Shown: piece by piece, positions 1 through 64,000 of the stretch
Layout of the letters: each line of letters starts with the position of its first letter
How positions within the stretch are numbered: position 1 is the stretch's first letter
Assembly (NCBI RefSeq): GCF_024700885.2
Contig: NZ_CP117016.1
Source of the DNA: Escherichia coli
GTDB lineage: Bacteria > Pseudomonadota > Gammaproteobacteria > Enterobacterales > Enterobacteriaceae
Length of the DNA: 64,000 nucleotides
Strand: one strand, 5' to 3'
Translations under genes and position numbers: made by a program
The notes under the pieces: model-generated
The model's input: the letters and a program-made list of their open reading frames with translations, nothing else
The model's database searches: none
Told to the model about the DNA's origin: nothing

Positions 1-28
1 CTTTTCAGTATGATCTCAGGAGGTTGCT

Positions 29-697
29 ATGTGTGGACGCTTTGCCCAATCCCAAACGCGTGAAGATTACCTTGCGCTTCTCGCGGAAGATATTGAACGC
101 GATATTCCCTACGATCCCGAACCCATTGGCAAATACAACGTCGCGCCAGGAACCAAAGTTCTTCTGCTCAGTGAACGTGATGAACACCTTCATCTGGATC
201 CGGTTTTCTGGGGATATGCTCCCGGATGGTGGGATAAACCGCCGCTGATTAACGCCCGCGTAGAAACTGCGGCAACCAGTCGTATGTTTAAACCGCTCTG
301 GCAACATGGTCGGGCAATCTGTTTTGCCGATGGCTGGTTTGAGTGGAAAAAAGAAGGCGACAAAAAGCAGCCTTATTTTATCTATCGTGCTGACGGACAA
401 CCTGTTTTTATGGCCGCGATAGGAAGCACACCATTTGAGCGTGGTGACGAAGCCGAAGGATTTTTGATCGTCACTGCGGCGGCAGATCAAGGTCTGGTAG
501 ATATTCATGACCGCCGCCCGCTGGTTCTGTCGCCAGAAGCTGCACGGGAATGGATGCGGCAAGAGATTAGCGGTAAAGAAGCCTCTGAAATTGCTGCCAG
601 TGGCTGTGTGCCAGCAAACCAGTTCACCTGGCACCCGGTATCGCGCGCGGTGGGTAATGTTAAAAACCAGGGCGCGGAGTTAATTCAACCTGTTTGA
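29..697 (+). CDS. yedK: SOS-response-associated peptidase (abasic-site processing protein) YedK
   Basis: Track ORF of 222 aa with ATG at 29; N-terminal MCGRF motif typical of the SRAP/YedK family; position upstream of yedL and fliE matches the E. coli map (recalled). Confidence 0.88.
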   Translation: MCGRFAQSQTREDYLALLAEDIERDIPYDPEPIGKYNVAPGTKVLLLSERDEHLHLDPVFWGYAPGWWDKPPLINARVETAATSRMFKPLWQHGRAICFADGWFEWKKEGDKKQPYFIYRADGQPVFMAAIGSTPFERGDEAEGFLIVTAAADQGLVDIHDRRPLVLSPEAAREWMRQEISGKEASEIAASGCVPANQFTWHPVSRAVGNVKNQGAELIQPV

Positions 698-807
698 TAA
701 GCCTGGAGATTATTGATCAACAATACTGCGTCATAAGAAATCTCTATTAGACAAAGATTTCATTACCTGTTGGCATATTGCAAAAATAACACCAATACGG
801 AATCGTC

Positions 808-1287
808 ATGTTCACGATTAAAACAGATGATCTCACCCATCCAGCAGTGCAAGCATTAGTGGCTTACCATATTTCCGGCATGCTGCAGCAGTCTCCCCCC
901 GAAAGCAGTCATGCTTTAGATGTGCAAAAATTACGTAACCCGGCAGTGACATTCTGGTCAGTATGGGAAGGCGAACAACTCGCAGGAATTGGTGCGCTGA
1001 AGTTGCTGGATGATAAACATGGCGAACTGAAATCAATGCGTACCGCGCCAAATTATTTACGTCGAGGTGTCGCCAGTCTGATTTTACGCCACATTTTGCA
1101 GGTCGCCCATGACAGATGCCTTCATCGCCTGAGCTTAGAAACGGGTACACAGGCTGGATTTACGGCCTGCCATCAACTTTATTTGAATCATGGTTTCGTT
1201 GATTGCGAACCGTTTGCTGATTATCAACTTGATCCACACAGTCGATTTTTGTCATTGACGCTATGCGAAAATAATGAATTGCCATGA
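808..1287 (+). CDS. yedL: GNAT-family N-acetyltransferase YedL
   Basis: Track ORF of 159 aa; acetyltransferase-like core; synteny with yedK. Confidence 0.8.
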   Translation: MFTIKTDDLTHPAVQALVAYHISGMLQQSPPESSHALDVQKLRNPAVTFWSVWEGEQLAGIGALKLLDDKHGELKSMRTAPNYLRRGVASLILRHILQVAHDRCLHRLSLETGTQAGFTACHQLYLNHGFVDCEPFADYQLDPHSRFLSLTLCENNELP

Positions 1288-1294
1288 GCCAGAC

Positions 1295-1335
1295 GCAGCA
1301 CATTCTTGCATTCGACGTGCTGCGCCTTTATTCAT
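1295..1335 (+). terminator. Hairpin plus T-rich tract after yedL (copy A of a repeated palindromic element)
   Basis: GCAGCAC...GTGCTGC stem followed by CCTTTATTCAT; a near-identical element occurs at 33377-33416. Confidence 0.5.
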
Positions 1336-1704
1336 CACCAGCCGCATATGTCTTGTCCTTAGACGCTCCTTCCACATGCGCCACAAGAAACCTCTATTCC
1401 AGTGACACAATTATGCCTAATTATTTCCATTGCCCGGAATATGAATAAAAACATCAACAAAGATTAAATTATTCAAACGTTACTGTTGCGTCAGTGGTCG
1501 TAGCAACATCCGACGTGGTGATGTGTGTTAAAGGAGACGCTCTGATGCTCAGATGGTTTATCGCGTTTACGGATCGTGGATGGCAGAAAACAATCAGGAT
1601 CAGGTATCCATTTTAAACCAGAAATTGATTGAGTTTGCCCCATCCATGCCCCACGCTGTGGGATCGGATGTAATTAAACAAGCATAGTCAACAGGTTACA
1701 CAAC

Positions 1705-2019
1705 CTACACCTGCATGCTCATCACTTCCTGATACGCCGCCACCAGCTTATTACGCACCTGAATCCCCATTTGCATTGAAACTGAGGCTTTTTGCATATC
1801 GGTCATCACATCGTTTAACGCCACGCCGGGTTCACCGAGAGTGAATTTTTCTGCCTGCGTGCGGGCGGCTGTTTGTGTATCGCTTATGCGATCGAGCGCG
1901 GCGTGCAGCTGCCCGGCAAAACTAATGGTCGGTTGCGGCAGTGATTCCTGCGCACGTGCACTCATCGCCGTGGTCTGTAACTGGCTGATAACCCCTTCAA
2001 TCCCCTGTATCGCTGACAT
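1705..2019 (-). CDS. fliE: Flagellar hook-basal body complex protein FliE
   Basis: Track ORF 1705..2049; FliE-length product (104 aa) starts at the internal MSAIQGIEG; divergent from fliF. Confidence 0.9.
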
Positions 2020-2233
2020 TTTCATCTCCCGGATAATTTCTGGTAGCAAAGCCTACCAGTAAGTCAATAAGACAAAGGCGCTAAATAGCAACAAAAAAAC
2101 GGGTTTATTGGCGGATAGAAAAAAACGAAAGCACAAATAATGGGAGCGTCAATTTTTCGAGTTTGCTGACCCGGGAGTGAGTCTTGTTCCACTTTGCCAA
2201 TAACGCCGTCCATAATCAGCCACGAGGTGCGCG
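2020..2233. promoter_or_regulatory. Divergent fliE / fliFGHIJK promoter region (class 2 flagellar promoters expected)
   Basis: Intergenic region between divergent flagellar operons; individual FlhDC or sigma-28 sites not resolved by eye. Confidence 0.45.
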
Positions 2234-5558
<3,325 letters not shown>

Positions 5559-5559
<1 letters not shown>

Positions 5560-6932
5560 TGACCACGCGCCTGACTCGCTGGCTAACCACGCTGGATAAC
5601 TTTGAAGCCAAAATGGCGCAGTTGCCTGCGGTACGTCGCTATGGACGATTAACCCGCGCTACCGGGCTGGTGCTGGAAGCCACCGGATTACAATTGCCGC
5701 TCGGCGCAACCTGTGTCATTGAGCGCCAGAACGGCAGCGAAACGCACGAAGTAGAAAGCGAAGTCGTTGGCTTTAACGGTCAACGGCTGTTTTTAATGCC
5801 GCTGGAGGAAGTGGAAGGTGTCCTGCCCGGCGCGCGTGTATATGCCAAAAACATTTCGGCAGAAGGGCTGCAAAGCGGCAAGCAGTTGCCGCTCGGTCCG
5901 GCGTTATTAGGTCGTGTTCTGGACGGTAGCGGTAAACCGCTCGATGGCCTGCCCTTCCCCGATACGACGGAAACCGGTGCGCTGATTACCCCGCCATTTA
6001 ACCCGTTGCAACGTACACCGATTGAACATGTGCTGGACACCGGCGTGCGCCCAATCAATGCCCTGCTTACCGTCGGGCGCGGGCAGCGTATGGGGCTGTT
6101 TGCCGGGTCGGGCGTTGGTAAAAGTGTGCTGCTGGGGATGATGGCACGTTACACCCGCGCCGATGTCATTGTCGTGGGTTTGATTGGTGAACGTGGGCGC
6201 GAAGTAAAAGATTTTATTGAGAATATCCTCGGTGCCGAAGGGCGTGCACGCTCCGTGGTGATTGCCGCCCCGGCGGATGTCTCTCCGCTTCTGCGAATGC
6301 AAGGTGCCGCCTATGCCACGCGCATTGCCGAAGATTTTCGCGATCGTGGTCAGCATGTGTTGCTGATTATGGACTCCCTCACCCGCTACGCGATGGCCCA
6401 GCGTGAGATTGCACTGGCGATTGGCGAACCACCTGCCACTAAAGGCTATCCACCGTCGGTGTTTGCCAAATTACCGGCACTGGTCGAGCGTGCCGGAAAT
6501 GGCATTAGCGGCGGCGGATCGATTACCGCGTTTTATACCGTGCTCACCGAGGGCGATGACCAGCAGGACCCCATTGCCGACTCCGCGCGGGCCATCCTCG
6601 ACGGTCACATTGTGCTGTCTCGCCGACTGGCGGAAGCCGGGCACTATCCGGCTATCGATATTGAAGCGTCGATCAGCCGCGCAATGACGGCGTTGATCAG
6701 TGAGCAACATTACGCGCGAGTGCGCACCTTCAAACAGCTGTTGTCGAGTTTTCAGCGTAACCGCGATCTGGTTAGCGTCGGCGCGTATGCCAAAGGCAGC
6801 GATCCGATGCTCGACAAAGCCATCGCCCTGTGGCCGCAGCTGGAGGGCTATTTGCAACAAGGCATTTTTGAACGCGCGGACTGGGAAGCGTCTCTCCAGG
6901 GGCTGGAGCGTATTTTCCCGACAGTGTCATAA
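5559..6932 (+). CDS. fliI: Flagellum-specific ATPase FliI
   Basis: 457-aa ORF with Walker A motif GSGVGKS. Confidence 0.95.
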
Positions 6933-6950
6933 CCCAGGAGATAACGGCAG

Positions 6951-7394
6951 ATGGCAGAACATGGCGCGCTGGCGACCCTGAAAGATCTGGCAGAAAAAGA
7001 GGTAGAGGATGCCGCGCGCCTGCTGGGTGAAATGCGTCGCGGATGTCAGCAGGCGGAAGAACAGCTCAAAATGCTGATCGATTATCAGAATGAATATCGC
7101 AATAACCTCAATAGCGATATGAGTGCCGGGATGACCAGCAACCGCTGGATCAACTATCAGCAGTTTATCCAGACGCTGGAAAAAGCCATTACTCAGCATC
7201 GCCAGCAACTTAATCAGTGGACGCAGAAAGTTGACATTGCCCTGAACAGCTGGCGAGAAAAGAAACAACGTTTGCAGGCCTGGCAGACACTGCAGGAACG
7301 GCAATCCACGGCGGCACTGCTTGCAGAAAACCGCCTCGATCAGAAAAAGATGGATGAGTTCGCCCAGCGCGCCGCCATGAGGAAACCTGAATGA
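6951..7394 (+). CDS. fliJ: Flagellar export protein FliJ
   Basis: 147-aa coiled-coil-rich ORF in fliI-fliK synteny. Confidence 0.92.
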
Positions 7395-8518
7395 TTCGCA
7401 TAGCGCCCTTGATTACCGCTGACGTTGATATCGCCACATTGCCTGGCGACAAAGCCAGCGATGCTGCACAAGATTTTCTCGCGTTGTTGAGCGAAGCATT
7501 AACAGGCGAGGCAACAACCGACAAAGCGACTCCCCAGTTGCTGGTGGCAACAGATAAGCCCACGACAAAAGGCGAGCCGCTGGTCAGCGATATTGTTTCC
7601 GACACGCAACAAGCAGATTTACTGATCCCTGTGGATGAAACACCACCTGTCATCAACGACGAACAATCCACATCAACACCGTTAACCACCGCTCAGACGA
7701 TAACGTTGGCTGCGGCGGCTGACAACAATACGGCAAAAGACGAAAAAGCGGATGATCTGAATGAAGACGTCACCGCCAGCCTGAGTGCCCTTTTTGCGAT
7801 GTTGCCGGGTTTTGACAATACGCCCAAAGTGACTGATGCACCGTCAACCGTATTACCGACAGAGAAACCAACGCTCTTCACAAAACTGACTTCTGCGCAA
7901 CTCACAACAGCACAGCCTGATGACGCCCCCGGCACACCAGCTCAGCCATTAACACCGCTGATAGCAGAAGCCCAGAGTAAAGCGGAAGTCATCAGCACGC
8001 CTTCGTCGGTGACCGCTGCCGCCAGCCCGCTAATCACTCCACACCAGACACAGCCACTGCCCACCGTCGCCGCGCCTGTTTTGAGTGCACCGCTGGGTTC
8101 TCACGAATGGCAACAATCATTAAGCCAGCATATTTCGCTGTTCACCCGCCAGGGGCAACAAAGTGCAGAGTTGCGTCTGCACCCGCAGGATTTAGGTGAA
8201 GTGCAAATCTCCCTCAAAGTGGATGATAACCAGGCGCAAATCCAGATGGTTTCACCGCATCAGCACGTGCGCGCCGCGCTGGAAGCAGCGCTTCCGGTAC
8301 TGCGTACGCAGCTGGCGGAAAGTGGCATTCAGTTAGGGCAAAGCAACATCAGTGGCGAAAGCTTTAGTGGTCAGCAGCAGGCCGCTTCCCAGCAACAGCA
8401 AAGCCAACGCACAGCAAACCATGAACCTCTGGCGGGGGAAGACGACGATACGCTTCCGGTTCCCGTCTCTTTACAAGGGCGTGTAACAGGCAACAGCGGC
8501 GTTGATATTTTCGCCTAA
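7391..8518 (+). CDS. fliK: Flagellar hook-length control protein FliK
   Basis: 375-aa Pro/Thr/Gln-rich ORF. Confidence 0.92.
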
Positions 8519-8622
8519 CGTCAGAGGTAGCACCGTAATCCGCGTCTTTTCCCCGCTTTGTTGCGCTCAAGACGCAGGATAATTAGCCGATAAGCAGTAG
8601 CGACACAGGAAGACCGCAACAC

Positions 8623-9087
8623 ATGACTGATTACGCGATAAGCAAGAAAAGCAAGCGATCGCTTTGGATCCCGATTCTGGTATTCATTACCCTCGCGGCC
8701 TGTGCCAGCGCAGGTTACAGCTACTGGCATTCGCATCAGGTTGCCGCTGAAGACAAAGCGCAGCAACGCGTCGTGCCCTCACCGGTCTTCTATGCGCTGG
8801 ATACCTTTACGGTCAATTTGGGCGATGCGGATCGCGTGCTTTATATCGGCATAACCCTGCGCCTGAAAGATGAAGCTACCCGCTCGCGGCTGAGTGAGTA
8901 TTTGCCGGAAGTCCGTAGTCGCTTGCTGTTACTGTTTTCGCGTCAGGATGCTGCCGTACTGGCGACAGAAGAAGGCAAGAAAAACCTTATTGCCGAGATT
9001 AAAACCACACTTTCCACCCCGCTTGTTGCCGGGCAACCGAAACAGGATGTCACCGACGTGCTGTATACCGCTTTTATTCTGCGATAA
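8623..9087 (+). CDS. fliL: Flagellar basal-body-associated protein FliL
   Basis: 154-aa ORF with an N-terminal TM segment; first gene of fliLMNOPQR. Confidence 0.92.
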
Positions 9088-9091
9088 CGAC

Positions 9092-10096
9092 ATGGGCGAT
9101 AGTATTCTTTCTCAAGCTGAAATTGATGCGCTGTTGAATGGCGACAGCGAAGTCAAAGACGAACCGACAGCCAGTGTTAGCGGCGAAAGTGACATTCGTC
9201 CGTACGATCCGAATACCCAACGACGGGTTGTGCGCGAACGTTTGCAGGCGCTGGAAATCATTAATGAGCGCTTTGCCCGCCATTTTCGTATGGGGCTGTT
9301 CAACCTGTTGCGTCGTAGCCCGGATATAACCGTCGGGGCCATCCGCATTCAGCCGTACCATGAATTTGCCCGCAACCTGCCGGTGCCGACCAACCTGAAC
9401 CTTATCCATCTGAAACCGCTGCGCGGCACAGGGCTGGTGGTGTTCTCACCGAGTCTTGTGTTTATCGCCGTGGATAACCTGTTTGGCGGCGATGGACGCT
9501 TCCCGACCAAAGTGGAAGGTCGCGAGTTTACCCATACAGAACAGCGCGTCATCAACCGCATGTTAAAGCTGGCGCTTGAAGGCTATAGCGACGCCTGGAA
9601 GGCGATTAATCCGCTGGAAGTTGAGTACGTGCGTTCGGAAATGCAGGTGAAATTTACCAATATCACCACCTCGCCGAACGACATCGTGGTTAACACGCCG
9701 TTCCATGTGGAGATTGGCAACCTGACCGGCGAATTTAATATCTGCCTGCCATTCAGCATGATCGAGCCGCTACGGGAATTGTTGGTTAACCCGCCGCTGG
9801 AAAACTCGCGTAATGAAGATCAGAACTGGCGCGATAACCTGGTGCGCCAGGTGCAGCATTCACAGTTGGAGCTGGTCGCCAACTTTGCCGATATCTCGCT
9901 ACGCCTGTCGCAGATTTTAAAACTGAAACCCGGCGACGTCCTGCCGATAGAAAAACCCGATCGCATCATCGCCCATGTTGACGGCGTCCCGGTGCTGACC
10001 AGTCAGTACGGCACACTCAACGGTCAATATGCGTTACGGATAGAACATTTGATTAACCCGATTTTAAATTCTCTGAACGAGGAACAGCCCAAATGA
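9092..10096 (+). CDS. fliM: Flagellar motor switch protein FliM
   Basis: Track ORF 8894..10096; start moved to MGDSILSQAEIDALL, giving 334 aa. Confidence 0.92.
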   Translation: MGDSILSQAEIDALLNGDSEVKDEPTASVSGESDIRPYDPNTQRRVVRERLQALEIINERFARHFRMGLFNLLRRSPDITVGAIRIQPYHEFARNLPVPTNLNLIHLKPLRGTGLVVFSPSLVFIAVDNLFGGDGRFPTKVEGREFTHTEQRVINRMLKLALEGYSDAWKAINPLEVEYVRSEMQVKFTNITTSPNDIVVNTPFHVEIGNLTGEFNICLPFSMIEPLRELLVNPPLENSRNEDQNWRDNLVRQVQHSQLELVANFADISLRLSQILKLKPGDVLPIEKPDRIIAHVDGVPVLTSQYGTLNGQYALRIEHLINPILNSLNEEQPK

Positions 10097-10506
10097 GTGA
10101 CATGAATAATCCGGCCGATGACAACAACGGCGCAATGGACGATCTGTGGGCTGAAGCGTTGAGCGAACAAAAATCAACCAGCGGCAAAAGCGCTGCCGAC
10201 GCGGTGTTCCAGCAATTTGGCGGTGGTGATGTCAGCGGAACGTTGCAGGATATCGACCTGATTATGGATATTCCGGTCAAGCTGACCGTCGAGCTGGGCC
10301 GTACGCGGATGACCATCAAAGAGCTGTTGCGTCTGACGCAAGGGTCAGTCGTGGCGCTGGACGGTCTGGCGGGCGAACCGCTGGATATTCTGATCAACGG
10401 TTATTTAATCGCCCAGGGCGAAGTGGTGGTCGTTGCCGATAAATATGGCGTGCGGATCACCGATATCATTACCCCGTCCGAGCGGATGCGCCGCCTGAGC
10501 CGTTAG
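10093..10506 (+). CDS. fliN: Flagellar motor switch protein FliN
   Basis: 137-aa ORF overlapping the fliM stop. Confidence 0.95.
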   Translation: MSDMNNPADDNNGAMDDLWAEALSEQKSTSGKSAADAVFQQFGGGDVSGTLQDIDLIMDIPVKLTVELGRTRMTIKELLRLTQGSVVALDGLAGEPLDILINGYLIAQGEVVVVADKYGVRITDIITPSERMRRLSR

Positions 10507-10508
10507 TG

Positions 10509-10874
10509 ATGAATAACCACGCTACTGTGCAATCTTCCGCGCCGGTTTCTGCTGCGCCACTGCTGCAGGTGAGCGGCGCACTCATCGCCATTATTGCCCT
10601 GATCCTCGCTGCTGCCTGGCTGGTAAAACGGCTGGGATTTGCCCCGAAACGCACTGGCGTTAACGGTCTGAAAATTAGCGCCAGTGCTTCGCTGGGCGCG
10701 CGTGAACGGGTCGTGGTGGTCGATGTGGAAGATGCACGGCTGGTGCTCGGCGTTACCGCAGGGCAAATCAATCTGCTGCATAAACTTCCCCCTTCAGCAC
10801 CAACGGAAGAGATACCGCAGACCGATTTTCAGTCGGTCATGAAAAACTTGCTTAAGCGTAGCGGGAGATCCTGA
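10509..10874 (+). CDS. fliO: Flagellar export apparatus protein FliO
   Basis: Track ORF starts at GTG 10506; ATG at 10509 gives MNNHATVQ (121 aa). Confidence 0.88.
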
Positions 10875-11611
10875 TGCGTCGTTTGTTGTCTGTCGCACCT
10901 GTCCTTCTCTGGCTGGTTACGCCCCTCGCCTTCGCGCAACTGCCGGGTATCACCAGCCAGCCGCTGCCTGGCGGTGGACAAAGCTGGTCGCTCCCGGTGC
11001 AGACGCTGGTGTTCATCACCTCGTTGACGTTTATTCCGGCAATTTTACTGATGATGACCAGTTTCACCCGCATCATCATTGTTTTTGGTTTATTGCGTAA
11101 CGCGCTGGGAACGCCCTCCGCACCACCTAACCAGGTATTGCTGGGGCTGGCACTGTTTTTGACCTTTTTTATTATGTCGCCGGTGATCGACAAAATTTAT
11201 GTCGATGCGTACCAGCCATTCAGCGAAGAGAAAATCTCAATGCAGGAGGCGCTGGAAAAAGGGGCGCAGCCGCTGCGTGAGTTTATGCTGCGTCAGACCC
11301 GCGAGGCAGATTTAGGGTTGTTTGCCAGACTGGCGAATACCGGCCCGTTGCAGGGACCTGAAGCCGTGCCGATGCGCATTTTGCTCCCGGCGTACGTGAC
11401 CAGCGAGTTGAAAACCGCATTTCAGATAGGCTTCACGATTTTCATTCCGTTTTTGATTATCGACCTGGTGATTGCCAGCGTGTTGATGGCATTGGGGATG
11501 ATGATGGTCCCCCCCGCCACCATTGCTCTGCCCTTTAAACTGATGCTGTTTGTACTGGTGGATGGCTGGCAATTGCTGGTCGGTTCGCTGGCGCAGAGCT
11601 TTTACAGCTAG
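10874..11611 (+). CDS. fliP: Flagellar export apparatus protein FliP
   Basis: 245-aa polytopic membrane ORF. Confidence 0.95.
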
Positions 11612-11620
11612 AGAGGCAAA

Positions 11621-11890
11621 ATGACACCTGAATCGGTCATGATGATGGGGACTGAAGCGATGAAAGTCGCGCTGGCACTGGCTGCCCCGCTATTGTTGGT
11701 AGCGTTGGTCACGGGCCTTATCATCAGTATTTTGCAGGCCGCCACCCAGATTAACGAAATGACGCTGTCGTTTATTCCGAAAATCATCGCCGTATTTATC
11801 GCCATTATTATTGCCGGACCGTGGATGCTCAATCTGTTGCTGGATTACGTCCGCACCTTGTTCACTAACCTGCCGTATATCATCGGGTAG
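11621..11890 (+). CDS. fliQ: Flagellar export apparatus protein FliQ
   Basis: 89-aa two-TM ORF. Confidence 0.95.
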
Positions 11891-11898
11891 CCCGTACA

Positions 11899-12684
11899 AT
11901 GTTGCAGGTGACAAGCGATCAATGGCTTTCCTGGCTAAGTCTGTACTTCTGGCCGTTACTGCGCGTGCTGGCGCTCATTTCTACCGCGCCAATTCTGAGC
12001 GAACGCAGCGTGCCGAAACGGGTAAAACTGGGTCTGGCAATGATGATCACGTTCGCCATTGCCCCATCATTACCTGCCAACGATGTTCCTGTTTTTTCGT
12101 TCTTTGCTCTGTGGCTGGCCGTGCAGCAGATCCTGATCGGCATTGCGCTTGGTTTTACCATGCAATTTGCCTTTGCCGCTGTGCGAACCGCTGGTGAAAT
12201 TATCGGTCTGCAAATGGGGCTGTCATTTGCGACGTTTGTCGATCCGGCCAGCCATCTCAATATGCCCGTTTTAGCGCGTATTATGGATATGCTGGCGTTA
12301 CTGCTGTTCCTGACATTTAACGGTCATTTATGGTTGATTTCACTGCTGGTCGATACCTTTCACACCCTGCCAATTGGTGGCGAACCGTTGAACAGCAATG
12401 CGTTTCTGGCACTCACCAAAGCAGGGAGTTTGATTTTCCTTAACGGGCTGATGCTGGCGTTACCGCTCATTACTCTGCTGCTGACCCTGAATCTGGCATT
12501 AGGTTTACTGAATCGTATGGCCCCGCAATTATCCATTTTTGTTATTGGATTTCCATTAACTCTGACTGTCGGTATCTCTTTAATGGCGGCATTAATGCCG
12601 TTAATTGCGCCTTTTTGCGAACATTTATTCAGTGAGATGTTTAATTTGCTGGCTGATATTATTAGTGAATTGCCATTAATATAA
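11899..12684 (+). CDS. fliR: Flagellar export apparatus protein FliR
   Basis: 261-aa polytopic membrane ORF; last gene of the operon. Confidence 0.95.
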
Positions 12685-12709
12685 TTCCGTAACGTTTATC
12701 ATGTTATCC

Positions 12710-12723
12710 TAAGGATTATCCGA
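12710..12723. promoter_or_regulatory. Candidate RcsAB box upstream of rcsA
   Basis: TAAGGATTATCCGA resembles the RcsAB box consensus TaAGaatatTCctA (recalled); rcsA is known to be autoregulated through such a box. Confidence 0.45.
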
Positions 12724-12973
12724 AAAATAATACCTACGAACATCTTCCAGGATACTCCTGTAGCGAAATATTTGTTTTAAGCTCACTCACATATCGCAAC
12801 ATTTACTTTACTTTAAGACAATTCCAGGCAAATTATACAACACTTTACGGGATAGTAAGTCCGCCTGAAAAATCGCGAGAGTGGCGCATTAGGTGACCCA
12901 TGTTGTTCCGTTTAGTCATGATGAAATATTCAGGTAAGGGGAATTATCGTTACGCATTGAGTGAGGGTATGCC

Positions 12974-13597
12974 ATGTCAACGATTATTATGGATTTATGT
13001 AGTTACACCCGACTAGGTTTAACCGGGTATCTGTTGAGTAGAGGGGTTAAAAAAAGAGAAATCAACGACATTGAAACCGTTGATGACCTTGCCATAGCTT
13101 GTGATTCACAGCGCCCTTCAGTGGTGTTTATTAATGAGGACTGTTTCATCCACGATGCTTCTAACAGTCAGCGTATCAAGCTCATCATTAATCAACATCC
13201 CAATACGTTATTTATCGTTTTTATGGCAATTGCCAATGTTCATTTTGATGAATATCTATTGGTCAGAAAAAATTTATTGATCAGTTCTAAATCGATTAAA
13301 CCGGAATCTCTCGACGATATCCTTGGCGATATTCTGAAAAAAGAGACAACGATAACCTCGTTTTTAAATATGCCGACGTTATCATTGAGCCGAACCGAAT
13401 CGAGTATGTTGCGAATGTGGATGGCAGGTCAGGGAACCATTCAAATCTCCGACCAAATGAATATCAAAGCCAAGACCGTTTCATCGCATAAAGGTAATAT
13501 TAAACGTAAGATCAAAACGCATAATAAACAGGTTATCTACCATGTCGTCCGACTGACGGATAATGTGACTAATGGTATTTTTGTCAACATGCGCTAA
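12974..13597 (+). CDS. rcsA: Capsule synthesis co-activator RcsA (LuxR-type HTH)
   Basis: 207-aa AT-rich ORF with C-terminal LuxR-type HTH; synteny with dsrB and dsrA. Confidence 0.92.
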
Positions 13598-13603
13598 CAC
13601 ATT

Positions 13604-13629
13604 CTGACTGGTGGTTTCCCACCAGTCAG
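13604..13629. terminator. Bidirectional hairpin between convergent rcsA and dsrB
   Basis: Perfect 11-bp stem CTGACTGGTGG / CCACCAGTCAG with a TTTC loop. Confidence 0.6.
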
Positions 13630-13640
13630 GCTGAATTAGA

Positions 13641-13919
<279 letters not shown>

Positions 13920-13991
13920 CTATACTTAAGAGATGCCAGGCGGACTTAACGACTGGCGGCAACAACAGAGTAACGGTTGCGAGGAAAGATG

Positions 13992-14219
13992 ATGAAAACC
14001 GCAAAAGAGTACAGCGATACCGCAAAACGTGAGGTCAGCGTCGATGTCGATGCCCTGCTGGCGGCGATCAATGAAATTAGCGAAAGCGAAGTTCATCGCA
14101 GCCAGAACGATTCTGAACACGTTAGCGTCGATGGACGTGAATATCATACATGGCGTGAATTGGCGGATGCCTTCGAACTGGATATTCATGACTTCAGCGT
14201 CTCTGAAGTGAATCGTTGA
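13992..14219 (+). CDS. yodD: Small protein YodD
   Basis: Track ORF 13977..14219; start moved to MKTAKEYSD (75 aa). Confidence 0.75.
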   Translation: MKTAKEYSDTAKREVSVDVDALLAAINEISESEVHRSQNDSEHVSVDGREYHTWRELADAFELDIHDFSVSEVNR

Positions 14220-14232
14220 ATGCACAATAAAA

Positions 14233-14319
14233 AAATCCCGACCCTGAGGGGGTCGGGATGAAACTTGCTTAAGCAAGAAGCACTTAAAAAATTCGTTACA
14301 CCAGGAAATCTGATGTGTT
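14233..14319 (-). ncRNA. dsrA: DsrA small regulatory RNA
   Basis: Minus strand reads AACACATCAGATTTCCTGGTGTAACGAATTTTTTAAGTGCTTCTTGCTTAAGCAAGTTTCATCCCGACCCCCTCAGGGTCGGGATTT, matching recalled 87-nt DsrA including its terminator hairpin. Confidence 0.93.
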
Positions 14320-14498
14320 CATCACCTTATCCGCAATTTTTTTCGCTGACAAGAAAATATTCGTGATATGAATGATTAACGCTACTTATGAATAGAAATG
14401 TGACGCGCGTCACCCCTTGGTGGCTCTGGCGTCAACGGGATCGCTCCCGAAAAAATCATCTTTGATAATTTGTGCTGTTTTGAGAATCATCCTGGTAA

Positions 14499-17038
<2,540 letters not shown>

Positions 17039-17193
17039 CCTGCTTTTTTATGATTCTGGCATAACCCGGCGATAACGTACCGCAAAACAGCGATAATTTT
17101 ATAATGGTGGCATGATAAGACGCGACTATCATTCATTGCAGGCATTGGCACACCAGGCCGGATGTGATCCGGCCTGGTGTTAATGATACCCTT

Positions 17194-17376
17194 TCAAACT
17201 TCTTCCGCAGGACGACTCCCCTCCCCTGGAACAAGCTCGGTTTCATGAAAAGCTTCCCGCTTGACCCCGTAACCGTCATACCAACGACACTCAACCATAC
17301 CGCTGGAGTATCCGGTGACAATCATCCGCGGGCCGCCCTCTTTAACCGTAACTTCCTCACTAACCATAAAGCTCAT
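17194..17376 (-). CDS. yodC: Small protein YodC
   Basis: 60-aa ORF in the conserved position between dgcQ and yedI. Confidence 0.7.
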   Translation of the reverse strand: MSFMVSEEVTVKEGGPRMIVTGYSSGMVECRWYDGYGVKREAFHETELVPGEGSRPAEEV

Positions 17377-17454
17377 ACTCGCCTCCTTTTTTCGAGTGAA
17401 ACTTGTTCACCTTAGTTGAAGATGGCGAATTTTGCATAATAGCCAGTGCGAGTA

Positions 17455-18372
17455 TTAATGTGCCTGACCGCGCATTTTCGCTACTGCTTTCACTCCCAGC
17501 ACCACGATGCCGCCGATGATAAATCCAAGAATCAGATTTAAAACAGTCGGTAATATCATCGCCACCACTGCACTTTGCTGCCCGGCGAAATGTTCAATGG
17601 CGTGATGCAACGGCGCAATACCATGTACCACAATCCCGCCGCCGACGAGGAACATCGCCAGCGTGCCGACAATCGATAACGCTTTCATCAACCAGGGCGC
17701 GATAATCAATAACCCTTTACCTAATGCCTGCATCAGCGCGCTGGATTTTTCCGCCAGCCAATACCCCAGGTCATCAATCTTAACGATAACCCCTACCAGA
17801 CCGTAGACGCCTACGGTCACTACCAGCGCGATGCCTGAAAGCACCAGCACCTGATTAAGCAACGGCGCTTCTGCCACAATCCCCAGCGTGATGGCGACGA
17901 TTTCCGCAGACAATATAAAATCGGTACGAATCGCCCCTTTTATTTTGTCCTTTTCAAACTTCAGCGGATCCTGCGCCGCCAGCTTCTCCAGACGCTGCTG
18001 ACTCTGCGCCGGATCTTCTTTATGTTTACGCGCCTCCAGCATATGCAGCACTTTCTCTACCCCTTCAAAGCAGAGAAACGCGCCGCCAATCATCAACAGT
18101 GGCGTAATCGCCCACGGGATAAACGCACTGATGATCAGCGCCAGCGGCACCAGAATCACTTTATTGATCAGCGATCCTTTCGCCACGCCCCAGACCACGG
18201 GAAGTTCCCGGTTGGCGCGCACGCCTGAAACTTGTTGCGCATTGAGCGATAAGTCATCCCCTAATACACCGGCGGTTTTCTTCGCCGCCAGTTTGCCCAT
18301 CACGGAAATATCGTCCAGCAGTGTGGCGATATCATCGAGCAAAGTCAGTAAACTACTCCCGGCCAAAAGCAT
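17455..18372 (-). CDS. yedI: Inner membrane protein YedI (DUF808)
   Basis: 305-aa polytopic membrane ORF. Confidence 0.85.
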
Positions 18373-18544
18373 TCCCTCTCATTTTTATTGTTGAAGGGTG
18401 TAAGTATGAAGCAAAAACGGCAGCTCTGATACTTGCTTCACAGGTCAACATTTTTTTAACAATCAAGTGCAATTATATCTCTCGCCAGCAGAATGATTTT
18501 CACGTTTACTATGAACCACCTTTTTATTTCCACCGTGAGGGATT

Positions 18545-19465
18545 ATGCGTTTCCGCCAGTTGTTACCGCTTTTTGGCGCGTTGTTTGCGTTGTATATCAT
18601 TTGGGGCTCAACCTATTTTGTCATTCGGATTGGCGTGGAAAGCTGGCCGCCGTTAATGATGGCGGGCGTGCGATTCCTGGCAGCCGGTATTTTATTGCTG
18701 GCATTTTTGCTACTGCGCGGACACAAACTCCCCCCGCTACGTCCGCTGCTCAATGCCGCACTGATTGGCCTGTTATTATTGGCTGTCGGTAATGGCATGG
18801 TGACGGTTGCCGAGCATCAAAATGTTCCTTCCGGCATCGCCGCCGTAGTGGTTGCAACCGTGCCCCTCTTTACCCTGTGCTTCAGCCGCCTGTTTGGCAT
18901 TAAAACGCGCAAACTGGAATGGGTGGGTATCGCCATTGGGCTTGCCGGAATCATCATGCTCAATAGCGGTGGAAATTTAAGCGGCAATCCGTGGGGCGCG
19001 ATTCTGATTTTAATCGGCTCGATTAGCTGGGCGTTTGGCTCGGTTTATGGCTCGCGCATTACCTTACCTGTAGGGATGATGGCGGGTGCGATTGAGATGC
19101 TGGCGGCAGGCGTGGTGTTAATGATTGCGTCGATGATTGCGGGTGAAAAACTGACGGCGCTCCCTTCCCTTTCAGGCTTCCTTGCGGTCGGCTATCTGGC
19201 GCTGTTTGGTTCGATTATCGCCATCAACGCTTATATGTATTTAATCCGTAATGTCAGTCCGGCTCTCGCCACCAGCTACGCCTACGTTAACCCGGTGGTC
19301 GCGGTCTTGCTGGGTACGGGACTGGGCGGAGAGACGCTGTCGAAGATTGAATGGCTGGCGCTCGGCGTGATTGTCTTCGCGGTGGTACTGGTCACGTTGG
19401 GAAAATATCTCTTCCCGGCCAAACCCGTAGTTGCGCCAGTTATTCAGGACGCATCAAGCGAGTAA
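18545..19465 (+). CDS. yedA: EamA/DMT-family transporter YedA
   Basis: 306-aa ORF with about ten hydrophobic helices. Confidence 0.88.
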   Translation: MRFRQLLPLFGALFALYIIWGSTYFVIRIGVESWPPLMMAGVRFLAAGILLLAFLLLRGHKLPPLRPLLNAALIGLLLLAVGNGMVTVAEHQNVPSGIAAVVVATVPLFTLCFSRLFGIKTRKLEWVGIAIGLAGIIMLNSGGNLSGNPWGAILILIGSISWAFGSVYGSRITLPVGMMAGAIEMLAAGVVLMIASMIAGEKLTALPSLSGFLAVGYLALFGSIIAINAYMYLIRNVSPALATSYAYVNPVVAVLLGTGLGGETLSKIEWLALGVIVFAVVLVTLGKYLFPAKPVVAPVIQDASSE

Positions 19466-19924
19466 ATGAATCCCCTGCGTGTCGATCTGCGCGCTGGCAC
19501 CTTCGCCGCAGATCCACTCTTCCAGACGCTCGCTAAGCGCTTCATCCGTCAGCTTCTCGCGCCCACGTAACGTACACTCCCAGACAATCAATACGCGCCA
19601 GCCGAGTGCCTGCAAGCGACTGATATCGCGGCGATCGCGTTCAACATTTTTACCTATCTTCTCCAGCCAGAACTCGGTTCGAGTCGCAGGCACTTTAAAC
19701 AAATAGCAGTGATGATGGTGCCAGAAGCAGCCGTGGGTAAATATCACGCAGCGATATTCATCAACGACAAAATCCGGGCGTCCGGGCAGACTGGCGTCCT
19801 GAACGCGAAATGCCAGGCCCTGCCCGGTTAACAGACTGGCGAGGCGCTTCTCAATCGCCGTATCACGCGTGGCAATTGCGCGCATATTTTTGCTGCGTGT
19901 GGCCTTATCGTGAACGTCGGCCAT
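19454..19924 (-). CDS. vsr: Very-short-patch repair endonuclease Vsr
   Basis: Track ORF 19454..20086; Vsr-length product (156 aa) from [16 protein letters not shown]; overlaps the dcm 3' end. Confidence 0.9.
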
Positions 19925-21323
19925 GTTGTGCCTCTTGCTGACGCAACGCCATCGCCAGTTTGATTTTTGGCTCAAGCAGTTTTGCCACCGCGGCAAAGAC
20001 CGGCACGACCACCGAGTTACCGAACTGGCGATAGGCCTGAGTGTCCGAAACCGGAATGCGGAATTTCGCTTCTCCCGGCGCTTCAAAACCCATTAAGCGC
20101 GCACATTCCCGAGGCGTTAACCGACGTGGGCGATGTTGCTGATTCAGCGGATCGTCAAAGTCTTTCTCACCCGTTGCCATATCCCAGCCGCGATCGATTA
20201 AAATTTCCGCGCCATCTTTGTAATAACGCGCAGACAACGTACGCGTGACGCTTTGCGGATTGTTCGGATAAACCATTCCATAACCGAAGCCATTACCACG
20301 CGCCTGATGTTTTTTCGCATAACGATAGAGGTACTTCCACAGCACCGGCGTCAGGATATATTTCGCCTCGACCATCGGGTCCAGCAGCTGGGCCAGCGTC
20401 ACTCGCTGCGCAGGGAAACATTCGCTGATATCACGCAGAGTAAAATCGGCTTTAAGATTCAGATCGCGACGAAAACCCACCAGCACGATGCGTTCACGGT
20501 GCTGCGGCAGGAAATGTTTGCCATCGATGATTTTCGGATCGTCCGGCCCGTTATCGTCTGCGTCGGCCACGTCATAGCCCAGTTCGTCCAGCGTCTGCAT
20601 GATGATGCGGAACGTTTTACCCTGGTCGTGGCTTTTCAGGTTTTTGACGTTTTCGAGCACAAAAATCGCCGGTCGACGCGCGTCGATAATACGCACCACA
20701 TCAAAGAACAGCGTGCCCTGGGTATCACAGGCAAAACCGTGCGCCCGCCCGAGCGAGTTCTTTTTCGATACGCCAGCCAGCGAAAATGGCTGACAAGGAA
20801 AACCCGCCAGTAATACATCGTGTTCAGGAATGTGTTGACGAATATGTTCCGCCGCCGCCTCATCACTCACGCCTTCTTTATGGCTGAGGGTGATGTCGCG
20901 GATATCTTCATTAAAATGATGCGTCGCCGGATCGCAATAATGGTTGGCTTTATAAGTGCGTACCGCATGTTTGTTCCATTCGCTGGTAAACACGCACTGT
21001 CCGCCAATCGATTCAAAACCGCGACGGATGCCGCCAATTCCGGCAAATAGATCGATAAAGCGAAACGCATAATGCGGATGATGCGCCGGTGGTTTGGGTA
21101 ACAACGTTTGCAGATGGGCGAACTCTTTCTCACTTAAACGGTGCCATGCCGAGTCATTCGCCAGCGCACGTTTTAAAATTGCCGCGCTCCAGTGATTCTC
21201 ACCCACACCATTAAGCTGCGCCACCAGCGTTTTAACATCATAAATTTGCAGCAGTTTCTCCAGCATTGCCTGTGCGGCATTCCCGGTGCTGTATGAATCG
21301 GTTACTGATATATTTTCCTGCAT
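19905..21323 (-). CDS. dcm: DNA cytosine-5 methyltransferase Dcm
   Basis: 472-aa ORF with C5-methyltransferase motifs FAGIGG, PCQPFS and ENV. Confidence 0.95.
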
Positions 21324-21389
21324 AGATTTAACCGGCCATCTGAGATGGCCGACAGGTTAACATAATTACAGCCATTTAGGGCCACGCGC

Positions 21390-22085
21390 TCAGCCCGCGG
21401 GTGAAAACGCATCTATCACCTTGTGATCGACACCTTCATTCTCCCCCGCCAGTTCGGCACTGAGCTTCGCCATAAACTCGACTAAAAATTGCGCGTTGTG
21501 CTGCGCCAGCTGCTTGCCTCTTGCGGTTTGCATGGTTTGCGGTAGCTTCAGCAACTTAGTCTGGAAATGATCCAGCGCGTAGCGTTTATCATCAAACGGG
21601 CGATGCTGTGCGAACGGATCTTCGCCATCAAACAGCGCCACGCCCAATGCCCCTGAAACGGCAAACACGCGCGCCAGGCCAATCGCCCCCAAGGCTTCCA
21701 GCCGATCCGCATCCTGGACGATTTTAGCTTCCGTTGTTAAGGGGGCGATTTGCGCGCTGAAACTGTGAGCGGCAATGGCATGACAAACGGCCTCGATTTT
21801 CTCCGCCGGAAATTGCACGAATTCTTCACGCAGCAGGCGACGCGTCTCTTCTGCCGCCAGGATTGAAGAACGCTGCCGTTGTGGATGATTTTTCGCCAGG
21901 CTCACAATATCGTGAAAATAACAAGCGGTTAAAATCACCAACATATCGACATCGTCATCTGCCGCCAGCTTCTGTGCCGTAGCCCAGACGCGGCGAAAAT
22001 GACACACGTCATGGGCCGCGTCCTGGTGCTGATGATGGTTTTTCAACCAGTTTTCGAACTGTGCCTGCCAGTGTTGTAAGTCCAT
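21390..22085 (-). CDS. yedJ: HD-domain phosphohydrolase YedJ
   Basis: Track ORF 21390..22112; start moved to MDLQHWQAQ (231 aa); HD motif present. Confidence 0.85.
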
Positions 22086-22124
22086 ACGCGCTCCGTTGCC
22101 AAAGAGTCGCAACCTTAGCAGTTT

Positions 22125-22508
22125 TTATTCATAGCGTCTGCTACGTGCGGGACGAGGTCGGGTGTACCAGGCAATGCTGCCTAACAATGCCCCGACCAGA
22201 GCCATAAATAAAAATCCGACCAGTGCCCCTAACCACTTTCCCGCGGTAGAGCCTAAATCGCTTTCAAATCCCGACACCGGGGCATCAGGGATCCGGCTCA
22301 TCACCCAGATGTAACGCGCCATTGCCCAGACGAAATAGCCACACCATGTATAGAAAGCCCACAAAGCCAGTTTGCCACCAGGACTGCGAGAGAGTCTCTC
22401 TTCCATCTTTGTCGAACCGTATTCCATTTTGAGATAACCCGGAAAATTCAGACTTAGTACTATTATGTGATAAAAGTCACATTTTTCCACATTGGATGAG
22501 CCAGTCAA
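22125..22508 (-). CDS. yedR: Inner membrane protein YedR
   Basis: Track ORF of 127 aa with two TM helices; true start probably a few codons downstream. Confidence 0.75.
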   Translation of the reverse strand: MTGSSNVEKCDFYHIIVLSLNFPGYLKMEYGSTKMEERLSRSPGGKLALWAFYTWCGYFVWAMARYIWVMSRIPDAPVSGFESDLGSTAGKWLGALVGFLFMALVGALLGSIAWYTRPRPARSRRYE

Positions 22509-23055
22509 GACTCAATCATTTTTTGAACAAATAGATAACTTTTGCGCAATGGCAGTGAATACAGGAAAAATCGTTTTGAGCGATTTTATTTATCTTTGAT
22601 ATCGGCTTTATTAATTCATTCAATCAATATATTAGCACTGATTACAATTATACCTTTTTATTTTTCTGTGTCATGATGCCTCCGTTATTAGCCTTTTATC
22701 GTCTTGTTTATATTTTTTGGGCCGGCATGATGCCGGCTTTTTTTATGCCTTCATTAATGTGCGCGTGATCACACCAGCCGTTTGGCGCAACAATCATTGA
22801 TACCCCCTATGTTTCCGCTCAACTCATAACATATTGATATACATTTATAATTTTCATGAATATTTATATTTAGAATTCATAATTCTGAATCATATTAAAT
22901 AGATTAGAAACATTTTGAAATCTTTTAAATACATTTGTTACATGTAATCTTTAAAATAAAATGAACTTCATAGAATAGTATCCAAATGTGCTTTTTTTTG
23001 GATAACGGCACTTATTGATATATTCATGAAGATTATAATCACAAGGGAATACATA

Positions 23056-24129
23056 ATGAAAAGAAAAGTTCTGGCAATGCTGGTCCCGGCGTTATTAGTT
23101 GCTGGCGCAGCAAATGCGGCTGAAATTTATAATAAAGATGGCAATAAAGTTGATTTCTACGGCAAGATGGTTGGCGAACGCATCTGGTCAAATACTGATG
23201 ATAATAACAGCGAAAACGAAGATACCTCCTATGCTCGTTTCGGTGTTAAAGGTGAAACCCAAATCACCAGCGAACTGACTGGTTTTGGTCAGTTTGAATA
23301 CAACCTCGACGCCAGCAAGCCCGAAGGCTCTAATCAGGAAAAAACCCGTTTAACCTTCGCAGGTTTGAAATATAACGAGTTAGGATCTTTCGACTATGGT
23401 CGTAACTACGGTGTTGCTTATGATGCCGCAGCTTATACCGATATGTTAGTTGAATGGGGTGGTGATTCCTGGGCTTCCGCTGACAACTTCATGAACGGTC
23501 GTACCAACGGTGTTGCAACCTACCGTAACTCTGATTTCTTTGGTCTGGTTGATGGTCTGAATTTTGCTGTGCAATATCAAGGTAAGAACAGCAATCGTGG
23601 CGTTACTAAACAAAACGGTGATGGCTATGCGTTGTCTGTAGACTACAACATCGAAGGTTTTGGTTTTGTAGGTGCATATAGCAAATCTGATCGTACTAAT
23701 GAACAAGCTGGTGACGGCTACGGTGATAACGCTGAAGTGTGGTCATTAGCAGCCAAGTATGATGCAAATAATATCTATGCAGCAATGATGTACGGTGAAA
23801 CCCGCAACATGACCGTTTTGGCTAATGATCATTTTGCAAATAAAACCCAAAACTTTGAAGCTGTTGTACAGTATCAGTTCGACTTCGGTTTACGTCCGTC
23901 TTTAGGCTACGTATATTCCAAAGGCAAAGATCTTTATGCTCGTGATGGACATAAAGGTGTTGATGCTGACCGCGTAAATTATATCGAAGTTGGTACCTGG
24001 TACTACTTCAATAAGAACATGAACGTCTACACAGCATACAAATTTAACCTGCTGGATAAAGACGATGCAGCGATTACCGATGCCGCAACTGATGACCAGT
24101 TTGCAGTTGGTATCGTCTACCAGTTCTAA
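23056..24129 (+). CDS. yedS: OmpC/OmpF-family general porin (YedS-type), apparently intact
   Basis: Track ORF 23026..24129; start moved to [21 protein letters not shown] (signal peptide); C-terminal aromatic residue F; AT-rich upstream region. Confidence 0.85.
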
Positions 24130-24173
24130 TCAGCCAACGCGCCGCGGCGTGTTACTGTAAAACTTAACAATAG

Positions 24174-24210
24174 CCTGAGTTCGTCCCTCATCGAACTCAG
24201 GCTTTTTTAT
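24174..24210 (+). terminator. Rho-independent terminator after the porin gene
   Basis: CCTGAGTTCG / CGAACTCAGG stem followed by CTTTTTTATT. Confidence 0.75.
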
Positions 24211-24719
24211 TGGCATTTCATCTCCATCTGCGGCACACGCATTTGCCAAAGCATATCGATACAGCACATTACCCCGCCCCTCCTGGCTCAATAAAATCTA
24301 CCAGCGTCTCTTCCAGCCAACACCCAAATGCATTTCTTTATGAATTAATCTGCAACAAAACCGCCCCCCATATAGAAATATTTGCAAAAATAGTGCATGA
24401 AAAAAGCTTTTTCTCTGCCAATCCGGGATATAAATATTCATCAGCACCACGATATTCCACAGCACTAAATCTCTCCCCGCCGCCCCGTACCTCTGATAAT
24501 GGTCTAAAATCATTGAGGCCACTTGCGACGACGTAGCTCAATAAGGAAAATTTGGCGTGAATAATATTCAACACCAGTGCAGCATCATCATTACATACTT
24601 ACACCCACGACTACCGCTTTCGATATATTGACTCAATTTTCCAGCCTGGTTAAAAATAGCGACCAGCTCAGTCGCAAATATAGTGACTACCCTAACTAAG
24701 CAACAATAAGGAATACACT

Positions 24720-25571
24720 ATGACTGTTCAAACAAGTAAAAATCCGCAGGTCGATATTGCTGAAGATAATGCATTCTTCCCTTCAGAATATTCGCTTAGC
24801 CAATATACCAGTCCTGTCTCTGATCTTGATGGCGTGGACTATCCAAAACCGTATCGCGGTAAACATAAAATTCTGGTGATCGCCGCGGACGAACGTTATT
24901 TGCCGACCGATAACGGAAAACTGTTCTCGACCGGTAACCATCCGATTGAAACATTGCTGCCGTTGTATCATCTCCACGCTGCAGGTTTCGAATTCGAAGT
25001 GGCGACCATTTCCGGTCTGATGACCAAGTTTGAATACTGGGCTATGCCGCACAAAGATGAAAAAGTAATGCCATTCTTTGAGCAGCATAAATCTTTGTTC
25101 CGCAATCCGAAGAAACTCGCGGATGTTGTCGCCAGCCTCAACGCTGACAGCGAATATGCAGCAATCTTTGTTCCTGGTGGTCATGGCGCACTTATTGGTT
25201 TACCAGAAAGCCAGGACGTGGCTGCCGCTTTACAGTGGGCAATCAAAAATGACCGTTTTGTTATCTCCCTTTGCCACGGCCCGGCGGCATTTCTGGCGCT
25301 TCGCCACGGCGATAACCCACTGAATGGTTATTCCATTTGCGCATTCCCAGACGCCGCAGACAAACAAACGCCAGAGATAGGCTATATGCCGGGTCATCTC
25401 ACCTGGTACTTCGGCGAAGAGCTGAAGAAAATGGGCATGAACATCATTAATGACGACATCACCGGGCGAGTACATAAGGACCGTAAAGTTCTCACCGGCG
25501 ACAGTCCTTTCGCAGCGAATGCGTTGGGTAAACTGGCGGCGCAGGAAATGCTGGCAGCTTACGCGGGTTAA
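24720..25571 (+). CDS. hchA: Glyoxalase III / protein deglycase HchA (Hsp31)
   Basis: 283-aa DJ-1/PfpI-family ORF. Confidence 0.93.
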   Translation: MTVQTSKNPQVDIAEDNAFFPSEYSLSQYTSPVSDLDGVDYPKPYRGKHKILVIAADERYLPTDNGKLFSTGNHPIETLLPLYHLHAAGFEFEVATISGLMTKFEYWAMPHKDEKVMPFFEQHKSLFRNPKKLADVVASLNADSEYAAIFVPGGHGALIGLPESQDVAAALQWAIKNDRFVISLCHGPAAFLALRHGDNPLNGYSICAFPDAADKQTPEIGYMPGHLTWYFGEELKKMGMNIINDDITGRVHKDRKVLTGDSPFAANALGKLAAQEMLAAYAG

Positions 25572-25677
25572 TCCCTGTTACGTTTGAATGTAAGCACATA
25601 ATCAATCGCAGCCGCGTTAGTACTCACGACGTGGCTGCGTTTTTCACGGTTAATTTATGGCGTACTGAAGCCCTATG

Positions 25678-27036
25678 TTAATTTCTTTGCGGTAACGTAA
25701 TCCGGAACACATTATGCTTATTGAGATAGTGATACGTAGCACTTCCCCCATGCAATTCGGCAATCGCTTTGACTAAAGAAAGACCAAGTCCCTGACCTAC
25801 GGAATGACGCGAATTATCTCCCCGCCAAAATCTACGGAAGAGTTTTTCAGGCTCATGAATTTTCGTTCCAGGACTGGCGATATCAATATTAAGAGAACCG
25901 TTGGTATCAAGAAAACTGGTTATCTGAATACGCGATTTTTCTGGCGAATATCGAATAGCGTTAACAATAAGATTCGATAACATTCGTTGTAGTAAAATTT
26001 TATCCGCAAAGATTTGCTGATTGCACTCGACCTTAAAGCAAATCTCTTTCTCGTCTGAAAGGTATTCAAGATAGTCCAACAAATTTTCGACTTCCTTATT
26101 GAGAGAAAGCGAATCCAGTTTCACCAAAACATTGTTTTTATCTGCCCTGGCAAGAAACAGTATGTTCTCTGTTAACCGCGAAATATTTTCCAGCTCTTCA
26201 ATGTTTCCGGCAATTGTTTTTTGATATTCAGCGATACTTCTGGTTTGACTGAGCGTAACCTGATTCTGACCCAGTAATGCATTAATTGGCGTTCTAAGTT
26301 CATGAGCGAGATCGTCAGCAAATTGACTTAGGCGTTCAAAATCTTTGACTAAGGCTTGGTGCATTTTATTCAACGCCTGCCCAAGAGGTTTTAGTTCTCT
26401 CGGTAATGCGCTAACCTCAACAGGCTCCCGGTTATCGTTATAATTCAGCGCTTCCGTTACACCACTCAACTTTTTGATCTCTCGTAACCCCGTTCTGATT
26501 AACAACGGACTTAATACTGAGCAAAGTATAATGGCGACAATGCAAATTATAATGCTATTAATTTTATACTGTTCAAGCATGTTATGTCTGGCTGAAGCCA
26601 ATTTAGCCACAGTAACCGTTAATGATGGCGAAACTTCATCAATATTAATTCGTAAAGCATCTATCTCTGTATCATTAATAATGCTTCTGTAAATGCCAGC
26701 TGCGCTGATTGTCTCAGTAGCAGGTATGTTATTTAACATGCCATCACTGACATTTGTCCGGTTAACAATTTTATTGATGCTATCACCATGAATGATCAAG
26801 ATATCCTGACTAACATCCATCATCCGGTTAAAGTACACAGGTAACGTATCTGGATTTACCCCATCAATTAACAACTGCTTGATCTGCGCTGTCCGGTTAA
26901 TGAGTGTTGTATCATCGCGCCATTTCAACTCACTTGCCAGGCCATTATAGAGAGTCCAGACAATTCCAGCGCCAGCAACAGACAGCAGCAATATAAAAAG
27001 CAAGGTTAAACGGACGGTTATAGATAATCTTTTCAT
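25678..27036 (-). CDS. hprS: Sensor histidine kinase HprS (YedV)
   Basis: 452-aa ORF with two TM segments and H-box HELRTP. Confidence 0.9.
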   Translation of the reverse strand: MKRLSITVRLTLLFILLLSVAGAGIVWTLYNGLASELKWRDDTTLINRTAQIKQLLIDGVNPDTLPVYFNRMMDVSQDILIIHGDSINKIVNRTNVSDGMLNNIPATETISAAGIYRSIINDTEIDALRINIDEVSPSLTVTVAKLASARHNMLEQYKINSIIICIVAIILCSVLSPLLIRTGLREIKKLSGVTEALNYNDNREPVEVSALPRELKPLGQALNKMHQALVKDFERLSQFADDLAHELRTPINALLGQNQVTLSQTRSIAEYQKTIAGNIEELENISRLTENILFLARADKNNVLVKLDSLSLNKEVENLLDYLEYLSDEKEICFKVECNQQIFADKILLQRMLSNLIVNAIRYSPEKSRIQITSFLDTNGSLNIDIASPGTKIHEPEKLFRRFWRGDNSRHSVGQGLGLSLVKAIAELHGGSATYHYLNKHNVFRITLPQRN

Positions 27037-27707
27037 TATTTTTTTACCGCTACGAATGAATAGCCCATCCCCCGGATTGTGGCGATTAGCTTTTCAGGAA
27101 AAGGATCATCAACTTTTGCGCGGAGCCTGCGAATGGCGACGTCCACCGTATTGGTATCACTATCAAAGTTGATTCCCCAAATTTCACTCGCAATAACCGT
27201 TCTGGGGATAATCTCGCCAGCTCTGGAGGCCAGTAGCCAAAGTAACTGAAACTCCTTGCGCGTCAGTGTAATACTGATATTGTCCCTGCTCACACTTTGA
27301 CTAACAGAGTCCATTCTTAAGCCACTGATTTCTAATGTTGAATTCAAAGCGTGATGTTGCCTTAATTGTGCCCGAACCCTTGCCAGCAACTCAGAAAATG
27401 AAAAAGGTTTTACCAGATAATCATTTGCCCCACTGTCCAGCCCTCTGACTCTGTCATCGACAGAATCTCTTGCAGTAAGGCAAATAACAGGAGTTTGCTT
27501 TGCCGTTCTTAACGTTTGTAAGATCTGCCAGCCATCCATACCCGGAAGCATAATATCCAGAATGATCAATGCATAATCATCCTTAAGCGCAAGATAAAGC
27601 CCATCTCTGCCATCAGAAACGGCATCAATGACATAACCCGCTTCGGAAAGCCCCTGCGTTACCCACTCCTGGGTCCTTTGATTATCTTCAATAAGTAAAA
27701 TCTTCAT
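27036..27707 (-). CDS. hprR: OmpR-family response regulator HprR (YedW)
   Basis: Track ORF 27036..27818; start moved to MKILLIEDN (223 aa). Confidence 0.9.
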   Translation of the reverse strand: MKILLIEDNQRTQEWVTQGLSEAGYVIDAVSDGRDGLYLALKDDYALIILDIMLPGMDGWQILQTLRTAKQTPVICLTARDSVDDRVRGLDSGANDYLVKPFSFSELLARVRAQLRQHHALNSTLEISGLRMDSVSQSVSRDNISITLTRKEFQLLWLLASRAGEIIPRTVIASEIWGINFDSDTNTVDVAIRRLRAKVDDPFPEKLIATIRGMGYSFVAVKK

Positions 27708-27839
27708 GAAAATAATATGCCATAAATCATATGTTATAGAAACAGCCTGGTTCATTACAAAATTGTAATGCTGCTGTAAGGTTACCCTGGACGTTTTTTC
27801 GCTATCCTCAAAACTCATTCACATGACAAGGATATAAAC

Positions 27840-28253
27840 ATGTTAAAGCGTTATTTAGTACTCTCCGTAGTAACGGCTGCATTTTCATTACCTTCTTTGG
27901 TCTATGCTGCGCAACAAAACATTCTTAGCGTGCACATTTTGAACCAGCAAACAGGAAAACCCGCTGCCGACGTGACAGTCACTCTTGAAAAGAAAGCGGA
28001 CAACGGCTGGTTACAACTTAATACCGCCAAAACAGATAAGGATGGACGAATTAAGGCACTGTGGCCCGAGCAAACTGTAACTACGGGCGATTACCGTGTC
28101 GTATTTAAAACCGGGGACTATTTCAAGAAACAAAATCTTGAAAGTTTCTTCCCTGAGATCCCCGTTGAATTTCATATCAATAAAGTGAACGAGCATTATC
28201 ATGTGCCTTTATTACTTAGCCAATATGGGTATTCAACCTATCGTGGCAGTTAA
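27840..28253 (+). CDS. hiuH: 5-hydroxyisourate hydrolase (transthyretin-like) HiuH
   Basis: 137-aa ORF with signal peptide and C-terminal YRGS. Confidence 0.9.
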
Positions 28254-28307
28254 TGCATAAATATGTAAAAGCAGATCTCTGCTACTGTTAGGGAGGACAC
28301 TCCCTGA

Positions 28308-29366
<1,059 letters not shown>

Positions 29367-30002
29367 ATGCGTCTGACAGCAAAACAGGTGACATGGCTGA
29401 AAGTTTGCCTGCATCTTGCCGGATTGTTGCCGTTTCTCTGGCTGGTCTGGGCGATCAATCACGGTGGACTGGGTGCCGATCCCGTGAAAGATATTCAGCA
29501 TTTTACCGGTCGCACTGCACTGAAATTTTTGCTGGCGACCTTGTTAATCACACCTCTGGCACGCTACGCAAAACAGCCGTTATTGATACGCACTCGCCGC
29601 CTATTAGGCTTATGGTGCTTTGCCTGGGCGACACTGCATTTAACCAGTTACGCATTACTGGAGCTGGGCGTGAATAATCTGGCGTTATTAGGTAAGGAGT
29701 TAATTACCCGGCCTTATTTAACGTTAGGAATTATCAGCTGGGTTATTTTGCTTGCTTTAGCGTTTACTTCAACCCAGGCGATGCAGCGAAAACTCGGCAA
29801 GCACTGGCAACAGTTGCATAATTTCGTCTATCTTGTCGCGATCCTGGCCCCAATACATTATCTGTGGTCAGTGAAGATTATTTCACCGCAGCCACTCATC
29901 TACGCTGGGCTGGCGGTACTGCTTTTAGCCTTACGGTATAAGAAGTTGCTTTCCCTTTTCAACCGGTTACGCAAGCAGGTTCACAACAAATTATCTCTAT
30001 AA
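29367..30002 (+). CDS. msrQ: Haem-binding membrane subunit MsrQ (YedZ)
   Basis: 211-aa polytopic ORF immediately after msrP. Confidence 0.92.
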
Positions 30003-30030
30003 CTTGATATTGCCGACAAAGTACGCGTTA

Positions 30031-30053
30031 TCCCTGCCGGATGCGGCGCGAGC
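30031..30053. repeat. Left half of a REP palindromic unit split by the IS insertion (right half at 31486-31500)
   Basis: CCTGCCGGATGCGGCGCGAGC before the IS and AGCGCCTTATCCGGC after it reconstitute a REP-like palindrome. Confidence 0.65.
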
Positions 30054-30580
30054 TGAACTGCACCCCAAATGTTGGACATAATCTGACATCTGAAGGTGCA
30101 GTTTATGAAACATTCATTTGAAGTAAAACTTGCCGCTGTAAATCATTACCTGGCTGGTCATGCAGGCATCATTTCTACGGCAAAACTCTTTCAACTTTCT
30201 CACACCAGCCTCTCACACTGGATTAATCTTTTTCTTCTTCACGGTCCTCGGGCACTGGATTGCAGACACAAGCGTAGCTATTCTCCTGAAGATAAACTTT
30301 GCGTGGTTCTTTATGCTCTCGGGCATTCTGAGTCTCTACCCCGGGTAGCTGCCCGGTTTAATATTCCCAGCCACAACACGGTTAAAAACTGGATAAAAGG
30401 CTACCGCAAATCTGGTAATGAGGCCTTTATCAGGCGCAGGAAGGAGAAAAGCATGACCCGTTCTGATGATACCCATGAAAACGAGGCAAACATGACGCCG
30501 GAAGAGATGAAGAATGAGCTGCGTTATCTTCGCGCAGAAAATGCATATCTGAAAGCCATGCAGGAGCATCTCCTGGAAAA

Positions 30581-31485
<905 letters not shown>

Positions 31486-31634
31486 AGCGCCTTATCCGGC
31501 ATACACAGATCGCATTAGGTTATGTTTCGTTTGTCATCAACCTCAAATCATCGACATAATTTATTTTATTTCAATAAGATAGATAAGCACACCTGAGAGA
31601 ACTATTCTCTTGTCTCCTAAGAGTTGTTGCATTT

Positions 31635-31656
31635 TGTTATATGTTACAATATAACA
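31635..31656. promoter_or_regulatory. Candidate Zur box in the zinT promoter
   Basis: Palindrome TGTTATATGTTACAATATAACA about 40 bp upstream of zinT; zinT is Zur-regulated (recalled). Confidence 0.6.
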
Positions 31657-31693
31657 TTACACATCATATACATTAACTCTGGAGGAAACTGTT

Positions 31694-32344
31694 TTGGCGA
31701 TTCGTCTTCATAAACTGGCTGTTGCTTTAGGTGTCTTTATTGTTAGCGCTCCTGCCTTTTCGCATGGTCATCACTCACACGGCAAACCCTTAACAGAGGT
31801 CGAACAAAAAGCTGCTAATGGTGTTTTTGATGATGCCAATGTACAAAACCGAACGCTCAGTGACTGGGATGGAGTCTGGCAATCCGTTTATCCTTTACTG
31901 CAAAGTGGCAAACTTGACCCCGTCTTTCAGAAGAAAGCGGATGCAGATAAAACTAAAACATTTGCTGAAATTAAAGATTATTATCGCAAAGGTTATGTGA
32001 CAGATATCGAGATGATTGGCATTGAGGACGGCATTGTTGAATTCCATAGAAATAATGAAACAACATCCTGTAAATATGATTACGATGGATACAAAATACT
32101 CACCTATAAATCAGGCAAGAAAGGCGTTCGTTACTTATTCGAATGTAAAGATCCTGAAAGCAAAGCCCCTAAATATATTCAATTTAGCGATCATATAATT
32201 GCACCACGAAAATCATCTCATTTTCACATTTTTATGGGTAATGATTCACAGCAATCTTTATTAAATGAAATGGAAAACTGGCCAACGTATTATCCCTATC
32301 AGTTGAGTAGCGAAGAAGTGGTCGAGGAGATGATGTTTCATTGA
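31694..32344 (+). CDS. zinT: Periplasmic zinc/cadmium-binding protein ZinT (YodA)
   Basis: 216-aa ORF with signal peptide and His-rich HGHHSHG; TTG start after a GGAGGA ribosome-binding site. Confidence 0.92.
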
Positions 32345-32432
32345 TTTTTTTGCGCTGACTTCAATTATTTAACAGAACAGTGCCTGGTAGTAACGACAAT
32401 AATTTACCAAGACAAATAAATAAGACAAACTC

Positions 32433-32466
32433 AGACACGCTCATGCTTGAGACGTGTCTTTTTTAT
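32433..32466 (+). terminator. Rho-independent terminator after zinT
   Basis: GACACG / CGTGTC stem followed by TTTTTTATTAT. Confidence 0.7.
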
Positions 32467-33013
32467 TATGTCTGTAGAAAAAAACTGAGAAAACGGCGAA
32501 CAATAAATACACAACTCGCCAATACAGACTGGCTGCGCCAATGTCTCCAGGAGCAAGTCATCTGTCATGGTAAAGCTAACCAGAAATATAGGTTAATTTT
32601 GGTATTTAAACCTTTTTTACTTGTTAGTATGATACAAAGGCTTTCAAAAAAGCTGGGAAATTCAACAACTCTTGGAAATTATGGACTTTGTCCCGCGGCT
32701 TTAATCTGACGGCCGCGTTCCTTTTTTTGCTCAATTATTGACCCCTTCTCTATGCAACTTCAGTTCCCACCACCAACTTTGCGGCAGCTTCGTAGGATCA
32801 ATGTCTAAAAGAATAATGGTGACCGATAAGAAAACGACTGAATAACTGCAGATTTTCGCTCGAAACCTTCCTGTCAGATCCATAGCGAATCAAGTGCTGA
32901 ATGTCACAGTATCGAACAGAAAACAGTGACGATCTAACCCTTCAAGAATATTCTACGATTGTTCTGTTTAGGAAAAGCAAGGCGGGAAGTCGGGAGATAA
33001 GTCATTGATAAAG

Positions 33014-33075
33014 TGGCGGAGAGAGGGGGATTTGAACCCCCGGTAGAGTTGCCCCTACTCCGGTTTTCGAGACCG
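33014..33075 (-). other. Truncated tRNA-Ser(CGA) serU, 3' 62 nt only; prophage attachment-site remnant
   Basis: Minus strand reads CGGTCTCGAAAACCGGAGTAGGGGCAACTCTACCGGGGGTTCAAATCCCCCTCTCTCCGCCA (anticodon loop to CCA end of serU as recalled); the 5' part (D-arm and acceptor 5' strand) is absent. Confidence 0.85.
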
Positions 33076-33376
33076 ATGATACAGAGTCGAAAAATCAAAG
33101 AGTTAAAAATTTTTCTTGGAATAAATGTCTTAAAATCGTACAAGAAAAATCAATGAATTACATAACATTAAAGAAGAATATTCCAAGCCTTCTTGAGGCT
33201 ACCACCTGTTTTCAGGTGTCATTCAGACGTGATTTGCCCCAGATTGGGAAAGCACGCTTTTTTCTCAGCTTATTCCGTTTTGCCTGTGTGTTGAATAATT
33301 CCACTGCAGTTATATAAAATCGGTAACGTCTGGAAATCATTCAATACTCGCACTATCGAAAGTTCACCAGCCAACC

Positions 33377-33416
33377 GCAGCACGTTCTTGCATACGACGT
33401 GCTGCGGTTTTCTTTA
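33377..33416 (+). repeat. Palindromic hairpin element, copy B (near-identical to 1295-1335)
   Basis: GCAGCACGTTCTTGCATACGACGTGCTGC followed by GGTTTTCTTTATG; about 28 of 31 core positions match copy A. Confidence 0.5.
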
Positions 33417-33566
33417 TGATTTATGCACAATGGACAATTTGAAATTATTGATGATTGAATGGTGCATCGTTTTCTGAACCTACACTGATTTTTTGGTATA
33501 GCCTTGCCTAGCCAGTCTTACCGGATCAAACCCTTCGCTATTGCAATACTAACCAAAATCATCAAT

Positions 33567-33595
33567 TTGACAGCGATTAACCAAAATAATAGTAT
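33567..33595 (+). promoter_or_regulatory. Candidate sigma-70 promoter of the cargo diguanylate cyclase
   Basis: Perfect -35 TTGACA, 17-bp spacer, -10 TAGTAT, about 70 bp upstream of the ATG. Confidence 0.4.
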
Positions 33596-33665
33596 ACTAT
33601 CACCAGTAAGAAATTATCGTTATTTGTAGCGATACATATTATATATATCATTCTCAGGTGCGTAC

Positions 33666-34997
33666 ATGATTATCAACCAGGTACCTATAAAAATAAAAAT
33701 CTTCATCTTTTTATTTTCATGCATCTCTATTATATTTTTGTTACTGCATGAAAATAATGGAATATACATAACACAAACAACACAAATAAGTTATAGTGTT
33801 TTCATTATTGGGCTTTTTTTCATAAACCTGATGATTTTTATTTTTCTATTGCTTTACTATGTTTCTAATCAGAGACAAAGTTATCTCTTAATTCTTTCAT
33901 TCGCGTTTTTGAGCAACACGTATTATTTATTAGAAGTGGCTATTATTTCTTTATCTCCGTTAGGTAACGATTTATCTACAATCTATCAGAAATCAAATAA
34001 TATCGCAATATATTATCTATTCCGTCAGTTCAGCTTTATATCTATAATCTTTCTGGCTGTTTATTCCACCAATGTTAAAAATAAAAGTGTTTTAGAAGAT
34101 AAAAGAAACATAATAATTGTTGTTTTGTCAATATTAATTCTTTTTATTACTCCGTTTGTAGCAAAAAATCTAAGCAGTGACAATATAAAATATAGTCTTA
34201 ATATTATACAATACTCGCTGAATCGTCATTTGTCGACGTGGAATATCGTGTACACCAAAATAATATCAGTATTTTGGCTTGTATTACTTATCAGCTCATG
34301 CATCAGCATACGTAATTACTCAAAAATATGGTTGTGTATAATACTTATTAGTATAGTGTCAGTATGCAATAATCTAATTTTATTGTATTTTATTGATAAA
34401 TCCCATCCTGCATGGTACATGACAAAATTTCTTGAATTGATATCAATGATTTATATCATTTCAACACTCATGTATTATGTTTTTAGGAAATTAAATCATG
34501 CTAATCATATGGCAATTCATGATCCACTAACGAATACATACAATAGAAGATACTTTATTGACTCATTGAAGAACATATCAAAACACCATGATTTCTCAGT
34601 AATAATGTTAGATATTGACAGTTTCAAAAGCATCAATGACAAATGGGGGCATCATATGGGTGATCAAGTCATAGTAATGGTTACCAGAATAATAAAAAAA
34701 TCCATCAGGAAAGAGGATATATTAGGGCGCTTAGGCGGTGAGGAGTTCGGTATTATCATTAAAGGTAATACTCAAAAGCTCTTGCTATCAATTGCAGAGC
34801 GAATCAGAAAAAACATTGAAGAGCAATGCTCGGAAAAATTATTATCGCATGGACCTGAGAAAATAACTGTCAGTATTGGTTGCTTTACTTCAAAAGAGAA
34901 TAATCTCAGTCCATCTGAAATGTTAGTCAATGCCGACAAAGCGTTATATCAAGCCAAAAGAACCGGAAAAAACAAGGTGATAATTCACTCAAAATAA
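33666..34997 (+). CDS. Membrane-anchored diguanylate cyclase (multi-TM sensor domain plus GGDEF), DgcX-like prophage cargo
   Basis: 443-aa ORF; very AT-rich (I/L/F/N/K/Y-rich) N-terminal membrane domain; C-terminal GGDEF domain with RLGGEEFG active site and upstream RKED I-site-like motif. Confidence 0.85.
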   Translation: MIINQVPIKIKIFIFLFSCISIIFLLLHENNGIYITQTTQISYSVFIIGLFFINLMIFIFLLLYYVSNQRQSYLLILSFAFLSNTYYLLEVAIISLSPLGNDLSTIYQKSNNIAIYYLFRQFSFISIIFLAVYSTNVKNKSVLEDKRNIIIVVLSILILFITPFVAKNLSSDNIKYSLNIIQYSLNRHLSTWNIVYTKIISVFWLVLLISSCISIRNYSKIWLCIILISIVSVCNNLILLYFIDKSHPAWYMTKFLELISMIYIISTLMYYVFRKLNHANHMAIHDPLTNTYNRRYFIDSLKNISKHHDFSVIMLDIDSFKSINDKWGHHMGDQVIVMVTRIIKKSIRKEDILGRLGGEEFGIIIKGNTQKLLLSIAERIRKNIEEQCSEKLLSHGPEKITVSIGCFTSKENNLSPSEMLVNADKALYQAKRTGKNKVIIHSK

Positions 34998-35017
34998 ACA
35001 CCTTTTTAAAATACAGC

Positions 35018-35050
35018 CCCAATAAACTGCAGAATATTATCCCATATAAT
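35018..35050. terminator. Inverted-repeat hairpin between convergent cyclase gene and tail-fibre cassette
   Basis: CTGCAGAATATTAT-cccat-ATAATATCCTGCAG, 14-bp arms with one mismatch. Confidence 0.5.
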
Positions 35051-35070
35051 ATCCTGCAGTTCGTAATGCA

Positions 35071-35199
35071 CTATTCGATAATGGGTACTGTTGGCCATTC
35101 AATATCCGGTGCAGTTGTTGTATTAACACGGTTCAGCAACACCCGATACTTCTTCCAGGCTTCCAGCAACGAGGTTTCTTCCTCCGTTGCATATACAGC
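35071..35199 (-). pseudogene. 3' remnant of a lambda-type tail-fibre assembly gene (tfa)
   Basis: Encodes [42 protein letters not shown], matching the recalled C-terminus of lambda Tfa; no Tfa-like N-terminus upstream in frame. Confidence 0.6.
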
Positions 35200-35209
35200 C
35201 CACCTTTTT

Positions 35210-35518
35210 TCACCCACGATTAACCAACAGCCAGACCAGCAGACACGCCACCACCGGCACAGCAAAATCCATCAGGCTTGCCACATCCCACGCGCGCGGA
35301 TCAAAACCGCCCCACCACGGCATATTCATTCGCTTGCCATGCCCGAACATTTCGATCCAGCGATATTCTGCCTGGGTGTGTTCACGCGCAATGAAGAACG
35401 TACAACCGGCTATCGCCCCGTAAGCCCAGTTCCCGGTAAAAAGACCAATCAGTAGCTGCGCAGCCACAGCACAAAGCGCATGAAGGAAAGGTGTTATATC
35501 CATTTTCATCCCACCCAA
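35210..35518 (-). CDS. Hypothetical small membrane protein (phage cargo)
   Basis: 102-aa track ORF with two hydrophobic segments; no family recognised. Confidence 0.45.
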
Positions 35519-35545
35519 TAAAACGGGGCGCTCGGCCCCTTAATA

Positions 35546-36586
35546 TTATTTAGACGCAAGCGCCGCATCAATTGCAGATAATCTTTGTCTTAATTCTGCG
35601 TTTTCTTCTTCCAGTGCTGTTATTCTGTCGTCTGACTCTCTGGCTACCTGAACAAGCAAGCCAGTAACACCAGAATAATCTACTGTGTAATAACGTTCAC
35701 CTTCTTCACCTTCCGATCCGCTCGCACCGTCCTGATATTTCATTACGGAACCTACAACTTCTGGGATTGCTTCCAGAGCTTCCTGTGCAATGACACCAGC
35801 ATAGGGCATACCGTTTTCTTTAAGCGTGTATGTATAGCCGTTCATTTTACGGATGCGGTCGGTTGCATTATCGATCACCTGAATGTTGTCTTTCAGATCC
35901 CGGTCGGAATGCTGGTTAAATGCGGTGGCATGACATGCACCATTAACGCTTAACATATAGGTGTTATCGGTATTTTTCTGCGCATAGAACATATAAGCGC
36001 CACCATCAACACCGACTTCATAAACAACAGGACGGCTGGAGTTGCCCCACAATTGAGCAGTAACACCAGCATAAGCGGTTCCCTGTGTGTTTAATGTCAT
36101 GGTTGACCCATGATTGGCATATTTGATCTGTAATGTGTCGGTGTAATCAAATTTAATAAGCGCGTTACTTCCACGCTTGCTGTATGACATAAGGCAGTTA
36201 CCCATTTTGAGGTATCCGCTGTCACCGGGAAAAATCATCGTACCGCCATAAAGGTTGGTAAAGTCCCAGCAAATGTTTGTCCCGTTATCGTTCAGGTTAA
36301 GGCGCGCCATTGCGTTACCTGGACTGTCTATCCATTTTTTGAGGTATAGTTCGCAATACGCATCCTCAACACCTGCCGTCCTGTGAGTTGAGCGGAGTTT
36401 TCTCCCAAATATAGCTCCGCTAGTTGGCAATACCTGCTGATACCATGAAGCAGACCAGTCACCAACGATTTCATCTTTGCTGTCTACATATAATTTTGTT
36501 GCGTAGCTTCCTTGATCGTTTTTTAATTTGCTAACGTCGGATTTTAGCGTTTTGATGTCATCAGGAATTACTGTCGATGTAGCCAT
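35546..36586 (-). CDS. Tail-fibre / tailspike protein with C-terminal intramolecular-chaperone (S74-like) domain
   Basis: 346-aa ORF; C-terminal region with YTYTLKENG...GVIAQE...YSGVTGLLV and a coiled-coil tail resembles self-cleaving chaperone domains of phage fibres. Confidence 0.65.
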   Translation of the reverse strand: MATSTVIPDDIKTLKSDVSKLKNDQGSYATKLYVDSKDEIVGDWSASWYQQVLPTSGAIFGRKLRSTHRTAGVEDAYCELYLKKWIDSPGNAMARLNLNDNGTNICWDFTNLYGGTMIFPGDSGYLKMGNCLMSYSKRGSNALIKFDYTDTLQIKYANHGSTMTLNTQGTAYAGVTAQLWGNSSRPVVYEVGVDGGAYMFYAQKNTDNTYMLSVNGACHATAFNQHSDRDLKDNIQVIDNATDRIRKMNGYTYTLKENGMPYAGVIAQEALEAIPEVVGSVMKYQDGASGSEGEEGERYYTVDYSGVTGLLVQVARESDDRITALEEENAELRQRLSAIDAALASK

Positions 36587-36595
36587 TTTTCTTCC

Positions 36596-36877
36596 TCACA
36601 TCCAGCCACGAAGTTGATGCTCAACAGCAACCACGTATTCATCGAATAATGACGATATTTGCGAATCATTAATGATGCGCACGTTTACAAAATATCCGTC
36701 TTCCTTAACACATACCGGTTCGCCATCTTCAGTCAGTTCTCCGGTTTCTTTGTACACGTTACCTATCACGTCAATAAGAATATCATCCTGCATCGACTCG
36801 TCATCATAATAGCCAGTACTCTCCATAAAGGCCGAAAAGTCGGCCCTGTCGGCAAATTTGAGTGTTAAATCTTTCAT
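36596..36877 (-). CDS. Hypothetical acidic protein in the tail-fibre cassette
   Basis: 93-aa track ORF tightly coupled to neighbours; no family recognised. Confidence 0.45.
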   Translation of the reverse strand: MKDLTLKFADRADFSAFMESTGYYDDESMQDDILIDVIGNVYKETGELTEDGEPVCVKEDGYFVNVRIINDSQISSLFDEYVVAVEHQLRGWM

Positions 36878-39249
36878 TAGATTGACTCCCCCACCTGAGC
36901 ATCAGTCAATGCCTTGTGCCATATTCTGAAATTCCTGACATGACCAAATAAATGACGTAACCCGGCTGTAGTCTGGCCTCCAATACGGATAATTGCGGTG
37001 TTCTGAATACAGGACCATGTGGTTTTTGTTTCGCTGGATATATGCCCGTTACTTACTGAGCACGTAGACTGCTCTGACTTTACACGCATCCCCATAACCA
37101 TTTTTTCAAGCGATGCGTTTTCGTTTACCCGTCTGTTAGCTCCTCCAATATCGCAATAAGGAAATCCGTCGTAATCTGTTGAACGACCGAAGCCAAGAAT
37201 AATAGCCGCTCCGGTTTGATGACCGCCGGTATCAAAAACACGTGGCGCTGCATTTGGCGTTTTATACCAGTTCTTATGTACCTCACAAAGAACCGTAAAA
37301 GGAAGATTATAAAGATTATTCTTAATTGGAACTGTAACTATATCGCTTGCGCGGGTCGCCGCCGTCGCTCCTGATATAATAAAAGATGATACACAAGGCC
37401 CATCTTCTACTTGTGGGGTGGCCAGATAAATATAGTCACCAGATACGGTTGCCCCGCTCTGCTTAGGAGAATACTGTATCTGAGAGCCTATTTTAAACTC
37501 CCCATCAATTGCCTGAATTGTTGCCTCTGCAAAAATCCATCCGGTAGCTTCGTCCTTTCTGACTCTCGCTGTAATTCTTGAGGCAGCACCGCCTGTCATA
37601 TTAATTTCAAGCGTTTGTGTATCAATATACGCATCACCAAGAAAAGTTGTTGCGCTACCGTCATATTTATCAAACCGGATACGCAACCTTACCTGCAGTT
37701 CTGTTTTAAAACGACATGAGGTTGTCACGTGTTTATTATCGCCTGAGACATCAACTGACTTTGTTGCAGCAATTGATGCCATATTAATGGCTGAGGTTTG
37801 CCCAATCAGAGAATCGTTGCAGACAAACTTTCCATAGGTAAAACCAAAATTATCCGTCCCTGTTTCGGGCACATCCATATTTGACGATCGCCCCCAACTG
37901 GCAGGGCTTTCCGAATTGAGCATGTAGTTTGTTCTTTGCCCCTCAATAAGCAGGCCATCACGTTCAAATCGTGGCTCGTCAATGGCAGCCTCTGTCAGCA
38001 CACCAGATTTGTTAATATAGGTTGCTTTCGATGCACGTTTAAACTTAACAATCTTGTCGCCAGGCATCGTTATTTCATCGTCACCAATAACAATTTTTTT
38101 ATATGACGGCGAAAAGCCCGTAATCATATCCAGTGAATCGTTAAACGGTATCCACACATCAGGCAGTGGCTGTAAGACATATTTATACGGCTCTGCTGCC
38201 TGACTTGCATACTCTCTGGCTGCGTCTTCACTTGCTTTAGCTGCTGTCTGGCTTGCTGCCGATGCTTTCGCCGAGTTCGCCGCTGCAGTCTCGCTTGTCT
38301 TTGCATTGGTTTCACTGGTTTTTGCCGCTTTTTGACTGTTGGCTGATGCAGTGGCAGAAGCAGCCGCCGCGCTTGCAGAACCAGCTGCCGCGCTCTCGCT
38401 TTGGGCTGCTGCAACCTGGCTGTTTTTCGCCGCAGTTTCGCTGGCTTTGGCATTCGTTTCGCTGGTCTTCGCTGCCGTCTGGCTGGACTTTGCGTTAGTT
38501 TCACTCGTCTTCGCTGCTTTCTGGCTGTTAGCCGCAGCAGTTGCTGCTCCAGCTGCTGAAGTCGCAGAACCGGCTGCTGCGCTCTCGCTCTCAGCTGCTG
38601 CAGTCTGGCTGTTTTTCGCCGCAGTTTCACTGGCTTTGGCATTCGTTTCGCTGGCCTTCGCTGCCGTCTGGCTGGACTTTGCGTTGGTTTCGCTCGTCTT
38701 TGCTGCTGTCTCGCTATTTTTCGCGTTGGTTTCTGATTTTTTAGCTGCTGTCGCGGAATTTGCCGATGCAGTCTGCGAGGCCGCTGCCGCCTGTGCGCTG
38801 TTAGCTGCATTCGTTTCTGAGTTTTTCGCCGCGTTCTTCGATGATGCCGCTGCAGTTTCGGATTTCTTTGCCGCCGCTGCGCTCTGAGAGGCGGCTTCAG
38901 CGTTGCGTGCCGCTTCTTCCACCATTACCTCAAAACGACGCAATGCCTCCGGCATGACATCCTCTTCCGTCATGGCACCGAGAAAATCATTCAGCGTGCC
39001 TGGTCTGGAACCTTCATAGACGGTAATGGTCCCGGCATGTGAAGGCGGAAAACCTTCAACCAGCAGGGTGACGCTGTACTGGCCATACTCAACATCCATG
39101 CTGTAACGCCCGGCTTCATCCGGATTTTCAGAGGCCACCGTATTCACCAGTACCGTGGTGCTGTTACGCTTTGCTTTGAGCTGAATAGTGCAGTTCTGTA
39201 TTGGTTTTCCTGCACCGTCTTTCAGCACGCCTGAAATCTGTACTGCCAT
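36877..39249 (-). CDS. stf: Side tail fibre protein, lambda Stf-like N-terminus with Ala/Ser/Thr-rich repeat shaft
   Basis: N-terminus MAVQISGVLKDGAGKPIQNCTIQLKA resembles lambda Stf; track ORF starts two codons earlier at 39255. Confidence 0.8.
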   Translation of the reverse strand: MAVQISGVLKDGAGKPIQNCTIQLKAKRNSTTVLVNTVASENPDEAGRYSMDVEYGQYSVTLLVEGFPPSHAGTITVYEGSRPGTLNDFLGAMTEEDVMPEALRRFEVMVEEAARNAEAASQSAAAAKKSETAAASSKNAAKNSETNAANSAQAAAASQTASANSATAAKKSETNAKNSETAAKTSETNAKSSQTAAKASETNAKASETAAKNSQTAAAESESAAAGSATSAAGAATAAANSQKAAKTSETNAKSSQTAAKTSETNAKASETAAKNSQVAAAQSESAAAGSASAAAASATASANSQKAAKTSETNAKTSETAAANSAKASAASQTAAKASEDAAREYASQAAEPYKYVLQPLPDVWIPFNDSLDMITGFSPSYKKIVIGDDEITMPGDKIVKFKRASKATYINKSGVLTEAAIDEPRFERDGLLIEGQRTNYMLNSESPASWGRSSNMDVPETGTDNFGFTYGKFVCNDSLIGQTSAINMASIAATKSVDVSGDNKHVTTSCRFKTELQVRLRIRFDKYDGSATTFLGDAYIDTQTLEINMTGGAASRITARVRKDEATGWIFAEATIQAIDGEFKIGSQIQYSPKQSGATVSGDYIYLATPQVEDGPCVSSFIISGATAATRASDIVTVPIKNNLYNLPFTVLCEVHKNWYKTPNAAPRVFDTGGHQTGAAIILGFGRSTDYDGFPYCDIGGANRRVNENASLEKMVMGMRVKSEQSTCSVSNGHISSETKTTWSCIQNTAIIRIGGQTTAGLRHLFGHVRNFRIWHKALTDAQVGESI
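38340..38720. repeat. In-frame tandem duplication (about 189-bp unit, 2 copies) inside stf
   Basis: Near-identical DNA blocks about 38341-38530 and 38530-38720 encoding repeated KTSETNAKSSQTAAK-type shaft repeats. Confidence 0.7.
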
Positions 39250-39307
39250 ATTCACTCCACAAATAAAAAAGGCGCCATTTCTGGCGCCCGTATTTGGGTT
39301 ATAAAAC

Positions 39308-42300
39308 TCAACTGATACTGATACCGGCTGTTGATTTCTTCATCACGACAACAAGAAGGTCGCTGATACTGGTCGTTGGCGTCCAGTTATTAGCACCATA
39401 TGAAGAAACATTGAAAGTCAGGGTGACATGACCGTGTCCGGCAGGCATATCAATGACGGATGAAAATACCCTGCTGACATCCGTCGCGGGTTGCTGAAAG
39501 ATTTCCTGTCCGTTCTTCAGCACCTGCAGCTTACAGGTTGAATACCAGTATGACTGTTGGTTGTTGCTGTTGAAGTTTTCATGCTTACCACCGCGAAACA
39601 GAACGGGTGGGATTACTATCTGACGGTCAAAAGCCTGATCATCGTACACAGTGACCGTTATTGTACCGCTGGCATAACTGCCATTTCTCGGAAAGGCTTT
39701 TCCCACCGTTTTGACAATATCACCTTCAATCTGGTTGGCAGACAGTTTTCCCAGAATCCGACAGTTCTGGTTAATCGTGACATTATTGAGCGTCCCGGAG
39801 TTCGCATTCACGTTACCGCTGATATCGGCATTTTTCGCCGTCAGCCGCCCGTCCGGTGTCAGGGAAAATACCGGAGGATTGCCGCCGCTGGTAATGGTGG
39901 GAGCCGTCAGATACTTCAGGAACACTTCGTTCATGAATATCTGGTTGCCCTGCGCCACAAACATCGGCGTTTCATTCCCGTTTGCCGGGTCAATAAACGC
40001 GATACGGTTAGCGGCAACCAGGAACTGGCTCAGTTTGCCTTCCTCCGTATCCTCCATGCTGAGGCCAAGCCCCGCGACATAATGCCTGCCGTCTTCGGTC
40101 TGCTCAATTTTGACGCCCCACATGGCATTCCATTTATCGTTGGCGTCCTTCCACTCTTTCGAAAACTCCTCCAGTTTGCTGGCGTTATCCTCCGTCAGCT
40201 CGACTTTTTCCAGCAGCTCCTTGCCGAGATGGGATTCGGTTATCTGACCTTTGAAAAAATCCAGGTAACCTTCCGCATCATCGCTCGCCCGACCGACAGC
40301 CTCCACGAATGCCGATTTGCCAACGGTGTTCACACTGCGAACGTAAAAATAATAATCATGACCCGGCTTAATATTGATACTGGCAGCTATCCAGTACAGC
40401 GCCGTGCCAAGATAGCGGGCTGTGGTTTCAACCTGCCTGATATCCGCAATCCGCTTTTCCGAGAACCAGAACTCAAACTGTACCGTCGGATCATAAACGG
40501 CAAGATGCGGCGTGGCGGTTATCTGAAAATAGCCCGGCGTCAGCTCAATCCGCGATGGCGCTGCCGGTGCGGCAATCCGGAACGATACCGACGCCGGATC
40601 GCCCTGCTGCCCCCACGCATTTACCGCCCGGACTGTCAGACTGTAATTTCCCAGAGCCAGCTGCCTGAAGCGGTATGTGGTTTCCGTCGTCCGGGCTGTG
40701 CTGACCAGCCGCTCACTGCCGTCATCCGCTGCCACGGTCAGGCAAAGCATAAAGCTCACGCCCTTCACCACCTTCGGCGTATCCCAGCGCGCCAGCACCT
40801 GGTATTCCCCGCTGTCTGCGGTGACTTCTGCGGTCAGGTGTTGCACTGCTGGCGGAGTGACACCATTCACCGTGCCGCTCTGGTCGCCGTCAAAGTGCGC
40901 CCCGTTATCCACGATGGCTTCTTTCTCCGGCACATGCTGCACGGCAGTGATGGCATACGTACCGTCATCGTTCTCACGGATACTCACGCAGCGGAACAGG
41001 CGCTGGCGCAGCGTCGGCAGCTTCAGCCCCCACACGCTGTATTCTGCAACGCCGTCAGGAACCCGGCTCACTTTCACCTTCACGCCGTCGGTGACGGACT
41101 GGACCTCCACGCTGACCGGATTCCCCTGTCCGTCAACCAGGCTTATCAGCGTGGTGCCGGAGGATGGCAGCGTGATTTCACGGTCGAGCGTCAGTGTCCG
41201 CGTCTGGCTGTTCACCGCCAGCACGCGCCCGCCGATGCTGATACCCGCATAGTCATCATCACAGATTTCAATGACATCGCCCGGTACATGGCGAAGCCCT
41301 TCTGCACCCACGCTGAAGTCCACGGTCTGCGTTTCCAGCAGCTCCGTTTTAATCAGCCACAGCCCGGCGCGGTGTGCCTGCCCCCGGCTGGTACAGCCAA
41401 AGGCATCCATCTTCGTGACGTTACGACCGTAACGGGCAATGGCCTGCGTATCTTCAACAAGCTCTGTCGCCGTCTCCCAGCCGTTATTCGGGTCAATCCA
41501 GTTCACCTCAACGGCATTATGGCGGTCCTTCAGGGCGCTGAAGCTGTAGCGGAACGGCGCGCCATCATCCGGCATCACCACATTACTGCGGTTATAGGTC
41601 CACACCTTATCCGACGGTCGGTCCTGCACGAACGTCAGCGTCTGCCCGTTCCATACCGGCATACAGCGCATCGCCGAGCAGAAATCACTGAGAACATCCC
41701 ACGCCTTACGCTGTGTGGTCAGCCAGGCATTACAGGTGATGCGCGGCTCCGTGCCACCAAAGCCATCCGGCACTGACTGATCGCAATACTGGCCGATGAC
41801 ATACAGCGCCCATTTGTCCACATCCGCCGCACCAAGACGTTTCCCCATGCCGTAGCGCGGGTGGGTCAGCATATCCCACAGACACCAGGCCATGTTGTTG
41901 CTGTATGCCGGTTTAAACGTCCCGTCCCAGATACCGTTGTATTGCCGCGTCTGCGGGTTATAGTTCGACGGCACCTGCAGAATGCGCCCGCGAAGATGAT
42001 AATTACGGCTCACCTGCTGGCTGCCGAACTGTTCCGAGTCCACCTGCACACCGACCAGTGCCGTGTTCGGGTAGCACTGTTTCACATCGATGATTTCGGT
42101 GTATGACGACCAGAGCGTTTTGTTCTGCAGCTGGTCTGTGGTGCTGTCCGGTGTCATCCTGCGCATCCGGATATTGAACGGGCGCGGCGGCAGGTTATCC
42201 ACCACCACCGAGGCCAGATACTGCGAGGTGGTTTTGCCCTTAATGGTGATGTCTTTTTCCGTCACCCAGCCACCGTTACGCTGTATCTGAACCAGCAGGC

Positions 42301-42706
42301 GGACTTCCGACGGATTCCGGTCCCCCTTTGAAGTGGTTTCCACCAGAGCCTGCACACCGAAGGTAAAGCGCAGACGGTCGATGTTTGCAGACGTGATGGT
42401 CCGGGTGATCGGCGTGTCATATTTCACTTCCGTACCCAGCACCGTCTCGGATCCGGAGGATTCAAAACCCTCCGGCGGTGTCTGCTCCTGCTCACCTGCC
42501 CGGAACACCACCGTGACACCGGCGATGTTGGTATTCCCTTCACTGTCCAGCACCGGCGTACTGTTCAGCAGCACGCTTTTTAATCCATCCACCGGACCTT
42601 CTATCGGCCCTTCGCTGATGGCATCGATCACACTCAGTAACTGCGTGGATTTCAGGTTGTCCTTCGCTTCGCGTGGGGTATGCCCCTTACTGCTGCCTTT
42701 ACCCAT
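39308..42706 (-). CDS. J: Tail tip host-specificity protein J
   Basis: 1132-aa ORF, the same length as lambda J; N-terminus [43 protein letters not shown]. Confidence 0.95.
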
Positions 42707-42766
42707 TCGTCATGCTCCATAAACGACAAAACCGCCCGCAGGCGGTTTCACATAAAACATTTTGCA

Positions 42767-43438
42767 TCAGCGACCAATCACCACAACCTGACCACCATCC
42801 CCTTCGTCTGCCGTGCTGATCTCCTGAGAAACCACCCGCGACCCCACACGCATTTCACCGTACAGAACAGGCAAAACATTGCCCTGGGCAACCATGTTAT
42901 CCAGTGAGGAGAAATAGGTGTTCTGCTTACCGTTATCCGTTGTCTGTGTGCGGGGAGTTCTGGCTTTCGGTGCCAGCATCTGAGCCACACCGCCGAGCAC
43001 CATACTGGCACCGAGAGAAAACAGAATGCCGGTCATACCACCGGCCCCAATGGCTGTCCCCCATGCTGCAAGGGTGGCTCCGGCGGTAAAGAATGATCCG
43101 GCAATGGCGGCTGCCCCCAGGACAATCTGGAATACGCCACCTGACTTGGCCCCGGCGACTCTGGGAACGATATGAATCACAGCGCCGTCAGGCAGAGCCT
43201 CATGTAACTGCGCCGTTAATCCGGACGTGCTGACATCCTGCCCGGCAATACGTACCTGATACCAGCCGTCGCTCAGTTTCTGACGAAACGAAGGGAGCTG
43301 TGTGGCCAGCGCCCGGATGGCTTCAGCCCCCGTTTTCACACGAAGGTCGATGCGGCGGCCAAATCGTTGTAAATCCCCGTAAAGGCAGATGCGTGCCATG
43401 CCCGGTGACGCCAGAGGGAGTGTGTGCGTCGCTGCCAT
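42767..43438 (-). CDS. I: Tail assembly protein I
   Basis: 223-aa ORF in lambda order between K and J. Confidence 0.9.
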   Translation of the reverse strand: MAATHTLPLASPGMARICLYGDLQRFGRRIDLRVKTGAEAIRALATQLPSFRQKLSDGWYQVRIAGQDVSTSGLTAQLHEALPDGAVIHIVPRVAGAKSGGVFQIVLGAAAIAGSFFTAGATLAAWGTAIGAGGMTGILFSLGASMVLGGVAQMLAPKARTPRTQTTDNGKQNTYFSSLDNMVAQGNVLPVLYGEMRVGSRVVSQEISTADEGDGGQVVVIGR

Positions 43439-44079
43439 TTGTCGGTATACCTCTCTCGTTTGCTCAGTTGTTCAGGAATATGGTGCAGCAGCTCGCCGTC
43501 ACCACAGTAAATGGCGGCATGATTCGGCACAGATGAACCAAAACAGCACAGCAGCACATCGCCCGGCTGCGCCGCTGACAGCGGCACCTGATACAGCCCT
43601 GTGGCCTCCAGATTATCCAGATAGAGATTCTGACCGTTACGCCACCAGTCATCCTCACGATGAAAATCCGGCATCTCAATCCCCGCCAGATGGTAAGCAT
43701 CCCGGAACAGCGTGTAACAGTCCGTCACCCCGTGCTCAAAGCGCCGCCCGGTGAGATGCGGCACACAGCGGAACTTATGAATCGCCCCCCGGTAGACCAG
43801 CCACCACGGCAAATCACTCTGCACCTGCAGTCGCCGGTCGGCCTCACTCAGCCAGGGCAGACCACCGGGATGGCTGTGCACCAGCGCCACAATCTCACCC
43901 TGCATTTCTGCCCGCAGCCAGTCCTCCGGCGACATCCGGAAATACGCCTCCGGCTCACCGGAGATATTTACGCAGGTAAGATATCTGTCTCCCTCCGGCG
44001 TTCTCACCACAAAGCCGCACGACTCCGCTGGCGCACATCGCCGGGCGTGCGCCAGAATCGCTGATTCTGTCTGTGTCAT
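43336..44079 (-). CDS. K: Tail assembly protein K (NlpC/P60-type)
   Basis: Track ORF of 247 aa; the true start may be internal (M at about 43935 would give 199 aa). Confidence 0.85.
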   Translation of the reverse strand: MTQTESAILAHARRCAPAESCGFVVRTPEGDRYLTCVNISGEPEAYFRMSPEDWLRAEMQGEIVALVHSHPGGLPWLSEADRRLQVQSDLPWWLVYRGAIHKFRCVPHLTGRRFEHGVTDCYTLFRDAYHLAGIEMPDFHREDDWWRNGQNLYLDNLEATGLYQVPLSAAQPGDVLLCCFGSSVPNHAAIYCGDGELLHHIPEQLSKRERYTDKWQRRTHSLWRHRAWHASAFTGIYNDLAAASTFV

Positions 44080-44084
44080 GGGAT

Positions 44085-44783
44085 TTACTGCGAAAGTTTG
44101 TTAATGGAAAGGAAGCCGCCAAAGTTGCCGACGTTATTGCGAAACTTACAACCGCTCAGGCATTTGCTGCATTTATCCTTCGTGATATCGGATGTAGGCT
44201 GGTCATATTCATCCGCGACAGCCGGACCGTGATAACCGCACTCATCACCGCGATAGGTCCAGGTGCAGGTATTAGCCAGCATGATGCGCCCCGGAAAAAC
44301 AGCACCATCCGTTTCCGTCGGCGTGGACAGTACAAAAGAGGCACTGACCGCGCTCAGTTCGCTGCACTGCTCGATGCGCCAGCGGCTGATCACCTCCTGC
44401 TCCGGATCGGCGTCGCTGTTTCCGTTGACGAAGTTCACCGCATCCAGAAAACGGGCATAAACCTTACGCCTGACCACCGTTCCGCCGACCAGACTCTGCA
44501 GGTCTTCCGCCATCCCGGTGACCATACCGTACAGGTTAGAAACCGTCAGCGTGGGGCGCGTACTGGTGCCTTTGCCATTCAGTTCGAAACCACTCCCCTG
44601 AATGGGATACGGCTGATACTGTCGCCCCTGCCAGGTGACCGGCTCACCTTTTTCGTTCTGCTCATTACAGAAAAAATAACGTTCTCCACCAACCTCTGTC
44701 AGATCGATTTCCCAGAGCACCACGCAGGCAGACTGCTCCGCACGGGTGCATTCATTCAGTGTTTCCTGTCGGATATCCTGCAT
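44085..44783 (-). CDS. L: Minor tail protein L
   Basis: 232-aa ORF in lambda order. Confidence 0.92.
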   Translation of the reverse strand: MQDIRQETLNECTRAEQSACVVLWEIDLTEVGGERYFFCNEQNEKGEPVTWQGRQYQPYPIQGSGFELNGKGTSTRPTLTVSNLYGMVTGMAEDLQSLVGGTVVRRKVYARFLDAVNFVNGNSDADPEQEVISRWRIEQCSELSAVSASFVLSTPTETDGAVFPGRIMLANTCTWTYRGDECGYHGPAVADEYDQPTSDITKDKCSKCLSGCKFRNNVGNFGGFLSINKLSQ

Positions 44784-45112
44784 CAGTTCACCACCTGTTC
44801 AAACTCTGCGCTGAACTCAACACGCAACATACTGACCCGCGACGACCATTTTGCGCAGGTCACCTTTATCTGCCGGTAGCCATAAGGCGGCGTCCACAGA
44901 AAGGCCTTCCAGCCCCCGTGCTCAGCCAGAAACGACTCCAGCGCCGCGGCCTCCCAACGGGGAACAGAAAGCGTCACGCTGTACGTTTTCAGGTTGGCAT
45001 TCAGCCCGGCAGGCGCTCGCTGGGAATAGCCATCACCAAAGCGCACCTTTCTTACAGAAGGGGCCGAAGCCACATCCATACCGGGTTTCACTTTCCAGCG
45101 GAAGGTTTTCAT
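44783..45112 (-). CDS. M: Minor tail protein M
   Basis: 109-aa ORF in lambda order. Confidence 0.92.
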   Translation of the reverse strand: MKTFRWKVKPGMDVASAPSVRKVRFGDGYSQRAPAGLNANLKTYSVTLSVPRWEAAALESFLAEHGGWKAFLWTPPYGYRQIKVTCAKWSSRVSMLRVEFSAEFEQVVN

Positions 45113-47670
45113 CGTCCACCTCCGGAGAACAGGCCACCATCACGCATCTGTGTCTGAATTTCATCACGGGCACCCTTGCGGGCCATGTCATACACTGCCT
45201 TCATCATCTGTGGACCTGGCAGACCATTCGTACCGTCGTTCTGAATCACCACGTGATTGTTCTGATTAAAATTAATGCCTTCAGCCCGCCGCATCTGCGC
45301 CGGACTTCCGGCACCGCCCACATAACCACCTTCCGCATAGCCGCGCATCAGCCGGTACAGGTTGCCGACACCAATCCGGCTGGTTGCCTCCTTCGTGAAG
45401 ACAAATTCACCACGGTGAACAATCCCCGCTGGCTCATATTTGCCGCCGGTTCCCGTAAATCCTCCGGTTGCAAAATGGAATTTCGCCGCAGCGGCCTGAA
45501 TGGCTGTACCGCCTGACGCGGATGCGCCGCCACCAACAGCCCCGCCAATGGCGCTGCCGATACTCCCGACAATCCCCACCATTGCCTGCTTAAGCAGAAT
45601 TTCTGTCATCATGGACAGCACGGAACGGGTGAAGCTGCGCCAGTTCTGCTCACTGCCGGTCAGCATCGCTGCCATATTCTGTGCAATACCATCAAAGGTC
45701 TGCGTGGCTGCACTTTTTACCTGCGACATACTGTCCGTGGCGCTCTCTTCCCACTCACTCCAGCCGGACTTCAGGCCTGCCATCCAGCTCCCGCGAAGCT
45801 GGTCTTCAGCCGCCCAGGTCTTTTTCTGCTCTGACATGACGTTATTCAGCGCCAGCGGATTATCGCCATACTGTTCCTTCAGGCGCTGTTCCGTGGCTTC
45901 CCGTTCTGCCTGCCGGTCAGTCAGCCCCCGGCTTTTCGCATCAATGGCGGCCCGTTTTGCCCGTTGCTGCTGTGCGAATTTATCCGCCTGCTGCGCCAGC
46001 GCGTTCAGGCGCTCCTGATACGTAACCTTGTCGCCAAGTGCAGCCAGCTGGCGTTTGTACTCCAGCGTCTCATCTTTATGCGCCAGCAGGGATTTCTCCT
46101 GTGCAGACAGCTGGCGACGTTGCGCCGCCTCCTCCAGTACCGCGAACTGACTCTCCGCCTTCCACAAATCCCGGCGCTGCTGGCTGATTTTCTCATTTGC
46201 TCCGGCATGCTTCTCCAGCGTCCGGAGTTCTGCCTGAAGCGTCAGCAGGGCAGCATGAGCACTGTCTTCCTGACGATCGCCCGCAGACACCTTCACGCCG
46301 GACTGTTTCGGCTTTTTCAGCGTCGCTTCATAATCCTTTTTCGCCGCCGCCATCAGCGTGTTGTAATCCGCCTGCAGGATTTTCCCGTCTTTCAGTGCCT
46401 TGTTCAGTTCTTCCTGACGGGCGGTATATTTCTCCAGCGGCGTCTGCAGCCGTTCGTAAGCCTTCTGCGCCTCTTCGGTATATTTCAGCCGTGACGCTTC
46501 GGTATCGCTCTGCTGCTGCGCATTTTTGTCCTGTTGAGTCTGCTGCTCAGCCTTCTTTCGGGCGGCTTCAAGCGCAAGACGGGCCTTTTCACGATCATCC
46601 CAGTAACGCGCCCGCGCTTCATCGTTAACAAAATAATCATCCTTGCGCAGATTCCAGATGTCGTCTGCTTTCTTAAACGCAGCCTCTGCCTTAATCAGCA
46701 TCTCCTGCGCGGTATCAGGACGACCAATATCCAGCACCGCATCCCACATGGATTTGAATGCCCGCGCAGTCCTGTCTGCCCAGGTCTCCAGCGTGCCCAT
46801 GTTCTCTTTCAGGCGGCGGGTCTGGTCATCAAACCCTTTCGTTGCGGCCTCGTTCGCCGCCTGCAATGCCCCGGCTTCATCGCCGGAACGCTGCAACTGA
46901 GCAACATACGCAATCTGCTCCGCCGTCACGTTATGGAACTGGCGCGCCATCGCCGTCAGCCCCGACGTCGGGTCAGTGGTCAGCTTCCCGAAGGCTTCAG
47001 CGACCTTGTCCACCTCCACACCGGATGCAGAGGAGAAACGCGCCACACTCTGGCTGATGGACGCAATCTGAGCCTCACCGCTTACCCCCGCCTTAACCAG
47101 TGCACTGAGTGACTCGCTGGTCTGGTTAAACGTCAGCCCTGCCGCCTGCCCGGCTCTGGACAGGACCAGCATACGATCTGCCGTCAGACCCGACTGATTA
47201 CCGGAAAGGACCAGCGTTTTGTTGAAATCGGACAGGGTTGAGTTACCCTGATACCAGGCATACGCCAGCGCACCGGTCGCCACCGCCAGCGAGGTGGCCC
47301 CGACCATCGGCAGGGTGATCGCACCGGCAAGCCCCCGGAACATGGGGATCATCCCGCCGAAGGAGTCCTTAACCTGACCACCCTGTTGCAGCAGGATCAG
47401 CCACGGGCTTTGCCCGCCTGCAAGCTGCGTGGCCACGTCGGTGAACTGTGCAGGCAGCATACGCATGGCGGCTTTATACTGTCCGACGGAAATCCCCGCT
47501 TTCTGTGCAGCCAGCGCCTGTCGGCTCAGCGACTGTTCAACGACTGCCGCTGTTTTTTTCGCATCACTTTCCGTACCGGAAAAATGACGCCTGACTCTGG
47601 CCATCTGCTCGTCAAATCTGGCCGCATCCAGACTTAAATCAACGACCAGATCGCCTACCGGTTCAGCCAT
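45109..47670 (-). CDS. H: Tail tape-measure protein H
   Basis: 853-aa ORF, lambda H length, coiled-coil rich. Confidence 0.95.
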   Translation of the reverse strand: MAEPVGDLVVDLSLDAARFDEQMARVRRHFSGTESDAKKTAAVVEQSLSRQALAAQKAGISVGQYKAAMRMLPAQFTDVATQLAGGQSPWLILLQQGGQVKDSFGGMIPMFRGLAGAITLPMVGATSLAVATGALAYAWYQGNSTLSDFNKTLVLSGNQSGLTADRMLVLSRAGQAAGLTFNQTSESLSALVKAGVSGEAQIASISQSVARFSSASGVEVDKVAEAFGKLTTDPTSGLTAMARQFHNVTAEQIAYVAQLQRSGDEAGALQAANEAATKGFDDQTRRLKENMGTLETWADRTARAFKSMWDAVLDIGRPDTAQEMLIKAEAAFKKADDIWNLRKDDYFVNDEARARYWDDREKARLALEAARKKAEQQTQQDKNAQQQSDTEASRLKYTEEAQKAYERLQTPLEKYTARQEELNKALKDGKILQADYNTLMAAAKKDYEATLKKPKQSGVKVSAGDRQEDSAHAALLTLQAELRTLEKHAGANEKISQQRRDLWKAESQFAVLEEAAQRRQLSAQEKSLLAHKDETLEYKRQLAALGDKVTYQERLNALAQQADKFAQQQRAKRAAIDAKSRGLTDRQAEREATEQRLKEQYGDNPLALNNVMSEQKKTWAAEDQLRGSWMAGLKSGWSEWEESATDSMSQVKSAATQTFDGIAQNMAAMLTGSEQNWRSFTRSVLSMMTEILLKQAMVGIVGSIGSAIGGAVGGGASASGGTAIQAAAAKFHFATGGFTGTGGKYEPAGIVHRGEFVFTKEATSRIGVGNLYRLMRGYAEGGYVGGAGSPAQMRRAEGINFNQNNHVVIQNDGTNGLPGPQMMKAVYDMARKGARDEIQTQMRDGGLFSGGGR

Positions 47671-48097
47671 ACCGGACTCCTCCTGCGATCCCTTCTGATA
47701 CTGTCATCAGCATTACGTCATCCTCCGTCATGCCCGCCATATCCGGGGAAGCGGGGATAACTTCATTTCCGTCCGGGTCAAAGCGGACGCCTCCGGCAAG
47801 CCCTGCCGCTTTCTGCATCAGCACATCATCTTCAGGCTCTTCGTCATCCTCACGCCGGTTCAGCAGACTGAAATCCAGCGGATGCATATCCGGATCGCTG
47901 AAAAACAGGCTGAGCACAGTGTACGTCAGCCCGGAAAAGTGCATATCCAGCAGAACATCATGAAAATAATGGGTACTGTAAAAGCGGTGCCAGTCGGCAT
48001 ACTCCGTGGATGACATCCCGGCAAGCATGGCGCGCCAGTCGGGTCGCCCCATCTCACGCGCCAGTTTCAGGGCAAAACTCAGCTCACCGTCGAACAC
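47663..48097 (-). CDS. T: Tail assembly chaperone T frame (expressed as G-T fusion by -1 frameshift)
   Basis: 144-codon open frame beginning at the slip site near the end of G. Confidence 0.85.
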   Translation of the reverse strand: MFDGELSFALKLAREMGRPDWRAMLAGMSSTEYADWHRFYSTHYFHDVLLDMHFSGLTYTVLSLFFSDPDMHPLDFSLLNRREDDEEPEDDVLMQKAAGLAGGVRFDPDGNEVIPASPDMAGMTEDDVMLMTVSEGIAGGVRYG

Positions 48098-48501
48098 TTT
48101 CCCGCAGAAACAGGCTCTGCAGGCCCGGCGTCCTCTGCCTGTTCAGGGGCATTATTCACCACAAACTCAGACATACCGGACAGCCGGTACACCACGTTTT
48201 CAGCATGAGAAATTGCCTCTGTGGGCCAGGTGGTAAGCACTTCCTGCTCAATCTGTTTAACGGCCTCATTCATGGACGGCATCTGCGTCTTCTTCGGATG
48301 GTTATGCCACAGGGACATCGCCACCAGAAACGCGCCGGTTCTGATGACGTCTTCCACAGTAACCTGACGGTTGCTGTCGGATCCCGCCTGTTCTGCCTGC
48401 CGTTTCATCAGGGCAAGATGCTCAATACGCTGCAGGGCTGACAGTTCAGAAAGCGTGACGGTCACGCCGTTATATTCAAATGATTCGGTTTTCAGGAACA
48501 T
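48079..48501 (-). CDS. G: Tail assembly chaperone G
   Basis: 140-aa ORF ending AGKCSTVS. Confidence 0.92.
   Translation of the reverse strand: MFLKTESFEYNGVTVTLSELSALQRIEHLALMKRQAEQAGSDSNRQVTVEDVIRTGAFLVAMSLWHNHPKKTQMPSMNEAVKQIEQEVLTTWPTEAISHAENVVYRLSGMSEFVVNNAPEQAEDAGPAEPVSAGKCSTVS
48097..48103 (-). other. Programmed -1 ribosomal frameshift site G GGA AAG (G to G-T)
   Basis: Heptamer lies in the G zero frame; the T frame opens exactly at this position. Confidence 0.8.
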
Positions 48502-48516
48502 CGCTGACTCTCCGGA

Positions 48517-49257
48517 TTAACTGGCGGTGACGTTGATTTCTGCAACCGCAGCAAACTCACCATTACCGGATACGACCGGAATGTTGACCTTGCCTGCAGC
48601 AACGCCGTTCACGGTGATGGTCATACCACTGACCGACACGGTGGCTTTTGTTTTATCCGCAGACACCGCACGAAAGCTCTTGTCGGTTACGCCCTCCGGC
48701 TGGAAGGCCACGGTCAGCGTGGTGCTCTGCCCTTTCACCACCGAGGTGCTGGCAGGCGTCACGGTCATGCCGGTTGCCGCTGTTACCGTGCTGCGATCTT
48801 CTGCCATCGACGGACGTCCCACATTGGTGACTTTCACCGTACGGGTGATCACTTCCTTCGCCATCACCGCCTTACCGATACTGCTGACCCAGCCACGGAA
48901 CACATCGACCGTGCCGTTCGGGAAGCGGATTTTATAGGCACGGGTATCGCCTTCATTAAACCACGCCAGCAGCGCCTGCTGCCCCTGCTCTCCGGGCATC
49001 CACGCCAGCGTGAAGCTGGTATCTCCGGCAGATTTCTGCCCCTGCCCGGTCGCAGTCCAGTCCGCATCTTCATCATCGAGATAGCTGTCGTCATAGGACT
49101 CAGCGGTCAGTTCGCCGGGTGTCAGGTCTTTAACTTTTGCCAGACGCGACCAGTCAACGTCTGAAAGCGGGTTCGCATAAGGGTCACCGTTCCCCTTATA
49201 AACCCACAGTGTGGTCCCGGCCCCTTTCACCGGTGCCAGAGGATTTGGTGTTGGCAT
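48517..49257 (-). CDS. V: Major tail tube protein V (with C-terminal Ig-like domain)
   Basis: Track ORF 48517..49287; start moved to [14 protein letters not shown] (246 aa). Confidence 0.9.
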
Positions 49258-49264
49258 ATCGTCC

Positions 49265-49660
49265 TCACATTTCATAGGTAATGACATAAGTCAGATCGGC
49301 TGAACTCCACAGGCCCGCATCATCGTCGCGCCGGTAGTCATAGCCACTGGCCACCATACTGGTGATCAAATCTGACAGTGCCGGGATATCGCTCATCACC
49401 GGATAAATCCGGGACTCCATCCACGCATCCAGCTCTGAATCCGGCACCTGAGCAGGCAGGAAAACTTCGATATGCAGCTCCGCCTGCCAGGTATCGCTGT
49501 CCAGCTCTTCGCCCGTGTATTCAGCGCCGGTGAGATAAACGGCAACTGCCGGAAAATCCGCCTCATCAAAAACAGCGGGGCGACCATCAAAAAGCGTCGC
49601 CCCGGTGTCATGCTTCTCCAGTGCATCCAGTACGGCTGCACGGAGTTCAGTATGTTTCAT
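49265..49660 (-). CDS. U: Tail terminator protein U
   Basis: 131-aa ORF in lambda order. Confidence 0.92.
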
Positions 49661-50235
49661 CGCTTTATTACCATTCTCAGTTGATGCTGCAGCGCATAGC
49701 CCAGCTCTTTCGGAAGACGCTCACGCCGTATCCGCTCAATATTCTGTTTAAACGCCGTGGTCAGCGGCACCGCCATCGGGATTTTCACCACATCAATGGG
49801 GTAACGGTTTTTCCCGGCCACACGCTGCATGACATGCCACCGGCCATTTTTCAGTTGCTGAATAAACGCGCCGGGAATACGACGGTTTCCCACCACAAGC
49901 ACGCTGCCGCCACCTTTCAGGGATGAACGCTGCCCCTTTTTACGACGCCTGCGGCGGGACAGGACAACCCGCGCATTACCCAGCCTGATTACGGGCAAAT
50001 CCCCCCGGTTAACCCTGATTCTGGCCTGCGGATTTTTGACCGTGGCCCTTTTCAGCCTGGCCCTTTCCTTTACCAGTTTCCGGCGTACCTTTGTCTCACG
50101 GGCAACCTGTGACGCAGACTGCGATATCGCGGATGAAGCAACGCGGTTAATGGCCATTGCGGCGGCACCAGGCACCGCCGTTTTGCTGATACGGCTGAGG
50201 TTTTCAACGGCCTGCTCAAGACCTTTTATGGCCAT
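49657..50235 (-). CDS. Z: Tail completion protein Z
   Basis: 192-aa ORF in lambda order. Confidence 0.9.
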   Translation of the reverse strand: MAIKGLEQAVENLSRISKTAVPGAAAMAINRVASSAISQSASQVARETKVRRKLVKERARLKRATVKNPQARIRVNRGDLPVIRLGNARVVLSRRRRRKKGQRSSLKGGGSVLVVGNRRIPGAFIQQLKNGRWHVMQRVAGKNRYPIDVVKIPMAVPLTTAFKQNIERIRRERLPKELGYALQHQLRMVIKR

Positions 50236-50246
50236 ACATCCCCCTT

Positions 50247-50600
50247 TCAGCGGCGACGGTTAACGGCAGGCGGTACGCCCCGCCCAAGCCAGAGATGACA
50301 GCTTCCGCCATCATCCGGCGTAACCCGATCTACCCAGAAGTTTTCCTCACCGATGATCAGCGTGTCTCCACGCCGCAGCTGCCGCACATCATCAGTCCGG
50401 ACAAACAGGGACGGGCTGGAGCCTTCAACGCGCACGCCCTGTCCGGCATAGCTGATATTTTCAGGGTCATCAAAAACACCACGTATCACCGCACCGGACT
50501 GCTCACCGGATGTAATGGTGGCTGACGTTCCCATGTACCCGCGTATCGTTTCATCAGCGCGGGCAATGGCAGCATCGAACAGGTTATCGAAATCAGCCAC
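50247..50600 (-). CDS. FII: Head-tail connector protein FII
   Basis: 117-aa ORF in lambda order. Confidence 0.9.
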   Translation of the reverse strand: MADFDNLFDAAIARADETIRGYMGTSATITSGEQSGAVIRGVFDDPENISYAGQGVRVEGSSPSLFVRTDDVRQLRRGDTLIIGEENFWVDRVTPDDGGSCHLWLGRGVPPAVNRRR

Positions 50601-50611
50601 AGCGCCTCCCG

Positions 50612-51010
50612 TTATTGCATTCTGGCCAGGCCACGTTCTGTCATTTCGGCTGCCACACCGGCAGAGACACGAAACGCCGTTCCCGGCAGCACAAATGCCA
50701 CAGGTTTATCCCGCGTGGCGTGAAGCGCATCAGTATGCAGCGTCACCAGTGCCACGACCGTGACCAGTTCAGCCGTATCCTGAATCACGGTATCCGGCTG
50801 CGCTGATACCACCTCATTTTCATGCCCGGTCAGCACATTTTCCCGGCTGAGAGGGGTGTCCTGACCGGCAGTTTCATCCGTGTCATCAAGCTCTTCTTCC
50901 AGCTCTGCCACACGAAGCGCCAGTTCTTCTTTCGTTCCCGTCAAACTGACATCGCGGTTCAGTTGCTCACCCAGCTCCTGAAGACGGGCAATCAGTTCAT
51001 CTTTCGTCAT
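50612..51010 (-). CDS. FI: DNA-packaging protein FI
   Basis: Track ORF 50612..51049; start moved to MTKDELIARL (132 aa). Confidence 0.85.
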   Translation of the reverse strand: MTKDELIARLQELGEQLNRDVSLTGTKEELALRVAELEEELDDTDETAGQDTPLSRENVLTGHENEVVSAQPDTVIQDTAELVTVVALVTLHTDALHATRDKPVAFVLPGTAFRVSAGVAAEMTERGLARMQ

Positions 51011-51051
51011 GAACTCCTCCACAGAGAGAAAATGGCCCCGAAGGGCCATGA

Positions 51052-63938: not shown

Positions 63939-64000
63939 GTAGAAACTCTTCTAACGTCAGGCATAAAACGCCCATCGTTATGACGAATTTACCACAGATT

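Follow-up and report, generated by a model that had tools for sequence, protein, structure and literature searches.

In Escherichia coli K-12 MG1655 the genes yedL and fliE are 1620 bp apart, and two pseudogenes are annotated between them: yedN (b4495), on the minus strand, and intG (b1936), which is assigned to 'cryptic prophage PR-G'. At this position O157:H7 carries genes for EspR3 and EspR4, intact relatives of the yedN cassette that are type III effectors with DUF5503 and LRR domains (in EspR4, Pfam reports DUF5503 and LRR_4). On the phage side, IdasGreatGrand-like or P22-like prophages lie at fliE in strain UTAK-1 and in several Citrobacter and Enterobacter species. Phages that use the 3' end of a gene as their target, and restore the gene on integration, classically have a copy of that end in their attP. 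The literature found on yedN/intG/fliE, on EspR3/EspR4 and on fliE as an attB consists of virulence-gene lists, with nothing on the yedL-fliE junction.

Here we analyse this junction in a stretch of 64,000 nucleotides of E. coli DNA (contig NZ_CP117016.1), hereafter the window, in which yedL and fliE are convergent and the spacer between them is 417 bp long (1288-1704). The window shares with K-12 intG/PR-G the locus, the flanking genes yedL and fliE, the point at which the integrase gene (int) is truncated and a hairpin, with flanks that are 95-97% identical, but it is without the 1207-bp yedN/EspR cassette; K-12 intG has an 11-bp deletion at the integrase end, whereas the window keeps the full C-terminal codons and the stop. 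Relative to O157:H7, the position between yedL and the int remnant and the flanks are the same, whereas the 1958-bp tandem duplication with two intact effector genes has no counterpart here. The order of core, arm and int is that found at the attL of the prophages at fliE, with the core in the fliE 3' end, a 17-nt arm and an int 3' end at 96-98% identity, yet the window keeps only the last ~160 nt of int and has neither xis nor a phage body nor an attR. We propose that the 417-bp spacer is very probably one allele of a highly variable, decayed prophage scar at the 3' end of fliE, the scar annotated in K-12 as intG/PR-G. The region 700-2300 is 100% identical to E. coli strain 1190, in which PGAP gives the same genes. 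The features to which we refer are the following.

29-697, plus strand: yedK, SRAP peptidase (Pfam SRAP, E 2.7e-52; PGAP of strain 1190)
727-748, plus strand: left copy of an imperfect direct repeat of ~22 bp, TGCGTCATAAGAAATCTCTATT (self-BLAST)
757-1359, plus strand: yedL segment of 603 bp (promoter region, yedL, hairpin), an indel in E. coli
808-1287, plus strand: yedL, GNAT acetyltransferase (Pfam Acetyltransf_1, E 5e-13; PGAP annotation)
1291-1327, plus strand: stem-loop called hairpin copy A, which begins 3 nt past the yedL stop (inverted repeat, 91% complementary)
1377-1398, plus strand: right copy of the ~22-bp imperfect direct repeat, GCGCCACAAGAAACCTCTATTC (self-BLAST)
1423-1431: empty-site junction of the cassette, the 9-mer ATTTCCATT (overlap of BLAST segments; boundary sequences)
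1432-1529: non-coding relic DNA, not integrase-derived, common to K-12, O157 and yedL-less genomes
1530-1687, plus strand: 3' remnant of a tyrosine integrase gene, equivalent to K-12 intG/PR-G (tblastn, DNA match, PGAP pseudogene)
1634-1654, plus strand: candidate arm-type integrase binding site, TTTGCCCCATCCATGCCCCAC (from its recurrence)
1688-1704: phage-derived attL arm, from the int stop to the fliE stop (phage attP identical but for one base)
1705-1724, minus strand: att core, the last ~20 nt of fliE (…ATGAGCATGCAGGTGTAG), found also in the attP of the phage, at naive attB sites and at either end of the prophage of UTAK-1
1705-2019, minus strand: fliE (PGAP of the identical strain; ORF list)
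from 2234: fliF, after fliE
33369-33417: hairpin copy B, a 14-bp stem followed by UUUUCUUU (dG -24, z -5.2)

Comparison with K-12 and the yedN/EspR cassette

The original prediction, made from the sequence alone, put the distance between yedL and fliE at about 420 bp, which agrees with the 417 bp measured, and named yedN, yedM and an integrase remnant as the content of this place in K-12. The K-12 map agrees with this, and the compact junction is not shared by MG1655. That the window is without the K-12 islet is true of yedN/yedM and untrue of the integrase remnant, which is still present at 1530-1687. Aligned by BLAST, the window matches K-12 at 97.1% identity over 1-1431 and at 95.2% over 1423-2300, leaving a block of 1207 bp in K-12 unmatched (locus L002, 2233-3439). 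The difference is one clean indel that spans the yedN/yedM pseudogene, of the EspR-type DUF5503/LRR effectors, from its stop codon to ~80 bp upstream of its start, and an ORF with DUF5503 and LRR between yedL and the int remnant is absent from the window. A second K-12 locus at 2.75 Mb was rejected, being the same locus in a rearranged K-12 assembly.

Among 5426 complete E. coli genomes the cassette is present in 1530, the junction is uninterrupted across 1431 in 1182, and at least 80% of the 417-bp spacer is found in one piece in 213. The region 700-2300 recurs in 12 genomes, 11 of them with 100% identity and one with 99.9%; three O166:H15 strains are among them. The compact junction is an ordinary allele, common and already annotated, of a known cryptic-prophage scar, and the yedF-fliE interval has at least six structural alleles in E. 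coli, represented by the following strains.

K-12 and 042: yedL and one cassette
O157:H7: yedL and tandem espR3/espR4 (1958-bp duplication)
This window: yedL, no cassette
OkiPb01684: neither yedL nor cassette (757-1359 cleanly missing)
UTAK-1: cassette present, no yedL, which was lost between the 22-bp direct repeats
APEC O2:K1:H4 strain E12053: yedK truncated, with IS200, ybcM, ybcL, emrE and another integrase fragment in the gap

At the APEC O2:K1:H4 locus (L005, 2532-6124) the truncated yedK is accompanied by an IS200/IS605 transposase, ybcM, ybcL, emrE and a second, unrelated integrase fragment, and the gap corresponds to a B2-type, DLP12-like emrE-ybcL-ybcM remnant. As ybcM, ybcL and emrE are DLP12 prophage genes in K-12, a different lambdoid remnant occupies the fliE site in this strain.

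We lean, at slightly better than an even chance, towards secondary loss or allelic replacement as the origin of the cassette-less state. The alternative, which we rate a little below even, holds that the window keeps an ancestral empty site, for the yedN/EspR cassette only. The cassette would then have been inserted once, at 1431, in a common forebear of the K-12, O157 and 042-type alleles, and the allele lineage of the window would never have received it. An ancestral empty site would account for the tight fit of the indel to the effector gene, which is AT-rich foreign DNA and was inserted at some point, and for the flanks of the K-12 cassette, each of which matches the window 9-mer ATTTCCATT at 7/9 positions, like a decayed target duplication. 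It also agrees with the existence of two clades of uninterrupted alleles, 13/96 positions apart, that have the same junction, and with the distance matrix, in which the cassette-bearing flanks cluster together and a K-12-type flank is central. Yet the cassette is found in widely differing backgrounds (K-12, O157:H7, 042), and the flanks closest to those of the window (98%, 042/CB8671 type) carry it. In addition, over the 36 nt that directly follow the junction on its right side, the window agrees with the K-12-type flank at 36/36 positions and with the espR3-type at only ~70%, which places the empty allele inside one cassette lineage. The ends of the cassette also argue against a simple insertion of the IS or transposon type, as no terminal inverted repeats were found at them and the two flanking 9-mers, alike at only 5-6/9 positions, are not a clean target-site duplication. 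All four combinations of yedL and cassette exist, indicating that recombination has shuffled the flanks, and the points favouring loss include other independent deletions at the locus, yedL having been lost in two different ways. When the flank distances are used to polarise the indel the signals conflict, the 36 nt favouring loss and the two deep empty-allele clades an ancestral empty site.

No phage match was found for the EspR cassette when it was sought in other contexts, and in E. coli it occurs only at the yedL-fliE locus. Its alleles (K-12 type, 042 type and O157 espR4) are only 84-86% identical to one another, with flanks at 93-97%; this may mean that the cassette is far older than the flanks suggest, that it was imported repeatedly or that it is under diversifying selection.

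The yedL segment and its hairpin

The segment 757-1359 is exactly missing in strain OkiPb01684, in which window positions 1-756 abut 1360-2300, and ~970 genomes match the window only from 1360 onward. The two copies of the direct repeat (727-748 and 1377-1398) flank yedL and are 86% identical to each other. In UTAK-1, which has no yedL, a single hybrid copy remains, whereas the commoner yedL-less allele, of the OkiPb01684 type, keeps both copies 47 bp apart; yedL was therefore lost, or gained, by two different routes.

Upstream of this segment, yedK is inside the fliE-yedF variable zone and was found at only one of the 80 species loci scanned, that of Enterobacter cloacae (DSM 26481, L053). 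The homologue in this strain is 76% identical in nucleotide sequence, lies ~3.7 kb from fliE and adjoins integrase fragments in the same hotspot. In the other Escherichia species examined yedK is absent from the fliE-adjacent position. The SRAP peptidase gene may have arrived at the fliE site as cargo.

Hairpin A has a stem of 8-10 bp and a loop of 15 nt (RNA dG -15.8 kcal/mol, z -2.4) and is followed by the tail CCUUUAUUC, a weak U-tract. A promoter and terminator scan of the spacer found nothing, the long loop and the tail of hairpin A drawing no call from the terminator scanner, and an Rfam scan of 600-2400 gave no match. The stem and the position do fit, and we consider hairpin A to be probably a terminator of yedL, albeit a weak one. 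It always accompanies yedL and is deleted along with it in yedL-less strains. The original prediction had taken the presence of this hairpin as a sign that the junction is unoccupied; the hairpin exists, at 1291-1327, but its sequence is identical in K-12 and O157, so that it does not mark the compact form and bears no evidence on occupancy.

The window contains two copies of the hairpin, which occurs at 1-4 places per genome. Copy B is 84% identical to copy A over 49 nt and is the better terminator of the two. It lies ~250 bp upstream of an AT-rich gene for a membrane diguanylate cyclase of 443 aa (hairpin and gene together at 33369-34997), which we take to resemble DgcX of enteroaggregative E. 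coli. In strain Ecol_517 this hairpin and gene are paired in the lambda attB region, adjoining both bioA-ybhB and tail-fibre remnants. Hairpin B and the diguanylate cyclase gene look like a prophage-borne accessory gene cassette (moron), and both hairpin copies may come from such cassettes.

That copy B lies in another foreign-DNA region of the window, and in another strain at the lambda attB region by phage tail-fibre remnants, could also be read to mean that hairpin A is a mobile or recombination element, REP-like or att-type, which marks or creates the hotspot. We regard such a role as very unlikely. An element of the REP/BIME type would be expected in tens to hundreds of copies per genome rather than at one to four places, and this hairpin matches no Rfam family, travels with the yedL gene that ends 3 nt before it and is ~380 bp away from the real att core at fliE.

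Integrase remnant and att core at the fliE 3' end

Past the cassette junction, towards fliE, the spacer consists of relic DNA up to 1529. Neither this part (98 nt) nor 1360-1431 (72 nt) has a match in the phage collection or in five other Escherichia species, and 1432-1529 differs from the phage int gene at 52/90 positions, which is the random level. No phage match was found left of 1530.

From 1530 onward the sequence is that of a phage. The open part of the remnant, 1541-1687, to which the "integrase, missing N-terminus" pseudogene of strain 1190 maps, encodes the last 48 aa of an integrase, and these 48 codons are 97.9% identical at the amino acid level to residues 387-434 of the integrase of Escherichia phage IdasGreatGrand (tblastn), a tyrosine integrase of 434 aa with the Pfam domains Arm-DNA-bind_2 and Phage_integrase. 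The 48-aa remnant itself matches no Pfam family and is not a functional tyrosine integrase. At the DNA level, 1530-1724 is 96% identical to IdasGreatGrand, a match that spans the end of int, 17 nt past the int stop and 20 nt of the fliE 3' end. The remnant reads towards the core and ends 17 nt from the fliE stop, and the arm between them (1688-1704) is unrelated to the naive sites of other species. Over the core, 1705-1724, the window and the attP of IdasGreatGrand agree at 18/20 positions and encode the same FliE C-terminus. We conclude that a temperate phage family that includes IdasGreatGrand and CobraSix uses the 3' end of fliE as its attB.

A second core, as the sign of an old attR, was sought in the 64-kb window and none was found, the core occurring once, and the ORF list contains no phage genes between yedK and fliE beyond the integrase fragment. 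Of the parts of a prophage end, the junction has the shared core and an adjoining integrase, truncated and not functional, and is without attR and phage body. Within the remnant, the 21-mer at 1634-1654 has near-identical copies, TTTGCCCCAT(CC/AT)ATGCCCCAC, flanking the att core of the phage on either side and at each end of the prophage in UTAK-1 (beyond the window, at about 4313-4333 in locus L007 and at about 40190 in locus L096). From this recurrence the 21-mer is a candidate arm-type integrase binding site.

What the site looks like before a phage has entered it was surveyed in other species, FliE being used to scan one genome per species, which gave 80 loci. In 14 other enterobacterial species, of the genera Citrobacter, Kosakonia, Phytobacter, Dryocola, Buttiauxella and others, fliE and yedF converge with only 46-94 bp between them, and yedK, yedL and integrase are all missing. 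These naive sites share with the phage only the last ~18-20 nt of fliE, and beyond it they have ordinary host hairpins or REP elements. The window is unlike them: past the fliE stop it continues into the phage arm and then into integrase sequence. In 12 species a full-length integrase of the same family starts 30-39 bp after fliE, and in 7 a truncated integrase remnant is found at fliE. In other Escherichia species the stretch from fliE to yedF is filled with 2.5-5.3 kb of cargo of quite another kind (four species, with cargo that is unrelated). As yedF is within 46-94 bp of fliE at the naive sites, yedK and yedL, and with them the int remnant, lie by this comparison inside the insertion zone.

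The suggestion that the compact junction is a naive attB, never occupied, with K-12 as the occupied form, which draws on the short spacer and on the K-12 extra DNA being missing as a clean block, has next to no probability, as it is refuted by the integrase 3' remnant at 1530-1687 and the phage arm directly adjoining fliE, by the different appearance of the sites in the 14 species and by the int truncation point shared between K-12 and the window. The window is a decayed occupied state, 'empty' only with respect to the 1207-bp yedN/EspR cassette. In calling the place an integration hotspot the original prediction was right, as is borne out by the phage attP and by the integrases found after fliE in the 12 species and in six E. 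coli genomes.

Current use of the site in E. coli

A full-length integrase of the IdasGreatGrand family is present in 8 of the 5426 complete E. coli genomes, and in 6 of these 8 it is next to fliE. In UTAK-1 fliE is followed by int, xis and a complete P22-like prophage of 38.7 kb that ends in a tailspike gene, and then by a second core; past this core come the old int remnant, an EspR-like LRR gene and then yedK. Directly upstream of the core there is an AGC/TCC polymorphism, and its two forms have changed places between the two ends of the prophage, in agreement with the prediction for site-specific recombination. The fliE site is in current use in E. coli.

Proposed history of the junction

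From this anatomy we infer the following order of events. Temperate phages of the IdasGreatGrand/CobraSix type would integrate by site-specific recombination, catalysed by their tyrosine integrase, into the last ~20 nt of fliE, FliE staying intact because the phage carries its own copy of the fliE end. An old prophage of this kind in E. coli would then have been deleted down to the last ~160 nt of int, the truncation point being common to all E. coli alleles examined. This would have left, between yedF and fliE, relic DNA and cargo, namely yedK, yedL and in some strains one or two genes for EspR-type LRR effectors. From left to right, the window presents the hairpin that is probably the yedL terminator, the relic DNA, what is left of int, the attL arm and, inside fliE, the core. 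yedK and yedL may have come as phage cargo or may have been inserted independently. Counting against this explanation, the window holds no second core and no other phage genes, and descent from a prophage is accordingly read from just two elements, the integrase fragment and the arm.

The remnant of the window is closer to the phage than to its own relatives. Over 1530-1704 it differs from the phage at 6/175 positions and from other E. coli alleles at 10-22/175, while the K-12 remnant has 12/164 differences from the phage. We propose that a recent phage of the IdasGreatGrand family replaced part of the sequence of the remnant with its own. The phage could have integrated beside the old remnant and been lost again when its own int recombined homologously with the older fragment; gene conversion is another possible route.

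It is tempting to extend this proposal, and we do so tentatively, as a possibility that we consider rather improbable: the int fragment and arm that persist next to the core in fliE may give incoming phages an extended landing pad, and prophages an exit route. New phages of the family would integrate beside the fragment, and each prophage would then be deleted cleanly and as a whole by RecA-dependent recombination of its int with the older fragment; what stays behind would be a chimeric, 'refreshed' remnant of the kind seen in the window. If true, prophage turnover at the fliE site leaves almost no trace.

The junction should be read as a decayed phage attachment site that is still used, and not as a pristine one. 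It involves no new kind of element or mechanism and in this sense matters little; it could be used to illustrate, on a small scale, how a prophage scar is re-used, and the presence or absence of yedL and EspR could be used as a typing marker.

Other foreign DNA in the window

Two further places in the window are of interest in relation to mobile DNA. At 33013-33078, on the minus strand, a tRNA-Ser gene is cut down to its 3' ~65 nt, and ARAGORN reports no tRNA-Ser for the whole 64 kb. At the corresponding position strain 1190, whose yedL-fliE junction is identical, has an intact tRNA-Ser followed by mtfA. As the gene is cut here and intact there, the window strain differs from 1190 and has foreign DNA from about 33.08 kb onward. 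At 63617-63875, also on the minus strand, tRNA-Arg(tct) and tRNA-Met(cat) lie side by side. This pairing is typical of the tRNA clusters of lambdoid prophages and hints at a prophage in the last part of the window.

Follow-up and report, generated by a model that had tools for sequence, protein, structure and literature searches.

Among the described porins closest to the gene studied here are OmpK35, the ompF-locus porin of Klebsiella, and YedS of Escherichia coli, whose gene is defined by its position between drpB/rseX and hchA, downstream of dcm-yedJ. The small RNA RseX binds Hfq and represses ompA and ompC. In K-12, RseX "and surrounding areas" become transcriptionally active only upon deletion of hns, most of all in combination with stpA (PMC8313858), and a high-affinity CRP site was newly reported upstream of yedS, just after rseX (PMC12871828). 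In a study that labels yedS as ompS1, its mRNA went down 2.5-fold upon sigma-E induction, like those of ompC, ompF, and phoE (PMC2731931). The Salmonella porin gene ompS1 is quiescent: H-NS and StpA silence it, and LeuO lifts the repression (PMC4264507). In some E. coli isolates, yedS is reported to be functional and to bear on carbapenem susceptibility (Warner et al. 2013, AAC 57:1935, per PMC4048246 and PMC11267920), and an active yedS combined with an inactivated marR is reported as a mode of carbapenem resistance (Warner 2013, per PMC4048246). A proteomic study of STEC O26 also listed a "putative porin 50% homologous to K-12 YedS," which could not be linked to the allele described here (PMC9731836).

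We analyzed the yedS position in a stretch of 64,000 nucleotides of E. coli DNA (contig NZ_CP117016.1 of assembly GCF_024700885.2), hereafter the window. The gene order is dcm-yedJ-drpB-rseX-porin-hchA-hprS, with dcm at 19905-21323 on the minus strand, hchA at 24720-25571, and drpB standing for drpB/yedR. MG1655 has an identical order, with the yedS pseudogene b4496 where the window has the porin. The flanks (drpB/rseX on one side and hchA on the other, downstream of dcm-yedJ) place the window gene at the yedS position, as the initial annotation of this DNA had proposed. The locus carries the following features:

22655-22744, plus strand: rseX small RNA gene (Rfam RF01401; MG1655 annotation at the same place)
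22745-23055, no strand: AT-rich spacer, presumed promoter region and presumed H-NS target (from composition and by analogy with K-12)
23043-23049, plus strand: Shine-Dalgarno-like AAGGGAA, ending 6 nt before the ATG (read from the sequence)
23056-24129, plus strand: porin coding sequence, 357 codons and stop (ORF list, Pfam, RefSeq match)
23056-23118, plus strand: signal-peptide codons, 21 aa (alignment to the OmpC, OmpF, and PhoE precursors)
about 23125-24114, no strand: hypervariable block, the part coding for the mature protein (locus alignment; breakpoints are estimates)
23404-23511, plus strand: loop L3, residues 117-152, the predicted constriction "eyelet" (AF2 secondary structure)
24172-24209, plus strand: intrinsic terminator with a 12-bp stem, an 8-nt loop, and a T-run (terminator scan)

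The porin gene is complete. The six-frame ORF list contains an open frame at 23026..24129 (plus strand), which from the ATG at 23056 encodes 357 aa with no internal stop. E. coli strain 1190 has DNA 100% identical to that of the window and carries the gene under the annotation "porin"; the window protein exactly matches its product WP_000824361.1, a yedS-locus porin of what we call allele class A. The initial annotation had placed a complete 357-aa gene at 23056-24129, coordinates that are exact; the internal stop or frameshift that it had considered was searched for in the window gene, and none was found. An in-frame ATG at 23026 (367 aa) was rejected as the start, as it adds 10 aa ahead of a canonical signal peptide, and RefSeq and all homologs begin at 23056. 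The predicted cleavage site lies between ANA and AE (after Ala21, before AEIYNK) and aligns with those of OmpC, OmpF, and PhoE, and the protein ends in ...VYQF, with Phe as its last residue. The signal peptide and C-terminal aromatic residue that had been read from the sequence are borne out, as are the AT-rich upstream region (28% GC over 22745-23055, against 43% in the porin gene and 50.6% in the window) and the strong terminator, which has a folding energy of -22.2 kcal/mol (z = -5.9 versus shuffled sequence) and is kept between alleles in the locus alignment.

Pfam PF00267 (Porin_1) covers residues 27-357 over its full length (profile 1-337 of 337, E = 6e-122), with 407.7 bits against a gathering score of 23.7, in agreement with the OmpC/OmpF family assignment made earlier. 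The more specific NCBIfam models gave scores below their cut-offs: 449.3 bits against 583 for the OmpF equivalog (NF007446), 431.6 against 484 for the OmpC subfamily (NF007841), and 423.6 against 599 for the PhoE equivalog (NF007544). By these profiles the gene is filed in the general porin family and in none of the OmpF, OmpC, or PhoE named subfamilies, and because all three cut-offs are missed, permeability is not simply transferable from any of these porins. The closest solved structures by sequence are those of OmpK35 (9hn1 and 5o77, E = 7e-151). The AF2 model (pLDDT 82, pTM 0.79; weak in part of L3, where residues 140-147 have pLDDT < 50) has a 16-strand pattern; its best fold match is 5o77 (TM 0.88/0.93), and the top PDB matches are OmpK35, Omp35, and OmpF at TM 0.83-0.93. 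The predicted structure is that of a 16-stranded beta-barrel with an inward-folded L3.

This loop carries a VEWGGD motif at 23449-23466. In OmpF numbering, residues K16, R42, R82, R132, D113, E117, D121, Y102, Y106, G119, and G120 are conserved, with the basic K16/R42/R82/R132 opposite the acidic D113/E117 of L3; the E71/R100 trimer latch and the C-terminal Phe are likewise conserved in the alignment with OmpF. All pore-lining residues being conserved, a functional general porin is the most likely product, and we consider it very probable that the window gene encodes a general-diffusion porin that works.

The same data bear on whether the protein could be a specialized channel, either a PhoE-like anion/phosphate porin or chiefly a surface receptor or antigen with transport as a secondary role. 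The NCBIfam PhoE score is close to those of OmpF and OmpC, all three falling below cut-off; the 5o78 chain, PhoE by sequence search and Omp35 by fold search, nearly equals OmpK35 as a match; and the allelic diversity in exposed loops described below is extreme, as is typical of phage-receptor or antigen loci. The constriction residues, however, are those of OmpF and OmpK35, and the lysines of PhoE are missing (K125 is Gly, as in OmpF, K18 is Val, and K29 is Glu), and the net charge of the mature protein is -18, compared with -10 in PhoE. The absence of K125 together with this charge argues for a cation-preferring general porin and not a phosphoporin. A PhoE-type channel was rejected on the Gly at position 125, the score below cut-off, and an acidity greater than that of PhoE, and we give a specialized channel of either kind very little credence.

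The reading of the gene as encoding a functional general-diffusion porin builds on its intact frame, family, predicted fold, pore residues, synteny, purifying selection, and allele structure, all shown here; from these we infer its channel activity, trimerization, regulation, and antibiotic effect. The precursor would be exported by Sec and its signal peptide cut after Ala21; BAM would then use the C-terminal Phe signal to insert the mature 336-aa chain, which would form the 16-stranded beta-barrel and trimerize. L3 would fold into the barrel as the constriction, its acidic residues facing the conserved basic cluster of the wall, and would yield a water-filled channel of the OmpF/OmpK35 kind that prefers cations and admits small hydrophilic solutes, among them beta-lactams and carbapenems.

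OmpK35 of K. pneumoniae (5o77, 9hn1) is 66-68% identical to the window porin; both have the VEWGGD eyelet, retain K80, and have short loops and a similar length, and their folds match at TM 0.88-0.93. It differs in that the window gene lies at the dcm-yedJ locus, where it has nearer relatives (75-80% identity). OmpF and OmpC of E. coli share its fold, signal peptide, pore-lining residues, trimer latch, and C-terminal signal, but they are 59-62% identical to it, and the codon bias of the window gene is lower.

The initial annotation had called the gene an intact "yedS-type" porin, which holds for its position but not for its sequence lineage: the mature proteins of the window gene and K-12 yedS share about 60% identity and belong to separate clades. 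Both genes share their position and family, their signal-peptide codons are identical, their terminator is conserved, and their upstream spacers differ by five mismatches in 311 bp. However, the window protein has 60-63% identity with class-D proteins (K-12-type, reconstructed or intact), its length is 357 aa against approximately 395-397 aa, its eyelet is VEWGGD where K-12-type proteins have PEFGGD, as in OmpC/OmpF, and these proteins carry long insertions in external loops L4/L5/L7. K-12 yedS groups with OmpC and OmpF, whereas the window type groups with OmpK35 and the syntenic porins of other genera. By clade, eyelet, length, and identity, the window protein falls outside the K-12 YedS/OmpS1-like lineage. 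As judged from these comparisons, the window gene is not K-12 yedS repaired but a member of a separate porin lineage, and therefore an alignment to the K-12 fragments, proposed earlier as a check, cannot be read in terms of repair versus damage.

The K-12 locus is a pseudogene, as the initial annotation had stated: relative to intact relatives such as strain 19A14, it has a CAG-to-TAG (amber) change at codon Q162 and a 1-nt deletion near codon 222. O157:H7 yedS has a different lesion, a separate 1-nt deletion, and the D-type alleles of K-12 and O157 were inactivated independently. Both loci (MG1655, L017 4052-5244; O157:H7, L005 1858-3044) are D-type, and in the O157 record drpB is also annotated as frameshifted. 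The OmpS1 label attaches to the OmpC-like class D and not to the lineage of the window gene; the source of one class-D E. coli protein lists it as "outer membrane protein S1." Among the 18 loci retrieved by a YedJ search of genome contigs, four are from Escherichia and none is from Salmonella.

In a neighbor-joining tree, the window allele (class A) groups with class B (371 aa, 90% identical to the window porin), with the E. fergusonii porin (86%), and with the syntenic porins of Citrobacter and Enterobacter hormaechei (80%) and K. oxytoca (75%); class C, from strain EC28, is a more distant member of this group (69%), and classes D and E group with OmpC and OmpF. In Citrobacter, E. hormaechei, and K. 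oxytoca the order is vsr-dcm-yedJ(-drpB)-porin, and by both flanks and clade the window gene belongs to this dcm-yedJ-linked "VEWGGD" porin of Enterobacteriaceae, which has no name. Because classes D and E cluster with OmpC and OmpF and class A with the syntenic porins, K-12 yedS represents, on this tree, a second lineage in the same slot, and the window allele represents the lineage of the positional ortholog in other genera. On this reading, the window gene is one of several deeply diverged porin "cassettes" that alternate at the yedS position in E. coli, orthologous to the syntenic porin of Enterobacteriaceae and not to the OmpC-like one that decayed in K-12 and O157. Beyond E. coli, D-type alleles are present in E. 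albertii, E. whittamii, and Escherichia sp. E1V33, and an A-type allele in E. fergusonii.

We aligned the locus from yedJ to hchA in seven E. coli strains and compared it in 100-bp windows. The hypervariable block is 32-86% identical to the other E. coli alleles, while the flanks are 95-100% identical. At 23056-23121 (66 nt, the signal-peptide codons) there are no nucleotide differences among the seven alleles, and the upstream spacer has 4-20 mismatches in 311 bp between alleles. Between the clinical strains S65EC and EC28 (L003 vs L004; window 21390-25571), the flanks are 98-100% identical but the porins only 68%, suggesting that the block was replaced within a single genetic background. Relative to the window allele, class B shows a synonymous divergence of 0.50 and classes C, D, and E one of 1.2-1.8, the latter comparable to or greater than that between genera. 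Changes at the amino-acid level, and every indel, cluster in the predicted external loops; between A and B, 31% of loop residues and 5% of barrel residues differ, and none in L3. Since divergence is confined to the mature-protein part and the promoter, signal, and terminator regions are 95-100% identical, this pattern suggests cassette-like allele replacement at the yedS locus.

A broader reading, which we put forward tentatively and think rather unlikely, is that the yedS position is a dedicated slot for porin variation. At least two ancient lineages, VEWGGD (classes A, B, and C) and the OmpC-like PEFGGD (D and E), would occupy it, with a between-class synonymous divergence (0.5-1.8) as deep as that between genera. 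The promoter and signal-peptide codons on one side, and the last codons and terminator on the other, would serve as recombination arms, and frequency-dependent selection by phages, colicins, or antibodies would hold the alleles across Escherichia species. H-NS would normally silence the slot, which could possibly be switched on together with RseX; as RseX represses ompA and ompC, the cell would in this way exchange its major porins for the variable one. This coupling to RseX is speculative. In the searchable literature we found no description of two deep yedS lineages with several classes alternating in a bounded cassette. The cassette pattern is a locus-level observation, and a full population analysis is needed before any claim of balancing selection.

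The window allele is common. Of 5,426 complete E. coli genomes, about 745 carry its variable part at 95% identity or more; in the same set, A or B alleles occur in about 1,355 genomes and D-type alleles in about 1,660 (at least 80% query cover). At least 1000 contigs encode exactly this 357-aa protein, under names that include "porin" and "outer membrane protein F." Each of the 14 class-A rows sampled gives a gap-free alignment over its full length, and all five inspected class-A records are annotated as intact. An intact gene at the yedS locus is ordinary, being the norm in many lineages and no peculiarity of this strain, and yedS-locus pseudogenes belong to certain lineages, especially K-12 and O157, which make up a disproportionate share of database entries. 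Two decayed class-A genes were seen: in Z217-2 (L008 1856-4112) the gene has a frameshift, and a truncated transposase and an IS30 element lie after it in place of hchA; in WB61 (L009 1857-2736) it is shortened and frameshifted.

Compared with three near-identical class-A alleles, the window gene has 12 synonymous changes and one non-synonymous change, and one class-A allele with seven silent differences encodes an identical protein. In comparison with the 96%-identical PapM-32-1 allele, dN/dS is 0.16; for the orthologs of Citrobacter and Enterobacter it is 0.06. These values (0-0.16 overall) indicate that the window allele is under purifying selection. The fraction of optimal codons (Fop) is 0.66 for the window porin, 0.34-0.57 for neighboring genes, and 0.79-0.91 for ompF and ompC.

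These results also weigh on a less favorable reading, that the gene is cryptic: intact by chance or because of its recent history, without ever being usefully expressed, and about to become a pseudogene like those of K-12 and O157. The K-12 and O157 genes were lost independently through different lesions, Z217-2 and WB61 carry class-A pseudogenes, the upstream region is AT-rich and H-NS-silenced in K-12, and native RseX next door went undetected for years (PMC8313858). Codon adaptation clearly below that of the major porins and the occasional decay of class A likewise count against a functional porin. On the other side, alleles within the class and orthologs in other genera both show strong purifying selection (dN/dS 0-0.16), identical copies of the protein are very widespread, and codon usage is better than in neighboring genes. 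The external loops, moreover, change at several times the rate of the barrel, with L3 and the pore residues held fixed, which is the pattern of an exposed, working porin. We therefore judge a cryptic gene improbable and retain the functional general-diffusion porin as the best explanation.

Concerning expression, transcription of this porin gene would probably start in the shared AT-rich spacer, which contains two candidate elements:

22758-22773, minus strand: CRP-type palindrome TGTGATCACGCGCACA, the only match in the window, with 0.12 expected by chance
22935-22962, plus strand: candidate sigma-70 promoter-like site TTGTTA-16 nt-TAAAAT, 9/12 matches (consensus scan)

In the consensus scan, the number of promoter-like sites in the upstream region was not above the shuffle expectation. 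The CRP-type site lies 14 bp past the end of rseX and approximately 290 bp from the porin start; the homologous K-12 site (2033766), assigned to yedS, has an in vitro Kd of about 4.9 nM (PMC12871828). OmpR boxes were sought in the 311-bp spacer by whole-site comparison with K-12 F1, F2, F3, and C1, whose presence in the K-12 loci was verified, and the matches were no better than those in shuffles. The half-site-like words GAAACAT and GTTACAT occur near 22910-22950.

The rseX gene is well supported (96.7 bits against a gathering score of 50, E = 3.9e-13), has the orientation of the porin, lies 311 bp upstream of it, and has its own terminator at 22719-22739. Pairing of RseX with the porin leader was no better than with shuffled sequence, and the Citrobacter, Enterobacter, and K. 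oxytoca loci that carry the syntenic porin yielded no rseX. MicF reportedly controls YedS. The first 40 nt of MicF, paired with the porin mRNA from -110 to +40 (RNAduplex), gave -12.6 kcal/mol (z = +0.4), a weak duplex that overlies the porin start region and that 66% of shuffles equal; ompF, the positive control, gave -27.4 kcal/mol (z = -5.5).

As the spacer is common to all alleles, regulatory knowledge from K-12 should carry over to the window gene. By analogy, the porin region of the window is probably H-NS-silenced; given the 28% GC and the H-NS/StpA silencing of this neighborhood in K-12, laboratory expression may be low, and the protein may be absent under most conditions. Transcription would probably be low in the laboratory through this silencing and probably relieved under particular conditions. 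The behavior of Salmonella OmpS1 offers the best available model for regulation of the yedS locus, taken strictly as a model.

If expressed, the porin would provide an OmpF/OmpK35-like channel and an extra entry route for beta-lactams and carbapenems, in line with the published idea for YedS; it could possibly act as a back-up upon loss of ompC or ompF, and its down-regulation would then add to resistance. This antibiotic relevance of YedS is already published and is not specific to the window allele. Since a functional yedS has been published and the exact protein is in RefSeq, the intact porin at this locus is a correct observation of something already known and ordinary; the allele polymorphism is the more interesting result. 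A deeply diverged block with sharp borders and nearly identical flanks illustrates cleanly how a surface protein is exchanged in cassette fashion, and it merits a proper population analysis. It also means that the name yedS covers at least two non-orthologous porin lineages, and with the mixed names in RefSeq, allele-blind calls of yedS as "intact" or "absent" in resistance genomics can mislead. PGAP names D- and E-type alleles "ompC: porin OmpC," including the K-12 pseudogene, and A, B, and C alleles "porin," and counts of ompC or yedS in E. coli genomes that are based on gene names are therefore wrong.

The class E allele of strain Ec40743 (L006 1858-3021) is intact, with 387 aa and the eyelet PVFGGD. 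It carries the pore changes R42E, E62L, R82K, and E117V (OmpF numbering), which suggest a channel of quite different electrostatics.

Downstream of the porin, the spacer to hchA (24130-24719) has 590 bp, 44% GC, and short ORFs only; some RefSeq records annotate hypothetical proteins in it, such as one of 78 aa at 24338-24574 on the minus strand, and identity between alleles drops to about 89-93% at 24217-24415. In Citrobacter and K. oxytoca, two tRNA genes directly follow the syntenic porin (L011 6241-8823; L014 and L015 6289-7439), with a phage-type integrase also present downstream in one Citrobacter genome, where E. coli has hchA-hprSR. The downstream side of the locus is therefore an insertion hotspot.

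Follow-up and report, generated by a model that had tools for sequence, protein, structure and literature searches.

The DNA between zinT and the serU tRNA remnant of this E. coli chromosome is very probably an ordinary single-copy non-coding spacer, in which zinT (+ strand) and serU (- strand) converge and which belongs to a haplotype without yodB. The segment is real but ordinary, and is already explained by existing data. It was analysed within a window of 64,000 nucleotides, the whole stretch of DNA considered here. Its left anchor is zinT (31694-32344, + strand; metal-binding protein ZinT), a 216-aa ORF with 98.5% nucleotide identity to K-12 zinT and annotated as such in E. coli strain MLI114, to which the window is 100% identical across the zinT–serU stretch. 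To the right, 33014-33075 (- strand) is the reverse complement of the last 62 nt of serU, with 100% identity to K-12 serU and homology ending at 33075; this 3' remnant forms the att core at the left prophage junction (attL), and ARAGORN calls no tRNA at the zinT–serU stretch of the window. The preliminary description, made from the letters alone, had put a serU remnant about 670 bp past zinT and had given the K-12 order as zinT, yodB, serU. Both statements are accurate: the gap is 669 bp (32345-33013), compared with 1,442 bp in K-12, where yodB lies inside it. The serU piece is likewise present as described, except that the mature serU 3' end is at 33014 rather than 33013 and the remnant is 62 nt long. 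The same description had noted about 550 bp of non-coding DNA before the remnant and the absence of yodB, and we agree on both counts. No credible gene was found within the 669 bp after zinT, Rfam at a permissive E (up to 1) returned only sub-threshold chance matches inside the spacer, and a tBLASTn search of the whole 64-kb window with K-12 YodB gave no match (best E 0.27), nor was any YodB-like or cytochrome b561 (PF01292) ORF detected. The 669-bp gap is a real sequence feature and no chance pattern, being the standard sequence in 42% of complete E. coli.

To catalogue this locus within the species, 5,426 complete E. coli genomes were surveyed. The whole query (32345-33080) has a match of some kind in 5,422 of them, and the right-hand 446 bp of the spacer is found in about 5,400 genomes, K-12 among them. 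The first 222 bp past the zinT stop (32345-32566) have no megablast counterpart in K-12, homology to which breaks at the zinT TGA stop. This yodB-less 222-bp segment occurs in 2,292 genomes (42%) and the K-12-type 995-bp segment with yodB in 3,114 (57%); the two forms are nearly mutually exclusive and jointly account for 5,406 of the 5,426. From these near-exclusive counts we infer that yodB is an accessory gene, absent rather than relocated. It had been suggested that alignment might show conserved intergenic DNA at this locus with yodB located elsewhere in the lineage; comparison with K-12 and with strains whose serU is empty upholds the conserved intergenic DNA and not the relocation. The presence or absence of yodB is also used as a clone marker in ST410, in which one clone has the gene and another is without it (PMC10786849).

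K-12 thus differs from the window in having 995 bp including yodB in place of 222 bp, and in an intact serU adjoining the spacer. The haplotype-specific filler at 32467-32566, carried by the same 2,292 genomes, stands where K-12 has about 870 bp including yodB, and has no significant match to the K-12 segment. At the right edge of the haplotype difference (32567-32589) divergence decays rather than ending abruptly, with six fixed inter-haplotype differences at 32574-32589 and the next only at 32799. A simple insertion/deletion relation of the two haplotypes was considered and fails, only the zinT hairpin being recognisably common to both; with the E. albertii spacer, too, the K-12 segment has just this hairpin in common. 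Other yodB-less E. coli (PO06021, CFT073, F11 and strain 1190 among them) have the same 669-bp spacer as the window (identity 93-100% in the 222-bp part, 97-100% elsewhere) and differ only in what occupies serU: nothing, a P4-type island, PAI-serU or various prophages. The yodB-less form is followed by an intact serU and directly by mtfA in PO06021, M505, Ec1115, 50579417, WP5-S17-ESBL-10 and 2010C_5028, and it also accompanies quite different serU elements in CFT073, K-15KW01 and MRY15-117. yodB is therefore missing from the window because its lineage has the yodB-less haplotype, and not through removal by a phage. More generally, a missing yodB beside a serU prophage is not to be taken as phage damage.

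The comparison was extended to other species by scanning one genome per species with ZinT, which gave about 78 loci from other species, plus two further loci that are E. coli-like contigs filed under other names. No YodB homologue was found within 4 kb of zinT in the roughly 78 other-species loci. In E. albertii the order is zinT, a 567-bp spacer, serU and mtfA, with no yodB. The spacer of E. albertii NBRC 107761 is collinear with and homologous to that of the window: its last 135 bp are 84% identical, the block corresponding to 32567-32640 is 86% identical, and against the 222-bp segment the global alignment score is 53, compared with a shuffled null of -59 +/- 12 (z about 9). It differs in being about 100 bp shorter, the counterpart of 32620-32735, including the second terminator described below, being missing or unrecognisable. 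The homology in E. albertii, together with the lack of yodB near zinT in other species, indicates that the yodB-less organisation is common within the genus. Moreover, the K-12 zinT 3' UTR is more diverged from the window haplotype than that of E. albertii is, and the two forms cannot be related by one simple insertion or deletion; the K-12 form would be a divergent replacement. The yodB-less state is probably ancestral in Escherichia, on a comparison that outside E. coli comprised E. albertii and one cryptic clade of the genus. In the cryptic-clade representative, Escherichia sp. MOD1-EC7003 (L005 4649-5300), the zinT–serU spacer is cut to about 153 bp, of which only 8 bp and the last 145 bp are kept, and an island with an integrase abuts the very 3' end of serU, where only some 15 nt of the tRNA precede the junction.

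The nearest YodB proteins outside E. coli are 72-77% identical. The closest relative, in Citrobacter portucalensis (L093 4001-4540; 76% identity), is a prophage moron situated between a lysis cassette and HNH/terminase genes; a relative in Salmonella (65%) is chromosomal, elsewhere and in an unrelated context. A phage origin of yodB was considered and set aside: similarity to the Citrobacter copy does not extend outside the coding sequence, and among phage records the K-12 yodB segment matches only a chromosomal flank deposited with SerU-LTIIb.

The left part of the spacer begins with the zinT 3' UTR of the yodB-less haplotype (32345-32432, + strand), which, from the stop codon on, has no alignable counterpart in the K-12 haplotype. 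It is followed by the predicted zinT intrinsic terminator (32433-32465, + strand), an 11-bp bulged hairpin (32433-32459) and then U6, with a folding energy of -15.3 kcal/mol (z -3.3); none of 200 shuffled sequences folds as well. K-12 has the same hairpin at the same offset from the stop codon (a local match of 37 bp scoring 32, where the null reaches at most 27). However, the K-12 hairpin (L004 3119-3146) has no U tract, which is found only in the yodB-less haplotype. Given this lack of a U tract, zinT-yodB transcripts of K-12 probably end at the second terminator; zinT and yodB may be co-transcribed there, ending at the terminator at NC_000913.3 2043181, 283 nt past yodB. On the other side of zinT, an IS3-family element (IS1397 in MLI114) occupies 30096-31453, between msrQ and zinT and about 240 bp upstream of the zinT start.

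Within-species diversity was measured among eight yodB-less strains plus the window, and variation in sub-segments among 18 E. coli sequences. Nucleotide diversity is 0.043 for the 222-bp segment, 0.040 for zinT third codon positions and 0.017 for the shared 446 bp; within the left part it is 0.033 at 32345-32432 and 0.055 at 32467-32566, the highest of any segment. The 222-bp segment and zinT third positions are thus neutral-like in diversity. Mild constraint or recombination history could account for the lower value in the shared 446 bp, the sample being small. We also considered reading constraint on individual sub-segments from these data, and rejected this as 18 sequences are too few to separate constraint from history.

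The right part of the spacer is shared with K-12 MG1655, in which the yodB–serU region is NC_000913.3 2,042,899-2,043,467; the right-hand 446 bp of this region are 96% identical, without gaps, to 32567-33012, and hold the same + strand terminator, serU trailer and antisense-to-serU promoter as the window. The sequences of these three elements are identical, or nearly so, between the two. Published K-12 transcript maps were therefore projected onto the window by sequence identity, with the coordinate conversion checked by sequence. All transcript starts and ends given here come from the K-12 literature and would apply to the window strain if it behaves in the same way, whereas the haplotype frequencies, the independence from serU occupancy, the E. 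albertii homology, the hairpins and the non-conservation of ORFs were established in this work. A second intrinsic terminator (32694-32728, + strand) is predicted from a 7-bp GC stem (32694-32717; -11.6 kcal/mol) and the tail UUCCUUUUUUU. Like the zinT terminator, it combines a stable GC-containing hairpin with a following U tract. Our consensus promoter/terminator scan had missed both hairpins, because of a bulge and a 10-nt loop. In K-12, Term-seq (PMC7815308, supplementary file 1) detected, under two of three growth conditions, a 3' end classed as 'orphan' at NC_000913.3 2043181 (+), which corresponds to 32727 of the window within exactly the same sequence; the end of the Conway + strand transcript, deduced as U00096.2 2041205, is the same position as 2043181. 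By analogy with these K-12 RNA 3' ends, the hairpin at 32694-32717 would be a working terminator. In K-12, the + strand RNA with its 3' end at 2043181 may be no more than the yodB (or zinT-yodB) mRNA.

On the opposite strand, the K-12 transcription unit of serU has its promoter at 2041633 and its terminator at 2041144 (U00096.2), and 61 nt of it overlap the convergent + strand unit (PMC7373196, Table S1). The terminator position maps to about 32666 in the window, approximately 350 nt past the mature serU 3' end. By this correspondence, 32666-33013 (- strand) would encode a primary-transcript 3' trailer of about 350 nt, which in the window has been severed from serU by the prophage. A trailer of this length fits with the consensus scan and trailer folding, neither of which found a canonical - strand terminator adjoining serU; 163 nt of the trailer fold no better than shuffled sequence.

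A promoter antisense to serU is also known from K-12, where its TSS (U00096.2 2041439, +) is present in two independent data sets, those of Dornenburg and Thomason, as reported in PMC7373196. The corresponding site in the window (32926-32961, + strand) reads GTGACG-17-TATTCT with the TSS at G32961; the reported start of the K-12 antisense RNA, GTTCTGTTTAGGAAAAGCAA, is identical to 32961-32980, the RNA beginning GTTCTGTTTAGG. There is no E. coli variation at 32880-32951 among the 18 sequences, and the antisense-promoter block is the best conserved across Escherichia (E. albertii 84%, MOD1-EC7003 94%). The K-12 dsRNA cluster S-166 (U00096.2 2,041,159-2,041,583) ranks among the 20 most abundant of those captured by p19 and listed for small-RNA loci (PMC7373196). 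Its equivalent in the window is 32681-33075, a region in which both strands are transcribed in K-12 and the duplex is cleaved by RNase III; the cluster is RNase III-dependent, and the region was also seen by Lybecker, as described in PMC7373196. In K-12, the serU trailer and the opposing + strand promoter together account for this RNase III-cleaved double-stranded RNA. Since serU is cut short in the window, the sense partner of the antisense RNA must differ there from that of K-12. The terminators, trailer, antisense promoter and dsRNA thus characterise the spacer as a zone of convergent transcription. The curated annotation of NC_000913.3 contains zero features between yodB and serU, and this long unannotated gap can be accounted for from existing maps by a terminator, the serU trailer and the antisense promoter.

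The serU remnant was assigned to a prophage junction from the arrangement in MLI114, where an intact serU lies about 44 kb away at the other prophage end, 27 bp from a frameshifted tyrosine integrase (pseudogene), together with mtfA, asnT and the yersiniabactin island. A 79-bp repeat with 94% identity links both prophage ends. With the intact tRNA and integrase at one end and the 3' part of the tRNA at the other, as is typical of integration into a tRNA gene, the serU piece of the window is the left prophage junction.

The proximity of this prophage raises the question of whether the spacer is a deletion scar, as the preliminary description had offered, with yodB and its flanks lost through integration of the serU prophage or imprecise excision of a predecessor. 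Such an origin is very improbable, and as an account of the missing yodB we regard it as refuted. serU is indeed a busy integration site, with several different elements in the strains examined, and phages that carry chromosomal DNA from the serU flank indicate that imprecise events did happen at this locus. However, the identical arrangement is present in many strains where an intact serU is followed directly by mtfA, and a homologous yodB-less spacer exists in E. albertii; for these reasons the reading is wrong. The yodB-less spacer is not confined to occupied att sites, nor does its breakpoint fall at the att core: the haplotype difference (32345-32589) is separated from the core by about 425-450 bp of shared sequence. 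Moreover, with the exception of the zinT hairpin, the 222 bp are not a subset of the K-12 995 bp. The one real deletion found, in E. coli EC2001, is mediated by IS903B and looks quite different. In that strain (L102 776-1976) an IS903B insertion accompanies the loss of msrP, msrQ, zinT and most of yodB, and only the last 176 bp of the K-12-type segment are retained.

Two further alternatives would assign a gene to the spacer. It is hardly credible that the spacer encodes a protein, whether the 109-aa ORF at 32380-32709 or one of the ORFs of 35-50 aa. The 109-aa frame is open in seven of nine other yodB-less strains, but its GTG start lies inside the zinT 3' UTR and, as the preliminary description had pointed out, it reads through the zinT terminator (32433-32465). 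The frame is cut short by a stop codon in Ec1115, shifted in 2010C_5028, missing from the K-12 haplotype and broken by indels in E. albertii; the differences among its copies are mostly non-synonymous, with eight residue changes between the window and M505. None of four ORFs, this one included, matches Pfam, and the earlier impression that it is not a membrane protein stands. For the 35-aa ORF at 32901, the start codon is ATA in E. albertii. The 109-aa ORF is spurious, and annotation pipelines should leave it uncalled. The existence of an independent small RNA gene in 32605-32728, which both haplotypes would carry and which would have gone unannotated in K-12, is unlikely: a sigma-70 promoter would drive an RNA of about 88 nt from about 32640 to the terminator at 32694-32728. 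A promoter-like but unproven site, TTTAAA-17-TATGAT, is located at 32605-32633 (+ strand; 9 of 12 consensus matches), 60 bp upstream of the second terminator, so that promoter and terminator are in the right order and at the right spacing. The 'orphan' RNA 3' end of K-12 (PMC7815308) is real and maps to this terminator, 283 nt downstream of the yodB stop codon. Among the 18 E. coli sequences, 32605-32637 is invariant, hexamers included, and 32639-32727 has only three singleton changes. Against this, the promoter match is at chance level (8 such sites in the region, 6.9 expected), the 97-nt candidate RNA folds no better than shuffled sequence (z -0.96), Rfam gives no relevant match at E up to 1, and no TSS near 32640 appears in the supplements of Cappable-seq, SMRT-Cappable-seq or Kim 2012. 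Neither family nor fold nor conservation beyond the species marks it as a small RNA: E. albertii is without the -10 region and terminator, and 32641-32735 gives no significant alignment there. The K-12 end at 2043181 is more simply read as the end of the yodB message, a reading that follows from the absence of a U tract on the K-12 zinT hairpin and of any other terminator after yodB. The earlier suggestion of a small RNA or regulatory element here is thus unsupported by Rfam, folding or conservation as regards the small RNA, and weakly borne out as regards regulation by the K-12 terminator, serU trailer and antisense promoter.

As an ordinary spacer between convergent genes, the segment has three functional parts, each of them read with the help of K-12 transcript maps. 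The leftmost comprises the zinT 3' UTR and its own terminator (32433-32465), then about 100 bp of neutrally evolving filler. A central part consists of the second + strand terminator (32694-32728), the point at which the + strand transcription unit of K-12 ends. In an uninterrupted locus, - strand transcription of the remaining 350 bp or so would yield the long trailer of the serU precursor, and the + strand promoter (TSS 32961) would fire back into serU, such that both strands would contribute to a dsRNA cleaved by RNase III. With a prophage of about 44 kb in serU, the trailer and antisense promoter now adjoin a dead 62-nt tRNA piece, and the working serU is the copy next to the integrase gene, at the opposite prophage end. 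A more far-reaching proposal, which we consider unlikely, is that the block 32736-33013 is a cis-regulatory module, in which trailer and antisense promoter would set the level of the tRNA-Ser(CGA) precursor via RNase III, and which serU phages would either sever, as in the window, or supply in their own copy, as in ev099 and mEp332. If true, lysogeny at serU would alter tRNA expression according to the type of phage.

This serU-proximal flank (32736-33013) is also carried by some free lambdoid phages beside a serU piece. Phages ev099, mEp332 and PhiR70_1 contain 32736-33270 of the window as one block at 98-99% identity, comprising the flank of about 278 bp, the 62-nt serU piece and 195 bp of the phage left arm. 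In these phages the block sits between an AraC-family gene and a tail-fibre assembly gene, about 2 kb from int; it spans positions 3001-3535 of the ev099 locus (L098) and 2051-2585 of the mEp332 locus (L097). The window prophage, unlike all three, has int immediately next to serU and lacks a second flank copy. A 277-bp flank query matches 5,975 places in 5,404 genomes, with about 570 extra copies, and in their SNPs the phage copies agree with the yodB-less type of chromosome. The phage block appears to be either chromosomal DNA picked up at a former attL or att homology of unusual length. The phage-borne flank is a small, concrete case of phages carrying chromosomal DNA beyond the 3' end of a tRNA gene, and may be relevant to the evolution of att sites. 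In O157:H7 strain 86-24 (L101 4501-4841), the flank and serU piece lie beside the same AraC gene in a remnant prophage elsewhere in the genome, with a different right arm.

Several features of the prophage itself were also recorded. Just inside its left end, 33666-34997 (+ strand) encodes a 443-aa sensor diguanylate cyclase with 30% GC; the gene is surrounded by capsid and tail-fibre-assembly pseudogene fragments and looks like cargo. It is downstream of, and codirectional with, the antisense-to-serU promoter (32926-32961). At 33376-33471 (- strand) Rfam gives a partial hit to CssrB (chromosome-encoded Shigella sRNA B) that, at 44 bits, falls short of the gathering threshold of 76; the hit overlaps a strong + strand hairpin and T run at about 33371-33418. 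Towards the far end of the window, 63617-63875 (- strand) holds two prophage tRNA genes, called by ARAGORN as Arg(tct) and Met(cat); the second is annotated by RefSeq as tRNA-Ile in the identical strain, the usual lysidine-type ambiguity between such calls.

Follow-up and report, generated by a model that had tools for sequence, protein, structure and literature searches.

A 62-nucleotide serU fragment as the very probable integrase-distal junction of a lambda-like prophage in Escherichia coli

A truncated piece of the tRNA gene serU, located near the middle of the window (the whole stretch of 64,000 nucleotides of Escherichia coli DNA that was analyzed), is almost certainly the displaced 3' end of that gene, which came to mark the integrase-distal junction (attR, P-O-B') when a lambda-like prophage of 44.4 kb entered serU by site-specific recombination. 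An earlier note, made from the sequence of the window, had taken the half-site for the distal att end of a prophage integrated in a tRNA gene; this proposal is now supported by the layout of the far end of the element and by comparison with unoccupied sites. The feature is already known both in kind and in its specific form, and is in this sense ordinary. The coordinates of the junction and of its surroundings are collected in Table 1.

Table 1. Features at and around the serU junction, in window coordinates; 'window-equivalent' positions continue the numbering into the extension read from strain MLI114
Feature	Position	Strand	Basis
zinT-side chromosomal flank (B' side), downstream of serU in the unoccupied site	32567-33013		Gapless K-12 alignment
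Matches to the IHF consensus	32998-33010 (-), 33093-33105 (+), 33148-33160 (+)		Consensus scan
Displaced serU 3' 62 nt, very probably the identity block of attR, the integrase-distal att site	33014-33075	-	62/62 against three genomes, unique, no tRNA called
Anticodon-loop segment CTCGAAA between the inverted-repeat arms of the anticodon stem, with the anticodon CGA at 33067-33069; putative overlap region	33065-33071	-	ARAGORN geometry and sequence
Phage P arm (239 nt), specific to the serU-type integrase	33076-33314		K-12 identity ends at 33076; a different shared module starts at 33315
Arm-type motif CTTGGAATA	33115-33123 (+), 33179-33187 (-)		No further copy of CTTGGAATA in 64 kb
14-bp hairpin followed by UUUUCUUUAU, terminator-like	33373-33418	+	RNA fold -24.9 kcal/mol, z = -4.65
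dgcX, MASE4-GGDEF diguanylate cyclase, cargo just inside the prophage end	33666-34997	+	Pfam MASE4 and GGDEF
Tail-fibre-assembly remnant	35071-35190	-	MLI114 annotation in window coordinates
Tail-fibre genes	35546-36586, 36877-39249	-	MLI114 annotation, ORFs
Tail-tip gene J (late-gene end of the prophage: 35071-42706)	39308-42706	-	MLI114 annotation, ORFs
Part of the prophage inside the window (tail, head, terminase and lysis genes, phage tRNAs)	33076-64000		MLI114 annotation and comparison
Rest of the prophage (Q, replication, immunity, exo, xis-like, int) and intact serU	window-equivalent 64001-77522		MLI114

Read on the minus strand, window 33014-33075 is CGGTCTCGAAAACCGGAGTAGGGGCAACTCTACCGGGGGTTCAAATCCCCCTCTCTCCGCCA, that is, nucleotides 29 to 90 of the 90-nt serU gene for tRNA-Ser(CGA). 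It is identical at all 62 positions to serU of K-12 (b1975), and the same holds for the intact serU genes of strains AST240 and MLI114. The fragment is present once in the 64-kb window, even when up to three mismatches are allowed (chance expectation 0), and a search of the window for the 5' 28 nt of serU found no copy. Neither ARAGORN nor Rfam at its gathering threshold calls a tRNA at this place, as expected because the gene is truncated; the only tRNAs that they call in the window are two phage-borne ones near its right end. According to ARAGORN, nt 35-37 of the intact gene are the anticodon, with the anticodon stem's 5' arm at nt 28-32 and the loop at nt 33-39. The position, strand and length that the earlier note gave for the fragment are exact, and its description of the piece as starting at the anticodon loop and ending in CCA holds for the CCA end; the start has to be corrected, as nt 29 comes second in the stem's 5' arm, four bases ahead of the loop. 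A permissive Rfam scan of the site returned sub-threshold matches to sX4, to the T-arm of tmRNA and to the plastid psbI-rps4 3'UTR, which we rejected as side-effects of the tRNA-like sequence. The last of these ('Plastid-psbI-rps4 3'UTR', 33017-33068, plus strand) reaches 40.9 bits against a gathering score of 68, lies on the strand opposite to the tRNA-Ser fragment, and is regarded as an artefact.

The window is E. coli chromosome in the K-12 orientation, with dsrA, rseX, hiuH, msrPQ and zinT, dsrA and rseX being at their K-12 spacing. Positions 32567-33075 align without gaps to positions 2522-3030 of the K-12 locus (96.7% identity), and the 90 nt that adjoin the fragment are base-for-base as in K-12. 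Identity ends at 33076, exactly after the 62nd nucleotide, where K-12 continues into the rest of serU, its 5' part, followed by mtfA. At the intact copy, as read in AST240, identity to the window stops exactly at the CCA end, and the empty K-12 site matches both flanks to the base. One boundary of the prophage is thereby set to the base, at 33075/33076, and the other could be predicted. Among 5,426 complete E. coli genomes, 3,856 have an uninterrupted serU site, serU being occupied in about 29%, and the particular junction of the window is common to 29 genomes.

Two further differences from K-12 were seen on the chromosomal side. The yodB gene of K-12, a cytochrome b561 homologue, is absent from window 32345-32709: a run of 222 nt (32345-32566) has no K-12 counterpart, and a 109-aa ORF found there (32380-32709) is unrelated to YodB, its equivalent being labelled 'yodB' in the SerU-LTIIb record discussed below. 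Moreover, an IS3-family element with an IS1397-like transposase and a programmed frameshift is present between msrQ and zinT (30105-31453, plus strand).

The continuation of the sequence past position 64000 was read from MLI114 (NZ_CP117013.1; human stool, Mali) as a stand-in. Over window 39001-64000 this record has 100% identity, and no other record exceeds 99%; it shows 0 mismatches over 25715-61714, 61715-64000 being identical too, and is therefore usable for the unseen part. AST240 had been tried as a first proxy and was set aside in favour of MLI114: its prophage is only about 97% identical, and the tail-fibre/J stretch does not match. Past 64000, MLI114 carries in order the Q antiterminator, RusA, hokD, replication and immunity genes, dicB, exonuclease, a DUF4224 gene, an integrase, tRNA-Ser(CGA), mtfA and asnT. 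AST240, which shares the junction, has the same far-end order (exo - DUF4224 - integrase - tRNA-Ser(CGA) - mtfA - asnT).

The intact serU lies at window-equivalent 77433-77522 on the minus strand, as does the fragment, and is followed by mtfA and asnT as in K-12; the integrase frame (window-equivalent 76355-77380) ends 52 nt short of the serU 3' end at 77433. An intact serU and an integrase had been predicted past position 64000, and both are present in MLI114 at about +13.4 kb, the full-length serU carrying the same 62-nt core, with int and, in the place of xis, an excisionase-like gene. The two findings that the earlier note had named as fatal to it, a far end devoid of intact serU or integrase, or a match belonging to a mis-delimited full tRNA, did not materialize. 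The 62-nt block has two copies only in the window plus extension, 44,357 bp apart, and there is therefore one element and not a tandem array: a single lambdoid prophage of 44,357 bp, from 33076 to window-equivalent 77432 in MLI114. As in other integrations into tRNA genes, the tDNA fragment and the regenerated tRNA gene are on the same replicon and in the same orientation, the integrase is inside the segment beside the regenerated gene, and the segment is absent from genomes with an empty site.

Several side features of this region deserve mention. Just past mtfA, asnT has its own integrase and a yersiniabactin island (ybtS, ybtX, ybtQ, ybtP, ybtA, irp2; window-equivalent 78514-80013 onward), so that two tRNA genes about 1 kb apart, serU and asnT, each hold a different integrative element. 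The phage-borne tRNAs are a tRNA-Arg(TCT) and a tRNA with a CAT anticodon (63617-63693 and 63800-63875, minus strand), downstream of the Q antiterminator gene; the second is named Met by ARAGORN and tRNA-Ile by PGAP. A match to the STnc100 sRNA (62731-62920, minus strand) lies beside iraM (62370-62705).

Structures of lambda Int give a full-length alignment with the integrase (E = 6e-13; its residues 1-313 against lambda 1-338). The alignment includes the N-terminal arm-binding domain, with the signature MGRRR...LPPN.Y, and the protein matches the PHROG integrase family. Its gene is transcribed towards att, with an xis-like gene just upstream: a 67-aa DUF4224 protein that overlaps the int start and matches PHROG excisionase families (E = 3e-21). 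PGAP labels the integrase 'frameshifted' in both MLI114 and AST240 (2140310-2141360 of the MLI114 record, window-equivalent 76355-77405). Its frame is open over 341 codons, and two clusters of sequences of the same length, one with about 1,000 members (1,013) and one with about 2,000, match the protein at 99% and 97% identity, respectively; the C-terminus ...PENIPRKYSK is the family consensus down to about 60% identity. Moreover, the 1,051 nt of the pseudogene call exceed by one 13-nt unit the 1,038 nt that encode a 345-aa protein with the end ...PENIPSNSKCDFCH, and this unit, GAAAATATTCCAA, is tandemly duplicated here; it holds one arm-type motif, and its duplication adds a third motif beside the core. 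A true frameshift was rejected in view of the open frame, the consensus C-terminus and the 13-nt unit that accounts for the 1,051-nt call. The flag is probably an annotation artefact that stems from a reference allele with one 13-nt unit.

Among the catalytic residues, R, K, H, H and Y are present and the position of the second catalytic Arg (lambda R311) is occupied by a lysine (K288), so that the canonical R-K-H-R-H-Y set is incomplete. The motif concerned, FHD(L/I)KAK, is invariant in 21/21 aligned family members, down to 57% identity and including relatives in isolated phages. The lysine is shared by the whole integrase family, with ST64B, mEp390, ZF40, Chris1 and many enterobacterial prophages among its members. 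Decay was rejected as an explanation for this residue, given its invariance across the family; the lysine is a family-wide variant.

Short repeated motifs lie beside both cores. In addition to the two motifs of the P arm (Table 1), the other core has a tandem array of three on its int side, which overlaps the 3' end of int. Within about 95 kb of window and extension, the pattern CTTGGAAT followed by A or T has five copies, none more than 115 bp from a core, split 2 + 3. These motifs would be candidate sites for the N-terminal domain of the integrase. Lambda has the same 2 + 3 layout, with its P1 and P2 sites on one arm and P'1-P'3 on the other. Three of the six IHF-consensus matches of the window cluster at the junction. 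The integrase has arm-binding, core-binding and catalytic domains, the arm motifs are present in both arms and are unlike the core, and an Xis-like gene is found beside int, all of which are traits of the heterobivalent type; this combination of sequence features indicates a lambda-type heterobivalent system.

Beyond the P arm comes a terminator-like hairpin with a U-run behind it; its strand is the one that transcripts of int would follow if the phage were circular. A simple terminator scan of 32300-35300 returned nothing, the hairpin (33373-33409) being missed because its 9-nt loop exceeds the limits of the scan. The homologous stretch of HK97 (20936-21039) adjoins the annotated sib site and the att core. 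On this comparison the hairpin stretch is one that appears conserved beside the sib/att region of lambdoid phages; we do not claim it as sib itself. A 72-nt pseudogene fragment that PGAP calls 'capsid protein' (33315-33386, minus strand) overlaps this conserved non-coding stretch with the hairpin, and the call is probably spurious.

The same junction is found in the Escherichia phage record SerU-LTIIb (GenBank KU052038.1), where a 62-nt tRNA-Ser pseudogene is annotated (9169-9230) between side-tail-fibre genes and 'yodB', and where 625 nt across the junction are 95.5% identical to window 32567-33191. Unlike the window, SerU-LTIIb has LT-IIb enterotoxin genes, other lysis and tail-fibre modules and no dgcX; the record is partial, without the int end. 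An equivalent attP is provided by the Salmonella phage ST64B. Its integrase, Sb28, is 58.7% identical to ours and of the same length class, has the invariant FHDLKAK, and is preceded by an excisionase gene. Its int is followed by a 113-nt arm and then by a 62-nt 3' block of tRNA-Ser(CGA) with the same end points (CCA end to GAGACCG) and no full tRNA. In the arm, some 46 nt from the core, are three tandem repeats spaced by 13 and 10 nt, which is also the geometry of the element studied here, and a further copy lies on the other arm. ST64B differs in that its core follows the Salmonella tRNA, with 52/62 positions identical to E. coli serU, and in its arm motif, TTTTCTCA in place of CTTGGAATA. 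Since ST64B has both, the 62-nt block and the layout of the arms are features of the family. The annotation of ST64B notes a similarity of Sb28 to the CP-933U integrase, and we take CP-933U/Sp14 of O157:H7 to reside at serU.

As to lambda itself, the likeness to its Int/Xis/IHF system extends to the heterobivalent tyrosine integrase, the direction of int towards att, the xis-like gene upstream, the 2 + 3 arm sites and the IHF-consensus sites. The tandem sites of the P' arm overlap the 3' end of int in both, and a terminator is found beyond att, where lambdoid phages keep sib. The two systems differ in their target (here a tRNA gene, in lambda the gal-bio intergenic site), in the arm-site sequence and in the Lys for Arg311; the identity block is 62 bp here versus 15 bp, because the tRNA must be rebuilt. 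With respect to islands in tDNA as defined in Islander (Hudson, Lau and Williams 2015, PMC4383910), whose ends are marked by a regenerated tDNA and a displaced fragment, we see no difference of substance: the element is a textbook instance, with a tyrosine integrase inside. Its block, nt 29-90, starts in the anticodon stem and belongs to the anticodon-centred class (class A), to which 2,083 of 3,919 islands were assigned by attP (PMC4383910), and which is also described in bioRxiv 10.1101/2020.11.02.365908. A documented hot spot for prophages, serU is listed repeatedly for STEC O121:H19 and O145:H28 among the sites where integrative elements and lambdoid prophages integrate (PMC8767318, PMC7067040).

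We propose the following course of events. The phage attP, reconstructed for this phage, would carry its own copy of serU nt 29-90, and the lambda-family tyrosine integrase would exchange strands inside the shared 62-nt block, most likely in the 7-nt anticodon loop (33065-33071), which is flanked by the inverted repeat of the stem. As the two core copies are identical, the crossover cannot be located from the sequence itself; we place it in the anticodon-loop segment because the block, with its start in the anticodon stem and its end at the CCA, belongs to the anticodon-centred class. Integration would split serU, and the bacterial 5' 28 nt, joined to the 62 nt brought by the phage, would restore a functional serU (window-equivalent 77433-77522) adjacent to int and the xis-like gene. 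The original 62 nt would remain beside the zinT-side flank, where they form no complete tRNA gene for want of the first 28 nt. The phage P arm, with two arm-type sites and IHF sites, would be the 239 nt that follow the fragment on its right, the three tandem sites being on the int side of the other core.

A search of deposited phage genomes for this exact integrase together with its attP found none. Two records that could pass for virion genomes, vB_EcoM-606R7 and vB_EcoS-689R5, were rejected: the first appears to be a prophage cut-out with host flank (mtfA, asnT, yersiniabactin/HPI genes), and the second, which has the same match pattern, appears to be a cut-out too. Three others, ev099, mEp332 and PhiR70_1, were rejected as carriers of attP, as the first two hold a fossil copy of the junction and not a working attP, and the third appears to do so.

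Granted that the junction is real, it is conceivable, if on balance doubtful, that the prophage is a locked cryptic remnant and the half-site an inert scar that will never recombine. Such a state would fit the frameshift flag that PGAP puts on the integrase in both genomes, the small pseudogenes found in the prophage (a DUF1737 fragment, the tail-fibre-assembly remnant and a frameshifted hypothetical gene) and the lack of any deposited virion genome with this int or dgcX. However, int is open over its 341 codons, with a consensus C-terminus and conserved catalytic-site residues; the xis-like gene, both att cores (62/62 identical) and all five arm motifs are present; and the set of head, tail, lysis, Q and replication genes is apparently complete. 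These features argue for an integrated prophage that may still be able to excise.

Copies of the junction also ride in other phages, of the kind that integrates at the lambda attB. In ev099 (2501-3035) and mEp332 (2601-3135), 535 nt correspond to window 32736-33270 at 98-99% identity; they comprise 195 nt of the phage arm (window 33076-33270), the 62-nt core and, in the place of an integrase arm, 278 nt of chromosomal flank (window 32736-33013), after which an AraC-type regulator and IS remnants are found. PhiR70_1 has the same match pattern as these two phages. The full module is present in 94 of the 5,426 complete E. coli genomes, and in the one genome inspected, JNQH497 (7001-9400), it sits at the tail-fibre end of a prophage at the lambda attB beside ybhB-bioA. 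Capture of the junction with its host flank is observed in these copies, and it probably happened by imprecise excision. We would speculate, at rather low probability, that the captured junction offers homology for recombination of lambda-attB phages with serU prophages or with the locus, and thereby moves end-cargo such as dgcX and the AraC-type regulator between sites.

Because such fossils exist, a lone serU 3' fragment is no proof of an element integrated at serU. Could the fragment of the window itself be cargo of this ev099 type, inside a prophage integrated elsewhere? The precedents of ev099, mEp332 and the 94 genomes speak for it, but the flank of the window runs well past 278 nt as chromosome colinear with K-12 (zinT, msrPQ, hiuH), and a matching intact serU with an integrase is found at the other end of a single 44-kb element. 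The chromosomal context excludes this reading for the window, and we leave it next to no weight. Equally negligible, and likewise refuted, is a serU pseudogene produced by deletion or rearrangement, or a mis-delimited full tRNA, with no link to integration: the bare truncation would suit it and nothing more, whereas the 5' half is missing and ARAGORN and Rfam call no tRNA there, the break falls, to the base, where identity to an attP-type block ends, the same 62-nt end points recur in the ST64B attP and the SerU-LTIIb record, and an intact serU with adjacent integrase bounds the element.

With integration at serU as the preferred reading, the first genes inside the prophage can be considered. 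The earlier note had the fragment directly abutting phage cargo and tail-fibre genes; it was right about the kinds of genes and wrong about the direct contact, as the 239-nt att arm comes first, then the dgcX module, and the tail fibres are about 2 kb off. The best promoter-like site ahead of dgcX is TTGACA-17-TAGTAT at 33567-33595. The module that holds dgcX (33315-35191) is 99.0% identical to the dgcX module of the O104:H4 strain 2009EL-2071, where it forms the tail-fibre end of a prophage beside ybhB-bioA, the lambda attB locus. The DgcX protein has been described previously (PMC4287979). The gene is present in 786 of the 5,426 complete genomes, and a search of deposited phage genomes for dgcX gave no match.

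The value of this analysis lies mainly in correct annotation. A lone serU 3' fragment may be a fossil, a caution to be kept in mind by annotators, and the PGAP call on the integrase is probably wrong here. The gene dgcX encodes an enzyme of biofilm signalling that is highly expressed and is known from the outbreak strain of O104:H4 as well as from EAEC; the sites described before were the lambda attB and one other position (in strain SE11), and here it lies inside an att-bounded serU prophage. As for the host, serU would stay functional through the 3' end that the phage supplies.

Follow-up and report, generated by a model that had tools for sequence, protein, structure and literature searches.

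Two hairpins in an Escherichia coli chromosome as probable copies of the stem-loop that closes a conserved lambdoid prophage cassette

Two similar hairpins, located 32 kb apart in a stretch of 64,000 nucleotides of an Escherichia coli chromosome (contig NZ_CP117016.1; this whole analyzed stretch is referred to as the window), are probably homologous copies of the stem-loop that closes a cassette of approximately 100 nt in lambdoid phages; this stem-loop most likely acts as an intrinsic terminator of phage origin or otherwise forms transcript 3' ends. Copy A, the first hairpin, follows the host gene yedL, while copy B, the second, is part of a complete cassette near one end of a prophage. The features of both regions are as follows (coordinates of the window):

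808-1287, plus strand: coding sequence of yedL (GNAT acetyltransferase) with the stop codon TGA at 1285-1287 (from the sequence and the RefSeq annotation of an identical stretch, 4809-5288).
1294-1324, plus strand: hairpin of copy A with the arms 1294-1301 and 1317-1324 and an A/C mismatch further in (covariance model).
1325-1344, plus strand: T-rich tail of copy A, CCTTTATTCAT, and end of the phage-homologous stretch (BLAST against phage loci).
1345-1431: spacer kept in almost every E. coli genome; it flanks the 3' end of the convergent gene yedN/espR in K-12 and O157, a gene that is missing here from about 1431.
1541-1687, plus strand: C-terminal fragment of an integrase gene (pseudogene), directly before fliE (annotation, translation).
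1705-2019, minus strand: fliE.
33014-33075, minus strand: att repeat at the tail-fibre end of the prophage, reproducing exactly the last 62 nt of tRNA-Ser (100% match to the tRNA-Ser of the source genome).
33314-33372, plus strand: highly conserved 5' part of the cassette, GTAAAATCGGTAAC..GGCTGG..AAATCATTCAATACTCGCACTATCGAAAGTTCA..CCAGCC (alignments of 89-92 distinct copies; covariance model).
33373-33409, plus strand: hairpin of copy B with the arms 33373-33386 and 33396-33409 (14 pairs, 9-nt loop).
33408-33417, plus strand: U-rich tail of copy B, TTTTCTTTAT (sequence, folding).
33666-34997, plus strand: AT-rich sensor diguanylate cyclase gene (moron) 3' of the cassette, followed by convergent tail-fibre genes.

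A search of the whole window with the core GCAGCACRTTCTTGCATWCGACGTGCTGCG, allowing for up to three mismatches, yielded two sites only (1295-1324 and 33377-33406, both on the plus strand), and matches were obtained in 0 of 100 dinucleotide shuffles of the window. The two cores are identical at 28 and differ at two of the 30 positions, corresponding to the 30-nt consensus GCAGCAC(A/G)TTCTTGCAT(T/A)CGACGTGCTGCG; the shared stretch takes in the stem together with about 10 nt on its 5' side and about 20 nt on its 3' side (approximately 1287-1344 versus 33369-33426, with roughly 81-89% identity over 45-58 nt). Both copies fold on the plus strand: Copy B forms a 14-bp stem (-24.0 kcal/mol, z = -5.1) with the tail UUUUCUUUAU, and copy A a weaker structure (-15.8 kcal/mol, z = -2.4) with one internal mismatch and the weaker tail CCUUUAUUCAU. 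The same palindromic hairpin at two junctions 32 kb apart, as described in the original prediction, was thus confirmed. A simple terminator scan called neither of the two, probably as a result of its loop limit of 8 nt. The two CACCAGCC motifs that had been noted next to the hairpins occupy non-homologous positions: The one before copy B (33365-33372) lies within the conserved 5' part of the cassette and the one after copy A (1336-1343) aligns with phage sequence 3' of the hairpin, at a site that is variable between strains (CACCAGCA, CACCAACA, CTCCAGCC).

Copy B constitutes the 3' end of a cassette of about 100 nt (33312-33417), composed of a conserved 5' part of about 60 nt and the hairpin; when copy B was aligned with two K-12 sequences, one from the ecpE-ykgJ spacer and one from the end of Qin, conservation set in with GTAAAATCGG, roughly 60 nt 5' of the hairpin. 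In a sample of 143 cassette copies (92 of them distinct) taken from viral contigs and other loci, the 5' segment GTAAAATCGGTAACGGCTGGAAATCATTCAATACTCGCACTATCGAAAGTTCACCAGCCARCC was nearly invariant and the loop UUCUUGCAUACGA mostly conserved, while the stem sequence varied freely with its pairing kept; a few copies carried an unrelated hairpin instead. A plain MAFFT alignment with RNAalifold missed the hairpin owing to indels, and a hand-set structure and a covariance model were used. On this basis, 9 of the 12 stem pairs were changed on both sides among 27 diverse copies, with 95% of the cells paired; the covariation values were reached by none of 500 shuffles and collapsed in slid registers. 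The mean folding energy of 89 distinct copies was -18 kcal/mol, and at least four U were present in the 8 nt after the stem in 52 of them. The covariance model matched copy B over 33312-33417 with 128.8 bits and copy A with 35.1 bits, in the latter case with the hairpin part alone; its search of the window revealed no further convincing cassette copy besides A and B. All three plus-strand frames of the cassette are open, with a hint of 3-nt periodicity. A protein gene was rejected as an interpretation of the cassette (a start codon is lacking, and some copies have an entirely different hairpin), as was the minus-strand "capsid protein" fragment annotated there by PGAP, in which common variants gain a stop codon.

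The cassette is a widespread component of E. coli genomes. Of 5,426 complete E. coli genomes, 5,414 contain matches to a 76-nt query around copy B, 22,227 in total, with a median of 4 and a maximum of 13 per genome; among the matches listed, the highest copy counts belonged to prophage-rich O157 strains. Phage records with the cassette numbered 213, almost all of them from Escherichia lambdoid or Stx phages and including HK97, lambda, and phi80. Among 100,044 species representatives, the pattern of hairpin variants matched three records from Escherichia as well as four short contigs assigned to other taxa, the latter being taken to be contaminants. Cassette-related chromosomal sites were yedL and the ecpE-ykgJ spacer, both of which look phage-derived. 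The hairpin is found at the end of one specific lambdoid cassette and at these two chromosomal sites; the outcome named beforehand as a refutation, a common terminator at many unrelated gene ends, did not occur. Neither an Rfam search of the whole window at gathering thresholds nor one of 33050-33650 at E-values up to 10 revealed a family covering the cassette (the sole match was a sub-threshold, partial one to CssrB), and a literature search for the cassette sequence itself found no paper.

The gene context in prophages is characteristic. An intact dinI-like ORF (ending ...TWESADEWFVH) lies ahead of 69 of the 143 copies, which begin 7 nt beyond its stop codon, and 43 of these 69 dinI-type copies possess a LexA-box-like motif (CTGT-N8-ACAG) at most 420 nt upstream of the cassette; these motifs agree with the situation in phi80, where the cassette follows the DinI-like gene dinL and a LexA site is annotated before dinL. 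The idea that the cassette represents the ancestral dinI 3' UTR of E. coli was rejected, the terminator of the chromosomal dinI of K-12 being unrelated. In about a dozen copies, int is located upstream on the strand of the cassette. The usual downstream neighbour is a convergent tail-fibre-assembly (Tfa) or Pin-type invertase gene, or other moron genes are present; the class of copy B has a diguanylate cyclase gene there, in the orientation of the cassette. HK97 carries the cassette between attP and tfa, 3 nt beyond its annotated sib site, and lambda carries it between ea31 and ea47, approximately 3.5 kb from attP. Contigs with int, the cassette, and ykgJ carried a phage homologue of ykgJ and did not represent the chromosomal site. 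In the window, in Qin, and in HK97, the cassette is found some 190-300 nt inward of the attachment site at the tail-fibre end; the previously noted association with island junctions is thus real but indirect.

The sequences on either side of the cassette have been reshuffled: 22 types of upstream flank and 39 of downstream flank form 60 combinations, and the dinI-type upstream flank is paired with 9 of the 10 commonest downstream types. This marks the cassette as a module boundary in the mosaic phage genomes. The normalised mutual information of the hairpin variants was 0.90 with the downstream versus 0.57 with the upstream flank, and that of the 5'-part variants 0.81 versus 0.61; in consequence, both parts travel with the downstream flank, and the breakpoints are located mostly at the left edge of the cassette and not inside it.

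According to the proposed mechanism, the cassette occupies the end of leftward, int-side transcription units, either after a dinI-like moron or a few hundred nucleotides after int and attP. Its G+C-rich stem and, in many copies, U-rich tract most likely end sense-strand transcripts or protect their 3' ends; the RNAs terminated or stabilised in this way may be the dinI-like moron mRNA, int-side transcripts of the excised phage, and the yedL mRNA, and the cassette would separate these sense transcripts from the convergent genes. Published data are provided by Term-seq analyses of K-12, in which "orphan" RNA 3' ends are listed with these cassettes as flanking sequence (PMC7815308, supplements). 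At the ecpE-ykgJ copy, the 3' end maps to 304212/3 on the minus strand, 30-31 nt ahead of ykgJ; three datasets give it scores of 88,000-99,000, it is listed as not Rho-dependent (Rho score 1.44, "No"), and its intrinsic-terminator score of 2.78 falls just below the cut-off of 3.0 used in that paper. The one at the Qin copy (1632571/4) has scores of 2,000-3,000 (PMC7815308). Both are located on the sense strand of the cassette, 13-17 nt past the stem. The available part of these K-12 tables lists no RNA 3' end for yedL (PMC7815308). The covarying stem and the RNA 3' ends at two K-12 copies bear out the view of a dispersed, terminator-like repeat. Nevertheless, the position of the 3' ends 13-17 nt past the stem and the intrinsic score of 2.78 make processing or exonuclease stalling as possible as termination. 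Furthermore, at most three U follow the stem in 37 of the 89 distinct copies (about 40%), so that termination alone does not explain the retention of the hairpin; nor does it explain that the loop and the 5' part of about 60 nt are more conserved than the stem.

For copy B, the position relative to the prophage boundary could be defined precisely. The repeat at 33014-33075 corresponds to the last 62 nt of a tRNA-Ser, of which the intact gene is located beyond the window end in the source genome, with the 3' end of a frameshifted integrase gene 27 nt further on; the repeats thus bound a prophage of approximately 44 kb. Copy B is a full cassette lacking a dinI gene, and at the tail-fibre end of the prophage the cassette starts 238 nt and the hairpin 297 nt inside; this amends the 300 bp from the att junction given beforehand. 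It had also been stated that copy B follows no gene that it could terminate. This is correct for the integrated state, in which nothing precedes it; however, the integrase gene of the prophage lies on the same strand as the cassette and would be upstream of it after excision. From this geometry, int of the excised, circular phage would be read across attP into the cassette of copy B, about 330 nt downstream.

The hairpin of copy A begins 6 nt after the yedL stop codon and is conserved, together with the next ~100 nt, in 5,231 genomes, most of which diverge from the window at about 1426-1431. In K-12, the gap between yedL and fliE is occupied by a convergent DUF5503 pseudogene (yedN) whose 3' end coincides with this divergence point; in O157, it contains a tandem duplication of the yedL 3' end, the hairpin, and an effector gene (espR3, espR4), followed by an integrase fragment; in the window, there is no effector gene, and an integrase fragment is left. 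The additional K-12 islet with an integrase remnant that had been described for this junction has to be amended: The islet exists in K-12 in the form of the DUF5503 pseudogene, whereas the integrase fragment belongs to the window (1541-1687) and to O157. The C-terminus encoded by this fragment appeared dissimilar, by eye, to those of the cassette-adjacent integrases, and a kinship with the latter was rejected. The variable part of the islet begins ~100 nt beyond copy A and not inside the hairpin, contrary to the supposition that the insertion point might be found within the motif.

The core of copy A recurs unchanged in K-12 and in one of the two O157 copies, the other O157 copy differing at one position. 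When 1280-1700 was compared by BLAST with the phage loci, 1287-1344 was the sole match, and in the K-12 and O157 versions of copy A, 79 nt counted from the yedL stop codon onwards are 76-77% identical to the phage spacer that separates dinI from the invertase gene. Copy A thus represents a truncated cassette that comprises ~10 nt upstream, the hairpin, and 20-35 nt downstream and has no 5' part of the cassette. It is probably a leftover of phage DNA and presumably serves as the yedL terminator; the stem mismatch and the poor U tract argue against such a role. The yedL-fliE islet with its T3SS effector genes and integrase remnant is likewise taken to be phage-derived.

Apart from the terminator stem-loop, and compatible with it, there is a tentative case that the cassette is primarily a DNA site, namely the secondary attachment or recombination site published as attB-in-PP_2: Lambda-like phages would integrate there, or modules would be exchanged, with the hairpin as a part of the site and the copies as marks of past events. 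As published, attB-in-PP_2 is a 96-bp att sequence of effector-carrying prophages into which a lambda-like phage had integrated; it is ~81% identical to the K-12 ykgJ/ecpE spacer, and the sequences on either side, 184 and 29 bp in length, are homologous as well (Nakamura et al. 2021, PMC8112680). The K-12 ykgJ-ecpE cassette (~2960-3055 of the examined locus sequence) is preceded by 185 nt and followed by 32 nt in its 312-nt spacer, and these sizes match those of attB-in-PP_2; the cassette of copy B aligns with this spacer copy over its full length with about 89% identity (counted by eye). To judge by this coordinate arithmetic, the cassette appears to be attB-in-PP_2. The 60 flank combinations mentioned above point in the same direction, as do two flank classes in which the hairpin abuts tRNA-like or tmRNA-like att fragments.

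The proposal of a recombination or integration hotspot is sustained to this extent; however, the prophage of the window is bracketed by tRNA-Ser and the 62-nt repeat and not by direct cassette copies, the yedL-fliE islet starts only beyond copy A, and the cassette variants track the downstream flank, with breakpoints mostly at the left edge. In IntS-type phages, moreover, attP would lie on the far side of int from the cassette if these are organised like CPS-53 of K-12, in which argW is located upstream of intS. There was accordingly no support for the int-adjacent cassette as attP: The integrase there is IntS, and the CPS-53 map would put attP on the opposite side.

It is rather unlikely, though compatible with the terminator reading, that the cassette is a small RNA derived from the 3' UTR of an SOS-inducible prophage dinI-like mRNA and comparable to DinR, with the invariant ~35 nt as a base-pairing or protein-binding region and the hairpin as terminator. 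In favor of such an RNA, the stem covaries, whereas the loop and the 5' part hardly vary at all, the cassette directly follows dinI-like genes with LexA-box-like motifs, and no Rfam family covers it; at the ykgJ copy of K-12, where dinI has already decayed, a very strong orphan RNA 3' end is present. A precedent exists in Klebsiella, where processing of the dinI 3' end yields the Hfq-dependent sRNA DinR (PMC10907235). On the other hand, the literature search found no paper containing the cassette sequence. The putative outer helix GGCUGG/CCAGCC showed no double-sided changes among the 27 diverse copies, a result that counts against the RNA but neither supports nor refutes the helix itself. A conserved -35 element is absent upstream of the cassette, where the flanks differ between copies; the weak promoter-like site TTGAAT-18-TAAAAT that a simple promoter scan indicated at 33291-33320 has a -35 element not conserved in other copies. 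The predicted duplex between the cassette and ftsZ (-20.6 versus a mean of -20.9) was average among 38 control genes, in a crude prediction with a small set. Copy A is devoid of the conserved 5' part, copies A and B both lack an upstream dinI, and recent spread together with recombination could account for the high DNA conservation. The further-reaching assumption of an undescribed, widespread functional RNA of lambdoid prophages, in which the ~35-nt segment and the loop act as regulator and the DNA doubles as an attachment or exchange site, is to be regarded as slightly more doubtful still. Several known sRNAs proved unrelated to the cassette: EcsR2 is encoded in the yagU-ykgJ and not in the ecpE-ykgJ spacer (PMC4350180), and the prophage sRNAs Pas, AgvB, and AsxR are found near Q and the lysis genes.

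A function of copy B as a sib-like retroregulator, i.e. a nuclease-sensitive hairpin formed upon read-through from int that would destabilise the int mRNA after excision or in infection and is parted from int in the prophage, is improbable. Its placement corresponds to that of lambda sib/tI, which likewise follows attP on the strand of int and is parted from int when the phage integrates, and the geometry of a same-strand position beyond attP and downstream of int is realized in HK97 and about a dozen loci as well as, by reconstruction, in the prophage of the window. HK97, however, possesses its own annotated sib immediately upstream of the cassette, and in L009-type phages the HK97 sib sequence lies directly upstream of the 70-nt segment that precedes the cassette; the presence of a separate sib in these phages indicates that the cassette is a separate element. 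In addition, half of the copies follow dinI and not int, and the lambda cassette between ea31 and ea47 is about 3.5 kb from attP.

An autonomous mobile palindromic element of the REP, BIME, or MITE kind, as was considered for the hairpin because of its palindromic and dispersed nature and its hairpin-only copies after unrelated genes (copy A; loci L010, L012, L082, L064, and L099), is very improbable, since the median of 4 copies per genome scales with the prophage load, almost all copies reside in prophages, the alignments showed neither target duplications nor terminal inverted repeats other than the stem, the hairpin-only copies share downstream phage sequence as expected from ordinary recombination or deletion, and outside the Escherichia records the pattern occurred only in the four short contigs labelled as other taxa.

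The preferred reading of both hairpins, a lambdoid phage terminator stem-loop, is in itself largely ordinary: Two copies of a phage hairpin are present, one of which now stands after a host gene. The cassette, however, links four observations, i.e. the very strong unannotated RNA 3' end upstream of ykgJ in K-12, attB-in-PP_2, the 3' end of CssrB, and the presumed yedL terminator, and it points to a phage origin of both the ykgJ region and the islet edge between yedL and fliE. While parts of the cassette are already known under other names, the literature searched appears to contain no description of its connection with dinI-like genes, with lambda and HK97, or with the yedL terminator. The site attB-in-PP_2 has been implicated in the stacking of effector-carrying and Shiga-toxin prophages. 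If the 5' part were a regulatory RNA tied to the prophage SOS response, this would be a useful addition to the RNA biology of phage-host interactions.

Compared with known systems, the cassette resembles the intrinsic terminators at phage moron/convergent gene pairs in its covarying G+C-rich stem, in the U-rich tail of many copies including copy B, in its location directly after a gene and facing a convergent one, and in the sense-strand 3' ends at two K-12 copies, but differs from them by the conservation of the loop and of ~60 nt upstream far beyond the need of a terminator. With lambda and HK97 sib (tI), copy B shares the position just beyond attP on the int strand and the separation from int in the prophage; there is no sequence relation, and HK97 has both elements in succession, sib and, 3 nt later, the cassette. 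The Shigella flexneri sRNA candidate CssrB (RF02799), the 3' end of which was assigned from terminator prediction (PMC3071730), contains this hairpin in its last ~40 model positions, with a loop variant as in locus L056; the match, however, is on the opposite strand (minus) and below threshold (44.1 bits versus a gathering threshold of 76), with only the model ends aligned and the middle skipped. Like DinR (PMC10907235), the cassette lies, in its dinI-type copies, in the 3' region of dinI-family genes that are probably LexA-controlled and ends in a putative terminator; the chromosomal dinI of E. coli, however, has an unrelated terminator, and the predicted ftsZ duplex of the cassette is average. 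The likeness to attB-in-PP_2 suggested by the coordinates comprises the size, the homology to the ykgJ-ecpE spacer with matching flanks, and the place near effector loci at prophage ends; in contrast, copies A and B bound no prophage, and copy A matches the spacer in the hairpin part only. Finally, a chromosomal origin of the site is proposed in that paper (PMC8112680), whereas in the loci compared here an intact dinI, the cassette, and a ykgJ-like gene are found together on phages, as opposed to a decayed dinI on the chromosome.

The tail-fibre end of the lambdoid prophage of about 44 kb is marked by a 62-nt repeat of tRNA-Ser (33014-33075), and past the end of the window the source genome (locus L151, 22194-23361) carries the intact tRNA-Ser together with a frameshifted integrase. 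The features noted on either side of this prophage end are as follows:

14233-14319 and 22655-22744: DsrA and RseX (chromosomal)
about 30105-31453: IS1397 (IS3 family), between msrQ and zinT
33014-33075, minus strand: att-type repeat, an exact match to the tRNA-Ser 3' end
33315-33386, minus strand: 'capsid protein' pseudogene fragment of 24 codons (RefSeq), spanning the cassette
33666-34997: sensor diguanylate cyclase gene, very AT-rich, a moron that separates the cassette from the tail-fibre genes
34987-35069: second hairpin, unrelated to the cassette, at the diguanylate cyclase stop and facing a tail-fibre-assembly gene fragment
62731-62920 and 63620-63875: within the prophage, the sRNA STnc100 and a pair of phage tRNA genes

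The second hairpin reached 24 bits against the cassette model, a score contributed by structure alone. The 'capsid protein' call over the cassette most likely goes back to a spurious ORF from which the annotation was propagated as an artefact; a plasmid copy is named 'nucleocapsid protein'.

In the flanks of other cassette copies, att-like fragments were located directly 3' of the hairpin in two downstream-flank classes (L046 near 3509, L082 near 1414 and 4084, L047, L048, L079, L083 and other comparison loci): one class carries GGTTTTTGAGACCGGTCCG, which is the anticodon arm of tRNA-Ser in reverse complement; in the second, the fragment corresponds to the 3' end of a tmRNA, either as GCGGGTTCAACTCCCGCCAGCTCCACCA or in diverged form. 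At L082 near 1414, the junction falls within the 3' arm and the hairpin is destroyed. The abutting fragments may be relevant to any role of the hairpin region in integration. On the 5' side, the approximately 70 nt immediately preceding the cassette form a further conserved hairpin segment, AGCACAAAGCCTTGCAATCCAGTGCAAAGCTTTGTGC...TCAGTTTTGTCT, with int (of IntS or lambda type) on its other side (L037, L040, L099, L106, L009, L020 and others); the segment looks like another terminator.

The LRR effector gene of the yedL-fliE islet is absent from the window and present as one decayed copy (yedN) in K-12; in O157:H7 (L150, 351-4728), a block made up of the 3' end of yedL, the hairpin and the effector gene is duplicated in tandem, with espR3 followed by espR4 and then an integrase fragment.

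In the ecpE-ykgJ-yagU region of K-12 (L003), positions 2895-3401 comprise a dinI-like gene in decayed form along with the cassette and almost the entire ykgJ. Among the prophage segments compared (L053, L069, L123, L078 and others), the best-matching ones were 84-90% identical to this stretch, the others 77-84%; in the prophage counterparts, dinI is intact and accompanied by the cassette and a ykgJ-like gene. The chromosomal ykgJ region therefore looks phage-derived. The direction of transfer proposed in PMC8112680 is the opposite one, i.e. a chromosomal origin.

Follow-up and report, generated by a model that had tools for sequence, protein, structure and literature searches.

The diguanylate cyclase gene dgcX as prophage cargo at the serU site of Escherichia coli

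The AT-rich GGDEF gene described here is very probably dgcX, a known accessory diguanylate cyclase (DGC) gene found in Escherichia only, which moves among E. coli strains at the ends of lambdoid prophages; in this case a prophage of that kind, about 44 kb long and inserted at serU, carries it beside the tail-fibre genes as lysogenic-conversion cargo. It lies in a window of 64 kb, a term that we use for the whole stretch of E. coli DNA analysed. DgcX is a strongly expressed source of c-di-GMP, and a link has been made between it and biofilm behaviour in the O104:H4 outbreak lineage; because the gene adds such a source to its host, recognising it matters for predicting biofilm and motility traits. 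Our result confirms a known gene and refines the published picture without changing it. What we add is the serU context, which is a less common site for this gene, a census over four chromosomal sites, the placement of the gene inside the prophage, and the bounds of a cassette together with examples of its empty sites.

Identification of the window gene as dgcX

Under the interval marked by the first-pass annotation of this DNA, the list of open reading frames holds a single long frame, which encodes 443 aa (Table 1). The annotation had described a 443-aa GGDEF protein with an intact GGEEF active site, an I-site-like RKED motif and a multi-pass N-terminal sensor domain, and our searches bear out each of these features. 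Pfam places a MASE4 domain (PF17158) at aa 40-274 (model positions 4-237 of 239, E 1e-34), in agreement with the 7-8 or so hydrophobic segments that a hydropathy scan finds in the N-terminal 273 aa, and a full-length GGDEF domain (PF00990) at aa 283-437 (model positions 1-161 of 161, E 5e-44). The GGDEF model TIGR00254 reaches 161.9 bits, where its cut-off is 37.4; NCBIfam holds no DgcX-specific model, and this domain model alone clears its cut-off. GGEEF lies at aa 357-361 and RKED at aa 348-351, and the two are set apart by the canonical I-site spacing, with R348-K-E-D351 followed by the five residues ILGRL and then by G357. The start that the annotation gave is not that of the gene: at 33567 the predicted -35 hexamer begins, and the coding sequence itself begins at 33666.

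Table 1. Positions of dgcX and of the features around it in the 64-kb window
Feature	Position	Strand	Basis or content
Truncated serU, 3' 62 nt of tRNA-Ser; copy of the att core at the integrase-distal end	33014..33075	-	K-12 alignment
Phage-side att arm, specific to the serU integration type, 35% GC	33076..33312	.	Absent from K-12
dgcX cassette, about 1.9 kb, common to four chromosomal contexts	33313..35190	+	Five-locus alignment
Terminator-like hairpin with T-run, upstream of the dgcX promoter	33373..33412	+	Folding
Predicted sigma-70 promoter, TTGACA-17-TAGTAT	33567..33595	+	Consensus scan, 10/12
dgcX coding sequence	33666..34997	+	ATG start, 443 aa; MASE4 sensor domain and GGDEF diguanylate cyclase domain
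Inverted repeat between the convergent dgcX and tfa remnant	35026..35060	.	Folding
tfa 3' remnant, 120 bp, borne by the cassette	35072..35191	-	PGAP: tail fiber assembly protein missing N-terminus
Prophage tail-fibre module	35210..39255	-	102-aa ORF (phrog_1443), tail-fibre gene, 93-aa ORF, tail-fibre gene

The annotation had suggested a likeness to DgcX and had proposed aligning the protein to DgcX and DgcT and classifying its N terminus among the Pfam MASE families. The suggestion was right, and comparison with published sequences goes beyond likeness: we identify the gene as dgcX itself, which is already known and characterised. This identification follows from four observations. First, the gene differs from dgcX of strain E24377A by 7 nt, and the protein by 3 of its 443 aa (99% identity); it differs by a single aa from the dgcX allele in the sitD context. 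In E24377A the gene sits between ybhB and a prophage tail fibre assembly gene, and this strain was given as a carrier at lambda attB by Richter et al., 2014 (PMC4287979), who named dgcX. These authors described DgcX as having an intact A-site, an RxxD motif five residues upstream of it and a membrane N-terminus of about 270 aa as in YcdT and YeaI, and they reported that the gene always adjoins lambdoid prophage DNA. Second, Cimdins-Ahne et al., 2023 (PMC10459773), who classed DgcX as a MASE4-GGDEF protein, mutated E359 and E360, and the glutamates of GGEEF in the window protein are E359 and E360 in the same numbering. Third, the reverse primer used for the published dgcX::lacZ fusion, dgcX-u-18, has an annealing part that matches the window exactly at 33657-33678, a stretch that spans the ATG. 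Fourth, identity to the K-12 paralogues is low (35% to DgcT and 37% to CdgI, the closest K-12 relative). An orthologue of DgcT or CdgI was considered and ruled out on these identities and on locus, as those genes lie elsewhere (pga and yeaH-dgcJ, respectively) and are paralogues.

Position of dgcX in a lambdoid prophage at serU

All 64 kb of the window match E. coli MLI114 at 100% identity (NZ_CP117013.1, 2153715-2217714, reverse complement), and our gene map around dgcX is the RefSeq/PGAP annotation of that record. Along the map come the fli operons, rcsA and dgcQ, then hprRS, hiuH, msrPQ, a copy of IS1397 and zinT, and then dgcX. Beyond dgcX, on the opposite strand, lie the tfa remnant, the 102-aa ORF (phrog_1443, 35210-35518), the tail-fibre genes, one of which carries a prophage N-terminal domain, and gpJ; further in, the lambdoid prophage has its structural, lysis and regulatory modules in full. 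The convergence of dgcX with the tail-fibre genes, as first annotated, is therefore real, with dgcX on the plus strand and both the tfa remnant and the tail-fibre module on the minus strand. The annotation had also drawn attention to flagellar genes in the same window. The fli operons are indeed there, but their proximity to dgcX is a coincidence of the chromosome map, and c-di-GMP affects motility in trans.

The insertion at serU lies between zinT and mtfA. In MLI114 the far end of the prophage is about 44 kb away, outside the window, and has an integrase gene (annotated as frameshifted) beside an intact serU. At the near end, collinearity with K-12 extends over the 3' 62 nt of serU and breaks off beyond 33075. 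This serU fragment matches the corresponding 3' portion of the gene without a difference, both in K-12 and in the intact copy on the integrase side in MLI114; judged from these alignments, the 62-nt repeat at the two prophage ends is what phages that integrate at the 3' end of a tRNA gene usually leave behind. ARAGORN called no tRNA at the junction, since only a fragment of serU is present there. As the match to K-12 ends at 33075, dgcX starts 590 bp inside the junction, close to the 600 bp or so that had been annotated. Next to the serU fragment comes the phage-side att arm, which we did not find in the lambda attB, argW or sitD contexts of dgcX. The arm also has an ORF (33153-33317); it matched no family, and we consider it unlikely to be coding. 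The description of the gene as phage-delivered thus stands as a statement about its history, since dgcX is prophage cargo, but not necessarily about present mobility, because the integrase is annotated as frameshifted.

A shared cassette, its empty sites and its predicted promoter

Alignment of five loci (serU, lambda attB in two strains, argW and sitD/Rac) delimits a cassette in which a terminator hairpin, the promoter, dgcX, a second hairpin and the tfa 3' remnant follow one another. The left boundary, at about 33313, is common to 5/5 loci; the right boundary varies within the tfa 3' end and falls at 35190 in the window. Relative to E24377A, identity is 98.9% over window 33312-35190.

Both hairpins were found by folding, and a rule-based terminator scan missed them because of its rules for loop and T-run. 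In the upstream hairpin, the stem is 14 bp long and rich in G+C (-24.7 kcal/mol, z = -4.9), and UUUUCUUUAU comes after it; the diverged argW allele largely keeps the two arms, each of which has base changes there, and we infer that this hairpin shields dgcX from read-through. The inverted repeat downstream of dgcX folds on either strand (plus strand, -15.8 kcal/mol, z = -5.6; minus strand, -26.6 kcal/mol, z = -6.3) and is kept in all five aligned loci, and it is possibly a terminator shared by the two convergent genes. The tfa remnant corresponds in alignment to the 3' end of the gene in E24377A and GDSC2239PM, where tfa is complete, and it is about 95% identical to 48.5-kb records of phage-lambda length in a plasmid collection, two of which annotate tfa there. 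That tfa is cut to 120 bp in the window is explained by the resident phage, which has a different tail-fibre module.

The same phage sequences also occur without the cassette. In pOHT76-1_1, the terminator element follows a dinI-like gene, and a complete tfa adjoins them. In WP8-S17-ESBL-08, which has a prophage at serU, junction and arm are 97% identical up to window 33380, and the terminator element leads directly to the 102-aa ORF, with the cassette absent at the position of dgcX. We found the serU junction together with its arm in 600 E. coli genomes, of which the majority lack dgcX at serU (64 have it there). From these counts and the empty sites, dgcX is variable cargo placed between conserved phage sequences. 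The annotated status of the gene as acquired prophage cargo is upheld by its location on the phage side of the att core and by a related serU prophage that lacks it at the same position.

The near-consensus promoter that had been predicted stands in part. It is the best of 14 promoter-like sites in the region, but its -35 hexamer is altered in the diverged argW allele (94%), and the region is not enriched in such sites (14 versus 12.0 +/- 3.4 in shuffles), so that the promoter is to be read as a consensus match. The hexamer TATACT (33593-33598) overlaps it and is invariant in every allele, argW included; in our view it may be the kind of -10 element that sigma-S favours. The predicted promoter falls within the -412..+18 fragment of the published dgcX reporter, whose activity lends it indirect support.

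Distribution and origin of dgcX

We found dgcX in 770 of 5426 complete E. coli genomes (14%). With context-specific queries, 588 of the 5426 genomes have it at lambda attB, flanked by ybhB, 86 at the argW island beside an alpha/beta hydrolase gene, 64 at serU (8% of copies) and 43 beside sitD at the Rac/uspF site; the four contexts sum to 781, above the 770 carriers, because some genomes have two copies. The 86 argW copies equal in number the copies in the band of 90-95% identity, and the one argW copy examined falls there. In the literature that we searched, the sites given for dgcX are lambda attB, Rac/uspF and argW-dsdC (PMC4287979 and PMC10459773). We found no mention of serU in this literature, which is a weak negative given its incomplete coverage.

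Searches of 50,697 phage records by blastn and tblastn returned no dgcX and only unrelated GGDEF domains of less than 40% identity, which leaves the gene without a known carrier among isolated virions. Among the plasmids of PLSDB the gene was never matched, only the two cassette ends, and it was these matches that pointed to the empty site in pOHT76-1_1. A scan of one genome per species (100,044 species) gave two close matches, one in an E. coli strain and one in a 2.5-kb contig of a 'Bacillota' MAG. As this contig has the E. coli cassette at 99% identity, it is most likely mis-binned, and no donor outside Escherichia emerged from the scan. Protein relatives with a named source are from Escherichia (51-85% identity, with E. 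albertii at 52%) and Citrobacter (about 41-43%), a distribution consistent with the restriction of DgcX to Escherichia reported in the literature.

The AT-rich composition that the first-pass annotation had called far from the E. coli norm is evident: the coding sequence has 29.6% GC (26.7% in the MASE4 part and 34.6% in the GGDEF part), against 49.6% in the host flank and 53.1% in the remaining prophage. Low GC is partly a trait of the family, since dgcT (38.6%) and cdgI (38.5%) are likewise below the genome average, and it does not point to a distant donor, given the graded series of relatives in Escherichia and Citrobacter.

Proposed function and alternative explanations

Published work and GGDEF biochemistry suggest how the gene would act. 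DgcX would be a membrane protein that dimerises and condenses two GTP into c-di-GMP; its output would be limited by c-di-GMP bound at the I-site, and the MASE4 domain would gate its activity in response to a signal. A lysogen would transcribe dgcX from the gene's own promoter with sigma-70 and sigma-S polymerase, read-through being kept off by the upstream terminator, and the extra c-di-GMP would favour cellulose-dependent biofilm and lessen flagellar motility in the host. In published experiments, overexpression of DgcX raised cellulose and repressed motility, and both effects needed E360 of GGEEF; deletion of the gene raised motility slightly.

Whom this would serve is a separate matter. The main beneficiary might be the prophage itself, with constitutive c-di-GMP giving the lysogen matrix and slower flagella and with dgcX acting as a superinfection-exclusion or fitness moron instead of a virulence factor; matrix and slow flagella would then cut the adsorption of competing phages or hold lysogens in biofilms. 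The gene does sit at the usual location of lambdoid lysogenic-conversion genes, beside the tail-fibre genes, with its own predicted promoter and an upstream terminator, it is retained even in decayed prophages, and several PHROG families and phage records contain GGDEF domains. Retention in decayed prophages, however, fits a benefit to the host equally well, and none of the PADLOC defence models matched the DgcX protein (0 families at E <= 0.01). On balance we consider a benefit mainly to the prophage unlikely.

A related proposal is that the cassette of about 1.9 kb is a genuine phage moron that recombines among lambdoid phages of at least four integration specificities and is kept because it benefits the prophage. 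Recombination would take place at two conserved phage sequences, the terminator element and the tfa 3' end, and constitutive c-di-GMP would lower superinfection through matrix and reduced flagellar rotation. A moron would be expected in packaged phage genomes, and neither a DNA match nor a full-length protein match was present in the 50,697 phage records. Taken as a whole, with the prophage benefit included, this proposal has a small chance of being right.

It is improbable that dgcX is silent or non-functional in the window strain, whether through xenogeneic silencing of AT-rich DNA or through a D112N change in the sensor. Three observations would fit such a loss, namely the low GC content of the coding sequence, the asparagine at position 112 of the window allele, where four other dgcX alleles compared and both K-12 paralogues, DgcT and CdgI, have aspartate (conserved MASE4 motif SNDIAIYY), and the minor phenotype of the published deletion in strain Fec101. 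Against this, the reading frame is intact and identical copies exist in several genomes. Moreover, of the 412 upstream bp in the published fusion, 353 are present in the window at about 99% identity, and that region drove very high reporter expression in K-12: the dgcX fusion had the highest expression of any E. coli DGC, dependent on both RpoD and RpoS, and very strong where that of dgcT was very weak (PMC4287979).

Richter et al. had suggested that dgcX hitchhikes by specialised transduction (PMC4287979), which would make it bacterial DNA from beside the attachment site, moved by phages that excise imprecisely. Two of our results are in line with this, as no sequenced phage among the 50,697 records carries dgcX and many of the prophages adjoining it are degraded. 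The order of sequences at the attachment sites argues the other way. In the serU case, the att core separates zinT from dgcX. In E24377A, at lambda attB, ybhB is followed by the core TTAGTATAAAAAAGC, then by about 270 bp of lambda homology and then by the upstream region of dgcX; the core is the reverse complement of lambda 27724-27738, and the 270 bp or so match the lambda P arm and adjacent b-region DNA. At both sites, an att core and a phage-specific arm thus separate the host genes from dgcX, and this order places the gene inside the prophage, at the lambda b-region position between tfa and attP. In addition, the cassette is bordered by the tfa 3' end and a phage terminator element and not by host sequence, and a single cassette is common to four att specificities, for which recombination between phages is a simpler explanation than repeated aberrant excision. 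The placement inside the prophage therefore argues against the original idea of specialised transduction, which we regard as very unlikely.

The residues of the catalytic domain point to an active enzyme. The alignment of the GGDEF domain with PleD (1w25; E 6e-25) runs over its whole length, and on careful comparison the active site, for which a disruption would have spoken against a cyclase, is intact. The catalytic residues of PleD are kept (D316 of the DID metal site, N324 and D333 for guanine binding, GGEEF at 357-361 and K431), RKED aligns with the PleD I-site RAID, and both arginines of AERIR, R379 and R381, are kept; the one difference noted is K435, which stands at the position of PleD R446. 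These residues are those predicted for a diguanylate cyclase of the active type that bears an I-site. That DgcX is a degenerate GGDEF protein that binds c-di-GMP without making it, like the paralogue CdgI (YeaI), is extremely unlikely: CdgI is the nearest K-12 relative and a lysine does replace PleD R446, but the A-site reads GGEEF in DgcX and EGEVF in CdgI, the metal-binding and guanine-binding residues are in place, and the published phenotypes depend on E360.

Comparison with known systems

The reading that we prefer, in which dgcX is an accessory DGC gene of Escherichia carried as lysogenic-conversion cargo at serU, can be set beside three known systems. The closest is DgcX of O104:H4, of EAEC 55989 and of ETEC E24377A, which shares with the window protein the MASE4-GGDEF architecture, the GGEEF motif with E359/E360 and the RxxD spacing. 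The published loci also share the upstream region, a convergent tfa gene or remnant 74 bp downstream and the position at the end of a lambdoid prophage. The window differs from them in its site, serU instead of attB, Rac/uspF or argW-dsdC, in the D112N change of its allele and in a tfa neighbour of only 120 bp.

DgcT (YcdT) and CdgI (YeaI) have the same two-domain architecture and keep the MASE4 motifs and the I-site. Unlike DgcX, they belong to the K-12 core genome and are chromosomal, outside prophages, and the A-site of CdgI is degenerate.

The third comparison is with the morons of lambdoid phages and with the sitABCD cluster that adjoins dgcX at the Rac site. Examples of such moron or lysogenic-conversion genes are lom and bor of lambda, which lie between the tail-fibre genes and att. 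Like such elements, dgcX is self-contained, with a predicted promoter and a terminator-like hairpin, is present in some prophages and absent from others, and lies near att; the cassette also shares with lambdoid morons a composition unlike that of the surrounding phage and a place at the end of the late operon. The difference lies in the cargo, which is a surface protein or a transporter in the lambdoid morons and a second-messenger synthase in the case of dgcX.

Prophage genes around the dgcX cassette

Features discussed here that have defined positions are collected in the table below. Two prophage features lie at the edges of the cassette that carries dgcX, the MASE4-GGDEF cyclase gene of the serU prophage. 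The first, flanked by the tail-fibre gene on one side and the tfa remnant on the other, is an ORF for a hydrophobic 102-aa product that belongs to phrog_1443 (function unknown) and had no match in NCBIfam or PADLOC. We found the same gene immediately after the terminator element in the dgcX-less serU prophage of WP8-S17-ESBL-08. The second is a 72-bp stretch that RefSeq labels a pseudogene fragment of a ‘capsid protein’. It occupies the same place as the conserved terminator element at the cassette's left end, and this call is probably spurious. In the large tail-fibre gene, SETNAK/SETAAK-type near-repeats rich in Ala, Ser and Thr follow one another over a long stretch and produce a strong AT skew (about -0.6), especially in window 38000-39000.

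Positions of features in and around the dgcX prophage (window coordinates unless stated)
Feature	Position	Strand
Integrase remnant adjoining fliE	1541-1687	
fli operons	about 1705-12684	
dgcQ	15329-17023	-
IS1397 (IS3 family)	30054-31485	
Interval lacking yodB	32345-32566	
‘Capsid protein’ fragment	33316-33387	-
dgcX codon 112	33999-34001	
102-aa ORF	35210-35518	-
Tail-fibre gene	36877-39255	-
IraM-like gene	62370-62705	+
Two prophage tRNA genes	63617-63693 and 63800-63875	-
Tyrosine integrase (outside window)	NZ_CP117013.1 2140310-2141360; MLI114 region (L003) 12311-13361	
sitABCD, GDSC2239PM (L010)	2096-5545	

Mobility and other cargo

At the far end of the prophage, the tyrosine integrase adjoins the intact serU and is annotated as frameshifted; the prophage that carries dgcX may have lost the ability to excise. 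The prophage also encodes an IraM-like anti-adaptor, a stabiliser of RpoS, and this gene may be relevant to dgcX because dgcX expression is partly RpoS-dependent (PMC4287979). Of its two tRNA genes, the second was called tRNA-Met (CAT) by ARAGORN, whereas RefSeq lists it as tRNA-Ile; the two calls would be reconciled if the CAT anticodon were modified so that it reads AUA.

The cassette in other contexts

At the Rac/uspF site of GDSC2239PM, the sitABCD iron/manganese transporter genes lie directly upstream of the dgcX cassette, so that two cargo modules are stacked at one prophage end. The E. coli cassette is also present (99% identity) in a 2.5-kb contig of a ‘Bacillota bacterium’ MAG (JAEWTL010000008.1), most likely an E. 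coli contig placed in the wrong genome bin.

Comparison with K-12

Relative to K-12, the host DNA beside the prophage carries IS1397 between msrQ and zinT and is missing yodB: the zinT-serU flank interval consists of 222 unrelated bp where K-12 has 995 bp including yodB. The core-genome diguanylate cyclase gene dgcQ (52% GC), a cellulose regulator, is located 17 kb from dgcX, and the window thus holds two cyclase genes. Within dgcX itself, alignment places an N at residue 112 of the window allele, inside the conserved MASE4 motif SNDIAIYY, whereas D occupies the position in four other dgcX alleles as well as in the K-12 paralogues DgcT and CdgI; N112 could alter signal sensing by DgcX.

Follow-up and report, generated by a model that had tools for sequence, protein, structure and literature searches.

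Do the two small genes lodged among the tail fibre genes of an Escherichia coli prophage serve the fibres, or are they passengers? The question was raised by the first-pass annotation of the window, as we call the whole 64,000-nucleotide stretch of contig NZ_CP117016.1 analysed here. The region is best explained as the right end of a lambda-like prophage that carries a portable four-gene host-recognition cassette, in the order lectin-tipped proximal side fibre, 93-aa protein, short S74 distal fibre and small membrane protein. The features of the locus are as follows:

36877..39255, minus strand: proximal side tail fibre (Stf), an ORF of 792 aa (RefSeq call: 790 aa from 39249)
36880..38166, minus strand: C-terminal module of Stf, about 420 aa (residues ~364–792), with a probable ConA/LamG-like lectin domain
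36596..36877, minus strand: acidic 93-aa protein, read here as a fibre accessory (phrog_1361; WP_001544650)
35546..36586, minus strand: distal (second) short fibre, 346 aa (Peptidase_S74, 4.8e-14; phrog_4563, tail fibre)
35525..35539, minus strand: terminator-like element (GC-rich hairpin plus T-run) separating the distal fibre and membrane protein genes
35210..35503, minus strand: inner-membrane protein, 97 aa from the ATG (102 aa from a TTG at 35518) (phrog_1443; WP_000355601)
35071..35190 (match also given as 35071–35265), minus strand: C-terminal remnant of tfa, a pseudogene (Pfam Caudo_TAP, 1.6e-15)

The lambda-type tfa remnant lies directly 3' of the membrane gene stop. It covers positions 95–130 of the 131 of the Caudo_TAP profile, and RefSeq lists it as a pseudogene 'missing N-terminus'. 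The first-pass description of the two small genes leaves this remnant out.

Both small ORFs are genuine genes, conserved and subject to purifying selection, yet they are two different kinds of thing. The 93-aa gene has a dN/dS ratio of 0.16–0.29 and the membrane gene one of about 0.15; near-identical DNA of the former was found in 987 of 5426 complete E. coli genomes and that of the latter in 1905 (35%), in no more than seven copies per genome. The conservation of both extends beyond single phage families and bacterial classes. Since RefSeq calls both products 'hypothetical' and nothing more, and since a degraded tfa lies next door, one might take the two ORFs for decaying or hitch-hiking sequences devoid of function. 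Such a view is hardly credible, being refuted by the cross-family and cross-class conservation, along with dN/dS values of 0.15–0.29 and confident AlphaFold2 (AF2) models.

As to their relatives, the pair matched only two PHROGs, both of unknown function. The 93-aa protein matched phrog_1361 over its full length (6.1e-46; residues 1–93 against 92 profile positions), and the membrane protein matched phrog_1443 (6.9e-59; residues 6–101 against positions 1–96 of 97). Searches of Pfam, NCBIfam, PADLOC and PDB sequences returned nothing meaningful for either protein, and no PADLOC family was matched by the pair at E ≤ 1. Caudo_TAP (PF02413) gave no match at E ≤ 1 to the 93-aa or the 102-aa sequence; by fold, the model of the 93-aa protein matched no known chaperone and that of the membrane protein no family. 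Our literature searches yielded no paper assigning a role to either family. The first-pass annotation was thus right that neither protein resembles Tfa or other fibre-assembly factors, since no named factor emerged by sequence (Pfam, NCBIfam, PHROGs, PDB) or by fold; the structure and homology search that it suggested revealed no clear kinship with structural or assembly proteins, while both families proved to be conserved.

The fibre genes provide the frame in which the small genes have to be read. Stf consists of an N-terminal tail-attachment domain (Pfam phage_tail_N, 1.5e-66; residues 3–96 match the Ur-lambda Stf structure 9e7m, 9e-49), Ala/Ser/Thr-rich repeats and the C-terminal lectin-like module, with an NCBIfam GTA_spike_fiber match at residues 436–636; a Pfam profile search found no Peptidase_S74 (PF13884) domain in the 792-aa sequence. 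Its lectin module is homologous to the fibre C-termini of phages 21, KarlJaspers, L6jm and naswa, whose N-termini are unrelated, and fibres with this module share the conserved end motif RHLFGHxRNFRIWHKxLTD. Laminin_G_3 (PF13385) was the sole or top Pfam match in five of six homologues of the module (E from 1e-5 to 0.02), at scores of 15–26 bits that lie under the 27.6-bit gathering cut-off. Such weak matches are consistent with the 'galectin-like' description of a related fibre tip in PMC11990801.

The 346-aa gene, in turn, encodes an N-terminal docking peptide, MATSTVIPDDIKTLK, and a C-terminal intramolecular chaperone (Peptidase_S74). The N-terminal motif is common to the second fibres of JenP2, L6jm, T5_ev219, NG_A1 and KarlJaspers. 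The two small genes do flank this gene, as had been noted; its description as a replacement for Stf has to be rejected, since the docking peptide marks its product as a second fibre, an additional distal one in a conserved cassette.

The 93-aa protein itself is as acidic as initially described, with a pI of 4.05 and 21 D+E against 7 K+R residues, and its ORF is present on the minus strand. Its fold is predicted to be alpha/beta (AF2 pLDDT 86.5). The 792-aa fibre gene ends in a TAA that overlaps the ATG of the 93-aa gene (TAATG), and this ATG is provided with a Shine-Dalgarno sequence, so that the protein is co-made with the lectin-tipped fibre by translational coupling; the distal fibre gene begins 9 nt past its stop.

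This arrangement is by no means peculiar to the window. In all 16 loci that we read, the 93-aa gene stood directly behind a fibre gene, and in each of the 12 loci tested that fibre ended in a homologous lectin-like module of about 420 aa. The N-termini of these fibres differed from locus to locus, being of lambda, T5 LtfA or rV5 type. The position behind a lectin-module fibre was constant in six phage lineages, the carriers comprising temperate lambdoids as well as virulent Drexlerviridae, Dhillonvirus, Queuovirinae, T5-like and rV5-like phages, and the gene was intact in virulent phages of five lineages. Wherever the fibre module is found, the 93-aa gene is inherited along with it. Bound to a single fibre module in virulent as in temperate phages, it is not the unassigned passenger that it was first taken for; it would be a fibre accessory in function, though unlike Tfa. 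We read its product not as cargo but as an assembly factor, a joint piece, or both.

Most likely, the 93-aa protein aids the folding or maturation of the C-terminal module. In that role it would substitute for the S74 chaperone that is built into alternative alleles of this fibre. A natural swap at one locus illustrates the two states: the rV5 ORF41 allele has an S74 chaperone and no small gene, while the naswa allele has the lectin module followed by the small gene. Speaking against a chaperone role, ConA-like lectin domains often fold unaided.

It is here that a purely structural adaptor has to be considered, that is, a virion component that plugs the N-terminal peptide of the distal fibre onto the proximal fibre and takes no part in folding. 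Docking-peptide distal fibres were preceded by a phrog_1361 gene in 10 out of 10 cases, including a divergent 88-aa member of the family (phrog_1361 match 3e-29; hhalign 98%), and in single-polypeptide fibres these distal domains are without the initial ~26 residues. Moreover, identity among the 93-aa proteins correlates at r = 0.84 with that of the first 30 aa of the distal fibre but at r ≤ 0.43 with that of the end of fibre 1, which favours a joint role over a chaperone one, although these mirror-tree-style correlations are weak for the fibre 1 segments and confounded by gene linkage: with the two genes 9 nt apart, the r = 0.84 may reflect mere physical proximity. The adaptor view also has to reckon with an intact 93-aa gene in at least four lineages that lack a distal fibre (phage 21 and many relatives, PhiR40_1, rolling and naswa/SYGMH1), and with the second fibre of DT57C, reported to attach to a first fibre having its own S74 domain (PMC4728585). 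We consider a purely structural role unlikely on balance, albeit deserving of attention. Under the accessory reading that we prefer, where a distal fibre is present the 93-aa protein would probably also form or stabilise the joint that takes its N-terminal peptide.

The membrane protein is a different matter. The 102-aa ORF at 35210–35518 exists as described, but its TTG start (35518) falls in the T-run of the terminator-like hairpin, and RefSeq as well as the homologues begin at the ATG at 35503, yielding 97 aa that start with MDITPF; the latter is most likely the true start. The two-helix description is likewise approximate: the sequence has two strong and one moderate hydrophobic segments, and AlphaFold2 places three helices in the 102-aa ORF, at residues 9–28, 31–58 and 79–101 (pLDDT 96.6). 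The family is large (352 clusters at 50% identity in a library of 1.8 billion proteins) and keeps R45, E46, W77 and P88 invariant and H13, Q49, A50, E51, R53 and R63 nearly so. The loop of residues 44–78 contains on average 5.3 K+R, as opposed to 0.7 at each terminus, and no periplasmic domain is predicted; the conserved loop is thus probably cytoplasmic, even though the record of phage 21 gives the reverse prediction, an external loop.

The genomic surroundings of the membrane gene are diverse. Of 80 E. coli prophage loci, 76 had it behind Stf, the 93-aa gene or the distal fibre. In the Lederbergvirus phages Gally and JEP4, it is found between the tailspike and integrase genes; in phiv142-3, a homologue (Orf5) occupies the position of the epsilon15 gp21/gp22 seroconversion genes, between the tailspike and the gp23-holin-endolysin block; in P2/HP1-like elements of Halomonas, Aeromonas and Leclercia, it comes after the tail fibre genes. 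Further copies lie behind a giant gpJ in Comamonas and behind a tailspike in a metagenome contig. Hence, unrelated fibre or spike genes precede it in four phage architectures (lambda-like, P22-like, epsilon15-like and P2/HP1-like), and the gene is an accessory of the 'moron' type, situated 3' of the fibre or spike genes of many kinds of phages. Several of these fibres carry an S74 chaperone of their own, so the membrane protein is not their chaperone. Two metagenome contigs have the gene behind a SIS+CBS (sugar isomerase-type) gene, and in Aeromonas rivipollensis a chromosomal copy sits among ordinary genes, next to lipid A acyltransferase genes.

The sequence upstream of the gene varies. In Gally, a terminator, a promoter-like element and a Shine-Dalgarno sequence precede it, in this order. 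In the window, JEP4 and an Aeromonas salmonicida prophage, tight or translational coupling to a late gene leaves no room for a promoter of the gene's own, and no convincing sigma-70 promoter was detected upstream of it in the window; expression in lysogens is therefore putative. The apparently virulent phage ST1UNAM possesses only a frameshifted remnant.

The occurrence in fibre- and spike-adjacent slots, known seroconversion slots among them, together with the decay in ST1UNAM, fits an accessory exclusion or conversion gene. Judging from sequence and context, a role as a superinfection exclusion factor is plausible. The protein most likely changes the envelope or blocks entry in the lysogen or the infected cell, and phages of the same general kind would thereby be unable to superinfect. 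One may speculate that the positively charged, probably cytoplasmic loop would contact a conserved inner-membrane partner, such as the surface-glycan machinery. The cargo idea of the first-pass annotation finds support for the membrane protein in the four architectures, the conversion slots, the Gally layout and the ST1UNAM decay. Direct receptor masking, its other suggestion, appears unlikely from the predicted topology, because almost no part of the protein is expected to face the periplasm, and because the protein accompanies fibres and spikes of many specificities. On the whole, then, the observation behind that annotation was sound and its interpretation holds in part. Homology to epsilon15 gp22 was also tried and rejected (hhalign probability 0.05%), and GtrA-like flippases (PF04138) matched neither the protein nor any of 105 family members.

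Coupling to late genes invites another explanation, namely that the membrane protein performs a late inner-membrane function of the lytic cycle, such as timing lysis or keeping progeny from ejecting into the dying cell, with no benefit to the lysogen. Late fibre or spike genes are indeed close neighbours of the gene, or translationally coupled to it, in JEP4, phiHAP-1, A. salmonicida, Leclercia and metagenome contigs; in phiv142-3 it precedes holin and endolysin by two genes, and large Aeromonas phages have intact copies. However, in lambdoids the lysis genes are far from it, none was found near it within the window, and only 2 of 105 family members gave a weak match to a holin family (Phage_holin_8; best E 0.0027). 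The gene is degraded in ST1UNAM, an apparently virulent phage, is preceded in Gally by a terminator and a promoter-like element of its own, and is absent from most phages with the same fibre, e.g., virulent carriers of the 93-aa gene. We regard a lytic role as improbable.

The strength of conservation, unusual for a small phage protein, raises the alternative of a host-derived small membrane enzyme or subunit acting on a lipid or lipid-linked sugar, of a housekeeping type and acquired by chance. The invariant R45/E46 and the near-invariant H13, Q49, E51, R53, R63 and D84, close to one membrane face, speak for it, as do the lipid A acyltransferase neighbours in A. rivipollensis and the SIS+CBS gene in the two contigs. 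Nevertheless, no Pfam, NCBIfam or PDB family was matched by sequence or fold, and most contexts examined are phage-borne, directly behind a host-recognition gene. An envelope-modifying enzyme would, besides, itself amount to lysogenic conversion, so that this proposal overlaps with our main reading; as a separate one, it is improbable as well.

Taking both proteins together, we hold with slightly better than even confidence that the 93-aa protein works specifically with the lectin-tipped fibre and that the 97-aa protein is an inner-membrane, moron-type exclusion or conversion gene, the two residing in a portable cassette. A bolder version is tempting, though quite unlikely: the four genes would form a plug-and-play cassette moving between temperate and virulent phages, the 93-aa protein being a new universal socket or cap and the 97-aa protein a new and very common class of exclusion or conversion factor, present in about one third of E. 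coli genomes. The former would mature the lectin-tipped fibre and accept interchangeable distal fibres via a docking peptide of 15–25 residues, while the latter, working at the inner membrane from its cytoplasmic side, would target a conserved step in envelope-glycan assembly or in DNA entry.

The 93-aa family is present in the lateral-fibre loci of the BASEL phages KarlJaspers, IrisVonRoten, KurtStettler and VogelGryff and of T5-like Salmonella phages. Widely used phages of the model and therapy type thus carry a protein that present fibre models leave out, and when host range is engineered by swapping these fibres, its gene probably has to move too. The membrane protein is among the commonest prophage-borne unknowns in E. 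coli, and a confidently predicted structure with invariant residues makes it a well-defined target. Should its part in exclusion or seroconversion be true, the family would be a new, broadly distributed addition to the short list of inner-membrane exclusion and conversion factors.

Finally, we would like to compare the cassette with known systems. In lambda Stf-Tfa, Mu S-U and T4 gp37-gp38, the gene of a separate assembly protein lies just downstream of its fibre gene. The 93-aa gene is likewise immediately downstream of, and coupled to, a fibre without a built-in chaperone, and it travels with the C-terminal module of that fibre. In contrast to these systems, its product has no similarity in sequence or fold to Caudo_TAP or other chaperone families, the fibre tip is probably ConA/LamG-like rather than an interwoven trimer, and a Tfa remnant is found further downstream.

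Further parallels are DT57C LtfA/LtfB (PMC4728585) and IrisVonRoten gp22/gp24 (PMC11990801), in which a tail-bound proximal fibre also bears a second, S74-containing fibre. AlphaFold-Multimer models of IrisVonRoten place the distal gp24 on the proximal gp22, whose C-terminus is 'galectin-like' (PMC11990801). The gene order in this phage is identical to that in the window, and gp23 is the homologue of the 93-aa protein; the small protein in the middle is assigned no role in either paper (PMC4728585, PMC11990801). An S74 domain is present in DT57C LtfA and absent from Stf. Unlike the T5-like two-protein fibres, the cassette in the window is built onto the N-terminus of a lambda-type Stf, and the phage is temperate. 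By analogy with the transient chaperone 'caps' on Alteromonas phage fibres (Gonzalez-Serrano et al. 2023, as cited in PMC11990801), the 93-aa protein might stay on the fibre tip once assembly is over.

For the membrane protein, known exclusion factors offer a first comparison. T4 Imm, P22 SieA and HK97 gp15 are inner-membrane exclusion proteins, while Cor and T5 Llp block receptors; the membrane protein matched no PHROG or PADLOC model of any of the five. Like all of them, it is a small, phage-carried envelope protein, and as with Cor and Llp its gene adjoins host-recognition genes. Those two are outer-membrane lipoproteins matched to one receptor, whereas our protein goes with many fibres and has almost no predicted periplasmic part.

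The seroconversion genes behind the tailspike, i.e., gtrABC of P22/Hf4s and epsilon15 gp21 (a polymerase) and gp22 (a 66-aa polymerase inhibitor with two TM segments), provide a second comparison. The membrane gene differs from them in lacking gp22 homology (the 0.05% above), a GtrA match and an adjoining gene for a partner enzyme; it resembles them in occupying the same post-tailspike slots in Lederbergvirus and Uetakevirus and, like gp22, in encoding a small membrane protein.

A third comparison is with the Gnarl proteins (PMC12373910). Gnarl3 binds the soluble GalU, and a comparison of peptides with text found signature peptides of neither window protein in the supplementary text of that paper. 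As small (40–90 aa), stand-alone phage accessories that alter the O-antigen without a known enzyme, the Gnarl proteins may nevertheless serve by analogy as a possible model for the membrane protein of our cassette.

The two small open reading frames that the first-pass annotation had placed around the distal tail-fibre gene are indeed present where it put them. From left to right, the window carries msrQ, IS1397, zinT, an AT-rich diguanylate cyclase gene and the right end of a lambda-like prophage lying on the minus strand, and its tested part is 100% identical to the chromosome of E. coli strain MLI114.

Prophage genes at the right end, in transcription order
39308-42706, minus strand: gpJ
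36877-39255, minus strand: side tail fibre (Stf), 792 aa
36596-36877, minus strand: 93-aa ORF
35546-36586, minus strand: 346-aa fibre
35210-35518, minus strand: membrane ORF
35071-35190, minus strand: tfa, a lambda-type tail fibre assembly gene reduced to its C-terminal part (Pfam Caudo_TAP, 1.6e-15, matching stretch 35071-35265)

The tfa stump begins straight after the stop codon of the membrane gene. Such a Caudo_TAP-type remnant suggests that an older stf-tfa pair was replaced by a cassette with a lectin-tipped fibre as a result of recombination within tfa. The stretch 35071-35265 also gave a sub-threshold match to the Rfam sRNA family IS009 (72.8 bits versus a gathering score of 117). Within the Stf gene, the Ala/Ser/Thr-rich 'SETNAK' repeat (38124-38887) has an extreme AT skew and yields long ORFs of 228 aa and 182 aa when read in alternative frames and from the other strand; we rejected these as genes, being artefacts of the repeat. 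The isolated phage HannyBb shares this four-gene cassette, followed just downstream by an oppositely oriented gene for a DNA invertase (phage stretch 5537-6127), a hint that the fibre tip was once encoded on an invertible segment like those of Mu, P1 and e14.

The diguanylate cyclase gene (33666-34997, plus strand, very AT-rich with 27-35% GC) sits between zinT and the end of the prophage and is convergent with the late operon of the latter; its GGDEF product is a multi-pass membrane sensor. The gene looks horizontally acquired and, since RefSeq annotates a capsid-gene fragment just upstream, may have come in as cargo of a prophage that is older and has decayed. A fragment resembling a tRNA/tmRNA 3' end (33017-33068; weak Rfam matches, no tRNA called by ARAGORN) and a sub-threshold match to the Shigella sRNA CssrB (33376-33471) may be integration-site remnants. 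IS1397, an IS3-family element with two ORFs and a programmed frameshift, occupies 30096-31453 between msrQ and zinT.

Both ORFs are real genes, as follows from their PHROG matches (phrog_1361 at 6e-46 for the 93-aa protein and phrog_1443 at 7e-59 for the membrane protein, both of unknown function), from dN/dS values of 0.16-0.29 and ~0.15, respectively, and from close DNA copies in 987 and 1905 of 5426 complete E. coli genomes. These copies are annotated as 'hypothetical protein' throughout.

The 93-aa protein is strongly acidic, as had been proposed (pI 4.05; 21 acidic versus 7 basic residues). The ATG of its gene overlaps the Stf stop codon (TAATG), and the 346-aa fibre gene starts 9 nt past its own stop. 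An AlphaFold2 model based on a 24-sequence alignment (pLDDT 86.5) predicts a small sandwich with the element order beta-alpha-alpha-beta4-alpha, plus a tail that is less ordered and ends in a conserved LRxW. By tblastn, the family was found in 179 phage records. We read 16 loci, including the window, HannyBb, phage 21, PhiR40_1, KarlJaspers (Drexlerviridae), rolling (Dhillonvirus), JenP2 and SA126VB (Queuovirinae), naswa and SYGMH1 (rV5-like), and the T5-like L6jm, NG_A1, T5_ev219, IrisVonRoten and AKFV33. In all 16, a fibre gene stands immediately upstream, usually with overlapping stop. The N-termini of these fibres are unrelated, while the last ~420 residues were homologous in every one of the 12 tested. 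This module contains the NCBIfam 'GTA_spike_fiber' domain and has the terminal motif RHLFGHxRNFRIWHKxLTD; for five of six homologues its sole or top Pfam match, just below threshold, was Laminin_G_3, a ConA-like lectin domain. The same region of IrisVonRoten gp22 was independently termed 'galectin-like' (Humolli et al. 2025, PMC11990801). That paper names the proximal fibre once Gp22 and once Gp23; in the GenBank record, gp23 is the 92-aa member of the small-protein family and receives no further discussion in the paper.

With Pfam, the intramolecular chaperone domain Peptidase_S74 (S74) was not found in Stf and was found in the 346-aa fibre. A natural swap at the rV5-type locus is informative here: ORF41, the rV5 allele, has a terminal S74 domain and the next tail gene directly behind it, and the naswa allele has the lectin module at its end and, behind it, a small gene of the 93-aa family. 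The 93-aa protein is coupled to the fibre, co-inherited with the lectin module and retained intact in virulent phages. Records labelled as Campylobacter or Listeria phage (e.g., MG065692 and OR847733) also match the family and the distal fibre; they look like T5-like or rV5-like coliphages and are probably mislabelled or contaminants.

In ten loci, the gene that follows encodes a second fibre of 203-576 aa, which in most cases has a terminal S74 domain and begins with the conserved peptide M[AV]T[SK]T[VI]IPxDIxxLK. This peptide looks like a docking element, since single long fibres such as DT571/2 LtfA, which contain the same distal domains, lack the first ~26 residues. A phrog_1361 gene precedes the docking-peptide fibre in 10 of 10 cases, counting a divergent 88-aa form (hhalign 98%), and family members are also kept without a distal fibre (phage 21 and many relatives, PhiR40_1, rolling, naswa). 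Identity within the family follows that of the docking peptide (r = 0.84, 15 pairs; r <= 0.43 against the end of the first fibre), a correlation that could come from linkage alone, the two genes being nine bases apart. The 225-aa protein annotated in BASEL as 'putative lateral tail fiber chaperone' in KarlJaspers (bas06_0035, phage stretch 5270-5947) and VogelGryff is more probably a second fibre of short length than a chaperone, given its docking peptide and S74-like C-terminus; the KarlJaspers protein is one of the ten counted here. Overall, we read the 93-aa protein as an accessory dedicated to the lectin-tipped fibre. It probably aids maturation of the lectin module in place of the absent built-in chaperone and probably takes part in joining the distal fibre to the first, and it may well have both roles.

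A reading of the membrane ORF can begin at TTG 35518, a codon within the T-run of a GC-rich hairpin; the start in RefSeq and in all homologues is ATG 35503 (MDITPF..., 97 aa). An alignment of 105 sequences revealed invariant R45, E46, W77 and P88, near-invariant H13, Q49, A50, E51, R53 and R63, and a signature beginning [FW]xxRE[HV][TA]QAEYRWI (a further 15 letters not shown). AlphaFold2 (pLDDT 96.6) predicts helices at 9-28, 31-58 and 79-101. Because Lys and Arg average 5.3 in the loop between helices 2 and 3 versus 0.7 per terminus, the positive-inside rule would put this conserved loop on the cytoplasmic side, along with H13, R45, E46 and D84, exposing almost nothing to the periplasm; the phage 21 record holds a TMHMM prediction of the opposite topology.

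The family forms 352 clusters at 50% identity in a library of 1.8 billion proteins, with hosts among Escherichia, Salmonella, Citrobacter, Leclercia, Aeromonas, Comamonas and Halomonas. A distal fibre or 93-aa gene precedes it in 76 of 80 close IMG/VR loci; its other positions are as follows.

Positions of the membrane gene in other elements
Gally and JEP4 (P22-like): after the tailspike, before int
phiv142-3 (epsilon15-like): after the tailspike, in the exact slot of the epsilon15 seroconversion genes gp21 and gp22
P2/HP1-like elements of Halomonas, Aeromonas salmonicida and Leclercia: after a fibre-assembly or fibre gene
Comamonas prophage: after a giant gpJ
Metagenome contig: after the tailspike

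Exceptions are one copy surrounded by ordinary genes of Aeromonas rivipollensis, two copies preceded by a sugar-isomerase-type gene, and intact copies in large Aeromonas phages.

Some of the preceding fibres bear their own S74 chaperone, and we thus rejected a fibre-chaperone role. In our reading, this is an accessory gene that travels behind host-recognition modules, and its product is most likely a lysogenic-conversion or superinfection-exclusion factor. In Gally, it has the classic moron layout, with a strong terminator upstream, a promoter-like element and a Shine-Dalgarno sequence of good quality. In the apparently virulent endosialidase phage ST1UNAM it is a frameshifted stump, whereas virulent phages keep the 93-aa gene intact. 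Against conversion or exclusion, only a hairpin and ~20 bases separate it from the 346-aa fibre gene in the window, where no good promoter was found upstream of it. Action in the lytic cycle is possible as well, since the gene is translationally coupled to a late gene in several phages. Direct masking of one receptor, suggested by the first-pass annotation, is unlikely given the many fibre and spike specificities involved and the little that is shown to the periplasm. The interpretation in that annotation was half right: the membrane protein is plausibly cargo that serves exclusion or conversion, though unlikely to be a receptor mask, and the 93-aa protein is a fibre accessory and no orphan. 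If the membrane protein does serve conversion or exclusion, we speculate that its target would be something common, such as surface glycan assembly at the inner membrane or DNA entry.

Both proteins are common and easily tested, and neither belongs to a described functional family. For the membrane protein, searches by sequence and fold found no relative in Pfam, NCBIfam, PADLOC or PDB. Epsilon15 gp22, a small inhibitor with two transmembrane segments, offers a precedent for how it might act; the two are not homologous. The 'Gnarl' proteins, stand-alone O-antigen modifiers (PMC12373910), are likewise a precedent only, and we do not place the membrane protein in their family.

Follow-up and report, generated by a model that had tools for sequence, protein, structure and literature searches.

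Is a conspicuous tandem repeat in a phage tail fibre gene a recent, unstable lengthening of the fibre, or an old and settled part of its shaft? The question is raised by a window of 64,000 nucleotides (the whole stretch of DNA that was analysed) from Escherichia coli contig NZ_CP117016.1, in which a reading from the sequence alone had noticed two head-to-tail units inside a fibre gene and proposed that they were the product of a recent duplication, unstable and able to vary between isolates.

The fibre gene and its distal module

The repeat lies in a gene of the minus strand, surrounded by other tail genes of the same orientation:

39308..42706, minus strand: gpJ central tail fibre / tail tip gene, upstream of stf (ORF list and annotation)
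36877..39249, minus strand: stf-type side tail fibre gene, 790 aa (ORF list, annotation and phrog_1419)
38857..39249, minus strand: N-terminal collar domain of stf, aa 1-131 (PF08400 and PDB 9e7m/9mgh)
38185..38877, minus strand: array of 33 uninterrupted heptads, aa 125-355, the Ala/Ser-rich alpha-helical coiled-coil shaft (PCoil / proximal coiled coil; heptad table)
36880..38184, minus strand: C-terminal fibre part, aa 356-790 (NF048003 and phrog_5939)
36596-36877, minus strand: 93-aa protein, function unassigned, fibre-associated, downstream of stf (phrog_1361/phrog_4563 for the two downstream genes)
35546-36586, minus strand: 346-aa tail fibre protein with a Peptidase_S74 intramolecular chaperone domain (PF13884, E=4.8e-14)

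The gene that hosts the repeat encodes a side tail fibre of the lambda Stf type, as judged from the N-terminal domain, the place of the gene and the shaft; its distal module is not that of lambda. PF08400 (Prophage tail fibre N-terminal) matches aa 1-131 (E=1.5e-66, with 222.9 bits where the cut-off is 26.6), and residues 1-94 match the lambda StfN collar (PDB 9e7m/9mgh, 'Tail fiber protein'; E=9e-49), the domain that fixes the fibre to the tail tip in the cryo-EM study of Ur-lambda (PMC12617516). The product is matched over its full length by phrog_1419 (a tail protein family), and in a 100%-identical record (NZ_CP117013, E. coli MLI114) PGAP labels it 'prophage tail fiber N-terminal domain-containing protein'. 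The gene is directly downstream of gpJ and is preceded by a full lambda-like tail and head gene order; the surrounding window contains a complete lambdoid morphogenesis module adjoining the hchA-zinT chromosomal region. The assignment of the repeat to the stf shaft, as first proposed, is thus confirmed by PF08400, by PDB 9e7m and by the position after gpJ.

The Stf of Ur-lambda has been modelled as a trimer with a collar domain (1-91), a linker (92-101) and a proximal coiled-coil domain (102-393) (PMC12617516). The fibre described here shares with it the PF08400 collar, the place after gpJ, the Ala/Ser/Thr-rich heptads and the SETNA motifs. However, its shaft belongs to a different allele family, carrying a tandem duplication of nine heptads, and the lambda-type hinge, distal domain and OmpC-binding tip are absent. 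Instead, the C-terminus is GTA/head-spike-fibre-like, with a domain of this kind at aa 434-634 (NCBIfam NF048003, E=2.5e-13) and phrog_5939 spanning aa 367-788. This part is presumably receptor-binding, and it is exchanged among alleles with the same shaft. The lambda-like combination of distal domain and downstream Tfa assembly chaperone is not found either: intact tfa is absent downstream of stf, a tfa remnant alone is annotated, and the extra fibre genes (93 aa and 346 aa) stand in its place.

A nine-heptad repeat in the coiled-coil shaft

The heptads of the shaft follow the pattern T-A/N-A-K/A-x-S-E/Q. Of the 33 heptads, 30 have Ala at position 3, 30 have Ser at position 6 and 21 have Thr at position 1. 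Because SETNAKx/SQTAAKx heptads are encoded, the DNA of the shaft has a 21-bp period. Within this array, Tandem Repeats Finder, a direct-repeat search and the codon-level diagonal at offset 189 delimited two full units, and the same diagonal revealed a partial third copy:

38530..38718, minus strand: repeat unit 1, aa 178-240, nine heptads
38341..38529, minus strand: repeat unit 2, aa 241-303, nine heptads
38299..38340, minus strand: partial third copy, 14 codons, aa 304-317, NSQKAAK TSETNAK

Tandem Repeats Finder reported a period of 189 with 1.8 copies, 90% matches and no indels (38375-38715), as well as nested 21- and 42-bp periods in the shaft; the direct-repeat search returned a 189-nt pair at a spacing of 189. 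Units 1 and 2 are identical at 159/189 nt (84%) and 53/63 aa, and the partial third copy matches the head of unit 2 with 81% nt identity. The total array comprises about 2.2 copies of 63 codons, all in frame in stf. The sequence-only reading had placed head-to-tail, in-frame units of 63 codons (about 189 bp) at 38340-38720, which proved right almost to the base, and had called them near-identical with few differences, a wording that recognised a genuine repeat but overstated its likeness, as 30 of 189 nt differ. The 14-codon partial copy at 38299-38340 had gone unnoticed.

These differences comprise 19 synonymous and 11 non-synonymous changes (pS 0.42, dS 0.61, dN 0.08, dN/dS about 0.13); both copies appear to have diverged under purifying selection after the duplication. 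The divergence is patchy: heptads 2-5 differ at about 4% of positions, the last two at 36%. One duplication event with even divergence thereafter does not account for such a pattern, which suggests past conversion of the core or an origin in several steps.

Since 63 is 9 x 7, the duplication preserves the coiled-coil register, and the heptads run unbroken across the boundary between units 1 and 2. By homology with the fibres of Ur-lambda (PMC12617516) and of EHEC prophages, whose PCoil is a trimeric coiled coil by CD, SEC-MALLS and EM (Ghosh et al. 2012, PMC3368898), the shaft is probably a trimeric coiled coil. At about 0.15 nm for each of its 63 residues, a unit would then extend a parallel trimeric rod by about 9 nm. 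A PDB search for a solved shaft structure yielded, for this protein family, no more than the first 94 residues at the N-terminus; its other matches (RPB1 CTD, depolymerases) were discarded as low-complexity noise.

When the two-unit shaft was modelled as a monomer with AF2, two helices were obtained (101-238 and 251-352, pLDDT about 70-81 within them), interrupted precisely where the two units meet (aa 239-250), where the chain folds back. The turn itself had a pLDDT below 50, with a pTM of 0.23. A one-unit fibre, used as control, gave a single continuous helix (H96-289), so the fold-back is not shown to be a generic artefact of monomer modelling. Two proposals go beyond a plain lengthening of the rod. 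The broader one, which we consider improbable, is that the nine-heptad unit is a selected length module and not a neutral relic, its reach matched to a tail tip bearing the GTA-spike-like domain and the extra S74-type fibre, or else, if the model is followed, an antiparallel hairpin that would change the architecture. The narrower one holds that the rod is not lengthened at all: the two units would pair as an antiparallel hairpin and build a six-helix bundle in the trimer, altering the geometry of the fibre. The position of the predicted break and the continuous helix of the one-unit model speak for such a hairpin, as do the six intertwined chains in the distal part of lambda Stf (PMC12617516), but we judge it very unlikely: the turn is of low model confidence, the heptad register passes straight through it, and a folded-back AlphaFold model of Stf contradicts cryo-ET according to the Ur-lambda authors (PMC12617516). 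Moreover, viable one-unit and two-unit phages are near-identical at the start of the C-terminal domain, which a simple change in rod length fits better.

Length variants, age and spread of the two-unit shaft

Shaft length was surveyed in the best 120 protein clusters, 39 of which were anchored:

231 aa: 33 heptads, 27 clusters
168 aa: 24 heptads, exactly one unit fewer, 7 clusters
203 aa: 29 heptads, 1 cluster
217 aa: 31 heptads, 2 clusters
219 aa: off-register, 1 cluster
227 aa: off-register, 1 cluster

Copy number is therefore polymorphic, with rare variants: one-unit shafts account for 7/39 anchored protein clusters, and no three-unit shaft was present among these 39. A synthetic one-unit query retrieved a one-unit allele in a complete genome, MSB1_4I (NZ_LR898874, allele L011), together with strain EFF60, in which four heptads between two NSQ heptads are deleted. 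Allele L012 is shorter by four heptads (21 heptads from the NSE anchor) and allele L006 by 15. Phage IdasGreatGrand (allele L014) has a one-unit, 24-heptad shaft, and the first 60 residues of its C-terminal domain are identical to those of the window.

The single unit of MSB1_4I consists of an L003-like unit 1 up to a point at nt 33-62, continued by unit 2, its last 147 nt being identical to unit 2 of L003. That of IdasGreatGrand is composed of an L004-like unit 1 up to a point at nt 115-137, again continued by unit 2. The crossover points of the two alleles differ, and on sequence grounds the likeliest history is that two two-unit alleles each lost a unit, independently, through unequal crossing-over. 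It might be argued instead that the one-unit shaft is ancestral and that these alleles are survivors rather than deletion products, given that a gene predating the duplication would also resemble a unit with the head of unit 1 and the tail of unit 2. This appears highly improbable, as the 147 nt shared by L011 and L003 include L003-specific polymorphisms, L014 fits another parent and another switch point, and both one-unit alleles have all 10 tail states specific to unit 2, so that all the changes would be needed on the unit 1 lineage. Unit loss from two-unit alleles thus remains our reading of both cases. No Chi sequence (GCTGGTGG), as a stimulator of recombination, was found in the window between 30 and 45 kb.

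The age of the duplication was addressed by comparing the alleles of the window and of five other genomes, including BL21, which among them have at least three different C-terminal domains. All six alleles have the two units and the partial third copy, and they differ from one another by 4-8%. Orthologous units (unit 1 with unit 1, unit 2 with unit 2) were 92-100% identical at the nucleotide level, with means of 95%, versus 84-87% for paralogous units within a gene and 83-87% (mean 85%) for paralogous units between genes; 14 paralog-specific differences are fixed across the six alleles. Orthologues being closer than paralogues, and these differences being fixed, the duplication predates the diversification of the allele family. 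The equal identity of paralogues within and between genes indicates that whole units are not being homogenised, and we reject concerted evolution over whole units on the same ground; the copies are not more alike within a gene, as those of a recent or VNTR-like duplication would be. One exception is local: in allele L002, a conversion tract at unit positions 105-154 leaves 1 mismatch between the two units, versus 6-10 in other alleles.

Searches with a 1,250-bp query covering the N-terminal domain and the shaft detected 958 genomes with a place covering at least 80% of the query; the full-length matches listed span 1,247-1,250 bp at 93-100% identity. A 126-nt probe for the junction between the tail of unit 1 and the head of unit 2 was found at a coverage of at least 80% in 1007/5426 genomes, and a probe for the tail of unit 2, common to one-unit and two-unit alleles, in 1017/5426. 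Judging from these BLAST summary counts, an estimated 99% of carriers (about 1007/1017) retain both units. The two-unit shaft also occurs in an E. marmotae record, and phages 2G7b, PhiR49_1, HannyBb, ev207, Tritos, PhiR63_1 and PhiR46_1 show full-length shaft matches with no change in length, the 33-heptad, two-unit shaft of PhiR49_1 being confirmed by translation. A synthetic three-unit query found no three-unit allele: its top matches were two-unit alleles split in two pieces. Two units are the norm in this allele family, which is widespread in Escherichia prophages and occurs in viable phages, and the stf repeat is not a hypervariable locus.

These data leave little of the view that the duplication is recent and unstable, with a copy number varying freely between isolates. 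One-unit alleles and other length variants do exist, and over their central five heptads the two units share about 96% identity, but a dS of about 0.6 over whole units that differ at 30 positions, the fixed differences and the much closer orthologues of the six alleles, the almost universal retention of both units and the lack of any three-unit allele in our searches make it hardly tenable. Of what the sequence-only reading had claimed in this respect, recency finds no support. Instability survives to the extent that rare one-unit and heptad-deleted variants occur, against a junction kept in nearly all carriers, and variation between isolates is real when copy number is compared across genomes, but consists of rare events.

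As a background for the repeat itself, 283 pairs of 189-nt windows set apart by other multiples of 21 nt along the shaft gave an in-register identity of 49.8 +/- 4.4% (maximum 59.8%), so that the 84% at offset 189 stands about 7.8 SD above it, which is more than the low-complexity similarity that might have accounted for the units. Although the whole shaft is periodic at 21 and 42 bp, we give practically no credence to the repeat being mere 21-bp heptad periodicity or an assembly artefact, because no other in-register offset exceeds 60% and the same structure recurs in about 1,000 independent complete genomes and in isolated phages.

Origin of the repeat and relation to known fibres

Taken together, the evidence makes it very probable that the repeat goes back to an in-frame tandem duplication of nine heptads which is ancient and has become fixed in a lambda-Stf-type coiled-coil shaft, and which is occasionally reshaped by the mechanism that presumably created it. 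Unequal recombination between heptad-coding stretches 189 bp apart would have produced the duplication, with the short homology at the border of the array, marked by the partial third copy and its shared NSQKAAK TSETNAK, as a likely trace of that exchange. The outcome would be a trimeric rod extended by nine heptads, or about 9 nm, with no change of register, in which purifying selection may have retained both copies. Later reshaping has included at least two independent events of unequal crossing-over, each with its own crossover point in the near-identical core and each removing one unit, as well as smaller deletions that mostly keep the heptad register and short tracts of intragenic conversion.

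Copy-number-variable in-frame repeats are known from other coiled-coil surface fibres, such as the blocks of streptococcal M protein and the stalks of trimeric autotransporters, in which gain or loss of units by unequal recombination alters the length of the rod. In contrast to these, the copy number of the stf repeat is near-fixed at two, with about 1% variants, and there is no sign here of rapid size variation or antigenic selection. In P2, Mu, lambda and T-even phages the tail-fibre genes are reportedly mosaic, short conserved motifs serving as recombination joints (Haggard-Ljungquist 1992, as cited in PMC3368898). The same shaft being joined to several C-terminal domains is a similar situation, consistent with the conserved repetitive shaft acting as a recombination substrate, but the feature described here is an intragenic duplication and not an exchange between phages.

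A close precedent is the PCoil of EHEC prophage fibres, whose length variants differ in steps of seven residues (Ghosh et al. 2012, PMC3368898). Like PCoil, the present shaft consists of low-complexity Ala/Ser heptads straight after PF08400, and its lengths vary mostly in sevens (24, 29, 31 and 33 heptads, with two off-register clusters), whereas no collagen domain follows it, unlike in the collagen-like EHEC fibres (PMC3368898). Heptad-quantised length variation of PCoil having been published in 2012 (PMC3368898), the duplication is an instance of a known phenomenon. That paper does not contain the 63-residue duplication or its population history, and neither was found in the literature searched.

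Beyond a tidy annotation the importance of the case is small. It illustrates that a striking tandem repeat in a gene for a phage fibre need not be a mutational hotspot and can be both old and stable, and it documents, with crossover points, how periodic DNA coding for heptads yields length variants of a coiled coil that preserve its register. For the design of Stf chimeras in phage-based delivery, the natural occurrence of shafts of 24, 29, 31 and 33 heptads with related C-terminal domains suggests that length is tolerated, the 24-heptad version being present in a viable phage.

The periodic shaft also affects gene calling. A plus-strand ORF at 38339-38887 (182 aa) was rejected as a gene, being merely the complement of the heptads. 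PGAP splits intact stf genes into false pseudogenes because of the low-complexity shaft.

Shaft variants in relatives

The two-unit shaft of the window stf also occurs in E. coli BL21 (NZ_CP060121, 1553825-1557628), where an IS3 insertion has truncated the 5' end of the gene and the collar domain has been lost. A further variant was found in a phage:

PV340547 38906-41260, shaft variant of phage PhiR11_1

The PhiR11_1 shaft contains two units, the tail of unit 2 being one heptad short. The sequence then changes to another coiled-coil end with more charge (…TKAAASE IEATSAA TRAENAA RIAEDAA…), which leads into a C-terminal domain of another type. In this arrangement, a joint made by recombination is visible within the partial third copy.

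Annotation of the shaft

In several genomes, PGAP splits stf into an N-terminal fragment labelled 'pseudo, missing C-terminus' and a second CDS, named 'phage head spike fiber domain'. Three such split relatives of the window gene (36877-39249) were analysed:

L003 378-2753, stf split by PGAP
L007 411-2432, stf split by PGAP
L008 299-2359, stf split by PGAP

Despite the split, the reading frame is open from start to stop in all three; the low-complexity shaft has probably led the annotation to make a false division. The strand opposite the shaft also carries an open reading frame:

38339-38887, +, antisense ORF of 182 aa, rich in Ala, Leu and Phe

This ORF is the mere complement of the Ala/Ser/Lys heptads. 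A comparable antisense ORF is named a hypothetical protein by PGAP in L012 (2132-2488), a relative with a disrupted stf.

Genes on either side of stf

In lambda, tfa lies downstream of stf, whereas in the window prophage this place (35210-36877, - strand) is taken by other genes and the sole trace of tfa downstream of stf is a remnant:

within 35210-36877, -, 93-aa unknown protein (phrog_1361)
within 35210-36877, -, 346-aa fibre protein with a Peptidase_S74 intramolecular chaperone domain (phrog_4563)
within 35210-36877, -, 102-aa unknown protein (phrog_1443)
~35071-35190, tfa remnant

This gene set suggests that the side fibre of the window prophage is composite or branched. On the other side of stf, the gpJ-stf intergenic segment (39250-39307) is without a lom gene; at this place a 676-bp insertion with an Ail/Lom outer-membrane protein gene is present in many close relatives.

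Prophage edge

The DNA around the prophage edge contains these features:

~30100-31450, IS1397 (IS3-family) element, between msrQ and zinT
~33300-33390, 72-bp capsid-gene fragment, near the prophage edge
33666-34997, +, membrane sensor diguanylate cyclase gene, very AT-rich

The diguanylate cyclase gene, with a GC content of 27-29% versus ~45-55% nearby, directly adjoins the tail-fibre end of the prophage on its outer side and has the look of a moron, cargo gained by horizontal transfer. The capsid-gene fragment hints at older phage remnants in this attachment region.

Follow-up and report, generated by a model that had tools for sequence, protein, structure and literature searches.

A lambda-type G/GT programmed -1 frameshift site in the tail module of a Lambdavirus-like Escherichia coli prophage

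Background

In bacteriophage lambda, the tail assembly protein gpGT is produced by a -1 ribosomal shift on the heptamer GGGAAAG, at which about 96% of the ribosomes remain in frame (PMC3296357). The gpG:gpGT ratio of ~30:1 is crucial for lambda tail assembly. The binding partner of the G parts of the two proteins is the tape measure protein and that of the T part is the tail tube protein; neither gpG nor gpGT is found in the virion (PMC5009743). Conservation of the G-T frameshift is widespread, and in E. coli the heptamer G_GGA_AAG counts among the highly shift-prone ones (PMC5009743, PMC7618472). Thiolation of U34 of tRNA-Lys restrains the shift (PMC3296357, PMC7618472) and tunes the ratio of the two lambda products (PMC3296357). 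The experimental demonstration of the lambda mechanism is summarised in three sources (PMC5009743, PMC3296357, PMC7618472), and the primary work on the G/GT frameshift (Levin, Hendrix & Casjens 1993; Xu, Hendrix & Duda 2004, 2013, 2014) is referred to here as cited in the first of these, PMC5009743.

Here we describe a G-T locus of this kind in a 64,000-nucleotide stretch of E. coli DNA (hereafter the window), and compare it with that of lambda, with those of other lambdoid phages and with the IS3-family and dnaX recoding sites. The coordinates of the features are collected in Table 1.

Slip site and reading frames

The minus strand of the window carries GGGAAAG at 48103->48097, at offset 398 within gene G, where the zero frame reads TCT GCG GGA AAG TGT TCG ACG GTG AGC TGA. 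The heptamer stands in the X XXY YYZ phase (G GGA AAG), inside the G/T overlap near the 3' end of G, and the TGA that ends G (48081..48079) lies five codons past it. The -1 (T) frame is free of stops from 48142 to a TGA at 47665..47663. A -1 slip on the heptamer predicts a G-T fusion of 279 aa, join(48501..48097, 48097..47663) on the minus strand, whose junction would read ...PVSAGK-VFDGELSFALKLAREMGRPDW....

The first-pass annotation of this DNA had reported the heptamer in the G frame, giving no strand, and had located it exactly where the T frame opens. It is indeed present in phase, but on the minus strand. The word "exactly" is loose, since the T frame is already open 39 nt (13 codons) before the heptamer, which lies inside the overlap. 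A stop codon in the T frame immediately after the slip site, named there as the observation that would speak against the site, is not found, and the frame stays open for 144 codons after the slip.

Table 1. Features of the G-T region and of its two flanking genes in the window.
Feature	Position	Strand	Basis
Tail tube protein V (major), upstream of G	48517..49287	-	PF16461 + Big_2; 97.6% identity to lambda V
Gene G, tail assembly chaperone gpG, zero-frame product, 140 aa	48079..48501	-	ORF, TIGR01674, PF06894, lambda G identity
G/T overlap, 64 nt, both frames open, includes G stop TGA 48079-48081	48079..48142	-	Translation
Slippery heptamer G GGA AAG, proposed -1 slip site	48097..48103	-	Sequence, lambda offset, conserved position
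T segment, -1 frame, 144 codons + stop, read only after slip	47663..48097	-	TIGR01715, PF06223, PHROG 32165
GC-rich inverted repeat UGGCGCG...CGCGCCA, 33 nt downstream of heptamer	48028..48063	-	Not supported as functional
Tape measure protein H, 853 aa, downstream of T	45109..47670	-	PF06791 + PF09718; full-length 97.2% identity to lambda H

Protein families and neighbouring genes

Both halves of the predicted fusion belong to lambda tail families. Residues 1–125 match the Pfam family PF06894 (lambda tail assembly chaperone G, E = 3e-58) and residues 164–239 match PF06223 (minor tail protein T, E = 6e-14). The NCBIfam equivalogs TIGR01674 (phage_lambda_G) and TIGR01715 (phage_lam_T) are matched at 212 bits (cutoff 74) and 186 bits (cutoff 77), respectively, and PHROG 32165 spans residues 1-278 of the fusion. 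A sequence search of the PDB with the G-T fusion protein found no solved relative.

The two genes sit between those of the tail tube and tape measure proteins, and the order V, G, T, H, with all genes on the minus strand, is the same as in lambda. When read from the start equivalent to that of lambda, V is 246 aa long (48520-49257). At the other end, the ATG start of H overlaps the stop of T (ATGGCTGA).

Relation to the lambda G/GT locus

The whole G-T region (839/839 bp) is colinear with positions 9711–10549 of lambda NC_001416, at 96.8% identity, with 27 substitutions and no indels. The lambda heptamer, at 10109-10115, lies at an offset identical to that in the window. One base differs from lambda across the 80 nt around the slip site, and within the 60 nt around it the sole difference is one synonymous base. 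The amino-acid changes with respect to lambda number 8 in G and 4 in T, corresponding to identities of 94.3% (full length) and 97.2%.

In addition to the heptamer G GGA AAG and its offset, the two loci have in common a G product of 140 aa, the five-codon distance to the G stop, the 64-nt overlap, the 279-aa length of the fusion and the order V-G-T-H. They differ in setting, the window element being a resident prophage copy at the tRNA-Ser/mtfA site of an E. coli chromosome and not a laboratory phage. From this comparison we conclude with high confidence that the element is an orthologue, effectively an allele, of the lambda G/GT programmed -1 frameshift, carried by a Lambdavirus-like E. coli prophage. 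A G/GT frameshift of this kind is already known and the copy in the window is an ordinary one; homologues of the G-T region are present in 3,709 of 5,426 complete E. coli genomes.

Conservation of the slip site in relatives

A scan of IMG/VR with the GT alignment yielded 556 stretches that encode a relative. The best 80 of these 556 loci were analysed, and 74 of those best 80 include the 3' end of G. An in-phase heptamer is found five codons before the G stop in 73 of the 74 loci (GGGAAAG in 71 and AAAAAAG in 2), and in each of them the T-homologous -1 frame runs for 149–159 codons. The exception (L013, IMGVR_UViG_2695420576_000005, locus about 1860-1900) offers no usable G-T arrangement. Upstream of its retained GGGAAAG it has an insertion of 4 nt with substitutions close by, as a result of which G meets a premature TGA and the bodies of G and T share one frame. 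We considered this locus as an alternative architecture and rejected it as such; it probably reflects decay of the prophage copy or an error of assembly.

Each of the 10 reference phages, whose GT proteins range from 96% to ~46% identity, likewise has an in-phase heptamer aligned with that of the window, amid diverging flanking sequences and with an open -1 frame. The overlap of G and T in relatives measures 25-85 nt. Three heptamer variants, all ending in AAAG, occur among the relatives: G GGA AAG in lambda, PhiR12_4 and an Stx2a phage; A AAA AAG in Stx1_9793 and CP-1639; and G GAA AAG in HK225, phi80, mEp043, Klebsiella Kp4865-4 and LLS. In the records of phi80 and LLS the same site is labelled as the -1 slippery sequence, and G-T is entered as a joined CDS. 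The phi80, LLS, HK225, mEp043 and N15-like phages (G GAA AAG) and the Stx1 / CP-1639 phages (A AAA AAG) share with the window element the homologous G/T domains and the aligned slip position, and their heptamers, like that of the window, end in an A AAG decoded by tRNA-Lys. They differ from it in the first codon of the heptamer, their G bodies are ~46-56% identical in protein and their T C-termini are shorter.

Conservation of the T-frame protein starts at the slip (K-[VA]-[FL]-x-x-E-L-x-F-...-LARE-[MF]-GRPDWRAMLAGM). This pattern shows coding constraint on the T frame from the slip onward, and supports the overlapping T ORF being a real coding sequence, as the first-pass annotation had claimed and as the matches to TIGR01715, PF06223 and PHROG 32165 also indicate. 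Its assignment of the site to the lambda-type G to G-T class is likewise borne out, by the colinearity and shared offset with lambda, by the protein families and by the conservation in 73/74 viral loci and 10/10 reference phages.

Chance expectation and window-wide scan

The heptamer itself is not enriched, with 7 copies of GGGAAAG in the window against 7.74 +/- 2.81 expected. Enrichment was thus dropped as evidence for the G-T site, the frequency being at chance (7 vs 7.7). We also scanned both strands of the window for sites with the geometry of a programmed frameshift, which we defined by three features: an upstream zero-frame ORF 80 codons long or longer, a stop in the zero frame no more than 40 codons away, and a -1 extension that reaches 80 codons or more. 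This geometry is passed by 5 of the 570 XXXYYYZ sites. Within the XXXAAAG class, which is the one shifty in E. coli, 2 of 45 sites pass, namely the G-T site and a site at 30578 in an IS3-family transposase.

The latter belongs to a copy of IS1397 (IS3-family, 30096-31453 (+)) and consists of an in-phase A AAA AAG at 30578-30584, at the orfA/orfB junction, with a 164-codon orfA upstream of the heptamer and a 289-codon -1 frame downstream. RefSeq marks an identical IS1397 copy as a transposase with "programmed frameshift", which makes it an internal positive control for the scan. The scan of the XXXAAAG class recovers one known programmed frameshift and the G-T site, and no others of that class. 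What is rare is the setting of the G-T heptamer, not the heptamer itself.

The three other XXXYYYZ sites that pass the geometry (10063 TTTAAAT, 27039 AAAAAAA and 34967 AAAAAAC) all fall outside the XXXAAAG class. They appear to lie where long ORFs end beside a long -1-frame ORF and probably represent ordinary junctions or shadow frames.

State of the prophage

Over positions 27663–64000 the window matches the E. coli MLI114 chromosome (NZ_CP117013) at 100% identity, and the G-T region lies there at 2169214-2170052. The nu1→J module matches Lambdavirus phages as a single colinear piece at ~96% identity, and each of the 20 lambda proteins Nu1 through J has a counterpart of full length that is free of internal stops, with 83–100% amino-acid identity. 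In MLI114 the prophage is found at a tRNA-Ser gene beside mtfA. Its tyrosine integrase is annotated as frameshifted (NZ_CP117013 2140193-2141360) and a few genes of the early region are annotated as pseudogenes. The integrase lies outside the window, and its bearing on the present element holds if the window comes from the MLI114 genome or a close relative.

The first-pass annotation had taken the slip site as support for a functional tail module. A functional structural module would agree with the intact slip site and with the stop-free, full-length genes from nu1 to J, which is an argument from consistency and not a demonstration. Because of the frameshifted integrase of the identical genome, excision and induction of the prophage may be impaired, and an induced lysate may yield no phage.

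These observations bear on an alternative according to which the site is a sequence relic, that is, the prophage is cryptic, its late operon is silent and the frameshift, although encoded, has no function in the present host. The frameshifted integrase and the several early-region pseudogenes of the identical genome favour such a reading, as do the truncation of the tail fibre assembly gene and the absence of lom. Against it stand the 20 structural orthologues from nu1 to J, and the differences from lambda in G and T, which fall mostly at the third codon position of the frame in use (15/27) and so fit continued or very recent purifying selection. We regard a relic as unlikely, while giving it appreciable weight. 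It concerns the activity of the element and not its identity, and is compatible with our main explanation, an orthologue of the lambda G/GT frameshift.

Some other features of the prophage were observed. The side tail fibre region (35074-35190 (-), 35546-39255 (-), 38281-38718) is unlike that of lambda. Its stf-like gene is only 56% identical to the lambda one over the N-terminal 291 aa, the fibre gene contains an internal direct repeat of 249 bp (83% identity), and the tail fibre assembly gene is down to its last ~39 codons. Two tRNA genes, at 63617-63693 (-) and 63800-63875 (-), are present in the late-regulatory region, downstream of the antiterminator gene. They code for a tRNA-Arg(tct) and a tRNA with a CAT anticodon, called Met by ARAGORN and Ile (lysidine type) by PGAP, and the pair resembles the tRNA clusters of Stx-type lambdoid phages. 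In MLI114, a yersiniabactin island lies directly beyond the prophage, at tRNA-Asn.

Proposed mechanism and stimulatory elements

Because of the near-identity at the slip site, a mechanism the same as that of lambda is the best explanation, and it is from the lambda experiments that the slip in the window element, its rate and the chaperone roles described below would follow by analogy. Most ribosomes translating G would stay in frame up to the TGA and release the 140-aa gpG. A minority would slip back by one base on G GGA AAG, at a rate that is ~4% in lambda, with the Gly and Lys tRNAs re-pairing with GGG and AAA. The single E. coli tRNA-Lys (anticodon mnm5s2UUU) reads both AAA and AAG, which makes A AAG very shift-prone. 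After the slip, reading would continue as GTG TTC GAC GGT GAG CTG... and yield gpGT, of 279 aa. If the parts act as they do in lambda, the common G part would bind H, the tape measure protein, and the T part would recruit V, the tail tube protein. A fixed rate of slipping would set the ~30:1 ratio of gpG to gpGT needed for tail assembly, both proteins being presumably absent from the virion.

In the dnaX and IS3 systems, stimulation typically comes from a Shine-Dalgarno-like element upstream of the heptamer, from a hairpin or pseudoknot downstream of it, or from both. Elements of both kinds were searched for at the G-T site. In the 30 nt upstream (GACGCCGGGCCTGCAGAGCCTGTTTCTGC), neither GGAGG nor AGGAG was found, and an SD-like stimulator is not conserved in the relatives. 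Folding of the 124 nt from the heptamer as a single sequence gives a marginal z of -1.7, with 9 of 200 shuffles as good. Near the classical spacing (5-9 nt after the heptamer) there is only a 5-bp helix rich in G-U pairs. A consensus fold of 15 relatives (alifold) has a covariation term of -0.8 kcal/mol. Finally, an Rfam scan of 47400-48700 returned only the archaeal sR30, at 19 bits against a gathering score of 38, off-site and at chance level.

The GC-rich inverted repeat at 48063-48028 was considered as a stimulator and rejected, since it is too far from the heptamer for a classical spacer and its covariation is no better than that of shuffles. In this helix 11 of 14 pairs are invariant, and 131-162 of 500 shuffles equal the observed covariation. 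Entropy at synonymous sites is lower in the stem than outside it, a difference that is not significant (Mann-Whitney p = 0.07). The helix overlies the invariant peptide LAREMGRPDWRAM, the most conserved of T. It is nearly invariant in 15 relatives that vary at many other synonymous sites; two variable stem positions mostly retain pairing, and synonymous positions of the loop vary. That this helix might tune the gpG:gpGT ratio from a distance seems to us very doubtful. A possible route would be that the leading ribosome is paused on it and a trailing one is queued with the heptamer in its decoding sites (collision-assisted slippage). If true, the remote helix would be a hidden modulator of a lambda G-T site deemed 'unstimulated'.

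No conserved stimulatory RNA structure is supported at the G-T site, and this fits a shift of low efficiency (~4%) that relies on the heptamer alone. The site shares with IS3-family orfA-orfB and E. coli dnaX the X XXA AAG -1 slip, the reading of this heptamer by the E. coli tRNA-Lys and the making of a fusion at a set ratio (PMC5009743). It differs from these dnaX / IS3-type sites in being without supported stimulators, and the proteins are unrelated.

Origin of the T product

An independent origin of T would make the heptamer incidental. In such a scheme, T is a gene of its own, initiated at the GTG at 48097-48095. Mechanical ORF calling begins T at this codon, and so do the public annotations, including the RefSeq record of lambda and PGAP. 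In both lambda NC_001416 and the PGAP/RefSeq annotation of MLI114, G and T are two separate CDSs with no slippage join, and the T start used is this GTG, which falls within the slip site. The IS3 frameshift of the same region is one that PGAP does annotate, and only some phage records (phi80, LLS) give a joined G-T. In the lambda literature, however, the T sequence is made only as part of gpGT (PMC5009743, PMC3296357). The codon after the slip is moreover a non-start codon in 30 of 73 relatives on viral contigs (GTC 23, GCG 3, GCA 2, GCC 1, GTA 1) and in 6 of the 11 sequences of the reference set, being GCA or GCC in Stx1, CP-1639, phi80, mEp043, Kp4865-4 and LLS, and protein conservation in the T frame begins exactly at that codon even where it is a non-start. 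There is no Shine-Dalgarno sequence at a usable distance from the GTG, the sole purine run being the GGGA of the heptamer, 2 nt away, and the next in-frame ATG of T falls within the invariant motif LAREMGRPDW. Independent initiation of T is unsupported because of the frequent non-start codon, the missing Shine-Dalgarno and the conservation from the slip onward, and we hold it to be highly improbable. The separate CDSs reflect annotation practice rather than evidence.

A G-T fusion arising from transcriptional slippage of RNA polymerase on the A/G run, and not from the ribosome, has a probability close to negligible: such slippage is known for longer homopolymer runs (reviewed in PMC5009743) and some relatives do have a six-A run (AAAAAAG), but the run in the window (GGG + AAA) is far below the lengths that support efficient slippage, and what is conserved is the in-phase pattern of tRNA re-pairing (X XXY YYZ, or G GAA AAG with its final A AAG) and not the length of the run. 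In lambda, the gpG:gpGT ratio responds to host tRNA-Lys modification (PMC3296357), and the ribosome is therefore implicated.

Conclusions

As recoding events go, the G/GT frameshift is a textbook example, and the copy in the window is nearly identical to that of lambda, so that little new is added to what is known of it. The intact slip site and the intact nu1..J genes are a reasonable marker of an undecayed structural module in this prophage, not of its inducibility. The practical value of the site is in annotation, where the real second product of the locus is the GT fusion of 279 aa, encoded on the minus strand by join(48501..48097, 48097..47663).
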